DNA of 64,000 nucleotides, from contig JAPDFW010000095.1 of NCBI GenBank assembly GCA_028826165.1, forward strand, positions 1-64,000. Reading direction: 5' to 3'. Made by a program: the position numbers and the translations under genes. The stretch comes from Anaeramoeba ignava BMAN. Taxonomy: Eukaryota > Protista > Anaeramoebae. Numbering within the stretch: the first letter of the stretch is position 1; every line of letters starts with the position of its first letter. The notes beneath the pieces were generated by a model that saw only the letters and a program-made list of their open reading frames with translations, had not been told where the DNA came from and did not search any database. Positions 1 to 64,000 of this stretch are shown here, one piece after another.

Positions 1-3000
1 TTTTAATCAAATATTTAATTACTTCTAATGAATTCACATTGATATTTTGACAAAAAATATGTAAAGGAGTTTCTTTTTGGTTGTTTTTTTCATTAATATT
101 GATTCCATTTTCAATCAAATATTTAATTACTTCTAATGAATTCCCATTGATATTTTGACAAACAAAGTGTAAATTAGTTTCTTTTTTGTTGTTTTTTTCA
201 TCAATATTGATTCCTTTTTCAATCAAATATTTAATTACTTCTAATGAATTCCCATTGATATTTTGACAAGCAAAGTGTAAATTAGTTTCTTTTTTGTTGT
301 TTTTTTCATTAATATTGATTCCATTTTCAATCATATATTTAATTACTTCTAATGAATTCCCATTGATATTTTGACAAGCAAAATGTAAAGGAGTTTCTTT
401 TTGGTTGTTTTTTTCATTAATATCTATTCCTTTTTTAATTAGATATTTAATAACTTTTAATGAATTTTGATTGATATTTTGACAAATAATATGCAAAGGT
501 GTTTCTCCATTTTTTGTTTTTAATTCAATATTTGCTTCATTTCTAAGTAAAAATTTGATAATCTTCAATAAATTTGGATTTTGGGTTTTACAAGCAATAT
601 GTAATGGAGTTTCATTATTTTTGTTTTTTGAATTTATTTTGATTGATTTGCTAATTAAATATTTAATAGTATTAATTAAGTTAGGATTTTGACTTTGACA
701 AACTAAATGCAATAAAGTTTCTTCATTGTTTGTGGATTTGAAGTTTGCACCTTTATTAAATAAAATTTCCATAAAACCAAGCACGCTTCTATTTTGATTT
801 TCATTTTGATTTTCATTTTCATTTTGATTTTCATTTTGATTTTCATTCAAATAATCTATAATTTGATCCAAATTTGTCTTGAAAAAAGAATGTAAAGGAG
901 TTTCATTATTTGAGTTTTTGAATTAATATTTGCTCCTTTATGAATTAATAATTCAACAATTTCTTGTAAATTATTTTGACAAGCAATATGTAAAGGAGTT
1001 TCACCATCTTTGTTCTTTTCATTAATTTTAGTACCTTTATTGTTAATTAATAATTCAACAATTTCTTTTAAATTATTTTGACAAGCAATATGTAAAGGAG
1101 TTTCACCATCTTTGTTCTTTTCATTAATTTTAGTACCTTTATGATTAATTATTAATTCAACATTTGTGGCTGGATATTTTTTTTTGCAAGAAATATGTAA
1201 AACTGTATCTCCATCATTATTTTTGGAATTAATATCTATTCCTTTTTTAATAAGAATTCGTGCAACATCAAAATTTTCAGTGCTTTTGAAAGTAATATGA
1301 AAAGCATTATCACCATCTTTGTTTTTTTCATCAATATTTATCCTTTTATTTTCAAGTAATAATTGAACAATTTCCTTGAAATTATTTTGACAAGCAATAT
1401 GTAAAGGAGTTTCTTCATTTTTGTTTTTTATATTAGCATTTATTCCTTCTTTTTCAATTAATAATTGAACAATTTCCTTTGAAATTATTTTGACAAGCAA
1501 TATGTAAAGAAGTTTCTTCATTTTTGTTTTTTTCATTAACACTTATTCCTTCTTTTCCAATTAATAATTGAACAATTTCCTTGAAATTATTTTGACAAGC
1601 AATATGTAAAGGAGTTTCTTGTTTTTTGTTTTTTATATTAGCATCTATTCCTTCTTTTTCAATTAATAATTGAACAATTTCCTTTGAATTATTTTGACAA
1701 GCAATATGTAAAGGAGTTTCACCATTTTTTTTTACATTAACATTTATTCCTTCTCTTCCAATTAATAATTGAACAATTTCTTTTAAATTATTTTGACAAG
1801 CAATATGTAAAGGAGTTTCTTGTTTTTTGTTTTTTTCATCAATATCTATCCCTTCTTTTTCAAGTAATAATTCAGCAATTTCTTTTAAATTATTTTGACA
1901 AGCAATATGTAAAGGAGTTTCTTGTTTTTTGTTTTTTTCATCAATCTCTATCCCTTCTTTTTCAAGTAATAATTCAACAATTTCTTTTGAAATTATTTTG
2001 ACAAACAATATGTAAAGGAGTTTCTTTGTTTGTGTTTTTTTCATTCACATATATTCCTTCTTTTTCAAGTAATAATTCAACAATTTCTTTGAAATTATTT
2101 TGACAAGCAATATGTAAAGGAGTTTCTTGTTTTTTGTTTTTTTCATCAACCTCTATCCCTTCTTTTTCAAGTAATAATTCGACAATTTCTTTTAAATTAT
2201 TTTGACAAGCAATATGTAAAGGAGTTTCATTATTTTTGTTTTTTTCATTAATATCTATTCCTTCTTTTCCAAGAAGTAACTTAGAAATATCCAATGATTT
2301 GTTTTTCAAAGCAATATGTAAAGGAGTTTCATCATCTTTGTTTGTTGAATTAATATACATTCCTTCTTTTTCAAGTAATAATTGAATAATTTCTACTGGA
2401 TAATTATTTTGACAAGCAATATGTAAAACAGTTTCACTATACAAGCTTATTGATTTAAAATTTGTTCCTTTTTCAAGTAATAATTGAATAATTTCTACTG
2501 GATAATTGTTTTTCAAGGCAATATGTAAAGGAGTTTCATTATAATTGTTTGTTGAATTAAAATTTTTTCCTTTTTCAATTAGTAATTGAATAATTTCTAC
2601 TGGAAATTTGTTTTTCAAAGCAATATGTAAAGGAGTTTCATCATCTTTGTTTGTTGAATTAATATTTATTCCTTCTTTTCCAAGCAATAATTCAACAATT
2701 TCTTTTAAATTATTTTGACAAGCAATATGTAAAGAAGTTTCTTGTTTTTTGTTTGTTGAATTGATATTTATTCCTTCTTTTCCAAGTAAAAACTTAATAA
2801 TATCCAATGATTTATTTCGACAAGCAATATGTAAAATAGTTTCATCATCTGTATTTTTTTCATTAATATTTATTCCTTCTTTTCCAAGTAAAAACTTAAT
2901 AATATCCAATGATTTATTTCGACAAGCAACATGTAAAACAGTTTCATCATCTTTGTTTGTTGAATTGATATTTATTCCTTTTTCAAGTAAGAACTCAACC

Positions 3001-3722
3001 ATTTCTGGAAAGTTTTTTTGTTCAAATTGGTGTTTGCAAACTAAATGTAAAAGATTTTCATTTTCATATTCTTTGTTCACTTCATTGATATTCGCTCCTT
3101 TTTCAATTAAATACTTAATAATTTCAAATACATTCTCATGTTTTTGATGTTGAAAAACCAAATGTAAGGCTGTTTGATGGTTTACAATTTCATTGATTTG
3201 TATTCTCTTTTCAACTAATAATTTAATAATTTCAAATACATTCTCATGTTTTTGATGTTGACAAACCAAATGTAAAGCTGTGTTTTTTTTTGTTTTAGTC
3301 TTGATACTTGCTCCTTTTTCAATCAATAATTTGATAATTTGAAATGAATTTGGATTTTCATTATTTTGACAAGCAAAATGTAAAGCAGTTTGGTCTTCAT
3401 CTGTTTTAGAATTGATATCTACTCCATTTTCAATTAAAAACTGGATAATTTGGAATGAATTTGTATTTTTATTATTTTGACAAGCAAAATGTAAAGCAGT
3501 TTGATTTTCATCTGTTTTAGAATTAATATCTACTCCTTTTTCAATTAGTGATTTAATAATCTCAATTGTATTTTCTGTTTCATTTTGACAAGCTTCATAA
3601 AGTTGATCGATTTGTTGATCTTTTTTATATTTCCAAGTGCTTTTTTTCTTCTTTTGATTGTATTTTCCTCTTCTTCTTTGATTGTATTTTCTTCTTTGAT
3701 TGTTTTGTCCTTTTCGATTCAT
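1..3722 (-). CDS. Long ankyrin-repeat protein (frameshifted in this assembly; 3' end runs off the window)
   Basis: ORFs 1974-3722, 1454-2044 and 856-1542 are consecutive runs of ETPLHIACQNN..EIVELLLEKEG ankyrin repeats, joined by 1-nt shifts near 1985, 1478 and 910. Ankyrin coding (ETPLHFACQNINGNSLEVIKYLIENG) continues on the minus strand down to base 1. Confidence 0.85.
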
Positions 3723-3956
3723 TAGTTTTTTTTGTTGTTTTTTTTTTAAAAATAAAAGATAAAAATAAAAGATAAAAGATAATAAAAGATAAAAAATGAA
3801 TTTAAAAAATATTATTTTTTTTTACTTTTAAATTTAATAACAAACAAAAGTAGACAAGTTTTTTTCTTTTTAAAAAAAATAAAAAAAGTGGATAGTTTAA
3901 AAAATATTTAAAGGAGAAAAAAAAAAGAGAAAAGGAGAAATTTATTTCTTATTTAT

Positions 3957-6250
3957 TTATTTTTTCTTTTTTCCATATTTTTTTTGATAATCATCATATT
4001 CTTTTGGAGGAAATCTTAATTTAATAATTTCTTCTTTATCTTCTTTTGTTAATTTTTTAAAATCATTTCTTTTTGAAAATTTTAAGAAATTTCTTCCCAT
4101 TTCCCAATAACAAAATCTTTTTAAAAATTCTGAATTTGTATTTTTAGAAATATGAAGAGCTTGAATAATTATTTCATGATTTAATGTTTGAGATAAATTT
4201 AGTTGAGCCAAACGTTTGAGTCTTTCAATCTGGAAATAATCACTTAAAATCATTAATTCTAATATTGTTTTGTTTGATTTGGAAATGAAATTTTGATTAT
4301 TTTCTCGAATTGCAAGATCAATATTTGGAGGAATAAATCGATCTGAATAAATATATTCTAAAATCATAAATAATGATTCAACTCCAATATCTTCGAAAAT
4401 AACTTCTTTTTGAATATTTTCTTTCATTTGATGTTGTGAAAGTGATTTGAAATAATCACATCTTTGAGTTAATATTGATAAATGAGCTTTTACAATTTCT
4501 TTTTTATTTTCTTCACATCCAATAATAGAAAAATCACTAAATGAACCTGAACGAATAAGTTTAGCGAAAGAATTTTTCATAAAATCAATTTCTAATGTTA
4601 GCAAACCTTCAATTCTTTGGTCATATGTAAGTTTTTGATTTTGATTTTCGATTTGATTTTGATTTTGATTTTGATTTTCAATTTGATTTTGATTTTGATT
4701 TTGATTTTGATTTTGATTTTGATTTTGAATTTGATTTTCATTTTGATTTTGATTTTGATTTTGATTTTGATTTTGATTTTGATTTTGATTTTGATTTTGA
4801 TTTTGATTTTGATTTTCAATTTGATTTTCAATTTGATTTTCAATTTGATTTTGATTTTGATTTTGATTTTGATTTTGATTTTGATTTTGATTTTGATTTT
4901 GATTTTGATTTTGATTTGGTTGAGTTTTTTGAAGAATATTTTTCATTATTAAATTTAATCTTTTAACTTGAAATAAATCAGAAATGGATAATATTTGCAT
5001 AACTAATTCTTGATTTTCCATAATTTTTTCATCAATCATTCCACAATAAATATACTTAATCATATTATAAAAAGGAATATAAGGATATTCAACATAAATT
5101 TGAACTTGATTTGTAGAAAGATTATATTTTGTTTGATTTTGATTTTGATTTTGATTTTGATTTTGATTTTGATTTTGATTTTGATTTTCAATTTGATTTT
5201 GATTTTGATTTTCAATTTGATTTTGATTTTGATTAGAATCTTTTTTTCTAATTTTCATAAAATATTTTTGACAAAACTCTTCTAAATCATTTGAATCATC
5301 TTCGAATTTATCAATTAATTGTTTAAAAACTTCATTTCTTGAATATAAAATAATTCTATGAGCATAAATTGAATGATTTTCATTTTGATTTTGATTTAGA
5401 TTAAAGTTGATTATAAACTCAACATCTGAAAATGTTTTATCATTCATCATTTTAAAAAAATCATGTTGATAAGTACTTGGAATTAATTCTAATGTTGGTT
5501 TTGGAAAAGGATCAGGTAATTTTGGTTCTTTTGGTTTTTCTTTTTTAGTGAAAAATTTTCCAAAAAAATTTTTCTTTTTTTTTTCAATTTGAGGTTCTTT
5601 TAGTTTTCTTTTTATAATAGAATCACGAGCTGAAATAAAAAAACATTCATCAACATTATCACGAGTTAAAACTGAAATTTCAATGAATAACATTTGATTT
5701 TCATTTGCAAAATTTTGGAGTTCTTGAGTTGAAAAAGTTCTTTGATTTTCTCGATCGATTTTATTAGCAACTAAAATAACTGTTATTGAATTGAAATCTT
5801 CAATATCTTTATATCTTTTGATTTTGAGAATAAGATTTCTAATTTCATCAAAATTAGGATTTTGTTGATTAATTGCAATAACAATCATAAAAATTTGAGC
5901 GTGTTGATAATAATTTCTTTCATTAAAATTAAATTCTTGAAAATCATCATAAAAACAAACATCAAAAACATGTTTTCATCATCATCATCATCAACAGAAA
6001 CTATTTTTCTCATTGAATCTTCATGAATAAACCAATCCCAAGCACTTTTTTAAAATTCATTTAAAATTCGATTTAAAATTGATTTTGAAATTTAAATTAT
6101 AATTCATTTTGAAATTCATTTTAAAATTAAATTTAAAATTATTTACTCATCAACAAAATAATCATTAACAAAACGAAGAATTAAACTTTTTCTTCCAGAA
6201 CCTGGAATACCAATAACTAAACAAGGAAATTCAAAATATTTTTGATTCAT
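3957..6250 (-). CDS. RhoBTB-like protein: degenerate Ras-like GTPase domain plus two BTB/POZ domains with N/Q tracts
   Basis: ATG at 6250 gives MNQKYFEFPCLVIGIPGSGRKSLILRFV (P-loop-like). There is a GT-AG intron at about 6045-6146 and a 1-nt shift near 5975. Later motifs are ILVANKID (G4) and EISV (G5), then BTB motifs FSDVEF..IYAHRIILYSR and FSDFSII..KAHLSILTQRCDYF. Confidence 0.8.
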
Positions 6251-6439
6251 GTGAATAAAAAAAAAAGAAAAATGAAAAGAAATTTTTTGAATTCATTTAA
6301 ATTGTATTTTTGAATTTATTTAAATTTTATTTTTGAATTTATTTAAATTTTATTTTTGAATTTATTTAAATTTTATTTTTTGAATTTATTTAAATTTTAT
6401 TTTTGAATTTATTCTTGATTTTAAATTTAAATTTAAATT

Positions 6440-9400
6440 TTAATCAATTTTCAAAATCTTCTTAATCTTAATAACTAAAAGCCAATTATCTCTTGGCATT
6501 TCAGGAGATTTTTCACCATAACGTTCCTTCAAAGCATCAATAGATTTTCTTGACAAACGGGAATACAATTTATGAGAAGAATCAAAATGACGACCATACA
6601 TATAAGAAGTTTCTGAATGTTGAGACATGATCTTAATAGAAACACTTGATCCTTTATCAGCTTGATGAACAGGAGCTCTTTCTTTTTCAATAGAAATAAC
6701 GCGACCCAAATAGATGGAGTTATTTTCATCCAAATTAGCAACAATTGGGGTTCCGATTCGCAGGGATCCTTCTTCAATATCAACGCCCATAATGATCGGG
6801 TCTTTTGTGTTGAAAATATAGTCTGAAATAATTGATAGTTGACAAGGAAATACGATTTCGGTTGAAAGTTTGTTTTCCTTCTCGCGTTGAAGTTGTTCCA
6901 TATAAAGCTTGAACTGGTCAAAAAGATGATAAATAATGTCTGCTGTGAAAATTTTCACCCCGCGTTTCTGGGCAAGTTCCCGCGCTTCGGGCATAACTTT
7001 GACATCGAACGCGAGAATGATTGCGTATTCTTTCTGTTTTTCAATCATGATTGAGATTTTCTCAACGTCTTTCTTGTGAACCGGTCCGATATTGATTCCG
7101 GAAACCGGGATTTTACTTTCGCGAAGAAATTCAAGAAGCGCCTCCAACGCGCCAAGTGTTGATGACTGGACATAAACTCCTTTTCCGGATTTGTCAACGG
7201 AAGAAAGCATGATGTTGAAATCTTTCATGACTTCCTGTTTTAGAAATTCAAGTTCATCCGGATCGTTCGGGTTTTTGGGGATAAGAAGAGGTGATCCTGG
7301 AACTGCAAATTCCAGCTTGGCCGCAGCGATTTTGCATCCTTGAGCGGCTTTGAGTTGTGTGTGGTGCATGTATTCTGATTTGATTCGTAATTCCTTCAAT
7401 GGCTGCGGAGTCAGAAGTGCGCGGATTGTTGTGACTATTGCGCCTTCTCTTCCGCAGATCACAATTGTGTCGCCTTGATTTAAAACGCCATTTGCTAAAA
7501 TAACGTCGATTGTTGTCCCTAATCCGTCAATGATTTTCACCTCCAATACTGTGCATTGGAGTTCTGATAAATACCGCAATGTCTTGCTCATACGTTTCTG
7601 TGTGATCTGCACAAGAAGCATCAGCAGATCTGGGATTCCTTCGCCTGTGATTGCTGATGTAGGCACAAGCGAGACGTATTTTCGGATGTTCGGGTTGTTA
7701 TAATACAACTCTGCATTCAAAGCTTCTTCGTTAAATGCGGTGATAGTGTCTTTCAGTTTTTTCTGGAAATGATCCTTGGTGTTCCGTCCTTGTTTGCGCA
7801 ATGATTGCTTGAAATCTGACCATGGATTAGCCTTCCAATCCGTCAGTCGATCAATCTTGTTCAGCGCAACAACGAAAGGTGTCTTTCGCTTCCGCAGAAG
7901 ATTTATTGATTCCTTTGTCTGTGGTTCTAATCCGTGATGGATATCCACAACCAAAATTGCAATATCGCAAAGGGAACTTCCACGACTCCGCAGATTCGCG
8001 AAAGACTCATGTCCTGGTGTGTCGATGATTAACAGCCCAGGGAGATCATATGTGTACTTGTTTTGCTTGTTTAGAGATTTTGTCTGTTTTTTAATTGTTT
8101 CGATCGGGAAATATGTTGCTCCGATTTGTTGCGTTATCCCGCCAACTTCTCCGTCTTGAACTTTGGAGTGTCGGATTTTATCAAGTAGTTTTGTGTTGTG
8201 TGTTACTGTGAAATCCCCGAGTAAAAATCGGTTGTTATGATCAATTATAAAACCGTAATAATCGCCGTATTTTGTTTTTTCAACTTTGAATGCGTAGGTT
8301 TGTATTCGTTTTTCTTCTTCTTCGATATTACTTTTTCCAATAATAACTGTGTAATTTCTTTCGCATATTTCTGGTGTTTCTAGATTTTCACTCTTTGTTT
8401 GCTCCATTGTTGAATGCAATCCTAATGAACGACTCAGATAAACAACATCCTCTGCGAATTTTTCTCTTAAACCGCCAATTATATATTTTCCTTCTTCTTC
8501 AACTCCCTTTGTTTCCAAAATTCCTTTCAGCAATTCACTTCTTGTTTGTTTTGTGTTGCATTTTAATTCATATGGAATTGAGTCTTGGTGATCTTTGTGG
8601 TATTTTGCGAAGTTGCTAATAAATTTCTGATCTTCCATTTTCTTTGTTTCTAAATAGTTTTTTCCTGTTAAATAATTTGCTGCTAAATAATTCCCTGCCT
8701 TTTTTGGGTTGTGGTAGATTTTCTGAGGTGCAAATTCCGCAGATACTTTGTATGAATAATAGTATTCTTTCCATTTTTCAGATTTTCGGAGATATTCCTC
8801 AATTGAGATATCAATAGTATCTCCGATTTTATTTCCTTTTTTTTGTTTTTGCTTTACAAAATCATTGAGTTGTGATTCCATTTCTTGTGTAAATTCTTTG
8901 CTTTTCAAATGGTGATTTTCAAGCCAAAAAACAGTTCTAATTTGGCTATTTTCTTCGTTTTGAATTTCTATTGGCTCTTTTGAAACTACTAAAGTGAGAA
9001 TATGTTCTTTATTTGCCTCAAATGATTCCTTCAAAGTGTTTGTAATTTTGAACAATTGATCATATCCTTTGTTTATTGATATGACCTTTCTTGGAGTTTC
9101 ATCATCTCCCATAAGAAGATCACCTGGTTTTATATTTTGCACTTTTTCAATTTTACCATTTGCAAGAAGAATTTTTGTATCGCGTGCTAAGCATTTTCCT
9201 GTGTCAACATGTCCCAAAATGACGCAAATTGGGGAACGAAGATTTTGTGATTGATTACTAGAATCACCTTTTGATATCGGTTTTGTTTTGGCTTGTGGCA
9301 TAGATTGGGGAAGTTGATTTGATGATGAAGTTTTATCGTTATCCTTTTCCTTTTCCTTTTCACTTTTCATTTTCGTTTTCATTATTTTCATCTTCATTTT

Positions 9401-11914
9401 CATTTTCTTTATTTTCATCTTCATTTTCATCTTCATTTTCATTTAATTCGGGTTCATCAACTAATAGCATTTCCCAACTTTCAACCACAGTATCTTGAGG
9501 TTGTTCTTCTTTTTTATCATTAACGTTATCATTTTCTTCAATTTCTTTTTGATTTTCATTTTCTTCAATTTTTTGTTCATTTTCATTTTCTTCAATTTTT
9601 TGTTCATTTTCTTTTTGTTCAATTTCTTTTTGTTCAATTTCTTTTTGTTCAATTTCTTTTTCTTCAATTTGATTTTCTTGTTTTATTTTTTCTCTTTTTT
9701 CTCTTTCTAATTGTTTTTTTGTTTTCTTTTTTGGTTTCTTCTCTAGATTTAATGTTGGTGGAACTTCTGCAGGAATTAATCCTTGTTCAATTGCTTGTTT
9801 TTTGAATAAAAGATCTTTTTTTTTCTTCATTTCTTGTTTTTTTGATAAAATTAATCCTTTTTTGCGAAGTTCTTCTTTCTTTTTTCTTTTTTGTTCTTGT
9901 TTTTTCTTTTTGATTTCGAACTGTTTTTTTCTTTCAGCTTTTTCTTTTTTTTCTCTTTCTCTTTCTTGTTTTTCTAACTCAAGGATTCTTTGTTTTTCTT
10001 CTTCTTCTTCTTTTTGTCTTTGTAAAAATTCTCTTTGTTTTTTAAGAAGAGCTTTAGATGGTTTTTTTGTTTTGACTGGTTTTTTTTCTTCTTTTTTTTG
10101 TGGTTGTTGTTTTTTTTGTTCTTGATTTTGTTCTTTTTGATTTTGTTCTTTTTGATTTTGTTTTTCTTTTTGATTTTGTTCTTGTTGATTTTGTTCTTGT
10201 TGATTTTGTTCTTGTTGATTTTGTTCTTTTTGGTTTTGTTCTTTTTGATTTTGTTCTTTTTGATTTTGTTCTTTTTGATTTTGTTCTTTTTGATTTTGTT
10301 CTTTTTGATTTTGTTCTTTTTGATTTTGTTCTTTTTGATTTTGTTCTTGTTTTTGATTTTGTTTTTTTTGCTTTTGTTTTTGTTGTTTTTTTTGTTTTTG
10401 TTTTTTTTTGATTTGATTTTTTTTGATTTTTTTGTTTCTTTTTGATTTTGTTCTTTTGTTCTTCTTGTTTTGATTCTTTTTTTTTCTGGTTGTTGTTTTC
10501 TTTTTTGATTTTGTTCATTTTCAATTATTTCTTTTTGATTTTTGTTCCATAATTTTATCAAAATCTTCATCTTGATTTCTTTTTCCTTTTTCTTTTCCTT
10601 TTCCTTTTTGTTGTTGTTTTTGATTTTGATTTTGTTTTTGATTTTGATTTTGTTTTTTGATTTTGTTTTTGTTGATTTTGTTTTTGTTGATTTTGCTGTT
10701 TTGGTTCTTCTTGTTTTGATTCTTCTTTTTTATCATCTTCTTGTTTATCATCTTCTTTTTTATCATTTTCTTTTAATTCATTTTCAATTATTTCTTGATT
10801 TTCTTCCATAATTTTATCAAAATCTTCATCTTGATTTCTTCCTTTTCTTTTTCCTTTTCCTTTTTGATTTTGCTGTTTTTGTTTTTGTTTTTGTTTTTGT
10901 TGTTGATTTTGTTTTTGTGGTTGATTTTGTTTTTGATTTTGATTTTGATTTTGTTTTTGATTTTGTTTTTGTTGATTTTGTTTTTGTTGATTTTGCTGTT
11001 TTGGTTCTTCTTGTTTTGATTCTTCTTGTTTATTATCTTCATCTTTTTTTTTATCATCTTCTTTTTTATCATCTTCTTTTAATTCATTTTCAATTATTTC
11101 TTGATTTTCTTCCATAATTTTATCAAAATCTTCATCTTGATTTTTCCTTTTTCCTTTTTCCTTTTTCCTTTTTGTTGATTTTGTTTTTGATTTGTTGATT
11201 TTGTTTTTGTGGTTTGATTTTGTTTTTGATTTTGTTTTTGATTTTGTTTTTGATTTTGTTTTTGTTGTTGATTTTGTTTTTGATTTTGTTTTTGATTTTG
11301 TTTTTGATTTTGTTTTTGTTTTTGTTGATTTTGTTTTCTTGTTTATTCTTCTTGTTTATTATCTTCATCTTTTTTTTTATCATCTTCTTTTTTATCATCT
11401 TCTTTTAATTCATTTTCAATTATTTCTTGGTTTTCTTCCATAATTTTATCAAAATCTTCATCTTGATTTCTTCTTCCTTTTCTTTTTCCTTTTCCTTTTT
11501 GTTGTTGATTTTGTTTTTGATTTTGTTTTTGATTTTGTTTTTGGGTTGATTTTGTTTTTGATTTTGTTTTTGATTTTGTTTTTGTTGATTTTGCTGTTGC
11601 TGTTTTGATTCTTCTTGTTTATCTTCTTGTTTATTATCTTCATCTTTTTTATCATCTTCTTTTTTATCATTTTCTTTTAATTCATTTTCAATTATTTCTT
11701 GATTTTCTTCCATAATTTTATCAAAATCTTCATCTTGATTTCTTCTTCCTTTTCTTTTTCCTTTTCCTTTTTGTTGTTGATTTTGTTTTTGTGGTTGTTG
11801 TTGATTTTGTTGATTTGTTTCTGTTTCTTTTTGAGTTGTATCAGTTTCTGTATCTTTTTGTTGTTGTTTTCCTTTTTGAGATTTTTTATTTTTATTATTT
11901 CTTTTTGGTGGCAT
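6440..11914 (-). CDS. eIF5B: Translation initiation factor eIF5B (IF2), intein-containing; long K/E/Q-rich repetitive N-terminus broken by apparent frameshifts
   Basis: Motifs LRSPICVILGHVDTGK/TKLLDKIR, GGITQQIGATYFP, LIIDTPGHESFANLRSRGSSLCDIAILVVD, VALNKID, VPTSAITGEG and a C-terminal YGRHFD..LYSRLSRKSIDALKE. Upstream ORFs 9360-11914 form a contiguous charged N-terminus starting MPPKRNNK. Confidence 0.95.
8195..9193 (-). mobile_element. Intein (333 aa, class-1 Cys...His-Asn/Thr+1) with degenerate LAGLIDADG endonuclease region
   Basis: In-frame 999-nt insert between GHVDTGK and TKLLD. It starts CLARDTKILLANG (block A), contains ESFEANKEHILTL (block B His) and ends YYGFIIDHNNRFLLGDFTVTHN (blocks F/G), followed by Thr. 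The internal RSELLKGILETKG...FAEDVVYLSRSLGL resembles endonuclease blocks E/H. Confidence 0.97.
10500..11760 (-). repeat. Five tandem ~270-330-nt coding repeats in the eIF5B N-terminus
   Basis: The unit KGKGKRKGR.NQDEDFDKIMEENQEIIENELKE.DKKEDDK plus a Q/N/K tail recurs near 11730, 11460, 11135, 10830 and 10570 (last copy partly diverged). Confidence 0.85.
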
Positions 11915-12006
11915 TTATTAAAAATTAATTTTTCTAAAAAGAAAAATTGAAAAAAAAATGAAAATAAAAAAGAAAGAAAAAAATTTTTTTAATTTTTTTT
12001 TGATAG

Positions 12007-12016
12007 ATGACGTCAT
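12007..12016. promoter_or_regulatory. Perfect CRE/ATF-type palindrome ATGACGTCAT in the eIF5B/eIF3j divergent intergenic region
   Basis: Seen directly, 93 bp upstream of the eIF5B ATG, in otherwise almost CpG-free sequence. Function is inferred. Confidence 0.5.
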
Positions 12017-12709
12017 TTAAGTGAAAATTGAGTTTTTTATATTTTTTTTTTCATTTTTTTCCTTTTCATTTTTTTCTATTTTCTATTTTCACTTACTATT
12101 TTCTATTTTCACTTACTATTTTCAAGTTAATCATTTTTAAATTTATTTTTATTATAAATTTCAATTTAATTTCAATTAATTTAATTTTAATATAAATTTA
12201 ATATAAATTTAATATAAATTTAATATTCATTTTTTTCTATTTTCTATTTTCACTTACTATTTTCAAGTTAATCATTTTTAATTTAATTTTTAAATTTAAT
12301 TTAATTTTAATTTAATTAATAATTTCAATTTTATTTTAATTTTAATTTAATTTAATTTAAATTTAATTTAAATTTAAATTCATTTTTTTATTTTTATTTT
12401 AATTTATTAATTTAATTTCATTTTAAATTTATTTTTATTTAAATTTTAATTTAATTAATTTTAATTTAATTTAATTTTATTTTAATTAAATTTATTTCAA
12501 TTTAATTTAAATTAATTTTAATATTCATTTTTCTATTTTCTATTTTCACTTTCTATTTTCTATTTTCACTTACTATTTTCAAGTTAATCATTTTTAAATT
12601 TAATTTTATTTTAATATAATTTTAATTTAATTTAATTTCAATTTTAATTTTATTTTAATTAATAATTTTAATTTCAATTAAATTTAATTTAATTTAATTT
12701 AATCAGATT

Positions 12710-13447
12710 ATGAAAATGGATAATGATTTATACGAAGAAAAATTTAGTGATGATGAAACACCAAATATAATAGAAACACAAAAAAGCGGAAAAACATCAA
12801 AACAAATCCAAAGAGAACGAAAAGCAACACGAGAAGAAATCAAAGAAAAAATCAAGCAAAAACAAGAAGAAGAAATAGAACGTTCAAAAGAAATTGAAAG
12901 ATTATCATCAGTTTCAAATAAACTATATCGACAAAAAATAGTTGAACAAGCAGATCTTCAAACATCAATAGAAACATTTGGAATTGAAGACGATGAAGAT
13001 GAAGATGATCCACAATTCCAAAAGAATTATAACAATATCGACTTATTTAAACCAGTTACTGTTAAAGATTATAAACATTTTGCTCAACTTCTTGCTGATA
13101 AAATTTTTCTTTATCAAAATGAAAAAAATTTCAAAACATTTTTTAAAAGTATTCTTCATATTATTTCCCAAAAAATTGAACAAATAACTGATTTAAAAGA
13201 ACTTGCTAGTTTTTATAACGATTTAATTCCTCAAAAAATTGAAGATTTAAAAAAAGTTGTTAAACAACAAGAAATTGAAATTGTTAAAAAAGAAAAAAAA
13301 ACTCAAGTTAGAAATGTTTATGATGCTTTTGCTGATGATAGTGATAGTGATAATGATAATGATAATGATAATGAAAGTAATGATAATGATGATAATGATG
13401 AAAAAAAACACAGTGATGAAAATGATGATGATTATGATTTTATGTGA
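12710..13447 (+). CDS. eIF3j: Translation initiation factor 3 subunit J-like
   Basis: KLYRQKIVEQADLQTSIETFG...IDLFKPVTVKDYKHFAQLLADKI and the acidic end DDYDFM match the eIF3j/Hcr1 pattern. Confidence 0.8.
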   Translation: MKMDNDLYEEKFSDDETPNIIETQKSGKTSKQIQRERKATREEIKEKIKQKQEEEIERSKEIERLSSVSNKLYRQKIVEQADLQTSIETFGIEDDEDEDDPQFQKNYNNIDLFKPVTVKDYKHFAQLLADKIFLYQNEKNFKTFFKSILHIISQKIEQITDLKELASFYNDLIPQKIEDLKKVVKQQEIEIVKKEKKTQVRNVYDAFADDSDSDNDNDNDNESNDNDDNDEKKHSDENDDDYDFM

Positions 13448-13888
13448 TCTTGTTCTTTTTCCAAAATCAAACAACAAAATATATTTCAAATTAAAAATTA
13501 TTTTCAAACAAGAAATTATTTCAAATTAAAAATTAATTTCAAATAAGAAAATATTTCAAACAAAAAATTATTTTCAAATTAAAAATTATTTTCAAATAAG
13601 AAATTATTTCAATTCAAAAATTAATTTCAAACAAGAAAATATTTTAATTCAAACAAGAAAATATTTCAATTTAAAATTAATTTCAAACAAGAAAATATTT
13701 TCAAAATAAAAATTAATTTCAATTTAAAAATTATTTCAATTCAAAAATTAATTTCAAACAAAAATTATTTCAATTAAAATAAAAATTTTTTTTTAGATTT
13801 TTTTTTAAAAATAACCAATTAAAAAAAGAGAATAAATTTTTTTCATTTTTTTCATTTTTTTCATTTTTTTCATTTTTTTAAAAATAAA

Positions 13889-16761
13889 ATGACAACAGAG
13901 ACTTGGGAAAAAGTTTTTTATCCAATAGCAGCTTGTTTTTATTTTATTTTTTTCATAATAACTTTAATTCGCTGGATTCTTTTATTAAAAAGAACAAAAC
14001 AATTATTTCATCAAAAAGTAAAAAAAAAAAAAAAAAAGGAATTTAAATTGGAAAAAAAATAATATTTCTTTTTCTTCTTCTATTGTTTTGTTTTTTATTA
14101 GATTTTTTTTCTTTTAATTGGTTTACTTTGTTTATCAAGGACAATTACTCTTTTAATGATTGGAATTCCTTCTTTTCAAGATAAATATGATACAAGATTA
14201 CAAAATGCTGTTTTAATTGAATCAAATTTTATGTTTACTGCATTTTTATTAATTATTTTTTCTTTGTAAAATATTTTGATTTTGAAATTTAATTCCAATT
14301 CCAATTCCAATTCCAATTCCAATTCCAATTCCAATTCCAATTCCAAAATCAAATTAAATCAAATCAAATCAAATCAAAATTAAAATCAAATCAAATCAAA
14401 TCAAATCAATTCAAAATCCAAAATCAAATCAAATTAAATTAAATTAAATCAAAATTAAATTAAATTAAATTAAATCAAAATTAAATTAAATTAAATCAAA
14501 TCAAATCCAATTCCAATTCCAATTCCAATTCCAATTCCAATTCCAATTCCAATTCAAAATCCAAAATCAAATTAAATTAAATCAAATTAAATAAAATTAA
14601 ATTAAATTAAATCAAATCAAATCAAATCAAATCAAATCAAATCAAATCAAATCAAATCAAATCAAATCAAATCAAATCAAATTAAATTAAATTAAATTAA
14701 ATTAAATTAAATTAATTCAAATTCAAATCAAATCAATTCAAAATCCAAAATTAAATTAAATTAAATCAAATTAAATAAAAATTAAATTAAATTAAATCAA
14801 TTCAAAATCCAAAATCAAAATTAAAATTAAATTAAATTAAATCAAATCAAATCAAAATAAAATCAAATCAAATCAAATCAAATTAAATCAAATTAAATTA
14901 AATTAAATTAAATTAAATCAAATCAAATCAAATCAAATCAAATCAAATTAAATCAAATCAAATCAAATCAAATCAAATCAAATCAATTCAAAATCCAAAA
15001 TCAAATCAAATCAAATCAAATCAAATTAAATCAAATTAAATTAAATCAAAATTAAATTAAATTAAATTAAATTAAATTAAATTAAATAAAAAATCAAAAT
15101 CAAATCAAATCAAATCAAAATCAAATCAAAATCAAATCAAAATCAAATCAAATTAAATCGAATTCAAAATCTAAAAATTAAATTAAATTAAATTAAATTG
15201 AATCAAAATCAAAATCAAATCAAAAATCAAAAAATCAAATTAAATTAAATCAAATCAAAAATCAAATCAAATAAAATTCGAAAATTAAATTAAATTAAAT
15301 CAAATCAAATCAAATCAAATCAAATAAAATTCCAAAATCAAATCAAAAAATCAAATAAAAATTAAAATTAAATTAAATTCAAAATTAAATTAAATTAAAA
15401 TCAAATCAAATTCAAATCAAATCAAATCAAAATCAAATCAAAATCAAATTAAAATCAAATCAAATCAAATCAAATCAAATCAATTCAAAAACTAAAAATC
15501 AAAAATTAAATTAAATTAAATTAAATTAAATTAAATTAAATCAAATTAAATCAAAAAATCAAAATCAAATTAAATTAAATTAAATCAAATTAAATTAAAA
15601 AATTAAATTAAATTAAATCAATTCAAAATCCAAAATCAAAAATCAAAATTAAAATTAAATCAAATTAAATTAAATTAAATTAAATCAAAATCAAAATCAA
15701 AATCAAATCAAATCAATTCAAATCAAAAATCAAATTAAATCAAATCAAATTAAATCAAATTAAATCAAAATCCAAAATAAAATCAAATCAAATTAAATCA
15801 AATTCCAAATCAAATCAAATCAAATCAAATTAAATTAAACCAAAAATCAAATCAAATCAAATCAAATCAAATCAAATTAAATTAAATTAAATTAAATTAA
15901 ATTAAATTAAATTAAATTAAATTAAATTAAATTAAATTAAATTAAATTAAATTAAATTAAATTAAATTAAATTAAATTAAATTAAATTAAATTAAATTAA
16001 ATTAAATTAAATTAAATCAAATTAAATTAAATCAAAATTAAATCAAAATCAAATTAAATTAAATAAAATAAAATCAAATAAAATCAAATTAAATTATATT
16101 AAAATTAAATTAAATTAAATTAAATCAAATCAAATTAAATTAAATCAAATTAAAATTAATTGAAATTAATTGAAATTTCAAGAAATAACCTCAAAGTACC
16201 TGAAGAAATTCAATCAGATTCAAAACAAAAAATGATATTTCTTGGATTTATAATTGTCGATACTGTTTTTGTAATAATTTTTATATATCTAATTTTTGTA
16301 ACATCAATTGCAAGATGGTTTCTCGCAATCGGTTTTTTGTTATTATCAATTGGATTTCTAATATACAGTTTCAAATTAAGAAAAAATCTTGAAGATGCAA
16401 AAAAACCAAAAAAATTTTATTATGCTTTTTTATTTTGTACAATTTCTTTTCTTTTAAGAATTCCTTTATTAGTTCTTGAAAAACAATTAAAAACTAATAA
16501 TCAATCAAAAGAATTACTTATTAATATATATTATGTGCTTTTTGGAGAACTAATTCCAATCAGTTTAATGACTTTTTATGTTTTTGATATTCCAATTAAA
16601 CCTTGTAATTTAAATAAGAAAAAAAAAATTTTTATTATTAGGGAAAATTTTTTGAATTAACAAAAAACTTTTATTTATTTATTTATTTCTTTCTTTTTTT
16701 AGCTCATTTACAAACTTTTAGTTTACATTTACTTAATGAAAATGTAAAAACAACAAATTAA
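13889..16761 (+). CDS. 7TM TOM1/GPR137-like membrane protein, paralogue 1 (4 exons)
   Basis: Exons 13889-14017, 14102-14265, 16183-16604 and 16703-16761 with GT-AG joins. Motifs RWILLLKRTKQLFHQK, LLRIP and GELIPI. Confidence 0.8.
14290..16160. repeat. Intronic microsatellite (AAATC/AAATT/AATTCC)n
   Basis: About 1.9 kb of penta- and hexanucleotide repeats filling intron 2. Confidence 0.9.
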
Positions 16762-16965
16762 AACAAATTATGAAAAGAAAATTATTAAAAGAAAATTATT
16801 AAAAGAAAATGAAATCAATCTATTAAAAGAAAATGAATTATTTTTTTGTTTATTTATTTAATTAATTTTTTTTATTTAAAAAAAAAAGGAGAAAAAAAAA
16901 TAAAAATAAAAAAATACGAAAAATTTTTTTTTCATTTTTTTTCTTTTAAAAAAAAAAAAGCAAAA

Positions 16966-17697
16966 ATGAAAAAACAAACAATTAAACCTTGTTGTGAAAT
17001 TAAAACACCGATTGCACCAACATTTATTTCTGGAGGGATTGTATCAACAGGAGCTGAAATTCCAGGATTTTTAGCAGATAAACTACTTGGAATTGGAGGA
17101 GATGTTTCAACGACAATAAAAGCAACTCCAGTTAATTTTTTACTGAATGGATTTTCTTTTACACAATACGATATTGTCAAAGAATTATATCAAAAAAACG
17201 ATCCAAAAAAAGAAGATCCTAATTGGAAATTAGGGTTAAAAATTGGGGCAACAACAGCGATTATTCAGTCACTTTTAACGGTTCCAATTGACAGTTTCAC
17301 AAAGAAAGAAAGAAAAGAAGACGGATCCGTTAAAAAAAGTGGAATGGTTGAAGATTTCATTGATAATTGGGTTTCTTCAGTGCCTCCAAGTGCGTTTTTC
17401 GCTGCTTTTGCTGAGGAAATGGGCCCGAAATTCGCTGCTTTTGGAAACGCCCGTAAATTTTCTCCAAATGAAAAGATTTGTCTTAATTTTGCTTTAGGTG
17501 CTAGTTCTGCTTTATTCTCTAATTATTGCTCAAAACCCTTTGAATTCGCTAAACAGAAAGTTCTCGGTAAATCTGATGAAAGTTGTCTTGATTTCTTGAA
17601 AAAACAATTTAAACCTTCTTTGGCTGGTGCTGTTCGTGCTGGTGCTATGATGGCTTGCTTTGGTCCTACTTTTGCAAAAGTTAAAACGCTTCTTTAA
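16966..17697 (+). CDS. Divergent, short mitochondrial-carrier-family-like protein (243 aa)
   Basis: Carrier-like signatures FTQYDIVKELY, GATTAIIQSLLTVPIDSFTKK, LGASSALFSNYCSKPFEFAKQK (Px[DE]xx[KR]) and RAGAMMACFGPTFAKVKTLL. Confidence 0.55.
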   Translation: MKKQTIKPCCEIKTPIAPTFISGGIVSTGAEIPGFLADKLLGIGGDVSTTIKATPVNFLLNGFSFTQYDIVKELYQKNDPKKEDPNWKLGLKIGATTAIIQSLLTVPIDSFTKKERKEDGSVKKSGMVEDFIDNWVSSVPPSAFFAAFAEEMGPKFAAFGNARKFSPNEKICLNFALGASSALFSNYCSKPFEFAKQKVLGKSDESCLDFLKKQFKPSLAGAVRAGAMMACFGPTFAKVKTLL

Positions 17698-17729
17698 TTT
17701 TTTTTTTTTCTCTTTTTTTTTCAATTTAA

Positions 17730-18550
17730 TTCAAAATCAAAATCAAAATCAAAATCAAAATCAAAATTTAAAATCAAAATCAAAATCAAAATTTAAAATC
17801 AAAATCTAAATTTAAAATCAAAATCAAAATCAAAATCAAAATCAAAATTAAAATCTAAATTAAAATCTAAATCAAAATTAAATTAAAATCTAAATCAAAA
17901 TCAAAATCTAAATCAAAATCAAAATTAAAATTAAAATTAAAATTAAAATCAAAAATCAAAATCTAAATCTAAATCAAAATCAAAATCAAAATCAAAATCA
18001 AAATATAAATCTAAATCAAAATCAAAATCAAAATCTAAATCAAAATAAAAATCAAAATCAAAATTAAATCAAAATAAAAATTAAAATTAAAATTAAAATC
18101 TAAATTAAAATCAAAATCAAAATCAAAATCTAAATCTAAATCAAAATAAAAATCAAAATAAAAATTAAAATCAAAATCTAAATTAAAATCAAAATCAAAA
18201 TCAAAATTAAAATCAAAATCAAAATCAAAATTAAAATCAAAATTAAAATCTAAATCAAAATCTAAAATTAAAAAAATCAAAAAATCAAAATTAAAATCAA
18301 AATCAAAATTAAAATTAAAATCTAAATCTAAATCTAAATCTAAATCAAAATCAAAATCTAAATCAAAATCAAAATCAAAATTAAAATCTAAATCAAAATA
18401 AAAATTAAAATCTAAATTAAAATCAAAATTAAAATAAAAATCAAAATCAAAATCAAAATCAAAATTAAAATCTAAATTAAAATTAAAATCAAAAATTAAA
18501 ATCTAAATCTAAATTAAAATTAAAATTAAAATCTAATTTAAAAATTAAAA
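17730..18550. repeat. Intergenic (TCAAAA/TTAAAA/TCTAAA)n hexamer satellite
   Basis: Direct reading. Confidence 0.9.
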
Positions 18551-18933
18551 TGAAACTATTGGCTAAATAAAAAAACCAATCTTTCTTCAAAAAAAAAACA
18601 ATTTAAATTTTCTATTTAGTTTGGGGGTTTGTTTTTTTTATTTAAATGAAAAATTCATTTTGGAAATTTATTCCAATTTGATCAAAAAAAAAAAAAATTA
18701 ATCAATTTGAATAATAAATTTTTCTTAGTAAGATTTTTAATTTTTAATTTAATTTTTAATTTTTAATTTAATTTAATTTAATTTAATTTTTAATTTGTGA
18801 GTTATTTGGGGGATAAATGGAAAATAAAAAAATTAAATAAAAATTAAATAAAAAAATTAATTCATTTTTTTCTTTTTATATTTTTTTTTTTACACAAATT
18901 ATATTAAAAAAAAATAACAAAAACAAAAATAAA

Positions 18934-21900
18934 ATGACTGAACAAATTGTTTCTGAAGATTTTGAATGGATTTCATCATTAATACATGAAAATATAAATT
19001 TAAATTTGACTGAAAAAAAACTTTGGTTACGTTTATGTAAAGCAGCCCAAATTTTTGCACCAGAAATTCTTGTCAATTTAAGGTAATTTATTTAAGAAAA
19101 TTTGAAATAAATTGGAATGGAAAATCAAATAGCAAAATTCAAATTGAAATCAAAAATTAAATCAAAAATTAAATCAAATATTAAATCAAATATTAAATTA
19201 AATATTAAATCAAATATTAAATCAAATATTAAATCCAAATTTAAATCAAAACTTGAAATGATTTGGAATAAATATCAAATCAAAAATTAAATCAAAAATT
19301 AAATCAAATATTAAATCAAATATTAAATCAAAAATTAAATCAAATATTAAATCAAATATTAAATCAAATATTAAATCAAATATTAAATCAAATATTAAAT
19401 CCAAATTTAAATCAAAACTTGAAATGATTTGGAATAAATATTCAAATAGCAAAATTTAAATTGAAACTTATATTAAATCAAATATTAAATCAAAAATTAA
19501 ATCCAAAACTTGAAATGATTTGGAATAAATATTTAAATAGCAAAATTTAAATCAAAATTTAAATTAAATCAAATAGCAAAATTTAAATCAAAATTTAAAT
19601 TAAATCAAATAGCAAATCTAAATTAAGAATAAAGATTATTTGGAATAAATATTCAAATAGCAAAATTTAAATTAAGATTAAAGATTATTTGGAATAAATA
19701 TTCAAATAGCAAAATTTAAATTGAAACTAAATCCAAATTAAATCAAAACTTAAATTAAGATTAAAGATTATTTAGAATAAATATTCAAATAGCAAAATTT
19801 AAATTAAGATTTAAATTAAATCAAATAGCAAATCTAAATTAAGATTAAAGATTATTTGGAATAAATATTCAAATAGCAAATATTAAATCAAAATTTAAAT
19901 TAAATCAAATAGCAAATCTAAATTAAGATTAAAGATTATTTGGAATAAATATTCAAATAGCAAAATTCAAATTGAAATTAAATCAAAAATTAAATCAAAA
20001 ATTAAATCAAATTAAATCAAAATTTAAATCAAAACTTGAAATGATTTGGAATAAATATTCAAATAGCAAAATTTAAATTGAAACTAAATCCAAATTAAAT
20101 CAAAAATTAAATCCAATATTAAATTAAAAATTAAATTAAATATTAAATCAAATATTAAATCCAAAACTTGAAATGATTTGGAATAAATAATCAAATAGCA
20201 AAATTTAAATTGAAACTTATATTAAATCAAATATTAAATCAAAAATTAAATCCAAAATTTGAAATGATTTGGAATAAATATTTAAATAGCAAAATTTAAA
20301 TTGAAACTAAATCCAAATTAAATCAAAACTTAAATCAAAAATAAAGATTATTTGGAATAAATATTCAAATAGCAAAATTCAAATTGAAATTAAATCAAAA
20401 ATTAAATCAAATATTAAATAAAAAATTAAATCAAAAATTAAATCAAATATTAAATCAAAACTAAATCAAATATTAAATCAAATTAAAATTAAATCAAATA
20501 TCAAATTAAATATTAAATCAAATATTAAATCAAAAATAAAATTAAATATTAAATCAAATATTAAATCAAATATTAAATCAAATATTAATATTAAATCAAA
20601 AATTAAATCAAATATTCAAATAGCAAAATTTAAATTGAAATTAAATCAAAATTTAAATCAAAATTAAATCAAAAATTAAATCCAAAATTTAAATCAAATA
20701 TTAAATCAATATTAAATCAAAATTAAATCAAAATTAAATTAAATATTAAATCAAAAATTAAATCAAAAATTAAATCAAAATTAAATCAAATATTAAATCC
20801 CAAATTAAATCAAAATTTGAAATGATTTGGAATAAATATTTAAATTGAAATTAAATTGAAATAAAATTGAAATAAAATTGAAATAAAATTGAAATCAAAA
20901 TTGAAATAAAATTGAAATAAAATTAAAAATAAAATCAAAATTGAAATAAAATTGAAATAAAATTGAAATAAAATTGAAATAAAATTGAAATAAAATTGAA
21001 ATCAAAATTGAAATAAAATTGAAATTGAAATAAAATTAAAAATCAAAATTAGTAAATCAACAGAAAAAAACAAACACACATTCATCTCTGTTTGCGAAAA
21101 AATGGGAGTTTCCAAAAAAATGCTCACAATCAAAAAAAGAAAGGATCTAATCCCATTAATAAACGCACTATATGAAAAATTATACATGTCACACAAAATT
21201 CAAACAAACATCAAACTAACAGCAGAAATCTTAAGCTCAACATTCCAAAAAATAGGACTTGCAGAGATATTTATACACAACGGAACATTAACAATATCGT
21301 CTTTATCACAATCAGAAAGTGAAAAATGTGATCTCAATATACAAATCGATGCTCACAAACAAAATAGCAACATTCTGCGAATTATATTCCCATCAGGAAC
21401 ATATTTCATTGCTAAATTCCCGCCCAAAATGGCTGATACCTTTTACCAAACTTTCAAGGCTGCTCAGTTTATTTATTCAAAAGGAAGAATGTATCCAAGA
21501 AAAAAATTTTTGCCTTCAAATCCACTTGATGATCAATTTGAGGAAATTGAACCAGATCTGCAGTATCAGATCCAAACAAGAAACAAGAAGACCAAAGACA
21601 AGAAAAAGCCACTAAAGCAACCCCAAAAAGCAGCGAATGAACAAGAAGAATTTTCCAAAACACGAGATGTTGAATTATTTAATGAAAACAAATTTCGGAT
21701 CGATTTAATCGATCAAGATCAGCAATATTTCAAAGGGTTAATTCATCTGCAAAAAAACGAAATGCAAATCAAACTTTCGCGCAAAATTTACCATTCCAAA
21801 TACAACCGCTTGCTAAGAATATACTATGATGCAAACACAAAAACAATTTTCAAAATTCTTCTCAATCATCACGAATTTCTTGTCCAATTTCGAAACGAAA

Positions 21901-23153
21901 TTCTTGCTCATAAATTCTTGATTTGCTATCAAAACTTCAGGAACTCTTATATTCGGGAAGCAAGAACAAGAATAAATGAGAAGAAATCCAAATCAGTGAG
22001 TCAACTGATGAATTATAAAACAACAGAAACAGATTCCACCGAAAGTCGAACAGATTGGGATCGTTCCCAAAACATACAGAGAAATGTCACTTCCCAAATT
22101 ATTCCATCCGTAAATTATACTCAACAAAATGAAGAGTTGAATTTTGATGATTTTTTGCCGATCCAAAAAGAGCAATTAATCCAAATGGAAGATGAATCAG
22201 AAAAATCAGAAAACTCCTTTTCCTCAATTCCAACTGATTCTGAAAGAGATTCTCGCGATAAGTCCTTCTCTTTTCCAATTACAATACTCAATAATGATTT
22301 CCAGCCAACCGAAAAGGCTCGTTTTATAATCAAATCGGGAATTGCCAGTTTTCAAACAAGTTCAAAAGAAATCAAAAGAGGATTGATGAAGGATATTCAA
22401 CTTTCTCATCATCCAAAAAATCCTCTTGTTTCTGTGATCGTTTTCCCCAAATCAAACGCTACTCTTTTTTCCTTCGAAACAAAAGAAGATGAAAAAGTTG
22501 TCATTTCCTTGTTTTATTACAATCAAACTTATCTTTTGGAAAAAAATTTCTGGTCAGAAAACCCTCACAAATCTCCAAAAATATCAAATTTTCTTGTAAA
22601 TGTTTACAGTAAAAATTTCGAAAAACTTGAACAGGCAAATCTTACTATTCAAGAAAATCGAGTTTGTCTTGAATTATCAAATGAATCATATTTCTCAAGT
22701 GTTCAAACAGTGAATTGGGTTTCAATCCCTGAACATGAAGGTTTTGCTGTTTTGCATTTAGATTCAAACCAATTTATCATTTCTTTTGTAAATGAAGATG
22801 AAGAAATCAAGTTTATTGATCAATTACCAAAAGTGATAAAAACTGAAAAGAAGAAAAAACCCAAAAGATCTCAAAATATTCCGTTTTTTTACGTTTCTAT
22901 TGTTGATTCCAATTTCAAGAAGGTTTCTGATATTCAAGTAATTTTTGAAGAAGATGAACTAACGATTATTAAAAAGAAAAAGAAAATTGCTTCTACTTCT
23001 TATGGTGAATCTGTTCTTCAAGTTCTTTCTCATCCAAGATTTAATTGGATTGTTTCTTTGAAATTTCCTGGTTTTGATGAATTGATTTCTTTTGAATCTT
23101 GGTCTCAAAAAAATCAATTTTTACAAAGAATGGAAGACAAAAGACGCAAATAA
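18934..23153 (+). CDS. Hypothetical protein with N-terminal calponin-homology-like domain and repeated ~70-80-aa beta-rich modules
   Basis: Exon 18934-19082 splices in phase 2 to 21053-23153. It reads EWISSLI..LWLRLCKAAQIFAPE..HTFISVCEKMGV..DLIPLINAL, which is CH-like. The later modules begin FRIDLID, FPITILN, FLVNVYS and FYVSIVD. Confidence 0.6.
19120..21045. repeat. Intronic compound minisatellite with recurrent core TTTGGAATAAATATTCAAATAGCAAAATTTAAATT
   Basis: About 13 copies of the core (some partial), separated by ATTAAATCAAAT-type repeats, then (AAATTGAAATA)n. Confidence 0.85.
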
Positions 23154-23491
23154 TAATTTTTAATTTTCAATTTTTAATTTTTAATTTTGAAATGAATAAT
23201 TTTGAAATGAATAAATTTAAATAAAAATCTAAATAAAAATCTAAATAATTTTGAAATGAAGTAAAAATTAAATAAAAATTGAAATAAAAATTTAAATAAA
23301 AATTTAAATAAAAAATGAAGAAAAGATAAAAAGGTTTTTTTAATTGACTAATTTTATTAAAATTATTAGTCATTTTTAGTAAAAAAAAATTTTTTTTATT
23401 TATTAAAAAAAAGAGCAAAAAAAAAAATTAAAAAAATTTTTTTCATTTTTTTCTCATTCAAAAAATTCAAAAAATTAAAACTAAAATTAAA

Positions 23492-25825
23492 ATGGATAAC
23501 CAAAAAAAAAGAATTCAAACTGAAAATGATACACAAAAATCTATTTCAAAAAAGGAAGAAAAGTTAAAAGAAAATGAAAATGAAAATGAAAATGAAAATG
23601 AAAATGAAAATGAAAATGAAAATGAAAATGAAAATGAAAATGAAAATGAAAATGAAGAATCATGGGATGATTCTGATTCTAATTCCAATTATGATTCTGA
23701 TTCCGATTCTGATTCTGATTCCAATTTACCAAGATCACGTTCAAAATCACCAGATTTTAATCAAAATCAAAATCAAAATCAATTTCCAAATCAATTTCCA
23801 AATCAATTTCCTTCAAATTATTCAAATGAAAAAAGAAATCAATTCAATCAAGAAAAACCAAGATATAGAAAACAATATTCAAAAGATCAAAATTATTCAG
23901 AAAAACCAAGATTTAGAAATCACAATTTTTCAAATTTTAAAAATTATCCAAAAGATTCAAATTTTAGAAATTATCCAAAAGATTCAAATTTTAGAAATTA
24001 TCCAAAAGATTCAAATTTTAAAAATTATCCAAAAGATTCAAATTTTAGAAATTATCCAAAAGATTCAAATTTTAAAAATTATCCAAAAGATTCAAATTTT
24101 AAAAATTATCCAAAAGATTCAAATTTTAAAAATTATCCAAAAGATTCAAATTTTAAAAATTATCCAAAAGATTCAAATTTTAGAAATTTTTCAAAAGATC
24201 CAAATTTTAGAAATTTTTCAAAAGATTCAAATTTTAGAAATTATTCAAAAGATTCAAATTTTAAAAATTATCCAAAATATCCTAAAAATAAAAATTATCC
24301 AAATGATTCAAGTCCACCAAAAAGAGTTTGGAAAAGACCAGAAAAGAAAGATCAAAACCAAGATCAAAATCAAAACCAAAACCAAAATCAAAATAAAAAT
24401 GAATTTAGAAATCAAAATGATGAAAATATTAAAACAAGATTTGATAAATCAAACCCTCCAAGATTTCAGTTTGTTATCATTTATCTTCTTTATCTTGTCT
24501 CTAAATTAAAACAAAAAATTTATTCATTTTATTTAGAAATCAATACAGAAAGACTTATTGTTTAGAGTTTAAATCAGATCAAATTTTTGATGTTCGAGAT
24601 GTTCGTACTGAATTGGGTTGGGACAATGTATTAAATTCAAAATTAAATTTAAAATTAAATTTAAATTCAAAATTAAATTCAAAATCAAAATTAAAATTAA
24701 ATATAAAATTAAATTTAAAATTAAAATTTAAATTAAAATTAAAATTAAAATTTAAATTCAAAATTTAATATAAAATTAAATTTAAAATTAAATTCAAAAT
24801 TTAATTTAAAATTAAAAATTAAATTTAAATTTAAATTTAAAATTAAAATAAAATTCAAAATTAAATTCAAAATTAAATATAAAATTTAAATATAAATTTA
24901 AAATCAAATTCAAAATCAAAATTCAAAATTTAAAATTCAAAATTAAATTTAAATTTAAAATTAAAATTAAATATAAAATTAAATATAAAATTAAATTCAA
25001 AATTGAATATAAAATTAAAATAAAAATTAAAATAAAATTTAAAATTAAAATTAAAAATCAAAATTAAAATAAAATTAAATATAAAATAAAATTAAATTCA
25101 AAATTAAATTTAAAATATAAAATTAAATTCAAAATTTAAAATTCAATTTAAAATTCAATTTAAAATTCAAAATTAAAATTAAAATTAAAATCAAAATTAA
25201 AATTAAAATTCAAAATTCAATTCAAAATTCAATTCAAAATTAAATAGACAAGAGTTTCACCAAAATATGGTGTAGTTGATAGCTGCAGAGTTTTCTTTAT
25301 AGATAAAATTATTTTTGAAAACTCAAAACAAAAAAATGTTTGAATTTTTCTTTTCAAAAAGAAAAAAAAATCAATTAAACAAGAAATTATTTTTTTAATT
25401 AAATTTTTAATTAGAAAATTAAAGATAAAGTTTTTCAAATAAAAGAAATTGATTTACAGAATGATTATTACACCAAAAAACCCTTTTATAAATCGAATTC
25501 TCAAAAATTCTATTCAAATTATGAATCAAAACCAAATTTTCAAAATAAATCAAAATTTTCAAAATCTCAAGATTTCAAAACTAATTCAAATAATAAAATA
25601 ATTGAATTCCAAAAACCAAATGAACAAGAATTAACAAATCAAAAGAAAAATGAACATGAAACTAATATTCAAAAAACTGAAGAAATTCAAAATGAAAAAA
25701 CTAGAAAAACTCAAAGAAAAAAAAAGAAAAAAAAGAAAAAGAAATCAAAAAATGATGACAATCAATCAAATTTACGTGATCAAAATCGATTTGGGAAACT
25801 TCGTGATTTAATTAATAAAAATTAA
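23492..25825 (+). CDS. Hypothetical low-complexity protein with nonapeptide repeats (multi-exon; downstream exon joins uncertain)
   Basis: ORF 23492-24565 plus coding-like exons near 24537-24627, 25248-25337 and 25446-25825, separated by AT satellites. Confidence 0.5.
23930..24280 (+). repeat. 13 x 27-nt coding repeat (SNF[K/R]NYPKD)
   Basis: Counted from the translation of ORF 23492-24565. Confidence 0.9.
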
Positions 25826-25980
25826 TTTTAAATTCAAAATCAAATTCAAAAATCAAATTCAAAATTAAATTCAAAATTAAAATTAAATTCAAAATTATTT
25901 CTTTTTTTTTTTCTTTTTTTAAAAAATTTTTTTAATAAAACAAAAATTTCATTTTTTTTCTTTCTTTTATTTTTTTTGAA

Positions 25981-27517
25981 ATGGAAATTGAAAAAGAAAA
26001 AATTATTGAAGACAAATTAACAAAAATTTCTTTTAAATCACAAATTATGGAAATTCAAACAAATTTATTAAAACCAGTTTCAATAGAATATTTGACTGAA
26101 ATTGTAAAAAGAATTTAATTCATTTAAAATATAATTTAATATTTAAAATACAATTTAAAATACAATTTAATATCAATTTAAAATACAATTTAATATTTAA
26201 AATACAATTTAATATCAATTTAAAATACAATTTAAAATATAATTTAATATTTAAAATATAATTTAATTCAATTTAATATACAATTTAATATATAATATGC
26301 AATTTAAAATATAATTTAATTCAATTTAATATTTAAAATATAATTTAATATTTAATATTTAAAATTCAATTTAATATTTAATATTTAATTTTAAAAAAAA
26401 AAGGCTAAATATTTACAACCAAATTCTTATCAAGAAGTTGTAATTGAAAGATCTGAATGCAGATTTATTTGTGGATTTCCTCCTTGCAATAAATCTCTTG
26501 ATAAAAATTACAAACCAAAACATAAAATTTTACCAAATCAAGGAATTATAATTGATGCAACAGAATTAAATCGATATTGTTCTATGAAATGTTATCAAAA
26601 TTCTAAAAAATTTGAAGAAATGCTTGAAAATACTCCAATTTATTTAAGAGAAAAACCTAAAAAACAATTTAAAGTTACATTTAAAAAACCTGAAAATTCA
26701 GAAAATAAATTAGATAATCAAAATAATATCGAAATTGAAAATAAGGATTTGAATAATTTTACACAAGAATTCCAAGAAAAATTACAAATTAAAGAAGAAA
26801 ACACTGAAAAATTATTTATTGGAAATGAAATGAATGAAGATCAATGGTTTTTATTAAATGATGATGATGAAGATGATGAAGATGAAAAAATCAATTTAAT
26901 TTTAACTGAATTTCAATTCATTTTAAATACTTTTATTGAATGGATAACACCAAAAACTTCAAAATTTTTCAAAAAATATGAAAATGAAAATCAAAATGAA
27001 AATGAAAATCAAAATGAAAATCAAAATAATATTGAAAATGAAAATCAAAATAATATTGAAATTGAAAATAATATTGATAACTTGGAAAATTTGGAAAATT
27101 TAAACCATTTTGAATTGATTCAACTTGAAAAGAAAAAGTTTTTTTCTGAACTTATTAATAGGAAAATTAGAACTCTTTATCAAAAATTTAATATTCAAGT
27201 TAATCCAGCAAAAACAAAACTTTGGCAATTAATTCGTACTTTTGATTTTATAAATCCCATTTCTTCATTTAATCCTGAACAATGGAAAATATTTGCTTTT
27301 GTTCTTTTTGAAAGGTAAAAAACAACAACAATTTTTCTGGTTTTTCTTTTTTGATTAATTTCTAATTTTTGTTTTTAGTTTATGTTCAGCAGAAAAAAAT
27401 GAAGTTTATCAAAAAATTCATTCAAATAAAGATGAAATTTATAATTTATTATTAGAAGAATGCCAACTTACTCAAAACCAAATGAACACTTTATTACATA
27501 TTATGAATTGTTTATAA
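25981..27517 (+). CDS. RPAP2: RNA polymerase II CTD phosphatase RPAP2/Rtr1
   Basis: The exon from ~26404 reads YLQPNSYQEVVIERSECRFICGFPPC...RYCSMKCYQNS (Rtr1 zinc finger). The C-terminal LIRTFDF..PEQW is also RPAP2-like. Three exons. Confidence 0.85.
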
Positions 27518-27586
27518 TTTTATAATAAGAACAAAAAAAATATTTTTTTTTTACTTTTAGGGAAAAAATCTTTTTTGTTACAAATC

Positions 27587-29156
27587 CTATTTTTTAGAAG
27601 AAAATAAAGGAATAATCACTTGATTATAAATTTGAAAAAATCTTTCTCTTAAATTTTGTAGTTTTTCTTCTCTTTTTTCATTTTCTTGAATTGGAATATT
27701 TTCTGTTAATTTTTGGGAATCAGAAGATAATTTCGAATGATTAATTATTGGAATATCATCTTCAAAACTAGTAGTAGAATCCAGATCTTCTTGCAAAATT
27801 TGTTGGAAATTTGTTTTGTTATCGATAATTTGAGAATTGGAAGAAAGATCAAGATTATCATTTTCATTTGAATTTTGAATTTTAGAATTGTTAATATGTT
27901 GACTCCAAATTTGTTGGAAATGATTAAAAGAAAAAGATTGTGATTGAATTTCTGACAAAAATTGAAAAGAAAAAGCAAGAATTTCTGCTCTTTTTTCAAG
28001 TCTTTTTTTGAAAAGATGAGAAAAAAGCATCCAATCATAAGCAATACAAAAATAAAGAAAACTATCAACAGACATAGACTGGTGAATAACGCCATCCGCC
28101 CAAAGAGAGCAACGCAAAATACTAATAAAAAGTGGTGTTCTATCATAACCTGAAATGCAGTGAATATTGACACCTCGATTTGGATGAGGATCTGAAACCA
28201 TGAGTAAAAACAACATGAAATAGTTTTGTGTTAATTTTAAAAGATCCCATTCTTTAAATTTACTGAAATCAATTTCTTTTATTAGATTTATTTCCTGCAA
28301 AAACGGTGATATAGATACTTCCACATTATTTCTTGAATTTTCCCAATTGTATTTAATATTTTCCCCACTGTATTTGTTTTCTGAGATGTTTCTAAATAAT
28401 TCTATTCCGGGATATGGACAACAACTAATTTGGAATTGTTGATATTCTGGGAAATCATTGATGATTTTTTTTTCTGATGAAGAAACAATAAAACCAAATT
28501 TCTTTTTTTCATATTCAACCATTAAATCCATAATATAAACAATTTTTAATTGATTTAGCAAACTAACATCAGCTCTTCTAATCTTTATCTAACAAAATCT
28601 TTGAGACTTGTTTTTTTTTTGATTCAGATTTTTTGATTTTTATTTTTATATTTATATTTTGGTTTGATTCCACTTTTTCAAAATTTTTTGCTTTTTGATT
28701 TTCAAATTCTTTCTTTATTTGGTTTATTTCCTTTTCATTTAAGAAATTTTTCAATTTTGTATTTGCTTTGAAAAATAACTCTTTTTCTGATGAAATTGTT
28801 GAAGATCTTGCAATTATTTTATTTTGAATTGAAATTACACTTATTGGAAATCTATTTCTTGCTCTTCCAAGTCTTGATTTACGGATTATTTGATTTAAAT
28901 CATCCATTGATTCTTTTTTTGAATCAAAAATATTTTCATTTCCCCAAATTAGAATTGAGTTTGGATAACTTGGACAAAAACTATGTTGAAAATTATTAAT
29001 CACTTCAAAATTATCATCTAAAGAGAGAATAATTTCAATTTTATGTTGAATTTTTTCTAATTCTAATGTTTGTTTGTGATTTAATTGTGAGGAATTTTTG
29101 AAGTAATAAAGAAATAAATTTTTTAAATCTAATTCAGAAATGATATTATTATTCAT
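27587..29156 (-). CDS. MTMR14: Myotubularin-related protein 14-like phosphoinositide phosphatase (1-nt frameshift near 28584)
   Basis: Motifs SRLGRARNRFP, DLMVEYEKKKFG, SSEK, PYPGIELF, WDLLKLTQNY, the catalytic HCISGYDRTPLFIS and AYDWMLFSH. Removing one A joins the two ORFs as DKIRRADVSLL. Confidence 0.9.
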
Positions 29157-29204
29157 TTTAAATATTTGGAAAGGAAAAAAATGAATTTTACAAAAAAATT
29201 TTAT

Positions 29205-30175
29205 AAAATAAATTTATTCCACATTTTTATTAATTAAAATAAATTTATTTCCATATTTTATTAATTAAAATAAATTTATTCCACATTTTTATTAATTAAA
29301 ATAAATTTATTTCATATTTATTAATTAAAATAAATTTATTAATTTACATTTTTAATTAAAATAAAAATTAATTAAAATAAATTTATTTCATATTTTATTA
29401 ATTAAAATAAATTTATTTCATTTTTATTAATTAAAATAAATTTATTTCACATTTTTATTAATTAAAATAAATTTATTTCACATTTTTATTAATTAAAATA
29501 AATTTATTTCACATTTTTATTAATTAAAATAAATTTATTCCACATTTTTATTAATTAAAATAAATTTATTCCATTTTTATTAACTAAAATAAATTTATTT
29601 CATATTTATTAATTAAAATAAATTTATTTCATTTTTATTAATTAAAATAAATTTATTCCATATTTATTAATTAAAATAAATTTATTTTCACATTTATTAA
29701 TTAAAATAATTTTTTATTTCATATATTTATTAATTAAAATAAATTTATTCCATTTTTATTAATTTTTATTAATTAAAATAAATTTATTCCACATTTATTA
29801 ATTAAAATAAATTTATTCCACATTTATTAATTAAAAATAAATTTATTTCATATTTTTATTAATTAAAATAAATTTATTTCATTTTTATTAATTAAAATAA
29901 ATTTATTCCATATTTATTAATTAAAATAAATTTATTTCACATTTATTAATTAAAATAAATTTATTTCACATTTTTATTAATTAAAATAAATTTATTCCAC
30001 ATTTTTATTAATTAAAATAAATTTATTCCACATTTATTAATTAAAATAAATTTATTCCACATTTATTAATTAAAATAAATTTATTTCATATTTTTATTAA
30101 TTAAAATAAATTTATTCCATATTTATTAATTAAAATAAATTTATTCCATTTTTATTAATTAAAATAAATTTATTT
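29205..30175. repeat. ~31-33-bp minisatellite (TTATTAATTAAAATAAATTTATTCCACATTT), about 30 copies
   Basis: Head-to-tail copies fill the MTMR14/SMCR8 divergent intergenic region. Each unit contains the palindromes TTAATTAA and AATAAATTTATT. Confidence 0.9.
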
Positions 30176-30263
30176 ATTTCATTTTTTCATTTTTCATTTT
30201 TCATTTTTCATTTTTTCATTTTTCATTTTTCTTCTTTTAATAAATTTTTTAATTTATTTTAAA

Positions 30264-33200
30264 ATGAATAAATCAAATCCAAAATTTACAGATTTAATTT
30301 TATTAAGTGAATTTTGTCAACAAAAAGGACCGAGTGTTTTATACTCTTTTCCAACACAAACACAACCATTAACAGAAATAGCACTTCAAGTAATGTCAAC
30401 AAATTATCAAACATCACAAGTAGGAAAATTAATGGAAGACACACAATTTGTAATAAAAATACGGAGAGAAAATGAAAAAACATTATATGCTTATGTAAAA
30501 AAAATTTTAAAATAAAATTTCAAATAAAAATTTTCAATTCAAAAAATTATTTGACAGCAAAGTAAAATCATTCATCTCATTTTTCCTCATTTTTATAACC
30601 CATATTTCTTTAGGTTCACCACTTCACATTATTTGATGTTCAAGCTAGAGGATGCGTTCGTCCGTTGTGCTTTAGTTATTTAAGCACTAGTTATGATAAA
30701 ATCATGTCCAATTTTATTGCATTTTTAATTCAATTTTCAAAAATAACTAGTCTTTTAAAATTAGATAATCTCCTTACTTTTCTTCTTCAAATAGAAATAA
30801 GAGAAAAAGATCTTTTATATTCAAAAGAAAAATTTGATACGAATTCACATAAAGTGAAAATTCAATTTAAAATTCAATTTAAAATTCAATTTAAAATTAA
30901 AATTAAAGTTAAAATTAAAATTCAATTTAAAATTAAAATTAAAATTAATATTAAATTAAAATTAAAATTAAAATTAAAATTAAAATTCAATTTAATATTA
31001 ATATTAAAATTCATTTATAAATTCAATTTGTTTTATTTTGTTTAAATTAAAGGATTTCGAAGTTCATTTTTTACTTCTTCCCGAATTTATCATAGATTTA
31101 AAAAAAATTAAGAAATCAATTATAAAATCAATATCAACTAAATTAGCTTCTTTCCTTTTATATATTGCACAAATAAAAGATAGAAAATGGAATTATTTTT
31201 TTGACAATCCAGAAATTGAAAAACTAAATATTAAAGATAAACTAAAATCATATATAAGATACATTGCATCTTTTTATGAACCCAAACTTTTTAAATATAC
31301 AAGTCCTGATGATGCATTAGATTCTATTGAAACAAATTTATCAAAAAATTTTTATCATCATATTATAATTAATTATATTCATCCCTTGTTTTTTGAATTT
31401 TCTATCAGTCAAGCTTGCCATTTATTCAATTCAAATTTAATTACAAAATCTTCTCAATCAACTTTCTTATTAAATATCGGTCAAATTCCTGATATAGATT
31501 TTTCTTTTTCAAATATTAATCAAGATTTCTTCGATAAAAATATTATTTCTTTTTTGAATTTGGATAATGTTTTGAATTTTAATGGTTCTATTTCTGATTA
31601 TCTTCTATCTTCTAAATGGTTGAAATCAGAAAATCAAATTTCGGATATTTTTCATTCACTTTCCAAAAAATTTAGTCACAATATGCAATTTTTTAATAAT
31701 AATAATAATAATGAAAATCAAAATCAAAATAACAATCAAAATGAAAATCAAAATCAAAATGAAAATCAAAATCAAAATCAAAATGAAAATGAAAATAAAA
31801 ATGAAAATCAAAATCAAAATCAAAATTCAAAATCAAAATCAAAATCAAAATCAAAATCAAAATCAAAATCAAAATAAAAATGAAAATATAAATCAAAATC
31901 AAAATGAAAATCAAAATGAAAATCAAAATCAAAATCAAAATATAAATCAAAATATAAATGAAAATCAAAATCAAAATCAAAATCAAAATCAAAATGAAAA
32001 TCAAAATATAAATGAAAATCAAAATATAAATGAAAATCAAAATAAAAATGAAAATAATAATGAAAATCAAAATCAAAATAACAATGAAAATGAAAATGAA
32101 AATGAAAATCAAAATCAAAATGGAAATCAAAATCAAAATATAAATGAAAATCAAAATAAAAATCAAAATCAAAATAAAAATAAAAATCAAAATCAAATTC
32201 AAATTGAAAATGAAAATAATCAAAATCAAAATATAAATGAAAATAAAAATGAAAATAAAAATGAAAATCAAAATCAAAATCAAAATCAAAATCAAAATCA
32301 AAATCAAAATCAAAATCAAAATCAAAATCAAAATGAAAATATAAATCAAAATCAAAATGAAAATCAAAATGAAAATCAAAATATAAATGAAAATATAAAT
32401 GAAAATGAAAATAAAAATGAAAATCAAAATATAAATCAAAATATAAATGAAAATCAAAATCAAAATAAAAATCAAAATCAAAATCAAAATCAAAATCAAA
32501 ATCAAAATAAAAATAAAAATCAAAATATAAATCAAAATCAAAATCAAAATCAAAATCAAAATCAAAATCAAAATCAAAATCAAAATCAAAATCAAAATCA
32601 AATTGAAAATCAAAATCAAAATCAAAATCAAAATCAAAATAAAAATCAAAATCAAAATAAAAATAAAAATCAAAATATAAATCAAAATATAAATCAAAAT
32701 ATAAATCAAAATGAAAATGAAAATGAAAATGAAAATCAAAATCAAAATCAAAATATAAATGAAAATCAAAATCAAAATCAAATTCAAAATCAAAATCAAA
32801 TTCAAAATCAAATTCAAAATCAAAATCAAAATCAAAATCAAAATCAAAATCAAAATCAAAATCAAAATCAAATTGAAAATCAAAATCAAAATATAAATCA
32901 AAATAAAAATGAAAATATAAATCAAAATCAAATTGAAAATGAAAATGAAAATGAAAATCAAAATCAAAATCAAAATCAAATTCAAAATCAAAATCAAAAT
33001 CAAAATCAAAATCAAAATCAAAATCAAAATCAAAATCAAAATATAAATAAATATCAAAATCAAAATCAAAATAAAAATCAAAATAAAAATAAAAATGAAA
33101 ATGAAAATGAAAATGAAAATCAAAATCAAAATCAAAATCAAAATCAAAATCAAAATATAAATCAAAATCAAAATGAAAATCAAAATAAAAATCAAATTCA

Positions 33201-34891
33201 AATTCAAATTGAAAATGAAAATAAAAATCAAAATCAAAATCAAAATCAAAATAAAAATAAAAATGAAAATGAAAATGAAAATGAAAATGAAAATCAAAAT
33301 CAAAATATAAATGAAAATCAAAATCAAATTCAAATTCAAAATCAAAATCAAATTCAAAATCAAATTCAAAATCAAAATCAAAATCAAAATGAAAATCAAA
33401 ATGAAAATCAAAATGAAAATCAAAATGAAAATCAAAATCAAAATCAAATTGAAAATCAAAATCAAAATCAAAATGAAAATGAAAATCAAAATCAAAATCA
33501 AAATATAAATGAAAATCAAAATCAAAATCAAAATCAAAATCAAATTCAAAATCAAAATCAAATTCAAAATCAAATTCAAAATCAAAATCTAAATCAAAAT
33601 CAAAATATAAATGAAAATGAAAATCAAAATCAAAATCAAAATCAAAATGAAAATCAAAATCAAAATGAAAATCAAAATAACAATGAAAATCAAAATCAAA
33701 ATCAAAATCAAATTAAAAATATAAATGAAAATGAAAATCAAAATCAAAAATCAAAATCAAAATCAAAATCAAAATCAAAATCAAAATCAAAATCAAATTG
33801 AAAATCAAAATCAAAATATAAATGAAAATCAAAAATATATTTTAATTGATGATTATCTTTCAAATATTCCAGAAAACAAAACTCAAACAAAAGAAATCAC
33901 ATTTGATATGAATTTTCAAGATCAAAATAGATTTCGAAGTTCAATTAAAAGAACTTCATCATATCAAAAAGAACTTTTCAACAAAACATTTTTGACGACA
34001 AAAAGTGAAAATAATTTATTAGCCAATATTTATGATCAAGAAATTGAAACTAAACCACAAGAAAATTGGTCATTTTTAGATTTATTCCATTCTTTCAACA
34101 TTAATTCATTGGGAAAAGGATTAACACTTCGAGAAATTGATAAAATTGTAAATCAATTAAATTGGTGTTTAGATCAAGTTCTATTTGCAATCTTTACAGG
34201 AAGATTGCTTATCATATATACAGATGAAGACAAAAAGGAAAATGTGGAGAAGATGATTAAATTCCTCTCTTTGTTTATTCCAGGAAATTGTCATGTTGAT
34301 TTTTGGAGGAAATCTCCAATCAATTTTTTTGAAATGGAAAAATTAAAAATTTGTGGATTATCAAATGATATCGAAATTCCTAAAAAGATTCTTCCATTTG
34401 TTTCTTTGTTAGATCTCCAAAAAAATGAAATCCATTCGCCTTCTTATGCAAATCCAATCACGAAGAAACATTTTCTTTTCAAAATCATTTCAACTTTCAA
34501 ATATTTCTCAAAAAAAGAAATTTTTCTTTCTCTTATTCATCAAAATATTTATGAGTTTTCTTTAAAAGCAGATATTTATTTCCATGTTCTTATGAATAAT
34601 CAATTTCCAACATCAAATTTATTTTTTGGGAATTTCCAAATTGAAAAATTGAATGATATTTATGGAATAGATTCAAATTTCCTTACAAATTCTTATTTCA
34701 ATCTAAACTTAAATTTAAATGAAATGAAGATTTTAAAAATACTTGAAGTTTATGAACATGATCTCCAAATTTTAATGTATTTTATTCGATTGATAACAGC
34801 ACAAATTGTTAGCGAAAATTCTTCTCAAAACACAATTCAATCAAAAATTCATTTAGATTTCCGAAATTCAAATATAAAATACAAGAAATGA
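30264..34891 (+). CDS. SMCR8: SMCR8-like longin/DENN protein with ~700-aa N/Q insertion
   Basis: DLILLSEFCQQKGP, IALQVMSTNYQ and YAY|VHHFTLFDVQARGCVRPLCFSYLS..DKIM match the SMCR8 uDENN domain. AIFTGRLLII..LSLFIPG matches cDENN. Introns lie at ~30495-30613 and ~30854-31052, with 1-nt shifts near 31826 and 33750. Confidence 0.85.
31694..33835 (+). repeat. 2.1-kb (AATCAA/AATGAA/AATATA)n coding microsatellite (poly-NQ/NE)
   Basis: ORF 31711-33801 translates almost entirely to N, Q, E, I and K. Confidence 0.9.
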
Positions 34892-34971
34892 AACAGAAAC
34901 AATTAAATCAAAAAGAAAATGAGAAAATTTTTTATTTAATCAATAAAAGCAAAATTGGAAATGAAAACTTT

Positions 34972-36669
34972 TTAAAGATTTTGTTTTTGGAATTTTGATT
35001 TTGCTTTTGTTACTATATTTGGTTCTCTTTCATCTAATTGAAAAAAATCCATTGCTTTAGTTAATTCTTCGATTATTTCTTCATTTAAATCTGAATTAAT
35101 TTGATTTGTGTATAAATAGTCAATCATAATCTGAAGTGAATTATGAGAAATTTCTGAATAATCATGAACTTGACCCGAATCATCAACCACATTCAAAAAC
35201 ATCCCACGGAATAATTGAGATCTTGCCCAAAGAATAATTTTATGAACTTTGAAAAATTTTGATTGTGAAATTATTGTGAAATCTTTACTTTCTTCATCTC
35301 TAAACATTTTTTCAACAGTGCTTTCAACAATCAGATTTGGGGGTTTTTCTTGCATGAGTTCTTCGAAAATTAATTTGTGATTCATATCAATTTTTAAATC
35401 AGAATTTCCATATAAAAACTTGACGAAAGAATAAGCATTTTCAAAAGATTGAGTTGATAAATATTGTTTGAATTTAGGGAAATTTTTCCCAAAAATAAAT
35501 TGAAGATAAACATTATGAGCTGATACTGGTTTCTTGTATGTATTTGTTGCCAACTCCACATCAAATCCCTCTTTTGTTTCGAAAAAACGGAAAAATTCAT
35601 TTCTTAATGAAGATTGAGAAACATAATAAAAAATTCCATTAAAAGCACCAGTTGAAATGTAGTAATTTTCAATTGGAAAAGTCAGTTCAGGGAGAATGAG
35701 TTGAGTAGGCACATTTTGCGAAGTAAAGCTTCCGATCCCAAGCTGTCCGCTCGGGTTTAATCCCCATCCATATATTTTCCCCTCTCTTGTCATCGCTATT
35801 GTGTGATAACATCCAGCATCGACTTGCACAACATCTTGGTTTTCAAAAAAGGCAATTTTGGTGAAAGTAGATATATCACCTGTGTTGAGATGGCCGTGGC
35901 AAGAAGAATACCCGGAAGAGTATAAACATCCTTGATCTCCAATTTTAAGCAAAATGAGAGAGTGTTGATATGCTCCTACTATTTTTTCAACTTTTCCTTT
36001 GTCTTTTAAATCAACTTTTGTCAATGATTTAATTGAATCATTTTTTCTTTCTATTCCTAACTCTCCGGTTCCATTTTTGCCGCATGCGAAAATATTATCT
36101 TCTAAATCAATACAAAAAAATCCAAATGAATAATTTCCTGAAAAAATTCTCGAAATTTTTGATTTAATTTTTTTCATTTCAACTCGATCTTGAGAAGGAG
36201 CACTTCCAAGTTGCCCATATTTATTGCTTCCAATTCCATAAGCAATTTGTTTGTCTGTTAGGAAATATACTGAGCTGACTCCACAACAAATATTGACTAC
36301 TTTTTCATCTGGTTTGACTAACAAACTTGAAATATTTATAATTTCATTTATTTTATTTTCATCAATTGATTCTCCTTTTGCATAAACTTCTCCATTTTCT
36401 GTTAAATATGAATAATTTCCATAGCCAACCGATATTTGGATTGCTTTTTTTACTGGTAAATATTCATTTTTTGAATTGTTTATAAATTGGATTATTTCTC
36501 CTTCTTTTGTTAAAATGAGTGTTCCATAATTTCCCATTTTGATTTCTTCAATTTCATATTCTTCTGGTATAATTTTTAGTTTTGTTGGTGATTTTTTATA
36601 TTTTTCTGATGGTTTTTGTGATTCAAGTAAAAAACTTCCTCTTCCCCAAAAAAATATTTCATTATTCAT
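34972..36669 (-). CDS. RCC1-repeat plus BTB domain protein
   Basis: RCC1 blades GSNKYGQLG, CGKNGTGELG and VDAGCYHTIAMTREGKIYGWGLNPSGQLG. BTB motif SKDFTII..FKVHKIILWARSQLFRGMF. Likely ATG at 36669. Confidence 0.9.
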   Translation of the reverse strand: MNNEIFFWGRGSFLLESQKPSEKYKKSPTKLKIIPEEYEIEEIKMGNYGTLILTKEGEIIQFINNSKNEYLPVKKAIQISVGYGNYSYLTENGEVYAKGESIDENKINEIINISSLLVKPDEKVVNICCGVSSVYFLTDKQIAYGIGSNKYGQLGSAPSQDRVEMKKIKSKISRIFSGNYSFGFFCIDLEDNIFACGKNGTGELGIERKNDSIKSLTKVDLKDKGKVEKIVGAYQHSLILLKIGDQGCLYSSGYSSCHGHLNTGDISTFTKIAFFENQDVVQVDAGCYHTIAMTREGKIYGWGLNPSGQLGIGSFTSQNVPTQLILPELTFPIENYYISTGAFNGIFYYVSQSSLRNEFFRFFETKEGFDVELATNTYKKPVSAHNVYLQFIFGKNFPKFKQYLSTQSFENAYSFVKFLYGNSDLKIDMNHKLIFEELMQEKPPNLIVESTVEKMFRDEESKDFTIISQSKFFKVHKIILWARSQLFRGMFLNVVDDSGQVHDYSEISHNSLQIMIDYLYTNQINSDLNEEIIEELTKAMDFFQLDEREPNIVTKAKSKFQKQNL

Positions 36670-37079
36670 TTTTAATTTCAAAAAAAAAATGAAAAAAATG
36701 AAAATGAAAAAATTTTTTCATTTTTTTCTTTCTTTTCTTTCTTTTTTAAAGAAAAATGTCAGATTTTGTTCCTCCTATTTTTCTTTCTATTATAAAAAAA
36801 CCTCCTAATTTACAAATAATTAAAGATCTTTGTTCAAATCCTCAAAATTTACAAATTGAAGTTTTATCAAAATTAAAATTAAAACTAAAAACTTTCTTTT
36901 CAATTTAAATTCATTTTTTCTCTTTTTAAAAGTTTGTAAATTAATTTTTATTTTAATTTGATTATATAATTTATAATTAAAAATTAATTTATTTATTAAG
37001 AATGTAAAAAAACAATTTCATCTCTTTTTTTTAAGAAATTTCTTAATTTTTTTAAATTTAAATTTAAAATAAAAAAAAA

Positions 37080-38680
37080 ATGGAACAAAAATAATTAGAA
37101 TCTTTCTCCACTTCATTGGGCAATTTTTCATCAAGTTGATTTCGAAATTATTAAAATTATTTGTGAAAGTGGTTTTGATTTAAATAATTTTGTAATTCAT
37201 CCATTTTAAAAAAATCAAAAATTCAAATATTAAAAATATTTCTTTTTTTTTAGAAAACTTCCGTTTTTGAATATTCATTGATTAATTATCCTTCAATTCA
37301 GATATTGAAAATATTAATTGAAAATGGAGCTTATTTCCCAAAAAATGTTTATAAAAAATTATTTATAAAAAAAAATTTATTAATTTTTGTTCCACTTTTT
37401 TTTTTTTTTTTTGAATAGATTAATCTTTTTGTTTATTGTGTTGAAAATTCTCAAAATTTTGAAGTTTTTCAATATATTTGTGAACTTGGAGGGAATATTA
37501 ATATTGTTGGAGTAATTTTAATTTTTGGAAATGATTCTTGAAATTAATCACATTTTTTTTTATATAGAAAGTATTTAAAGAAAATTATTTTTATTTTCAA
37601 AAATAAATTCAAATATTTGAAAAATTAGTTTGTAAAATCTCTTTTTTATTTTTTTTCAATATAAAAATAATAATAAAAATAAATAATAAAAATAGTTAAA
37701 TTCAGTTTTACATTCAATTTGTATTTTTGGATGTGATATTTCTTTTGCAAAAACTGCTTTAAAATATGGAGCAGATCCAAAAATGATTAATGTAATTTAA
37801 TCACAAAAAAAGTGGAACAAAAATAAAAAAATTTTTTTAATTACTTTTGTTTTTTAGTTTGTAAATATAAAATTTTAAATTTGAATTTGAATTTGAATTT
37901 TAATTTAATTTTTAGTTTGTAAATTTTCAAAAAGAATTTTCTTATAAAAAAAATAATTTTAATTCAATTTATTAGGGATTTGAACCAATTCATTATGCAA
38001 AAGATCAAGAAATGAAAGATCTCCTTTTAAATTATCATACTTTAGTTGATGATCTATTATCATTTCTTCATCAACAACAAGTCAATGATTTGATAATAAA
38101 AACAAAAGACAAAGAAATCACAGCGAATAAAACAATTTTAAAAGCAAGAATAACAGAAGAAGAAATGACAAAGTTATTGCATTTCTTTAAGAACATTAAT
38201 TCGCAAGAAGTTATGCATTATTTGGAAATTATTTATGGAGGCATTTTACCCAAAAAAGAAAATTTTGAATTTATGCATGAATTTGAACGAATTTTCCCTA
38301 ATTTTCGAAAAAATTTACTTTTTCGAAAAAATGTAGTTTTGGATATTCAAAGATTATTTTATGATGAGGAATCAAAGGATTTTGAGATTATATTTGGATC
38401 TACTTCTATTAAAGCTCATAAAGCAATTTTAGCAGCAAGAAGTGCATTGTTTCAACACATGTTTATTTCTGTGAATGATAATTCAAACAGTGTTCATGAT
38501 TATACACAAAAAGATCCCCAAATTTTTCAATATTTTCTCAAGTTTTTATATTTTGATGATATTGATTCAGATCTTCCTCAAAAATTTATTGAAGATTTGG
38601 AAGATTGTATTGATTTTTATCAATTACATCCAAATTGTTTACTTACTGAAAAATTGAATGAAATTAAAATTGAAAAATGA
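37080..38680 (+). CDS. BTB domain protein with short ankyrin-like N-terminal exons
   Basis: Small exons (LSPLHWAIF, ILIENGA, VLHSIC..ALKYGADP) lead into ORF 38012-38680, which contains SKDFEII..IKAHKAILAARSALFQHMF. Confidence 0.75.
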
Positions 38681-38774
38681 AAAAAAAAATTTTTTTTTTT
38701 AAGAATTTTTATTTCTTTGGTTAGTTCAAAATGAAAAAAAAAAAAACAAGAACTTTTTTATTTTTTATTAACAT

Positions 38775-40457
<1,683 letters not shown>

Positions 40458-40587
40458 AAAAAAAATGAAAAATGAAAAATGAAAAATGAAAAATGAAAAA
40501 TGAAAAAAAATTTTTTGAATTTTAATTTTTATTTTTTTAATTTGAATTTAATTTTAATTTTGATTTGATTTTGATTTTAATTTCAAA

Positions 40588-42807
40588 TTAAGCATTGCAA
40601 TTCCTTTTTGTTTTTTTTATAAAAAAATAAAATCGGAAAAAATTTTTTAATTAATAATTTATTTAAAATTTTCTATTTCTATTTATTTTTACCAATTTGG
40701 ATTAACTTCAAAAGTTGATTCTTCTTGAGGACCTGGAACAAATGAAGTAAAAATAACAGTAATAGGTCTTTGATTTCCAGAATATTGCATTTTCATTGGA
40801 TAATAATAATTTCCTGTATTAGTAACCCAATAATCTTTTTTTCATATTAATTTTAATTTTAATTTTAATTTTGAATTTGAATTTAATATTAATTTTAATT
40901 TTAATTTTAATTTTAATTTTAATTTTAATTTTAATTTTAATTTTAATTTTAATTTTAATTTTAATTTTAATTTTAATTTTAATTTTAATTTTAATTTTAA
41001 TTTTAATTTTAATTTTAATTTTAATTTTAATTTTAATTTAATTTTAATTTTAATTTTAATTTTAATTTTAATTTTAATTTTAATTTTAATTTTAATATTA
41101 ATTACCAGTAATCCAATGATGAGTTTCATAATCATAAGTATATGTCCATCTATCACATTCAACTCCATTAAAAACAACTTGTCCACCATAAACTGAATCT
41201 TCAGGAACTGCAAAAGGTCTCATCTTTAAATATTGATTTTGATTTTGATTTGAATTTATTTTTGAATTTGATTTGATTTTGATTTGAATTTGATTTGATT
41301 TTGAATTTGATTTGATTTGGATTTGAATTTGATTTGAATTTGATTTGAATTTAATTTGAATTTAATTTGAATTTAATTTGAATTTGATTTAAATTTAATT
41401 TGAATTTGATTTAAATTTATTTTTAATTTGAATTTGAATTTAATTTGAATTTGAATTTGATTTGAATTTGATTTGAATTTGATTTGAATTTGATTTGAAT
41501 TTGATTTGAATTTGATTTAAATTTATTTTTAATTTGAATTTGATTTTGATTTTAATTTGAATTTGATTTGAATTTGATTTGAATTTGATTTGAATTTGAA
41601 TTTGATTTAAATTTATTTTTAATTTGAATTTAATTTGAATTTGATTTGAATTTGAATTTAATTTGATTTGAATTTGATTTGAATTTGATTTGAATTTGAT
41701 TTGAATTTGATTTGAATTTGATTTGATTTGAATTTGATTTGAATTTGATTTGAATTTGATTTGATTTAATTTGAATTTGATTTAATTTGATTTTAATTTA
41801 ATTTGGATTTAATTTGAATTTAATTTGAATTTAATTTAATTTGATTTGAATTTAATTTGAATTTAATTTGAATTTGAATTTAATTTGAATTTGAATTTAA
41901 TTTGGATTTAATTTGAATTTGAATTTGATTTGAATTTGAATTTGATTTGAATTTTGATATGATTTTTTACAGGAGGAACTAAATAATCAACTGTACAAGA
42001 ATAATCATATTCTTTTGTGACAAAATAAGCTTTTAAAGTATCATAATTTGCAAGATCCACTTGATATTTATGTTCAGTTGGTAAATGATAATCCTCTCTT
42101 TATCAATTTTGATTTTGAAATTGAAATTGAATTTGATTTTGATTTTGATTTTGATTTTGATTTTGATTTTGATTTTGATTTTGATTTTGATTTTGATTTT
42201 GATTTTGATTTTGATTTTGATTTTGATATTGAATTTGATTTTGATTTTGAAATTAAATTTTGATTTTGATTTTGATTTATTTTGATTTTGATTTTGATTT
42301 TGATTTTGATTTTGATTTATATTTTGATTTATATTTTTATTTATATTTTGATTTATATTTTGATTTTGATTTTGATTTTGATTTTTGATTTTGATTTTGA
42401 TTTTGATTTTGATTTTGATTTTGATTTTGATTTTGAAATTAAATTTTGATTTTGATTTTGATTTTTATTTTGATTTTTATTTTGATTTTTATTTTGATTT
42501 TGATTTTGATTTTGGTTTTTATTTTAATTTTGATTTTGATTTGTAATTTAATTTACCTTGATCTTCCTTGTCCAATATTCATGTCCCACCACCATTGTGA
42601 ATAATACTTTTTATTTATAAATTTTAATTTATTTTTAATTTATTTTTTAATTTATTTTTTAATTCAAATTTTTACCTGTTCTTGTGTATCATCATAACTA
42701 CAATTCATTTTTGCCATAAATTGTTGAGGAAATGTTGGAGGAGTAATTGAAAAAACAAAAGAAAAGAAAAAACAAAATGAAAAGAAAAAGAATTTAAAAG
42801 AATTCAT
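40588..42807 (-). CDS. Secreted/lysosomal ependymin-related (LolA-fold-like) protein, ~6 small exons
   Basis: Signal peptide MNSFKFFSFSFCFFFSFVFS, then ITPPTFPQQF, WWWDMN, SCTVDYL, PFAVPEDSVYGG..GVECDRW and FTSFVPGPQEESTFEV..C. Exons are separated by satellite introns. Confidence 0.6.
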
Positions 42808-42884
42808 TCAATGAAAAAATTAAAAAAAAAAATGAAAAAATTTTTTCATTTTTTTTCTTTTTTCTTTTTTTAAAAAAAAAATAA

Positions 42885-45800
42885 ATGAATCCAACTTATT
42901 CAATCCCACTTTTCTTAATTTCTTTTTTGTGTTTAATTTTATTCATCATTTGTGTTGTTCGTTGGTCACTTTTATTATCAAGAACAAAACAATTAGTTCA
43001 TCAAAAAGTAAAAATAAAATTTAAAACAAAATTTAAAACAAAATTTAAATTCAAAATTTAAAATAAAAATTAAATTCAAATTTAAAACAAAATTTTTTCG
43101 GTTTTTTTGAATTGATTTTCTTTTAAGATTTTCTTTATTTTGGCTTCTATTTTTTCTATTACAAGATCAATTTTTTTTCTTGTTGCAGGTTTTTCTTCTA
43201 AAAAATATATTTTTGATGAACAAATTTATCTTATTATAGATACTTTGGAATTGGGTGTTTTAATTTCTGCTTTTCTTCTTCTTATTTTTTCTTTGTAATT
43301 TGCTTATTTGTTTAATTTTAATTCAAATTATAATTTAATCTCAAATTTTAACTTCAAAACAAAATTAAAGTCTTAAAATGTTATTAAAATACAAAAATTT
43401 AAAATGACGAATTAATTTCAAAATATTTACAAAATATTTATATTATTTATAATATGAGAGATTCGAGGCACAAAAAAATAAATAAAAAAAAAAGCCTTTG
43501 AAAGCCTTTCATGCCCCAAAAATTATTCTATTCTCAATTAAATTTTTTTTTTCCTATAATTTTAATAAAAGATCTTATTTAAATTTTTTTTTTCCTATAA
43601 TTTTAATAAAAGATCTTATTAAATTTTTTTTTCCTATAATTTTAATAAAAGATCTTATTTAATTTTTTTTTTCCTGAATTTGAATTTAAAAGAAAAATTT
43701 TTGCTTGTTTTGATCCATTTTTCCTTTTCTTTTTTTTTTTGAAATGTCACTTTTTTTTGTTACTTTTTCAAACAAATTTGCGCTTTTTCAAGTTGAAAAA
43801 ATAATCAATTTCAAAAATTTCCGGAAAGAAATTTCGTTCATCTTTTCTTTGAGGAATGAAATAAAATCATTCTACTATTTCTTTCTCCAAAAGAAAATTG
43901 AAATCAAAAATAATTCGAGTTTGGAAATCTTTGTTGGTTTGGTCAAGAAGAAACATGAGGATTTAGAAGTTTATGGAAATATTGGGGTTTTACACATAAA
44001 TTATGAATCAAAGATTAAAAACCTAAAAAGGAAGTAAATGGAACAGTAAAGCAATTTATCCACAAGAATTCATTTCTTACTTTGAATGAGACCAATTTTT
44101 CTGTATATTGCTCAATATGCGATAAAAGAACTCCAAGGAATCTCTAAATGGAAAATTCAAAGACATTGTAGGTCACAACATCATCGCCTTCTTATTCCTT
44201 TGAATTTACAGCAACAGAAGAATGAAGGAAGATGCAAACTTTGATTCAAAAGAATCAGCCTTACTTAGAATCCTAGAACATTTACAAACGTTCTCAAACA
44301 CAGATTTTTATTCCAGGAAAGAAATTCCAACTTATAGAACAGGCCTCTCTAAAAAAAGGATTTTCAAGCAAATATCTGATTCATTACCCAATGTAGATTA
44401 TAGAAAATTTTGCTTTTATTCGAGTCATTATTTCTGTTTGAAACACAATACACCAATTTTCTTCCAATGTGAAAGTGTGCAAATCCTAATCCTCAAAAAG
44501 TGGCGAATCACAGAAATAAAGTTCAAATGATGAGAAATTTCTTTAAAGATGAAGTACAAGATCCCACAAAACTAGTTATTATTTTAGATTTCGGAGAGAA
44601 CATACAAGAATATCGAGATGAGTGGAATACTCAAGAATTTTACATCAAAAATTCATGGGTTATCTTCAATATATGTTTAATTCAAGGAACTGAATTTGAA
44701 TATTACGATTATATCTCAGAAGAGAAAAGCAAAGTAATGTTATAGAATTTAGAATTTAGAATTTACAAAAAAAACTTAAAAAAATCTTAATTTTGTTTTA
44801 GGATTCGGTATTTGTGATGGAATCTTTAGGAAAATTTGCACAAATTTTAGATCAAAAACAACGAAAAAAAAAACTAAATTCTTATGAAAGCATTTCAATT
44901 TTTAGTGACGGAGGATCTAGTCTCAAAAATAATTTGGTGATTCCAACAATAATTCAACTCTTCTCTTCTAATTTTAAGAAAATTACCATTGGATATTTTC
45001 TCACAAATCATGGTAAAAATTACAGTGATGCCCATTTCGGCAATATTTCAAGAAATAGATCAAGCTTTGGGAATATAAGAACAATTGAAGAGTTAGATAA
45101 TTATCTGAAAACTCTGAAGAACACTTTTCCAACAATTATGTCAGTTGACCGTTCGATTAAATATTCCTACACACAAGGAATTCCATATCTGAAAAAAACT
45201 CATTTATTTTTTTATGATAAAGGTCATTTTGAAGCCTGGTTTAATCCCCAAAGAAGAGGACGTAAAAGAAGAATTCCAATAATCAAGAAGATTCAAATTT
45301 ATGATAAAGATTTAGCCAATCATAATTTTCAGATTCAAGATGTGAATGAAAAAAATCACTCAAAATTAATACAGCCAATATCTCAAAATCTTCCAATTTC
45401 AAGAAAGGAGAACGAAAAGGAGGTTGATAATCAACAAAAAGAAGAAAACCAAAAGCGACCATTTCTGAGCCAAAAAATTACAAAAAGCAAGAAAAGAAAA
45501 AATCAAATGATAGAAATTTATAACGAAAATCAACAAATTGAAAAGAAAAACAAATCTAACAAGATTCCTGAATTAGAAATTCAGAATTTACTTCCCTTAA
45601 ACCAAAATTTGAATAGAGAAAACCAGGTAAAACTAAAAAAAAGAAAATATTTTCTTTTGTGTGCTTCTCTTTCTGATTTTCTTTGAATATTGTGTTTTAT
45701 AGGTAATTCAAACAATCCCCAACTCTGGAAATTCATGTTATATCGCATCAATTGTCCAGATTTTGATCAGGACATCAGCTCGAAACCTTCTTCCTTTAGG

Positions 45801-48800
45801 AGATATCTCAGAAAAATTATGGGATATTTTTAATTCAAAGCAAAGATATATAGAAGTCCAAGATTTGAGAAAGGAAGTAGGTAAGCATTTTGTCAATTTT
45901 GATAATTTGAACCAACAAGATCTACACGAATTTTTTATTAATTTATTCGAATTATTGGACAAGGAAACAATTTTAGATATTCCAGATAAAGATGATCTTT
46001 TGTATCATGCCTTTGATTTATGGAATAAAACTATTTTGAATGATTTTTGTATTCGCTTAATTCAAAAAGTGAAATGCTTGGAATGTAAACATTTTTCCTT
46101 TAGTTTTCCTCAAGAAACAGGTATACTGCTAAGTTTAGAAAGTGAAAAAGATTGTAACTTAATAGAATTGCTCAATTCATTTTTCTCAAAAAATTACTTT
46201 GATGAAAACAATCTCCTATTTTGTGAACATTGTCAAAAAAAAGTTCAAAGTTCTTTCCAATTTTTTTTAATTCATATTCCCAAATTTTTCATGATATTTG
46301 TCAAAAGAAGCTTCTATGATCCAATTTTGAAGGAAGAAAGAAAAAATATGGCAAGAATACAAGTTCCAAGAAAGATTCAACTTAATAATTTTTTATTCTC
46401 TCCTTCTAGTTCTATGTCAAACTCATTGTCATTTTGGGGATCAATTCATCACCAAGGAGAAGAACAAGAAGCAAAAGGAGGTCATTTCTGGACTGAAGTG
46501 AAAGATGAAAGAAATGCTGGAGATTTTCAAGTTTTTGATGATTCGACAACTTTGACTATTCCTAATCCTTGCCGGAAATCGAATTCATATGTCTTGATGA
46601 CATATAAAAGAGATGATAAGTAAATATTCCATTCAAATTCAACTAATCTCTTTTTTCTTTGATTGATTTTTCTTGATTGATTTTTTTTGATTGATTTTTT
46701 TTGATTGATTTTTTTTGATTGATTTTTCTTGATTGATTTTTTTTGATTGATTTTTTTTGATTGATTTTTTTTGATTGATTTTTCAAAAAATAAAAATTTC
46801 CCCATTAGCCTTTTGCGGCCTCAAATTTTCAGGTTTCACAAAAGAATTTTTAATTTATTTTTCAATAAAAAGGGGAATTTTTTTTTAAATATTTTGAGAT
46901 GTTTTTGCCTCTCCCTTTCTCTCATATTTATATTATTTATATTATTTATATTATATTTACAATATTTATATTATTTATATTATATTTATAATATTTATAT
47001 TATTTATATTATTTATAAAATATTTATAAAATATTTATATTATTTATATTATATATATTATTTATATTATTTATAATATTTATAAATTATTTATATTATT
47101 TATATTATTTATATTATATATAATATTTATTATTATTTTATATTATTTTATATTATTTATAATATTTATAAAAATTATTATATATTTTTATTATTTTTAT
47201 ATTATTTTTATATTATTTATAAAAATATTTATAATATTCAAATTATTTATATTATTTATAATATTTATATTTATATTATTTTATATTATTTACAAAAATA
47301 TTTATATTATTTTATATTTTATTATTTATTTATATTATTTTTATATTTATTTTATAATATTTATAATATTTATAATATTTATATTATTTATATTATTTAT
47401 AATATTTATAATATTTTATATTATTTTTATATTATTTTATATTATTTTTACAAAAATATTTTATATTATTTATATTATTTATAAAATATTTATATTATTT
47501 TATAAAAATATTTTATATTATTTATAAAAATATTTATATTATTTATATTATTTATAAATTATTTATATTATTTATAGGTGTTTATATTATTTATAAATTA
47601 TTTATATTATTTATAAATTATTTATATTTTTTATATTATATTTACAAAATATTTTATATTATATTTTATATTATTTATATTATTTTATATTATTTATATT
47701 ATTTATAATATTTATATTATTTTATAATATATTATATTTTATTTTATTTATATAATATTTTATGTTTATTTATATATTATTTATATTTATTTTATTTATT
47801 TTATATATATTTATTTATATTTATATCATTTTATAAAAATTTTTATATTTATTTATATTATTTTTATATTGTTTATATTGTTTTAATATTTTTATATATG
47901 TTTATATTATTTATGTTATTTTATTTATATTATTTATTTTATATTATTTTATATTATTTATATATTTTACATTTTTTAATTTTATAAAATATTTTATTAT
48001 TTATTTTTATATTATTTTATAATATTTATATTATTTATATTATTTAAATTATTTAAATGATTATTTATATTATTATTTATATTATTTGTAATATTATTTA
48101 TATTATTTATAAAATATTTTATATTATTTATATTATTTATATTATTTATGTATTTATATTATTTATATTATTTATATTATTTATATTATTTATATTATTT
48201 ATATTATTTATATTATTTATATTATTTATATTATTTACAAAATATTTATATTATTTATATTATTTACAAAATATTTATATTATTTATATTATTTATAAAA
48301 TATTTATATTATTTATAAAATATTTATATTATTTATAATATTTTAAAAAATCAAGACACAAACATTTTAGTACACAAGAATTATATGAGACACAAAAGAA
48401 AAAATTAATAATATTCTTTACTATAGCAGATACAATTATGATAGGAACTGATATAGCAATTTCATTTATAACTGCAGGTGGAAGAATGATTCTTCTTGCA
48501 GCTGAATTTCTATTAATAGGATTTGGTTTATTAATTTATAGTAGCAAATTTCGAAAAAAAGCACATGAATCACAAATTTTTTTTAGAGTTCTTTTAATTT
48601 GCACAATTCTTTTTATAATTAGAGTTCCTATTTCCCTTTTTTTGGATGAAGATGAAGCTAATCTTCACTATTCTCTTTATTCTACTTCTATAGTTGTTTG
48701 TGTTTTAATCACTGAAATTATCCCTGTTTGTTTGATTATCTTTTATATTTTTATCATTCCAATTAAAACTGGTAATTTTCAAATTTTAAATTATTTTTCT

Positions 48801-48928
48801 ATTTATTTTTCTAATTAAATTTTTAACTTTGTTTTTTATATATAAAAGCTCCTTTTGAAACTTTTCCTTTGATTAATACAGAAATTTACAAAAAAAATTC
48901 CCAACAATTTGAAAAAGAAGTTTTTTAA
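42885..48928 (+). CDS. 7TM TOM1/GPR137-like paralogue 2; hosts the transposon in intron 2
   Basis: Exons 42885-43007, 43128-43294, 48356-48771 and 48849-48928 join in frame with the same intron positions as the other paralogues. Confidence 0.85.
43538..43676. repeat. Left subterminal tandem repeat, ~39 bp x 3.5
   Basis: The unit TTAAATTTTTTTTTTCCTATAATTTTAATAAAAGATCTTA is repeated. Confidence 0.85.
44003..45626 (+). CDS. Sola2-like DDD transposase (5' part frameshifted; intron 44734-44801)
   Basis: VIILDFGEN (D at 44587), SEEKSK|DSVFV across a phase-0 intron, ISIFSDGGSSLKNN (D at 44907) and FLTNHGKNYSDAHFG (D at 45027). Upstream, a CSIC...RHCRSQHH zinc finger and a C-E-K-C motif are recoverable by 1-nt corrections. 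The start codon is uncertain. Confidence 0.8.
45703..46623 (+). CDS. Ubiquitin-specific protease (peptidase C19/USP) exon within the transposon
   Basis: Cys box IPNSGNSCYIASIVQIL (C at 45736), QQDLHEFF, zinc ribbon CLEC/CEHC, His box IHHQG..GGHF (H at 46483) and FDDS. It is preceded by the acceptor TTTTATAG ending at 45702. Confidence 0.9.
   Translation, partial: VIQTIPNSGNSCYIASIVQILIRTSARNLLPLGDISEKLWDIFNSKQRYIEVQDLRKEVGKHFVNFDNLNQQDLHEFFINLFELLDKETILDIPDKDDLLYHAFDLWNKTILNDFCIRLIQKVKCLECKHFSFSFPQETGILLSLESEKDCNLIELLNSFFSKNYFDENNLLFCEHCQKKVQSSFQFFLIHIPKFFMIFVKRSFYDPILKEERKNMARIQVPRKIQLNNFLFSPSSSMSNSLSFWGSIHHQGEEQEAKGGHFWTEVKDERNAGDFQVFDDSTTLTIPNPCRKSNSYVLMTYKRDDK
46658..46785. repeat. Right subterminal 15-bp tandem repeat (TTGATTGATTTTTTT)n
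   Basis: About 8 copies between the USP stop and the right terminus. Confidence 0.85.
46928..48345. repeat. Intronic (TATTATTTA)n satellite, the target of the transposon insertion
   Basis: The same motif also lies immediately left of the element (43423-43451). Confidence 0.9.
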
Positions 48929-49160
48929 AATTTACTTTTTTTTTTGATGTGCTTTTTTTTTAATTATTTTTTTTTTGTTTTTAAAAGAAATATTTTTCCA
49001 ACAAAAAAAAAGTTAAATCCAAAATTTTTAATAACAGAATATCTTTAAAATCAAAAATTATTTTCTTTTTCTTTTTCTTTTTCTTTTTAAAAAAATTTTT
49101 TTCATTAAATTTGAATATATAAAAAAAAAAGTGGAATTTGGGAAAAAAATATTTTTTTTT

Positions 49161-51401
49161 TCAATCATAATCTCCTTTAAATAATTGCAAATTGACAACA
49201 TCCATTACAGCTAAATAAAAGAAATTAAATATTAGTTATTAAATTAAATATTATTTATTAAATTAAATATTATTTATTAAATTAAATATTATTTATTAAA
49301 TTAAATATTAGTTATTAAATTAAATATTATTTATTAAATTAAATATTAGTTATTAAATTAAATATTATTTATTAAATTAAAAATTATTTATTAAATTGAA
49401 TATTATTTATTAAATTAAATATTATTTATTAAATTAAATATTATTTATTAAATTAAATATTATTTATTAAATTAAATATTATTTATTAAATTAAATATTA
49501 TTTATTAAATTAATTATTATTTATTAAATTAATTTTTATTTATTAAATTAAATATTATTTATTAAATTAATTTTTATTTATTAAATTAAATATTATTTAT
49601 TAAATTAAATATTATTTATTAAATTAAATATTATTTATTAAATTAAATATTATTTATTAAATTAATTATTATTTATTAAATTAAATATTATTAAATTAAT
49701 TATTATTTATTAAATTAATTATTATTTATTAAATTGAATATTATTTATTAAATTGAATATTACTTATTAAATTGAATATTATTTATTAAATTAAATATTA
49801 TTTATTAAATTAAATATTATTTATTAAAATTAAATATTAGTTATTTATTAAATTAATTATTAGTTATTAAATTAAATATTTATTAAATTAAATATTATTT
49901 ATTAAATTAAATATTATTTAATAAATTAAATATTATTTATTAAATTAAATATTATTTATTAAATTAAATATTATTTATTAAATTAAATATTATTTATTAA
50001 ATTAAATATTATTTATTAAATTAAATATTAGTTATTAAATTAAATATTATTTATTAAATTAAATATTATTTATTAAATTAAATATTATTTATTAAATTAA
50101 ATATTAGTTATTAAATTAAATATTATTTATTAAATTAAATATTATTTATTAAATTAAATATTATTTATTAAATTGAATATTATTTATTAAATTGAATATT
50201 ATTTATTAAATTAAAAATTATTTATTAAATTAAATATTATTTATTAAATTAAATATTATTTATTAAATTGAATATTATTTATTAAATTAAATATTATTTA
50301 TTAAATTAAATATTATTTATCAAATTAAATATTATTTATTAAATTAAATATTATTTATTAAATTAAATATTATTTATTAAATTAAATATTATTTATTAAA
50401 TTAAATATTATTTATTAAATTAATTATTATTTATTAAATTAAATATTATTTATTAAATTAAATATTATTTATTAAATTAATTATTATTTATTAAATTAAT
50501 TTACTTGGTCTAATTGGAACTGAAAACATAGAAAAAGTTATTAAACCAACTGGAATTAATTCTGTAACAATTAAATCAACAGTATACAAGATGTTTGTTT
50601 GTTCTATCGTCATTTCGTTATCATAAACTATCCAAAGTACCAAAATAGGAATTTCAAGTAAGAAACAAATTGTACAAATTAAAAAAACAATTAAAAATTT
50701 TTTGGATTGTTTTGGATATTCTGAATTTTTTGATAATTTAACACTATAAATTAAAAATCCAATTGAAATAATAATAAAACTTAAAGAAAGAAGCCGAGTT
50801 GAAGCTTCATAGTGTTTAAAAACTAGCCAAATATGAATTGATACAAAAATAATATCAAAAATAATAAAAAGTGAAATGAATATTTTCTTTTTCTTTTTCT
50901 TTTTTGCATAATCATAATTTTCTGTAAAATTTTCATAAAAATTTCTTTTGGGAATTTGATTTCTTTGTTTTTGTTTTTTTTTGAAATGAAATGAATTAAA
51001 AATTATTTTCTAAAATTTTAGATTGATTTGATTTGATTTTTGTACAAAGTAAAAATAATTGATAAAAAAGCTGTTATTAAAAGATCTGTTTCAATTGCAA
51101 TAGATTCATTTAATTGTAGTGTATAAGCTAAAGCAGTTTTTGGGATTGCAAATAAAATTAAAGTAATACATCTTGCTAAACAATATAACCAAATTAAAAG
51201 GAAAAAAACCTAATATTATTTGTTTAATTTTTTTCAAATTAAATTTTTGCTTTTTTTTTATAAATTAAATTTTTTTACTTTTTGATGAAAAAGTTGCTTT
51301 GTTCTTGTTAATAAAAGAATCCATCTTGTTAAAGTTAAAATAAAGAATATAAAATTTGTTAGTGAAATTATAATCATTAAAATTAAAAAGTAAGCTTTCA
51401 T
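49161..51401 (-). CDS. 7TM paralogue 3
   Basis: Four exons with RWILLLTRTKQLFHQK and TELIPVG. Intron 3 is expanded by a 19-bp satellite. Confidence 0.8.
49225..50500. repeat. 19-bp satellite (TTATTAAATTAAATATTAT)n in intron 3
   Basis: Direct reading. Confidence 0.9.
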
Positions 51402-51635
51402 TTTTAAAATTAATGAAAAAAAAATGAAATAAATCATTTTTTCCTTTTTTTTTTAAAAGAAATATTTTTCCAATAAAAAAAAAGTCTAAATCCAATTTTA
51501 ATAACAAAAATATCTTTTAAAATTAAAAATTAAAAATCATTTTCATTTTCATTTTCATTTTTATTGAAAATATTTATTAAAATTAGATAAATAAAAAAAA
51601 AGTGGAATTTGGAAGAAAAAAAAATATTTTTTTTT

Positions 51636-52616
51636 TCAATCATAATCAGTTTTAAGTAACTTTAAATCAAGACTATTCATTACAACTAAATAAAAGAAAT
51701 AAAAGAAGTTAAATATTATTTATTAAATTAAATTAAATTGAATATAATTTACTTGGTTTAATTGGAACTGAAAACATGGAAAAAGTTATTAAACCAACTG
51801 GAATTAATTCTGAAATAATTAAATAAACAGTATAAGAAATATCTGTTTGTTCTCTTGTAATTGTGCCCTTTTTAAACTTCCAAATTATCAAAATAGGAAT
51901 TCGAATTAAGAAACAAATTGTACAAATTACAAAAATAATTAAAAATTTTTTGGATTGTTTTGGATATTCTGAATTTTTTGATAATTTAACACTATAAATT
52001 AAAAATCCAATTGAAACAATAATAAAACTTAAACAAAGAAACCAAGTTGAAACTTGATAGTTATAAAAAACTAGCCAAATATGAATTGATATCAAAATAA
52101 TATCAATAATAATAAAAATTGAAATGAATATTTTCTTTTTCTTTTTTTCATTATCATAATTTTCTGTAAATTTTTTGATTCGAATTTGATTTCTTTTTTG
52201 TTGTTTTTGTAATGAAAAGAAAATTAAAAATTATTTTCTAAAATTTTGATTTGATTTGATTTGATTTTTGTACAAAGTAAAAATAATTAATAAAAAAGCT
52301 GTTACTAAAGCATTTGTCTCAATTTCAAGAGATTGATTTAATTGAAATGAATAATTTGAATCAATTTTTGGAATTGTAAATAAAAGTAAAGTAATAAATC
52401 TTGATAAAAAAAACAACCAAATTAAAAAGAAAAAAATCTAAAAATAATAATAAATTTTTTTTGGAATTAAATTAAATTAAAATTAAATTTTACTTTTTGG
52501 TGTAAAAATTTGCTTGTTCTTGTTAATAAAAGAATCCATCTTATTAAAGTTAAAATAAAGAATATAAAATAAATTATTGAAATTATAATTATTAAAAGGA
52601 GAAAATAAATGTTCAT
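51636..52616 (-). CDS. 7TM paralogue 4
   Basis: ORFs 52467-52700, 52231-52416 and 51733-52095 contain its exons. Introns are compact. Confidence 0.8.
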
Positions 52617-52844
52617 TTTTAAAATTAATGAAAAAAAAAATGAAATCAATTTTTTTCCTTTTTTTAAAAGAAATATTTTTCCAATAAAAAAAAAAGTCAA
52701 ATCAAATTTTAATAACAGAATATCTTTAAAATCAAAAATTAAAAATCATTTTCATTTTCATTTTCATTTTCATTTTCATTGAAAATATTTATTAAAATTT
52801 GATAAATAAAAAAAAAGTGGAATTTGGAAGAAAATATTTTTTTT

Positions 52845-53818
52845 TCAATAATCAGTAATTAATTGTAAATCAAGACTATCCATTACAACTAAATTAAAAT
52901 TAAATTAAAATTAAATTAAAATTAAATTAAATTAAATTAAATTAAATTAAATTAAATTTACTTGGTTTAATTGGAACTGAAAACATAGAAAAAGTTATTA
53001 AACTAACTGGAATTAATTCTGTAATAATTAAATAAACAATATAAGAAATATATATTTGTTCTTTTGTAAATGAATCAGCTTTAACTTTAGCCATAATCAA
53101 AATAGGAATTCGAATTAAGAAACAAATTGTACAAATTACAAAAATAATTAAAAATTTTTTGGATTGTTTTTGATATTCTGAATTTTTTGATAATTTAACA
53201 CTATAAATTAAAAATCCAATTGAAACAATAACAAAACTTAAACAAATAAACCATCTTGAAACTTGATAGTTATAAAAAACTAGCCAAATATGAATTGATA
53301 TCAAAATAATATCAATAATAATAAAAATTGAAATGAATATTTTCTTTTTCTTTTTTTCATTATCATAATTTTCTGTAAATTTTTTGATTCGAATTTGATT
53401 TCTTTGTTTTTTTTGTAATGAAATGAAAATTATAAATTATTTTCTAAAATTTTAAATTGATTTGATTTGATTTTTGTACAAAGTAAAAACAATTAATAAA
53501 AAAGCTGTTACTAAAAGATTTGTTTCAAATCCAAGACTTTGATTTAGTTGTGATTCATAATTTGAACCAATTTTTGGAATTGTAAATAAAAGTAAAGTAA
53601 TAAATCTTGATAAAAAAAACAACCAAATTAAAAAGAAAAAAATCTAAAAATAATAAATTTTTTTGGAATTAAATTAAATTAAAGTTAAATTTTACTTTTT
53701 GATGTAAAAGTTGTTTTATCCTTTTCAATAAAAGAATCCATCTTGTTAAAGTTAAAATAAAGAATATAAAGTAAATTATTGAAATTAAAATATATAAAAT
53801 TTGAGCATAAGTTTCCAT
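52845..53818 (-). CDS. 7TM paralogue 5
   Basis: Starts METYAQIL; exon 3 is in ORF 52942-53304. Confidence 0.8.
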
Positions 53819-53912
53819 TTTTGAGAAGGAATTGAATTTGGAAAGAAAAATGAAAAATAAAAAAGAAAAAAAAAATTTTTTCTTTTCTCTTTTTCTTTTC
53901 TCTTTTTTTAAT

Positions 53913-54900
53913 TTAAAAATTATGTCTAAGTAACTCTAAATTTTCCATTAAAGCTAAAATAAAAAAGAACAAAAATTATTTAAACTTGAAATGGGGAAAA
54001 AAAATTATCCAAAAAATAAATGAAAAAATTTTTTTACCTGATTTAATTGGAATTTCAAAAATATAAAAAGTTATTAAACTAACAGGAATCAATTCTGTAA
54101 AAAGAATATCAATAATATCAATAATTTCGAGTTCAAGTTCAGTAATTGATTTTCTTTTAACTTCAAAAAATATCAAAATGGGAATTCGAATTAAGAAACA
54201 AATTGTACAAATTAAAAAAGTTTGTGAAAATTTTTTAGATTTTTTTTGATCTTCTGAATTTTTTGTTAATTTGACACTATAAATTAAAAATCCAATTGAA
54301 AGAAATAGAAAAATCAAACAAAGAAACCATCTTGAAATTGAAAAATTATCAAAAACTAAAAAAACATGAAATGATATCAAAATGATATCAAAAATAATAA
54401 AGAACAAGATCATTTTTTTCTTTTTTTCATTATCATAATTTTCTGAAAAAATTTTTATTCGAATTTGATTTCTTTTTTGTTTTTTTTTTTTGGAATGAAA
54501 ATAATAAATAATAAATAATAAATTTTTAAATTGTTGTTTTTGTTTACAAAGCAAAAATAATTAATAAAAAAGCTGTTATTAAAAGATTTGTTTCAATTCC
54601 AAGAAATTGATCTAATCTTAATAAATAATTTGAATAAATTTTTGGGATTCCAAATAAAAATAAAGTAATAAATCTTGCTAAGCAAAATAACCAAATTAAA
54701 AAGAAAAAAATCTAAAAATAATAATAAATTTTTTCAATTAAAAATTAAAATTAAATTAAAATTAAATTTAATTTTACTTTTTGATGTAAAAGTTGTTTTG
54801 TTCTTTTTAATAAAAGAATCCATCTTATTAAAGCAATAATAAAAAATATAAAGTAAATTATTGAAACTGCAATAAATAATGCTTGAGATTCGGTTTGCAT
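53913..54900 (-). CDS. 7TM paralogue 6
   Basis: Starts MQTESQAL; exon 3 is in ORF 53976-54554; tail ALMENLELLRHNF. Confidence 0.8.
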
Positions 54901-55020
54901 TTAATTATTAAAAAAAAAATGAAAAATTGAAGAAAAATGAAAAACAAAAAATAGAAAAAAATTTTTAAAAAGAAAAATTTATTCCTTTCGAAATAATTAA
55001 TGAAAAATAAATAATAAAAT

Positions 55021-56650
55021 TCAATCAGCATTAAATTGAAGTAATTGAAGATTTATGTTTTCCAAGTGGACTAAAAATAAAATAAATTTTTGGATTAAAT
55101 TTATATTTAGATTTATAATAAATTTTTATTTGAATTTTTATTTGAATTTTTATAATAAATTTTTAGATTAAATTTATATTAAATTTTTAGATTAAATTTA
55201 TATTTAATTTTTGGATTAATTTTTGGATTAAATTTTTGGATTGAATTTATATTGAATTTTTGGATTAAATTTATATTAAATTTTTATTTGAATTTTTATT
55301 TGAATTTTTATATTGAATTTATATTAAATTTATATTAAATTTATATTTGAATTTATATTAAATTTTTATATTAAATTTTTGGATTAAATTTATAATAAAT
55401 TTTTGGATTAAATTTTCATATTTAATTTTTGGATTAAATTTAGATTAAATTTATATTAAATTTATAGATTAAATTTTTAGATTAAATTTTTGGATTAAAT
55501 TTATATTAAATTTATATTTAATTTTTAGATTAAATTTATATTAAATTTTTGGATTAAATTTAGATTAAATTTATATTTAATTTTTATATTAAATTTTTGG
55601 ATTAAATTTTTGGATTAAATTTTTGGATTAAATTTATATTAAATTTATATTAAATTTTTGGATTAAATTTTTAGATTAAATTTAGATTAAATTTAGATTA
55701 AATTTATATTAAATTTATATTAAATTTTTGGATTAAATTTTTATTGAATTTTGATTTAAAAAATTACCTGATTTAATTGGTTTTTGAAAAATATAAAAAG
55801 TTATCAAAATAACAGGAATTAATTCTGAAATTCCATAAAAAATATTAATTAATGCAATATTTGTTGAACTAAGTGTTTTTCCCTTTATTTCTATAAATAT
55901 TAAAAAGGGGATCTTAATAGCGAAAAAAAAAGTGCAAATACCAAAAATAACTGGAAATTTTTTAAGTTGTTTTGAATATTCTGAATCTTCTGAATTTTTT
56001 GATAATTTAACACTATAAATTAAAAATCCAATTGAAACAATAACAAAACTTGACACAAGAATCCATTCAGAAACACCAAAATTTTCAAAAACTAATGTAA
56101 CATGAATTGTTATAAAAATGATATCAAAAATAATAAAAATTAAAATCAACATTTTTTTCCTTCTTTTTGCATTTGGATCATCTAAAAAGTTTTTAGCTTT
56201 AAATTGATTTCTTTTTTTTTTTTTTTTTGGAAAGAATAAGAAAAAAAAACCAAATAAAAATTTTGTTTTTTTAAATAATAATTCAATTTAATTTTTACAA
56301 AGCAAATATAATCAATAAATAAGCTGTATTTAAAATATTAACTTCAATTTCAAGAGTTTGATTTAATTCCAAATCATCACCAGAAAAATTTCTTTTGATT
56401 GAAAATGTAATTAAAGTAATAATTCGAACCAAACAAAATAACCAAATTAAAAAGAAAAAAATCTATAATAATAATTTAATTTTAATTTAATTTTTTGGAA
56501 CGAATTTAAATTAAAATTAAAATTAACTTTTTGATGTAAAAGTTGTTTTGTTCTTTTTAATAAAAGAATCCATCTTATTAAAGCAATAATAAATACTACG
56601 AAATAGAGTATTGAGAAAAAAATTACTACTATTATAATTGGAGTTTCCAT
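55021..56650 (-). CDS. 7TM paralogue 7
   Basis: ORFs 56447-56650 and 55733-56152; intron 3 is ~0.7 kb of satellite. Confidence 0.8.
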
Positions 56651-56761
56651 TTAAAAAAAAAATTTGAAAAGAAAAAATGAAAAAAAATTTTATTCCAATT
56701 ATTTTCTTTTCAAAAAAATAACAGAAACAGAAACAGAAACAAAATTGACAAAAAATAAAAT

Positions 56762-59692
56762 TCAATCAGCATTAAATTGAAGTAATTGAAGATTTATGCT
56801 TTCCATTACAACTAAAAAAATAAATTTTTTAATTTTTGGATTAAATTTATATTAAATTTTTGGATTAAATTTTTGGATTAAATTTATATTAAATTTATAT
56901 TAAATTTATATTAAATTTATATTGAATTTATATTAAATTTATATTAAATTTTTGGATTAAATTTAGATTAAATTTTTGGATTAAATTTATATTTAGATTT
57001 ATATTAAATTTTTGGATTAAATTTATATTAAATTTATATATTAAATTTTTAGATTGAATTTATATTAAATTTTTGGATTAAATTTTTAGATTAAATTTTT
57101 GGATTAAATTTTTGGATTAAATTTATATTAAATTTTTAGATTAAATTTTTGGATTAAATTTATATTAAATTTATATTAAATTTTTAGATTAAATTTATAT
57201 TAAATTTATATTAAATTTTTGGATTGAATTTATATTAAATTTTTGGATTAAATTTATATTAAATTTTTGGATTAAATTTATATTAAATTTATATTAAATT
57301 TATATTAAATTTTTAGATTAAATTTATATTGAATTTTTGGATTAAATTTATATTTAATTTTTATATTAAATTTTTAGATTAAATTTATATTAAATTTTTA
57401 TATTAAATTTTTAGATTAAATTTATATTAAATTTATATTAAATTTTTGGATTAAATTTATATTAAATTTATATATTAAATTTTTAGATTGAATTTATAAA
57501 TATATTAAATTTTTGGATTAAATTTTTAGATTAAATTTTTGGATTAAATTTTTGGATTAAATTTTTGGATTAAATTTATATTAAATTTATATTAAATTTA
57601 TATTAAATTTTTGGATTAAATTTATATTAAATTTTGGATTAAATTTATATTAAATTTTTGGATTAAATTCCATAATAAATTTTTGGATTAAATTTAGATT
57701 AAATTTATATTAAATTTTTGGATTAAATTTTTGGATTAAATTTATATTAAATTTATATTAAATTTTTGGATTGAATTTATATTAAATTTTTGGATTAAAT
57801 TTTTAGATTAAATTTTTAGATTAAATTTTTAGATTAAATTTATATTTAATTTAGATTAAATTTATATTAAATTTATATTAAATTTATAATAAATTTTTGG
57901 ATTAAATTTTTGGATTAAATTTATATTAAAATTTTTAGATTAAATTTATATTTAATTTAGATTAAATTTATATTAAATTTATATTAAATTTATATTAAAT
58001 TTTTGGATTAAATTTTTGGATTAAATTTATATTAAATTTTTAGATTAAATTTAGATTAAATTTATATTAAATTTTTAGATTAAATTTTTAGATTAAATTT
58101 ATAATAAATTTTTAGATTAAATTTATATTAAATTTTTAGATTAAATTTATATTAAATTTTTAGATTAAATTTATATTAAATTTATAATAAATTTTTGGAT
58201 TAAATTTATATTAAATTTTTGGATTAAATTTATATTAAATTTATATTAAATTTATATTAAATTTTTAGATTAAATTTATATTAAATTTATAATAAATTTA
58301 TATTAAATTTTTGAATTAAATTTATATTAAATTTTTAGATTAAATTTTTAGATTAAATTTTTAGATTAAATTTTTAGATTAAATTTTTAGATTAAATTTT
58401 TAGATTAAATTTTTAGATTAAATTTTTATATTAAATTTATATTAAATTTTTGGAATAAATTTTTAGATTAAATTTTTAGATTAAATTTTTATATTAAATT
58501 TATATTTAATTTATATTAAATTTATATTAAATTTATATTAAATTTATAATAAATTTTTGGATTAAATTTTTGGATTAAATTTATATTAAATTTTTGGATT
58601 AAATTTATATTAAATTTATAATAAATTTATATTAAATTTTTAGATTAAATTTATATTAAATTTTTAGATTAAATTTATATTAAATTTTTAGATTAAATTT
58701 ATATTAAATTTTTAGATTAAATTTATATTTAATTTTTAGATTAAATTTTTGGATTAAATTTTTATTGAATTTATATTGAATTTGGATTTAAAAAAATTAC
58801 CTGATTTAATTGGTTTTTGAAAAATATAAAAAGTTATAAAAATAAGTGGAACTAATTCTGAAATTCCATAAAAAATATTAATTAATGCAATAGTTGTTGA
58901 ACTAAGTGTTTTTCCCTTTATTTGTAAAAATAACAAAAATGGAATTCTAATAACGAAAAAAAAAGTGCAAATACCAAAAATAATTGACATTTTTTTAAGT
59001 TGTTTTGAATCTTCTGAATCTTTTGAATTTTTTGATAATTTAACACTATAAATTAAAAATCCAATTGAAACAATAACAAAACTTGACACAAGAATCCATT
59101 CAGAAACACCAAAATTTTCAAAAACTAATGTAACATGAATTGTTATAAAAATGATATCAAAAATAATAAAAATTAAAATCAACATTTTTTTCCTTCTTTT
59201 TGCATTTGGATCATCTAAAAAGTTTTTAGCTTTAAATTGATTTCTTTTTTTTTTTTTTTTTTTTTTTTTTTGGAAAGAATAAGAAAAAAAACCAAATAAA
59301 AATTTTGTTTTTTTAAATAATAATTCAATTTAATTTTTACAAAGCAAATATAATCAATAAATAAGCTGTATTTAAAATATTAATTTCAATTTCAAGAGTT
59401 TGACTTAATTCTAAATCATTATCAGAAAAATTTCTTTTGATTGAAAATGTAATTAAAGTAATAATTCGAACCAAACAAAATAACCAAATTAAAAAGAAAA
59501 AAATCTATAATAATAATTTAATTTTAATTTAATTTTTTGGAACGAATTTAAATTAAAATTTAATTTAACTTTTTGATGTAAAAATTGTTTTGTTCTTTTT
59601 AATAAAAGAATCCATCTTATTAAAGCAATAATAAATATTGCGAAATAAATTATTGAAAAAATAACTACTACTATTAAGTTTGGAGTTTCCAT
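56762..59692 (-). CDS. 7TM paralogue 8 (near-duplicate of paralogue 7)
   Basis: ORFs 59489-59692 and 58754-59185; intron 3 is ~2 kb of the same satellite. Confidence 0.8.
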
Positions 59693-59815
59693 TTCAATGA
59701 AAAAAAGAAAAGAAAAAATGAAAAAAAAAAATGAAAAAAATTTTTTTTTTGGAATTTTGAAATTTTTATTTTCTTAATTAATCAAACAAATTGAAAACAA
59801 AAATCAAATCAATTT

Positions 59816-62249
59816 CTAAACTTTTTCTTCTTTTTTTTCAAAATCAATATTTTTGTTATCAATTAGAAGATTTTCATTTTCTGTTTCATCCATTACTTGA
59901 TATGTTTTTGTTTCTCGAGGTTTATCAGCTCCTATTTTAAAATTCATTTATAAAATTTAATTCATTTATAAAATTCAATTCATTTATAAAATTAAAATCG
60001 GATAAAAATTAAAATTCAATTCATTTATAAAATTAAATTCATTTATAAAATTTAATTCATTTATAAAATTTAATTCATTTATAAAATTCAAATTTAATTC
60101 ATTTATAAAATTAAATTCATTTATAAAATTAAAATCGGATAAAAATTAAAATTCAATTCATTTATAAAATTAAAATTCAATTCATTTATAAAATTAAATT
60201 CATTTATAAAATTTAATTCATTTATAAAATTCAAATTTAATTCATTTATAAAATTTAATTTAATTCATTTATAAAATTCATTTCTAAAATTAAAATTTAA
60301 TTCATTTATAAAATTAAAATTCAATTCATTTCTAAAATTAAATCATTTATAAAATTAAATTCATTTATAAAATTTAATTCATTTATAAAATTCAATTCAT
60401 TTATAAAATTTAAATTCAATTATAAAATTTAATTCATTTATAAAATTAAATTCATTTATAAAATTTAATTCATTTATAAAATTAAATTCATTTATAAAAT
60501 TAAAATTTAATTCATTTATAAAATTAAATTCATTTATAAAATTAAATTCATTTATAAAATTAAATTCATTTATAAAATTCAATTCATTTATAAAATTAAA
60601 ATTAAATCATTACTTTCTAAAGATGAATAAATTACAAACAAGAACAACAAAATTGGAAGAACTTCAGCAATAACTAAATTAGCCAAAAGAAGAGAACACC
60701 ATTGTTCATTTGTTAAATCATCTGAGAAACCATTAAGATAAACTGCCAAAGGAATACGAATTAAAAAGCAAATAGAAGAAAGAATAAGAACAATGAAAAT
60801 TTTTTTTAAAAGTATTGCTATTCCAGTTGCTTTGGCTTGATTGAAAAAATATCGAGAATAAAAAACAAAAAAAACTCCACAAATAAATATTGAAGTTGCT
60901 AAAAAAATTGTTGCTGCAATAAAATGTGTAAATGTTAAATATAGATGTATTCCAACTACAAGAATAAAAAAACTTATAAAAATCCAAAATGGATGGAATT
61001 TTTTTCCTTCTTTTCTCAGTTCTTCACTAGAAAATGTAAAACAATGATTTTGAAATTGATTTTGAAATTGATTTTGATTTTGAAATTGATTTTGATTTTG
61101 AATTTGAAATTGATTTTGAAATTGATTTTGAAATTGATTTTGATTTTGAAATTGATTTTGAAATTGAAATTGATTTCGAATTTGAAATTGATTTTGAAAT
61201 TGAAATTGATTTTGAAATTGATTTTGATTTTGATTTTGATTTTGAAATTGATTTTGAATTTGAATTTGAATTTGATTTTAATTTTGATTTTGATTTTGAT
61301 TTTGATTTTGAAATTGATTTTGATTTTGAAATTGATTTTGATTTTGAAATTGATTTTGAAATTGAAATTGATTTTGATTTTGAATTTGATTTTGAATTTG
61401 ATTTTGAAATTGATTTTGAAATTGATTTTGAAATTGATTTTGATTTTGATTTTGATTTTGAAATTGATTTTGAAATTGATTTTGAAATTGATTTTGAAAT
61501 TGATTTTGATTTTGATTTTGATTTTGATTTTGATTTTGAAATTGAAATTGATTTTGATTTTTGATTTTGATTTTGATTTTGATTTTGATTTTGATTTTGA
61601 AATTGATTTTGAAATTGATTTTGAAATTGATTTTGATTTTGAAATTGATTTATATTTATATTTATATTTATATTTATATTTATATTTATATTTATATTTA
61701 TATTTATATTTATATTTATATTTATATTTATATTTATATTTATATTTATATTTATATTTATATATATATATTGATATTTATATTTATATTTATATTTATA
61801 TTTATATTTATATTTATATTTATATTTATATTTATATTTATATTTATATTTATATTTTGAATTTGATTTGGAGAATACTTACAGACCTAAAAATAATAAT
61901 AAAAAAGCTGCAACAAATAAATTGGTTTCAAATGCTATAATATGATTAATTATTGAATCATTTTTATTTTTTTCATAATAAGAAATATCAACAAGAAAAG
62001 TAATAGTTCTAGCAAGAAGAAAAACAGTCATTAAAGCATAAAAAAGCTTTTAATTAAAAAAAATAAGTAAAATAAATAATAAATAAATAAAAAATTATAA
62101 GCTTTTACATGCAAAACCCAAGAAGGAATTGTTGTATTTTCTTTTATTTTTTTAGTAATAATTCCATTTATCCAAAAAATTAAAATAAGTGCAAATAACA
62201 TTAAATAAATTAATGCAGAAGCTACATCAATATAACTAGAACCATGCAT
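59816..62249 (-). CDS. 7TM paralogue 9 (most divergent, longer acidic tail)
   Basis: Reads [16 protein letters not shown].., [20 protein letters not shown] and IAEVLP. The last exon is [26 protein letters not shown]. Confidence 0.7.
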
Positions 62250-62339
62250 TGAATTATTATTTTTATAAAAAAATGGAAAAAAAAAATGAAAAACGGAAAA
62301 TTATTTTTATTTTTGCTTTTTTTTTAAATCAAAAAAAAA

Positions 62340-62897
62340 ATGGATTCAAATTCAATTATAAAAATCTGTACAAAAGGAAAAATTTCAAATTATGTTAAAT
62401 ATGGAAACCAATTAATTGAAAATGGAAATAAAAAAATAACGATAGTTGGTGTTGGAAATGTGATGAATAAAGTTGTTTCTGTTGCAGAAATTCTTAAAAG
62501 AAAAAATCCAAAATTTCATCAAATAAATTCGATTCAATTTGTTGAAATAGAAACTCCCTCGTAAACAATTATAAAAACACATAAAAAAATATTACATTCT
62601 CAACAAATTAATCATTCCACTTTTTTTTACTGAAATCTAATTATTTTTTTTCTTCTTCAAAATTCCAAAAATCTTGATTAAATATTTTCAATTTTCAGGA
62701 AAACTACAAAAAAAATACCTTCAATTTCTATTTTTCTATCATTAGAAAAACCCGAAAATACTGCGTTAGGTTATCAAGCACCTTTAGAAGAAGAGAAAAA
62801 TGAAGAAATTCGAAGATTAGGTCCATTTATTGATATGAAAAAAGAACAAAAAAATTTTAATCAAATATCAAAAAAAAAATCTCAAGATTTTCAATAA
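62340..62897 (+). CDS. Alba-domain protein, Rpp25/Pop6-like
   Basis: KISNYVKYG..ITIVGVGNVMNKVVSVAEILKRK..HQINSI; intron 62562-62698; then IPSISIFLS..GYQAP. Confidence 0.85.
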
Positions 62898-63029
62898 TAT
62901 AAACAAAAAAAATATCATTTCTAACATTGGATTATTTTTAAAATTTTGTCTATAATCATTTTTTAAAGAAGAAAAGATAATTTGAAATTGATTTTTATGA
63001 TTAAAATTTTTTCTATTTTGGAACAAATT

Positions 63030-63039
63030 ATTACGTCAT
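63030..63039. promoter_or_regulatory. CRE-like ATTACGTCAT upstream of GCN1
   Basis: One mismatch from ATGACGTCAT, 88 bp upstream of the ATG at 63127. Confidence 0.4.
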
Positions 63040-63126
63040 TCAAAAAAAAAAAATTTTTTTTTATTTTTTATTTTTTCATTTTTTTATTTTTTTTCTTTCA
63101 TTTTTAAAATAAAAAAAAAATAATAA

Positions 63127-63444
63127 ATGGATTCAAATCAAATTTTAAAAGAAGATTGGAAACAATTTTTAATTGAAGGTTGGAAATTTATTACAGCTAG
63201 TTCAGTTTTAAAAAGAAAGGAAATTATTTTAAATTTAATGAAATGTTTGTCAATGTCAGAAACAATGCCAATGCCAGATAAAACAATTTCTTTTTTTTCA
63301 AAATTAATATTTTCGACATTAGCAATTTATCATGAAAGAGAATCAAGATTAATTATTGAGAAATTAATTGAAGAATTAGTGAAAACTAAGTTTAAAACGA
63401 AAAGTTCAAAATTTTTTGTGTTATTTTTTTTGAATATGGTGTAA
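63127..63444 (+). CDS. GCN1: GCN1 translational regulator, first exon (partial; continues beyond the satellite intron and window)
   Basis: ITASSVLKRKEIILNLMKC...KLIFSTLAIYHERESRLIIEKLI matches the GCN1 N-terminal pattern (TxSVKxR...TLxxYxDxxSR). Confidence 0.7.
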   Translation: MDSNQILKEDWKQFLIEGWKFITASSVLKRKEIILNLMKCLSMSETMPMPDKTISFFSKLIFSTLAIYHERESRLIIEKLIEELVKTKFKTKSSKFFVLFFLNMV

Positions 63445-64000
63445 AATTCATTTTAAATATTAAATTTATTTTAATTTTATTTTAATTTCATTTTAATTCA
63501 TTTTAATTTATTTTAATTCATTTTAATTTATTTTAATTTATTTAATTCATTTTAATTTCATTTTAATTCATTTTAAATATTAAATTTATTTTAATTTCAT
63601 TTTAATTCATTTTAATTCATTTAATTCATTTTAATTCATTTTAATTCATTTTAATTCATTTTAATTCATTTTAAATATTAAATTTAATTCATTTTAATTC
63701 ATTTTAAATTTATTTTAAATATTAAATTTATTTTAAATATTAAATTTATTTTAATTTCATTTTAATTTCATTTTAATTTCATTTTAATTTCATTTTAATT
63801 CATTTTAATTCATTTTAAATATTTTAATTCATTTTAATTCATTTTAAATTTATTTTAATTCATTTTAATTTCATTTTAAATTCATTTTAATTTCATTTTA
63901 ATTCATTTTAATTCATTTTAATTCATTTTAAATCATTTTAAATCATTTTAAATTCATTTTAATTCATTTTAATTCATTTTAATTCATTTTAATTCATTTT

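Follow-up and report, generated by a model that had tools for sequence, protein, structure and literature searches.

A PI-SceI-type intein that splits the P-loop of nuclear eIF5B in Anaeramoeba ignava BMAN, probably spliced constitutively and no longer mobile

The stretch of DNA analyzed here (the window: 64,000 nucleotides, positions 1 to 64,000 of the forward strand of contig JAPDFW010000095.1, assembly GCA_028826165.1, Anaeramoeba ignava BMAN) carries on its minus strand a gene for eIF5B in which an intein separates the two halves of the P-loop. The host open reading frame (ORF) spans window positions 6440 to 9442 (-) and encodes 1000 residues. The features of the locus, in window coordinates, are the following:

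6440-8191, minus strand: rest of the C-extein, from the remaining G domain through domains II to IV to the stop codon (6440-6442), recognized by Pfam and by comparison with yeast eIF5B
8192-8194, minus strand: Thr+1, with which the C-extein begins and which serves as the Thr of the Walker-A motif GxxxxGK[ST]
8195-9193, minus strand: intein of 333 residues, a PI-SceI-type Hint domain with an inserted, decayed LAGLIDADG domain (Pfam, AF2, Foldseek)
8195-8263, minus strand: blocks F and G of the intein (DYYGFIIDHNNRFLLGDFTVTHN), with penultimate His332 and terminal Asn333
8309-8746, minus strand: remnant of a LAGLIDADG homing endonuclease, about residues 150-295 of the intein (sub-cut-off Pfam scores, alignment, motif census)
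8504-8533, minus strand: remnant motif 2, LLKGILETKG (family consensus LLAGLLDSDG)
8675-8698, minus strand: remnant motif 1, AGNYLAAN (family consensus LGxWLGDG)
9002-9013, minus strand: block B, Asn61-Lys-Glu-His64, with N61 and H64 invariant in 50 relatives
9155-9193, minus strand: block A (CLARDTKILLANG), with the codon of the Cys1 nucleophile at 9191-9193; aligned with PI-SceI 1-52, C1 and G13 invariant
9194-9214, minus strand: N-extein half of the P-loop, GHVDTGK
9215-9442, minus strand: part of the N-extein that precedes the P-loop, read in the same frame as the 1000-residue ORF
9363-10514, minus strand: Lys/Glu-rich N-terminal region of eIF5B, in another reading frame (translation, fungal eIF5B motif matches)

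The insert (CLARDTK...FTVTHN, residues 84-416 of the ORF) lies in frame at the Lys/Thr junction of GHVDTGK/T, where the slash marks the point of insertion; it is preceded by GHVDTGK and followed by TKLLDKIR, and the limits proposed in a first-pass annotation are exact to the base. Residues 4-22 of intein-free yeast eIF5B (3wbi) align with ORF residues 65-83, and residues 23-604 with ORF residues 417-998. Since the two yeast segments are contiguous, removal of residues 84-416 restores a colinear eIF5B with no residue gained or lost, and the expectation that excision would yield a canonical factor is borne out by an alignment that runs gap-free over the junction when the insert is ignored. DNA contigs from public runs (Logan), examined over 6400-9900, are colinear over the insert, and none of those covering this interval holds a joint devoid of the intein; the joints listed for these contigs all fall within low-complexity sequence (9384-9680) or are flanked by sides of only about 20 nt, and are regarded as repeat artefacts. 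One contig, from a run (X4) of unrecorded type, is colinear over 6517-9100, C-terminal junction included. Transcription would be expected to proceed through the insert. The intein in the eIF5B P-loop is real, and its match lies far beyond chance.

The splicing domain is readily recognized at the levels of profile, sequence and fold. The insert matches the Pfam Hom_end_hint profile (PF05203) with 74.2 bits (cut-off 32.1; E 2.1e-20) over its full length, positions 1-228 of 228, and its sequence matches in the PDB include PI-SceI (E 1.8e-10) and the Prp8 inteins (E 8.5e-6). An AF2 model of the intein (pLDDT 92.2) finds PI-SceI as its best match in Foldseek (E 4e-22, TMq 0.75), with the Prp8 inteins at E 6e-9. 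This Hint fold is combined with the remaining hallmarks of class-1 inteins, namely an N-terminal nucleophile (Cys1), a block B of the form T/N-x-x-H (Asn61-Lys-Glu-His64) and a C-terminal His332-Asn333 pair followed by a nucleophile, Thr+1; each of the catalytic residues that had been picked out from the letters alone (Cys1, the block-B His, the terminal His-Asn and Thr+1) is indeed present. An alignment of 50 related sequences shows no variation at C1, N61, H64, H332 and N333. The assignment of the insert as a class-1 intein that interrupts the Walker-A loop in a nuclear eIF5B gene, as predicted from these features, holds.

The C-extein displays the Pfam domains GTP_EFTU, GTP_EFTU_D2, IF-2 and GTP_EFTU_D4, matches yeast eIF5B with E 1.8e-206, and consists of 584 stop-free residues that share 55-60% identity with eukaryotic eIF5B proteins. 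The gene is present in single copy in the A. ignava BMAN genome, and because the insert also parts the Walker-A Lys from the Thr, GTP binding by eIF5B would be expected to require splicing; the first-pass annotation reasoned soundly on this point. At its other end the gene is less tidy. In the public gene model the protein begins 47 codons into the ORF, at MPQAKT, while the upstream region, which matches the N-terminal regions of fungal eIF5B proteins in the motifs KKGLILSKKQ...EQGLIPAEV and ESWEMLLVDEPE, is read in a frame that terminates at a TGA (9360-9362) after overlapping the main ORF by about 80 nt, leaving a frame break at approximately 9360. By eye, a single GT..AG pair (9363 to 9258, 106 nt) fits in length and phase as an intron that would repair the break, and was rejected for its weak GTGAAA donor and coding-like composition; this candidate overlaps a stretch in which other DNA contigs differ by an in-frame repeat of 12 nt. 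The break may possibly stem from misassembly at a homopolymer or microsatellite, or the protein may truly be shorter.

The domain inserted within the Hint fold is a relic. Both Pfam endonuclease profiles score below their cut-offs in the insert, Hom_end at 19.3 bits (cut-off 21.1), a search that had been suggested as a check, and LAGLIDADG_3 at 15.9 bits (cut-off 22.5), and the intact two-motif, two-subdomain LAGLIDADG core (alpha-beta-beta-alpha-beta-beta-alpha) is lacking. The catalytic acidic residue is absent from both motifs, and alignment indicates that the beta-sheet of subdomain 1 is gone, as the strands that intact relatives have after motif 1 are deleted. The eIF5B intein has probably lost the ability to home, because both catalytic acidic residues and part of the DNA-binding sheet are missing, and is most likely an immobile selfish remnant rather than a regulator. 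Both motifs are likewise degenerate in all eight of its own-genome relatives, and both are kept in 40 of 115 metagenomic relatives, extracted from giant-virus-like proteins.

These relatives place the eIF5B intein in a broader context. The A. ignava BMAN genome contains at least 41 Hom_end_hint matches, and its P-loop intein hosts include Lon, SMC, ABC, dynein, an RFC-like AAA protein and SR-alpha. Of the own-genome relatives examined, eight have GK directly before Cys1; the same holds for a ninth, that of SR-alpha, except that an extremely AT-rich intron of 79 nt sits exactly at the junction. Among the metagenomic relatives, all 60 of the junctions listed (of 115) follow the Walker-A Lys (59 GK, one RK), and the inteins end in FTVTHN. 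The eIF5B intein shares both the site after the Walker-A Lys and sequence kinship with this group: it matches the P-loop inteins of Lon, SMC, SR-alpha, RFC, AAA and SF2-helicase proteins with E 1e-48 to 1e-58, and is 31-36% identical to non-allelic GK/T inteins from its own genome and from metagenomes, versus 22-25% identical to fungal eIF5B inteins. To judge from site and sequence, it belongs to a large family that would target the GK/[ST] site of unrelated P-loop NTPases.

A phylogeny against other inteins, which had been proposed as a check, speaks in part for an origin within this family. In a careful ML tree, the eIF5B intein is nested among own-genome P-loop inteins, with the SR-alpha intein as its sister (88/79), and the fungal eIF5B inteins form a separate clade (100/100). 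An AU test on this tree, however, does not reject a grouping of the eIF5B intein with the fungal clade (p = 0.136), and therefore an independent origin is favored, short of being established; in an earlier AU test, performed on a quick tree, the constrained tree had outscored the free search. The intein probably arrived by ectopic transfer within the P-loop family, and not by descent from a fungal or archaeal eIF5B/IF2 intein. The alternative, in which an allelic intein was acquired from a fungal-type eIF5B lineage at the same site and diverged later, with no ectopic jump, is unlikely, although it accounts for a site identical to that of 40 fungal or fungus-like eIF5B proteins and for a near-identical C-terminal block (RFLLGDFTVTHN), and is not rejected by the AU test. 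Allelic descent would nevertheless leave the fungal eIF5B inteins less similar than non-allelic P-loop inteins and apart in the tree, and FTVTHN is no marker of it, because this ending is common to the whole GK/T family. Since SR-alpha is the nearest relative here, and an SR-to-IF2P intein exchange has been inferred in the ancestor of Rhizophagus (PNAS 2023, PMC10710043), eIF5B and SR-alpha could conceivably be a recurrent donor-recipient pair, with ectopic transfers that took place independently in two eukaryotic lineages; this suggestion is rather speculative, and the odds are well against it.

A probability of roughly 85% is assigned to the overall reading that a canonical class-1 intein of the PI-SceI / Hom_end_hint type, constitutively spliced, immobile and of ectopic origin, has become fixed at the GK/T site of the only eIF5B gene. 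To judge from the residues that are conserved and from the pathway established for inteins, the precursor would be translated with its P-loop split, and Cys1 would carry out an N-S acyl shift at Lys-1, generating a thioester that would be attacked by the hydroxyl of Thr+1 to form a branched intermediate. Cyclization of Asn333, assisted by His332, would then release the intein, and an O-N shift would create the Lys-Thr peptide bond, yielding GHVDTGKT and active eIF5B. The intein most likely splices rapidly and constitutively.

The first-pass annotation had gone further, proposing that the intein acts as a redox or metal switch on translation, in which conditional splicing would gate active eIF5B, and with it ribosomal subunit joining, post-translationally. 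A split P-loop in a single-copy gene does make active eIF5B dependent on splicing, and conditional splicing is documented in some prokaryotic inteins. Furthermore, another A. ignava intein has been assayed in vitro with and without TCEP, Zn2+ and EDTA (PMC10710043). The switch nonetheless went unsupported and is improbable: the catalytic blocks are canonical, and no switch-specific feature, such as a regulatory Cys pair or a metal site, stood out in the insert, where the endonuclease remnant holds all Cys residues besides Cys1 (212 and 277), in no unusual arrangement. In addition, the host is an anaerobe with a cytosol that is expected to be reducing. Inhibition by Zn2+ in vitro is a general property of inteins. 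Finally, opportunistic insertion fits better than regulation tuned to eIF5B, because related inteins occupy at least eight other P-loop proteins of unrelated functions in the same genome.

The break in reading frame that separates the N-terminal region from the main ORF could also be taken as a sign that the intein is dead and that the eIF5B gene is a pseudogene or encodes an inactive protein. This is highly improbable, since the splicing residues are all intact, the C-extein is stop-free and well conserved, the genome has no second eIF5B gene, and the N-terminal region is dispensable in yeast eIF5B. As for the idea that the insert is cut out of the RNA like a spliceosomal intron, or otherwise goes untranslated, the genome does place an intron at an intein site (the SR-alpha junction), but this one real intron that was read is short and extremely AT-rich, whereas the insert starts with TGC and finishes with AAC, in the absence of GT..AG, and is a 999-nt open frame of 31% G+C DNA in phase with both exteins that encodes a confidently folded intein with all catalytic residues conserved, so that the chance of this is close to nil.

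The constitutive, immobile intein favored here makes the locus a clean textbook case, in a eukaryotic nucleus, of a core translation factor whose catalytic loop houses an intein. It also illustrates how inteins persist, in that exact deletion alone is tolerated: the element has probably been retained because only a perfectly precise deletion leaves a working P-loop. The value as a discovery is small, since host, strain and the cluster of P-loop inteins have all been published. What is added here is that inteins of at least three lineages dissimilar to one another, one archaeal, one fungal and one being the P-loop family of Anaeramoeba, hold the GK/T site of IF2/eIF5B, and that the one found in Anaeramoeba seems to have immigrated ectopically from a different P-loop protein rather than descended from an allelic intein. 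The eIF5B intein endonuclease has decayed, yet approximately one third of the giant-virus-like metagenomic relatives keep intact motifs, which points to viruses as the putative mobile reservoir. Should splicing in eIF5B prove to be condition-dependent after all, it would gate translation initiation.

The closest published account is that of Gallot-Lavallee et al. (PNAS 2023, PMC10710043), in which initiation factor 5B appears among the intein hosts, in BMAN only; eIF5B of A. flamelloides is reported there to be free of inteins. The window intein is almost certainly this published one; the intein and its insertion site are already on record, and the novelty implied by the first-pass annotation was overrated, all the more as the same site is filled in many fungi and archaea. 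The same paper describes Anaeramoeba as intein-rich, as the annotation had stated and as the Hom_end_hint count in the genome corroborates, and reports a 'cluster 1' of inteins that branch together and all lie in P-loop motifs; the own-genome relatives found here are likewise all at GK/[ST]. It also presents the Prp8 site AKWK/TAEE as novel in BMAN Prp8, and the strain-specific Prp8 intein found at AKWK/TAEE (Prp8-f site) in the genome examined here marks it as that of BMAN. Splicing is confirmed there for three Anaeramoeba inteins, all of them other than that of eIF5B.

The archaeal IF2/aIF5B inteins share a homologous insertion site. The use of GK/T by these inteins, as stated in the first-pass annotation, was confirmed with a degenerate DNA pattern: there are at least 120 loci, and GHVDHGK/C...HN/T[TS]LLD was verified in 43 of the first 80, with carriers in Thermococcus, Methanocaldococcus, Archaeoglobaceae, Desulfurococcales, Caldarchaeum and DPANN archaea; in addition, Pyrococcus abyssi aIF5B has been expressed 'intein free' (PMC9226500). 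They differ in size (155 to 547 residues), and no significant full-length similarity to the eIF5B intein was detected among them, the best match (E 1e-4, 40 residues) involving block A alone. Fungal eIF5B inteins, reported in Chytridiomycota and Glomeromycota (Green et al. 2018, PMC5784728) and further seen here in Kickxellomycotina, Mucoromycotina, Blastocladiomycota and Dimargaritales, resemble the Anaeramoeba intein in their site (GHVDTGK/C...HN/TK[LV]LDKIR), PI-SceI-type architecture, C-terminal block and mostly decayed LAGLIDADG motifs, but differ in their low identity to it, their greater length (333-435 residues, median 384) and their own well-supported clade. PI-SceI itself, the VMA1 intein of S. 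cerevisiae (PDB 1vde, 1lws, 1jva), is the best match in both structure and PDB sequence. It has 454 residues, an active endonuclease, Cys+1 and the V-ATPase A subunit as host, whereas the eIF5B intein has 333 residues and Thr+1, is devoid of both catalytic Asp residues and has lost part of endonuclease subdomain 1; the two have in common the bipartite Hint and LAGLIDADG organization, Cys1, the block-B Asn-x-x-His and the terminal His-Asn.

The longest open reading frame over the insert runs on the minus strand from 9442 to 6440 and encodes 1000 aa; the elements of the locus are arranged as follows (the bar in motifs marks the intein junction):

10514-9363, minus strand: typical N-terminal region of eIF5B, a 384-codon open segment in a different frame from the main ORF
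ORF residues 77-83, minus strand: GHVDTGK, the N-extein half of the P-loop
8195-9193, minus strand: intein CLARDTK...FTVTHN, ORF residues 84-416, 333 aa, with Cys at residue 84

TKLLDKIR follows directly after ORF residue 416. In an alignment with yeast eIF5B (3wbi), residues 4-22 of the latter match ORF 65-83 and residues 23-604 match ORF 417-998; since the yeast protein aligns on both sides of residues 84-416, their removal gives eIF5B back exactly. The first-pass annotation, which had placed 333 aa at these coordinates and claimed that excision restores a canonical eIF5B, described a real observation accurately. The DNA of the insert starts with TGC and finishes with AAC, and therefore lacks the GT..AG ends of an intron; its G+C content is 31%, versus 41% for the C-extein, the host part that follows it.

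The insert is an intein by every test applied. Residues 1-332 match the complete Pfam profile of the Hom_end-associated Hint domain (PF05203, positions 1-228 of 228), scoring 74.2 bits where the cut-off is 32.1, and the NCBIfam intein N-terminal model yields a weak match, under its cut-off. In the PDB, its sequence is closest to PI-SceI (E 1.8e-10) and Cryptococcus Prp8 inteins. An AlphaFold2 model, built from a 50-sequence alignment of the insert and its relatives in which C1, G13, N61, H64, H332 and N333 are invariant, has a mean pLDDT of 92.2 and a pTM of 0.89, and its highest-ranking Foldseek matches are PI-SceI structures (E 4e-22, TMq up to 0.78), ahead of VMA and Prp8 inteins. The intein nature claimed at first pass is thus borne out; of the two profiles proposed as a check, Hint matches, while Pfam Hom_end, like LAGLIDADG_3, remains under its cut-off.

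Over 6451-9359, the window is matched colinearly by DNA contigs of the probable source sample; over 6517-9100, which takes in the C-terminal junction, it is matched in the same way by a contig from X4, a public run of unknown type. No credible joint skipping the insert is present among contigs of public runs. None of the public runs that contain the locus is listed as RNA, and that the insert is retained in the RNA is inferred from the sequence. X4, a different sample, carries C versus T at window 7253, a third-codon position in the C-extein. Since eIF5B is single-copy in the genome and the Walker-A Lys is parted from its Thr, active eIF5B would have to derive from spliced protein. The suggested redox or metal switch on translation finds no support: no signs of regulated splicing were found in the intein, whose catalytic blocks are canonical; apart from Cys1 it has cysteines only at 212 and 277, within the endonuclease remnant; and related inteins occupy many functionally unrelated P-loop proteins of the same genome. 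By default, the intein is read as a fixed selfish remnant that splices autocatalytically and constitutively.

The main ORF is shorter than the whole eIF5B gene. The 384-codon segment overlaps it and stops one frame off, at a TGA at 9360-9362. Further upstream, as far as an ATG at 11914, are five repeat copies with NQDEDFDKIMEE in three different frames; the unit measures about 270 nt (TRF period 272), one copy is truncated, and the repeats are set in indel-rich hexamer and heptamer microsatellites. At about 9360 the public DNA contigs are interrupted; in those from two runs of one sample, 12 nt, TCCTTTTCCTTT (plus strand), are inserted behind window 9341, in frame and adding Lys/Glu repeat codons. 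The public gene model starts with MPQAKT. Errors of assembly, introns or a real truncation of the N-terminus could each account for the frame changes.

The 42.8-Mb, 147-contig assembly, of which the window is contig 96, holds at least 41 Hom_end_hint matches. Full-length relatives within this genome share 29-36% identity with the window intein by BLASTP (33-39% by the search tool), and in all nine examined the intein lies directly behind the Walker-A Lys. Their hosts, named from extein motifs rather than by domain search, are three Lon-like proteases, SMC, an ABC transporter, dynein (two loci), an RFC-like AAA protein and SR-alpha. In the SR-alpha gene (contig C75 of this genome), the Walker-A Lys codon (GVNGVGK) ends precisely where an extremely AT-rich 79-nt GT..AG intron (1215-1293 of locus L021) starts, and the Cys1 codon of the intein follows directly after it. 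In addition, a Prp8 ORF (contig C98, 197381 onward) carries an intein from about 203279 at AKWK|C...THN|TAEE, the novel site Prp8-f described for the Prp8 of Anaeramoeba ignava BMAN (PMC10710043), which marks the genome as that strain or a nearly identical one. Like the P-loop inteins, this intein, AKWK|CLGKDT...RFLLGDFTVTHN|TAEE, is a member of the FTVTHN family, but the K|T junction that it occupies is not in a P-loop.

A public-protein search scored on the window intein alone gave 875 matches, the best being metagenomic AAA, RFC, SF2-helicase and thymidine-kinase proteins, one of them a Marseillevirus A18-like helicase. Among them, 115 could be aligned over their whole length, begin with Cys or Ser and terminate in Asn, and all 60 junctions read among these have the Walker-A Lys just before (59 GK, one RK) and FTVTHN at the end. 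These metagenomic GK|T inteins (P0002-P0120) form a very large family whose hosts look giant-virus-derived. Intact members carry the LAGLIDADG motifs LGxWLGDG and LLAGLLDSDG, which in the window intein read AGNYLAAN and LLKGILETKG; the latter is also missing the strands after motif 1. By a simple motif census, both acidic motifs are present in 40 of the 115 metagenomic relatives, and neither is found in the window intein or in eight of eight own-genome relatives. The window intein is expected to have lost the capacity to home; with about a third of the metagenomic inteins retaining both motifs, the giant-virus-like proteins may be a mobile reservoir of the family.

The finding has been published before: Gallot-Lavallee et al. 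2023 (PMC10710043) listed initiation factor 5B (there 'Transcription initiation factor 5B') among the proteins that host inteins, 'BMAN only'; all Anaeramoeba inteins of their cluster 1 are found in P-loops and group with one another. Green et al. 2018 (PMC5784728) had listed three eIF5B inteins from chytrids and Glomeromycota, and in a whole-protein search this very site, GHVDTGK|C...HN|TK[LV]LD, holds an intein in 40 eIF5B proteins, from Rhizophagus, Funneliformis, Coemansia, Batrachochytrium, Sorochytrium, Cokeromyces, Benjaminiella, Dimargaris, Tieghemiomyces and related metagenomic sequences. As claimed, archaeal IF2 also carries inteins at GK|T: a degenerate DNA pattern for GHVDHGK-Cys had at least 120 matches, almost all in archaea, and the ORF continues as C...HN|T[TS]LLD in 43 of the 80 read. 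Three Patescibacteria (candidate-phyla-radiation) IF2 genes (L030, L081, L082) share this arrangement; their inteins measure 529-546 aa and lie at GHVDHGK|C...HN|T[TKA][LI]LD, the position that archaeal and eukaryotic inteins occupy as well.

Archaeal IF2 inteins have no significant full-length similarity to the window intein. Fungal eIF5B inteins share its site but are less similar (22-25% identity, 55-112 bits) than non-allelic P-loop inteins (31-36%, 160-184 bits), and form a clade of their own (100/100) in a careful maximum-likelihood tree (34 rows, LG+C20), where the window intein nests with P-loop inteins of its own genome, sister to that of SR-alpha (88/79). Forcing it into the fungal clade costs 9.1 log-likelihood units (AU test, p = 0.136), so that identity and tree, weighed against this value, favour, short of proof, a putative ectopic arrival in eIF5B from another P-loop host, ectopic spread being the mode proposed for cluster 1 (PMC10710043).

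Follow-up and report, generated by a model that had tools for sequence, protein, structure and literature searches.

A Sola2-like DNA transposon of Anaeramoeba ignava encoding an in-frame fusion of transposase and USP-type deubiquitinase domain

Results

The window analyzed here is a 64,000-nucleotide stretch of contig JAPDFW010000095.1 from the anaerobic amoeba Anaeramoeba ignava. It contains a transposon of 3,468 bp running from position 43456 (GAGAGA…) to 46923 (…CTCTC), flanked by ATAT target-site duplications (TSDs) at 43452–43455 and 46924–46927, the latter bordering an A/T minisatellite. Alignment of the two ends revealed short, imperfect terminal inverted repeats of about 22–26 bp, with GAGAGA and GAGGCA blocks common to both: the left repeat (43456–43477, plus strand; GAGAGA, then GAGGCA-AAA) is identical in five copies, and the right repeat lies at 46898–46923 on the minus strand. 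These ends, with ATAT on both sides, confirm the span given in the initial annotation. The 5' non-coding part holds a 39–41-bp unit repeated three times in tandem (43537–43672, plus strand; repeat families D6 and D8). In the 3' non-coding part, the repeat listing and copy comparison showed a 14-nt tandem repeat (46639–46790, plus strand), the copy number of which varies among copies of the element.

The coding part lies on the plus strand and is divided into three exons. Exon 1 (43744–44733), 331 codons long in the intact sister copy L004, covers an N-terminal domain, a putative C2H2-type zinc finger (about 44109–44184), a CxxC motif, and the first putative catalytic Asp codon (44587). Intron 1 (44734–44801; 68 nt, phase 0, GT-AG), absent from the initial annotation, is joined in the same way in the public models P0001 and P0010 and occupies the same codon position, between K and D, in all four families of the element described below. 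Exon 2 (44802–45626; 825 nt, 275 stop-free codons) holds the transposase core, followed by a linker of ~110 amino acids that is rich in N, K, Q, and E and contains basic clusters. Intron 2 (45627–45702; 76 nt, phase 0, GT-AG) lies at the boundary of linker and USP, with its donor (CAG/GT) at 45627 and its acceptor AG ending at 45702, exactly where it had been proposed, and its splice sites are identical in five copies. Exon 3 (45703–46623, or to 46620 without the stop; 918 nt, 306 stop-free codons plus TAA) encodes a complete USP/C19 domain. Together, the exons would form one gene for a protein of ~912 amino acids, ordered as a DNA-binding N-terminus with a zinc finger, a DDD transposase, a flexible charged linker, and a USP deubiquitinase.

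The A. ignava genome holds five copies of this element (family A), 0.26–1.66% apart, with unrelated flanks and ATAT duplications in all five. Identity ends exactly at the inverted ends, and every copy is set apart by an ATAT duplication of its own and by substitutions found in no other copy. The element is thus a real DNA transposon that was mobile recently. Because NCBI annotates these loci as host USPs and the assembly is Nanopore-based (PMC11550330), one might suspect domesticated host genes, segmental duplications, or collapsed-assembly artefacts instead; the sharp inverted ends, the unrelated flanks, and the separate duplication and substitutions of each copy make this scarcely credible, and segmental duplication was rejected on the same grounds. 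As assembled, every family A copy carries at least one coding frameshift. Exon 1 of the window copy has four indels (about 44021, −4; 44124, +1; 44236, +1; 44471, −1), so this copy, as assembled, cannot encode the full 912-residue protein; the indels are probably Nanopore errors.

The fusion is also kept in three more families (B, C, and D), the USPs of which are about 22–40% identical. Intron 2 is found at the same position in families A (76 nt), B (63 nt), and D (96 nt), in phase 0 and 11 codons 5' of the catalytic Cys. In these three families, the USP exon has its first Met at residue 197, 82, and 42, respectively, versus residue 12 for the Cys, and a stop just upstream closes the frame; the Cys box can therefore be translated only via splicing. 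In family C, intron 2 is absent and a single 570-codon frame comprises transposase core, linker, and USP, which places the transposase core and the USP in one genomic frame. Both introns are presumably spliced in vivo. The spliced protein model was searched exon by exon. Six-frame calling does miss the fusion, as the initial annotation stated. In the publicly annotated sister copies (KAJ5069497.1, KAJ5069443.1, and KAJ5079105.1), however, the exons are already joined at the same sites and the product is named a USP; NCBI lists these fusions as USPs only.

Intron 2 could also serve as a switch, with retention yielding a transposase lacking the USP, splicing yielding the fusion, and both forms being made. 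Retention in the window copy would bring translation to a stop after 19 intron codons (45684–45686) and keep the entire DDD core, and in three families the intron falls between the two domains and contains an in-frame stop. However, family C is fused without such an intron, AT-rich introns are expected to hold in-frame stops, and the intron position may derive from the captured host gene. We consider a switch of this kind unlikely.

The USP assignment was evaluated using the Pfam UCH profile (PF00443), which matched exon 3 at E=1e-21; the scores for families A, B, C, and D were 78, 93, 135, and 80 bits, against a cut-off of 23.9, in agreement with the complete C19/USP domain first proposed. 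The Cys (45736), His (46483), and Asp (46537/46540) codons are intact at exactly the positions reported, together with a QQD box (45913) and the zinc-site CxxC pairs (46075 and 46222). The domain is predicted to adopt a USP8/USP2-like thumb-palm-fingers fold: the structure model reached a pLDDT of 92.4 and a pTM of 0.88, and Foldseek matched it to USP8 and USP2 (TM 0.81–0.83, E 1e-26), although the model was driven by a USP alignment and so does not test the sequence match separately.

The USP fold might instead have been kept for ubiquitin binding or for cleaving another ubiquitin-like modifier, such as NEDD8 or SUMO. Fast divergence and the long branches of the domains would fit this, as would the family B USP, which has a His instead of the Cys-box Gly and a Ser instead of the first Asp, and the family D USP, which lacks the Gly before the His. 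Ser at the first-Asp position is nevertheless present in active USPs (USP30, USP16, and USP45), and the fingers subdomain has invariant zinc-site cysteines. Moreover, the oxyanion Asn, the Cys, the His, and the second Asp are conserved in 4/4 families despite 22–40% identity, which argues for catalysis. We infer that the USP is a catalytically competent deubiquitinase, and regard a purely binding or modifier-switched domain as quite unlikely.

The DDD transposase proposed earlier was supported by three Asp codons (44587, 44907, and 45027) that are invariant across the four families within the motifs DF, SD(G/N)G, and HxK/RxxxD, spaced by 83 and 40 residues in family C; their positions suggest a catalytic role. 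We tentatively place the element as Sola2-like from its ends, TSD, and motifs. Like the dictyostelid DFa/PPa families of Sola2 (PMC3627910), it has a DDD-type triad, 4-bp TSDs rich in A and T (ATAT among them), terminal inverted repeats that are short and imperfect (12–21 bp in the dictyostelids), a protein of ~900 amino acids, and a tendency to extra coding parts at the 3' side. It differs in its C-terminal USP fused in frame and in its strict ATAT target, which, besides the five family A copies, was found for the family B copies on C1, C24, and C80 and for family C, that is, in all ends read, with the left ends of families B and C known by coordinates. Bao et al. in 2009 reportedly gave the Sola2 termini as 5'-GRG … CYC-3', which the GAG…CTC termini of families A, B, and C fit. 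Sola2 transposases carry an N-terminal C2H2 zinc finger; CxxC…HxxxxH is present in families A, B, and C, with zf-BED (E=0.002) and zf-C2H2_12 (E=0.03) both under the Pfam cut-off.

Pfam DUF7869 matched the transposase at E=0.008, under the cut-off; Atlas structure matches (TM 0.61–0.64) were to eukaryotic clusters including DUF7869; and hhalign against the metagenomic transposase P0167 gave 99%. A single-sequence fold model of the transposase had a pLDDT of 37, and its N-terminal 92 residues gave no useful Atlas structure match. Among proteins of comparable length, a word-based homolog search with the transposase yielded only Anaeramoeba proteins and one metagenomic protein; in an exhaustive, USP-dominated search, only three Anaeramoeba proteins among the 150 best matches carried the transposase; and scans of viral and metagenome contigs gave no match. 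Sola-like transposases lacking the USP were represented by P0167 and by three other frames in the A. ignava genome, known by coordinates, with no UCH match nearby. The USP is therefore not required for transposition as such. Pfam searches matched no integrase-like or Mutator transposase and no OTU or Ulp1 domain in any exon, and no OTU or Ulp1 match adjoined the USP-less frames; the OTU and C48 matches of the genome are located elsewhere than the element.

To evaluate selection on the USP, families A and B were compared. Their USPs are 40.5% identical (dN 0.54, dS 1.49) and their transposase cores are conserved to a similar degree (42% identity, dN 0.60), with third codon positions near saturation. 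All full copies carry the USP; in family B, the USP exon is stop-free in 6/6 copies, and three of these (C1, C24, and C128) are open in all three exons. None of 2,000 shuffles per USP exon was stop-free. As judged from these codon comparisons, the USP is under purifying selection with dN/dS of at most 0.36, far under the value near 1 expected of a neutral recent capture. Dictyostelid Sola2 elements exchange unrelated 3' cargo such as Fanzor1 (PMC3627910), and the USP could likewise be passive cargo left decaying after a recent capture, or a gene in its own right that is unjoined to the transposase. These readings are contradicted by this selection, by stop-free USPs with catalytic residues in four families at near-saturated synonymous distance, by the single family C frame, and by the lack of a Met ahead of the Cys in the USP exon. 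Both were rejected and are very improbable.

In a phylogeny against host USPs, the four transposon USPs clustered with support of 97/96, on long branches and with about ten of the host's many USPs included; support was 71/95 with only two of the four. No USP sampled was more than about 31% identical to the transposon domain. The USP would have been captured once, before the four families diverged, probably from a host USP, and then kept by selection.

Discussion

We propose that the fusion is functional and selected, with deubiquitinase activity acting locally, and assign this reading a probability of roughly 0.75. Directly observed are the anatomy of the element, its recent spread, the in-frame fusion in family C, the phase-0 intron in families A, B, and D, the catalytic residues, and the selection on the USP. 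The element would be an autonomous cut-and-paste transposon, its transposase cutting at the GAG…CTC ends and inserting at ATAT. The lasting tether to the transposase makes local action of the USP most likely, and the USP presumably benefits transposition. In the model that we favour, the ubiquitin removed would be that of the transposase itself or of the transpososome, and the removal of either by the proteasome or a p97-type route would be delayed. That the transposase or transpososome is the substrate seems plausible to us, at somewhat less than even odds. A wider reading, in which an old, still-active Sola-like lineage depends on its captured USP as a tethered counter-defence reversing ubiquitin-based restriction of the transposase, is tentative.

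With the same fusion and activity, the substrate could instead belong to the host: histones, PCNA, or proteins that signal breaks where the element excises or inserts, so that deubiquitination would steer repair or damp the damage response. The tether to a DNA-bound transposase places the USP at breaks, and Bao et al. suggested that transposase OTU/Ulp1 domains serve a function related to repair (PMC2836005). The fold matches include several USPs of chromatin or repair, although these are generic USP-fold matches; the best ones, USP8 and USP2, mirror the shared fold only, and no substrate-specific feature was seen. A chromatin or repair substrate is possible but doubtful.

Proteases of this kind have precedents among transposons. 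Ginger1 carries a C-terminal OTU or Ulp1 domain and Mutator/MULE elements carry Ulp1 (PMC2836005); like these, the present element bears a ubiquitin/SUMO cysteine protease on a cut-and-paste transposase, often across introns, but with a USP instead of OTU/C48 and a transposase of another superfamily. It works like these protease carriers without being a member of either group. Helitron/Helentron VTD deubiquitinases have been shown to be active and prefer K48/K63 chains (PMC9741609). They and the OTU domains of such elements share with it a transposon-encoded deubiquitinase with a conserved active site within a transposition protein, although those elements are rolling-circle transposons with a different deubiquitinase class. 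With the catalytic domains of host USPs (USP8, USP2, and USP15), the domain shares the fold, the Cys, QQD, His, and Asp boxes, and the zinc site; unlike them, it is a minimal 300-residue domain, lacks host regulatory parts, and is transposon-borne. A further precedent is Trichomonas vaginalis XP_001314237.1 (transposase_11 plus Peptidase C19), noted in 2010 (PMC2836005), a metamonad protein that likewise unites a transposase of DDE type with a USP/C19 domain. That transposase belongs to PF01609, whereas ours is Sola-like, with no match to PF01609 in the exons at E up to 1 in a Pfam profile search; and XP_001314237.1 is a single protein mentioned, whereas A. ignava has several multi-copy families with ends and TSDs. 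Compared by description, the differing transposase families most likely reflect independent captures.

These precedents lower the novelty that had been claimed. No report of a Sola-USP fusion was found in a literature search that was thin on subscription journals and Repbase Reports. The core of the initial interpretation, a transposase joined in frame to a selected USP, stands; its novelty was overstated. Three checks that could have refuted this core upheld it instead: the splice sites are the same in all five copies, no full copy lacks the USP, and dN/dS is far under 1. The idea of transposons carrying ubiquitin-removing enzymes is known; the combination seen in this fusion is new, and it adds the USP class to the repertoire of the Sola superfamily. 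If the counter-defence reading is true, the Trichomonas protein and these families would mean that metamonad transposons captured USPs repeatedly and independently, and would suggest that these protists possess an undescribed ubiquitin-based pathway against transposons.

The question of why transposases bear ubiquitin/SUMO proteases dates back to 2010 or earlier, and tests of it are scarce. The element offers a compact system of 3.5 kb: it has one gene, its ends and target are defined, there are sister copies with open frames, and the enzyme comes in four natural variants. Mutating one Cys would suffice to ask whether transposition rises with deubiquitination. Finally, at least 13 USP-matching loci in the A. 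ignava genome are transposons, and host deubiquitinase counts are thereby inflated.

Recent mobility of family A, a cut-and-paste element

The initial annotation had proposed a DNA transposon at window positions 43456–46923. The left end (GAGAGA) lies at 43456 and the right end (CTCTC) at 46923, with ATAT immediately flanking each; alignment of the ends revealed an imperfect terminal inverted repeat (TIR) of ~22–26 bp. A search of the Anaeramoeba ignava genome identified five full-length copies (family A), which are 96–100% identical across all 3,468 bases and differ by substitutions at 0.26–1.66%. Each of the five has identical ends, its own 4-bp ATAT target-site duplication (TSD) and unrelated flanks. 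Family A is a cut-and-paste element that has been recently mobile, confirming the transposon claim.

In its AT-rich 4-bp TSD, its TIRs, which are short and imperfect, and its protein of ~900 aa, family A resembles Sola2 as described in dictyostelids (PMC3627910). Its transposase matched DUF7869 weakly, and Atlas structure matches were to eukaryotic clusters at TM 0.61–0.64. A 99% profile match was obtained to P0167, a transposase from metagenomic data that shares the motifs of this one and their spacing but lacks a USP (C19/UCH-class deubiquitinase) domain. The arrangement of three Asp motifs and the GAG…CTC ends likewise agree with Sola2. By TSD, TIRs, protein size, motifs and ends, the element was provisionally filed as Sola2-like. 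Further Sola-like transposase frames were detected at C142:103108-104769 (−), C64:165830-166360 (−) and C51:34218-34817 (+) of the A. ignava assembly (G000), in open frames of 1,200, 585 and 619 codons; no UCH, OTU or C48 matches were found near these three, and an additional domain may be present in the 1,200-codon one.

A predicted spliced frame joins the transposase to a USP domain

The family A gene comprises three exons on the plus strand: exon 1 (43744–44733; 331 residues) encodes the first of the three Asp residues together with a C2H2-like zinc finger, exon 2 (44802–45626; 275 residues) the other two, then a charged linker, and exon 3 (45703–46623; 306 residues) the whole USP domain. 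Both introns (68 and 76 nt) are phase 0, giving a summed product of 912 residues. The 76-nt intron (GT at 45627, AG ending at 45702) was located as claimed and is unchanged in all five copies, and the USP catalytic codons were likewise found at 45736, 46483, 46537 and 46540. Homology searches were run on each exon separately; exon 3 matched Pfam UCH (E=1e-21), with USP8 and USP15 as PDB relatives, in agreement with a complete C19/USP domain.

Every family A copy contains at least one coding frameshift (four small indels in the window copy, all in exon 1). Nearly all are private to a single copy, and base runs account for most of their positions, a pattern that fits Nanopore errors left unpolished within repeats; real decay is a less likely explanation. 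The genome is a Pilon-polished Nanopore R9 assembly (PMC11550330). A sister protein of the element is already annotated in A. ignava, and the public protein KAJ5069497.1 has the private variants of the family A copy on contig C93. Residues 2–74 of another public Anaeramoeba protein (P0001) gave a weak Pfam match, below the cut-off, to the Crinkler N-terminal (ubiquitin-like fold) domain (E=0.02). Its N-terminus may be a PB1/ubiquitin-like domain, for which an Atlas search with the version in the window gave no support.

Three additional families support the fusion

An exon-by-exon search of the A. ignava genome revealed three additional transposase–USP families. Family B has six copies of 3.65–3.79 kb, which differ by less than 1%. 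Wherever both ends could be located, they are of the GAG…CTC type and flanked by an ATAT duplication; in three copies all exons are open. Family C is a single 4.6-kb copy with ATAT flanking both ends; it lacks the second intron, so that transposase core, linker and USP form one 570-codon frame. Family D is a single copy whose right end is uncertain and whose USP is frameshifted within a run of A.

Intron 1 lies at the same codon in all four families, and intron 2 is common to A, B and D, in phase 0 and 11 codons upstream of the catalytic Cys. In these three families a stop just upstream closes the USP frame and the first Met lies beyond the Cys; therefore, the conserved Cys box could be made only by splicing from upstream. 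The splice sites at the proposed join are kept across family A copies and, for intron position, in B and D. Comparative evidence for the fusion is strong, with splicing in A, B and D predicted from sequence. Public gene models join the same splice sites; however, they also span frameshifts by apparent false introns and were therefore not counted as transcript evidence.

At the loci of families B, C and D (L038, L044 and L049), every intron has a length divisible by three (57, 63, 90, 99 and 96 nt) and contains in-frame stops, whereas the family A introns (68 and 76 nt) are not divisible by three. At C67:24253-25544 (−), transposase matches precede a co-oriented match to the N-terminal part of the USP, probably a decayed fifth family. 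The rearranged, decayed locus L043 (C73:208268-211818) contains a USP piece and a right end resembling family A (81–88%), as well as two transposase pieces resembling family B. Two co-oriented end-like motifs (ATAT + GAGAGATT) lie 1.7 kb apart at C89:85422 and 87164 (+), with no transposase match, and are possibly non-autonomous or nested ends. The window copy (flanks 43420–43455 and 46924–48000) and a family B copy (L036) both lie inside the same kind of A/T minisatellite; flanking sequences suggest a preferred target longer than the duplicated ATAT, about AATAT(T/A). Families A and B share a 3′ GATT-containing tandem repeat (window 46639–46790), which in C has the opposite orientation. Similar repeats matched >100 places in the genome; the repeat may act as a signal for termination or binding, or may be a common satellite.

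The USP is under selection

Between A and B, the USPs are 40.5% identical (dN 0.54, dS 1.49), with a ratio of 0.36, which near-saturated third positions make an upper estimate; the transposase cores are 42% identical (dN 0.60) and the linkers 26%. No stop interrupts the USP exons of A, B or C, whereas shuffles carry ~22–25 stops (0 of 2,000 open). Although the USPs of the families are only 22–40% identical, all of them retain the oxyanion Asn, the Cys, the His, the second Asp and four zinc cysteines. An alignment-driven model (pLDDT 92) matched USP8 and USP2 at TM 0.81–0.83. These comparisons demonstrate, at the sequence level, an intact USP under selection; the ratio and stop-free exons argue against a neutrally evolving capture.

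In a tree with nine host USPs and 24 others, the four transposon USPs clustered with a support of 97/96. Support fell to 71/95 when only A and C were retained and a long host branch was restored, and long branches meet; a single capture is therefore no more than likely. The closest neighbors of the transposon USPs were host USPs of A. ignava, with weak support.

Precedent and possible role of the USP

Ubiquitin-type proteases are known on other transposases: OTU or Ulp1 on Ginger1, Ulp1 on Mutator and OTU on Helitrons (PMC2836005). Helitron VTD domains are proven deubiquitinases, with a proposed role in protection against degradation by the proteasome (PMC9741609). In these systems the protease is OTU/Ulp1 or VTD, whereas here it is a USP. 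A Trichomonas vaginalis protein does combine C19 with a transposase, but with transposase_11 (PMC2836005) rather than a Sola2-like enzyme. No Sola–USP fusion is reported in the searchable literature, and among the best 150 matches of an exhaustive protein search only three Anaeramoeba proteins carried both parts. Within that literature and those matches the Sola–USP combination is new, whereas the joining of a transposase to a ubiquitin-type protease has precedent.

The reading as a transposon-borne deubiquitinase was upheld for mobility with an ATAT target, fusion architecture and a selected, intact USP, all established by comparison of copies and families; deubiquitinase activity is predicted. 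The spliced protein would bind the element ends, cut and insert at ATAT, and an active deubiquitinase would be brought to the transpososome as part of the transposase protein. As USP-less relatives exist, the USP is an accessory, and a covalent fusion kept over long divergence suggests that its substrate is local. We rank the transposase itself first (probability about 0.4). Ranked second, as a somewhat less likely substrate, are factors of chromatin or repair at the breaks, and the results fit both. Lower still are a scheme in which the intron controls two forms of the protein and a role that does not involve ubiquitin.

Elsewhere in the window, an eIF5B/IF2 gene (6440–9442, minus strand) has a Hint (Hom_end-type) insertion at residues 83–414, inside the GTPase domain. 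This insertion is an intein; Anaeramoeba is rich in inteins.
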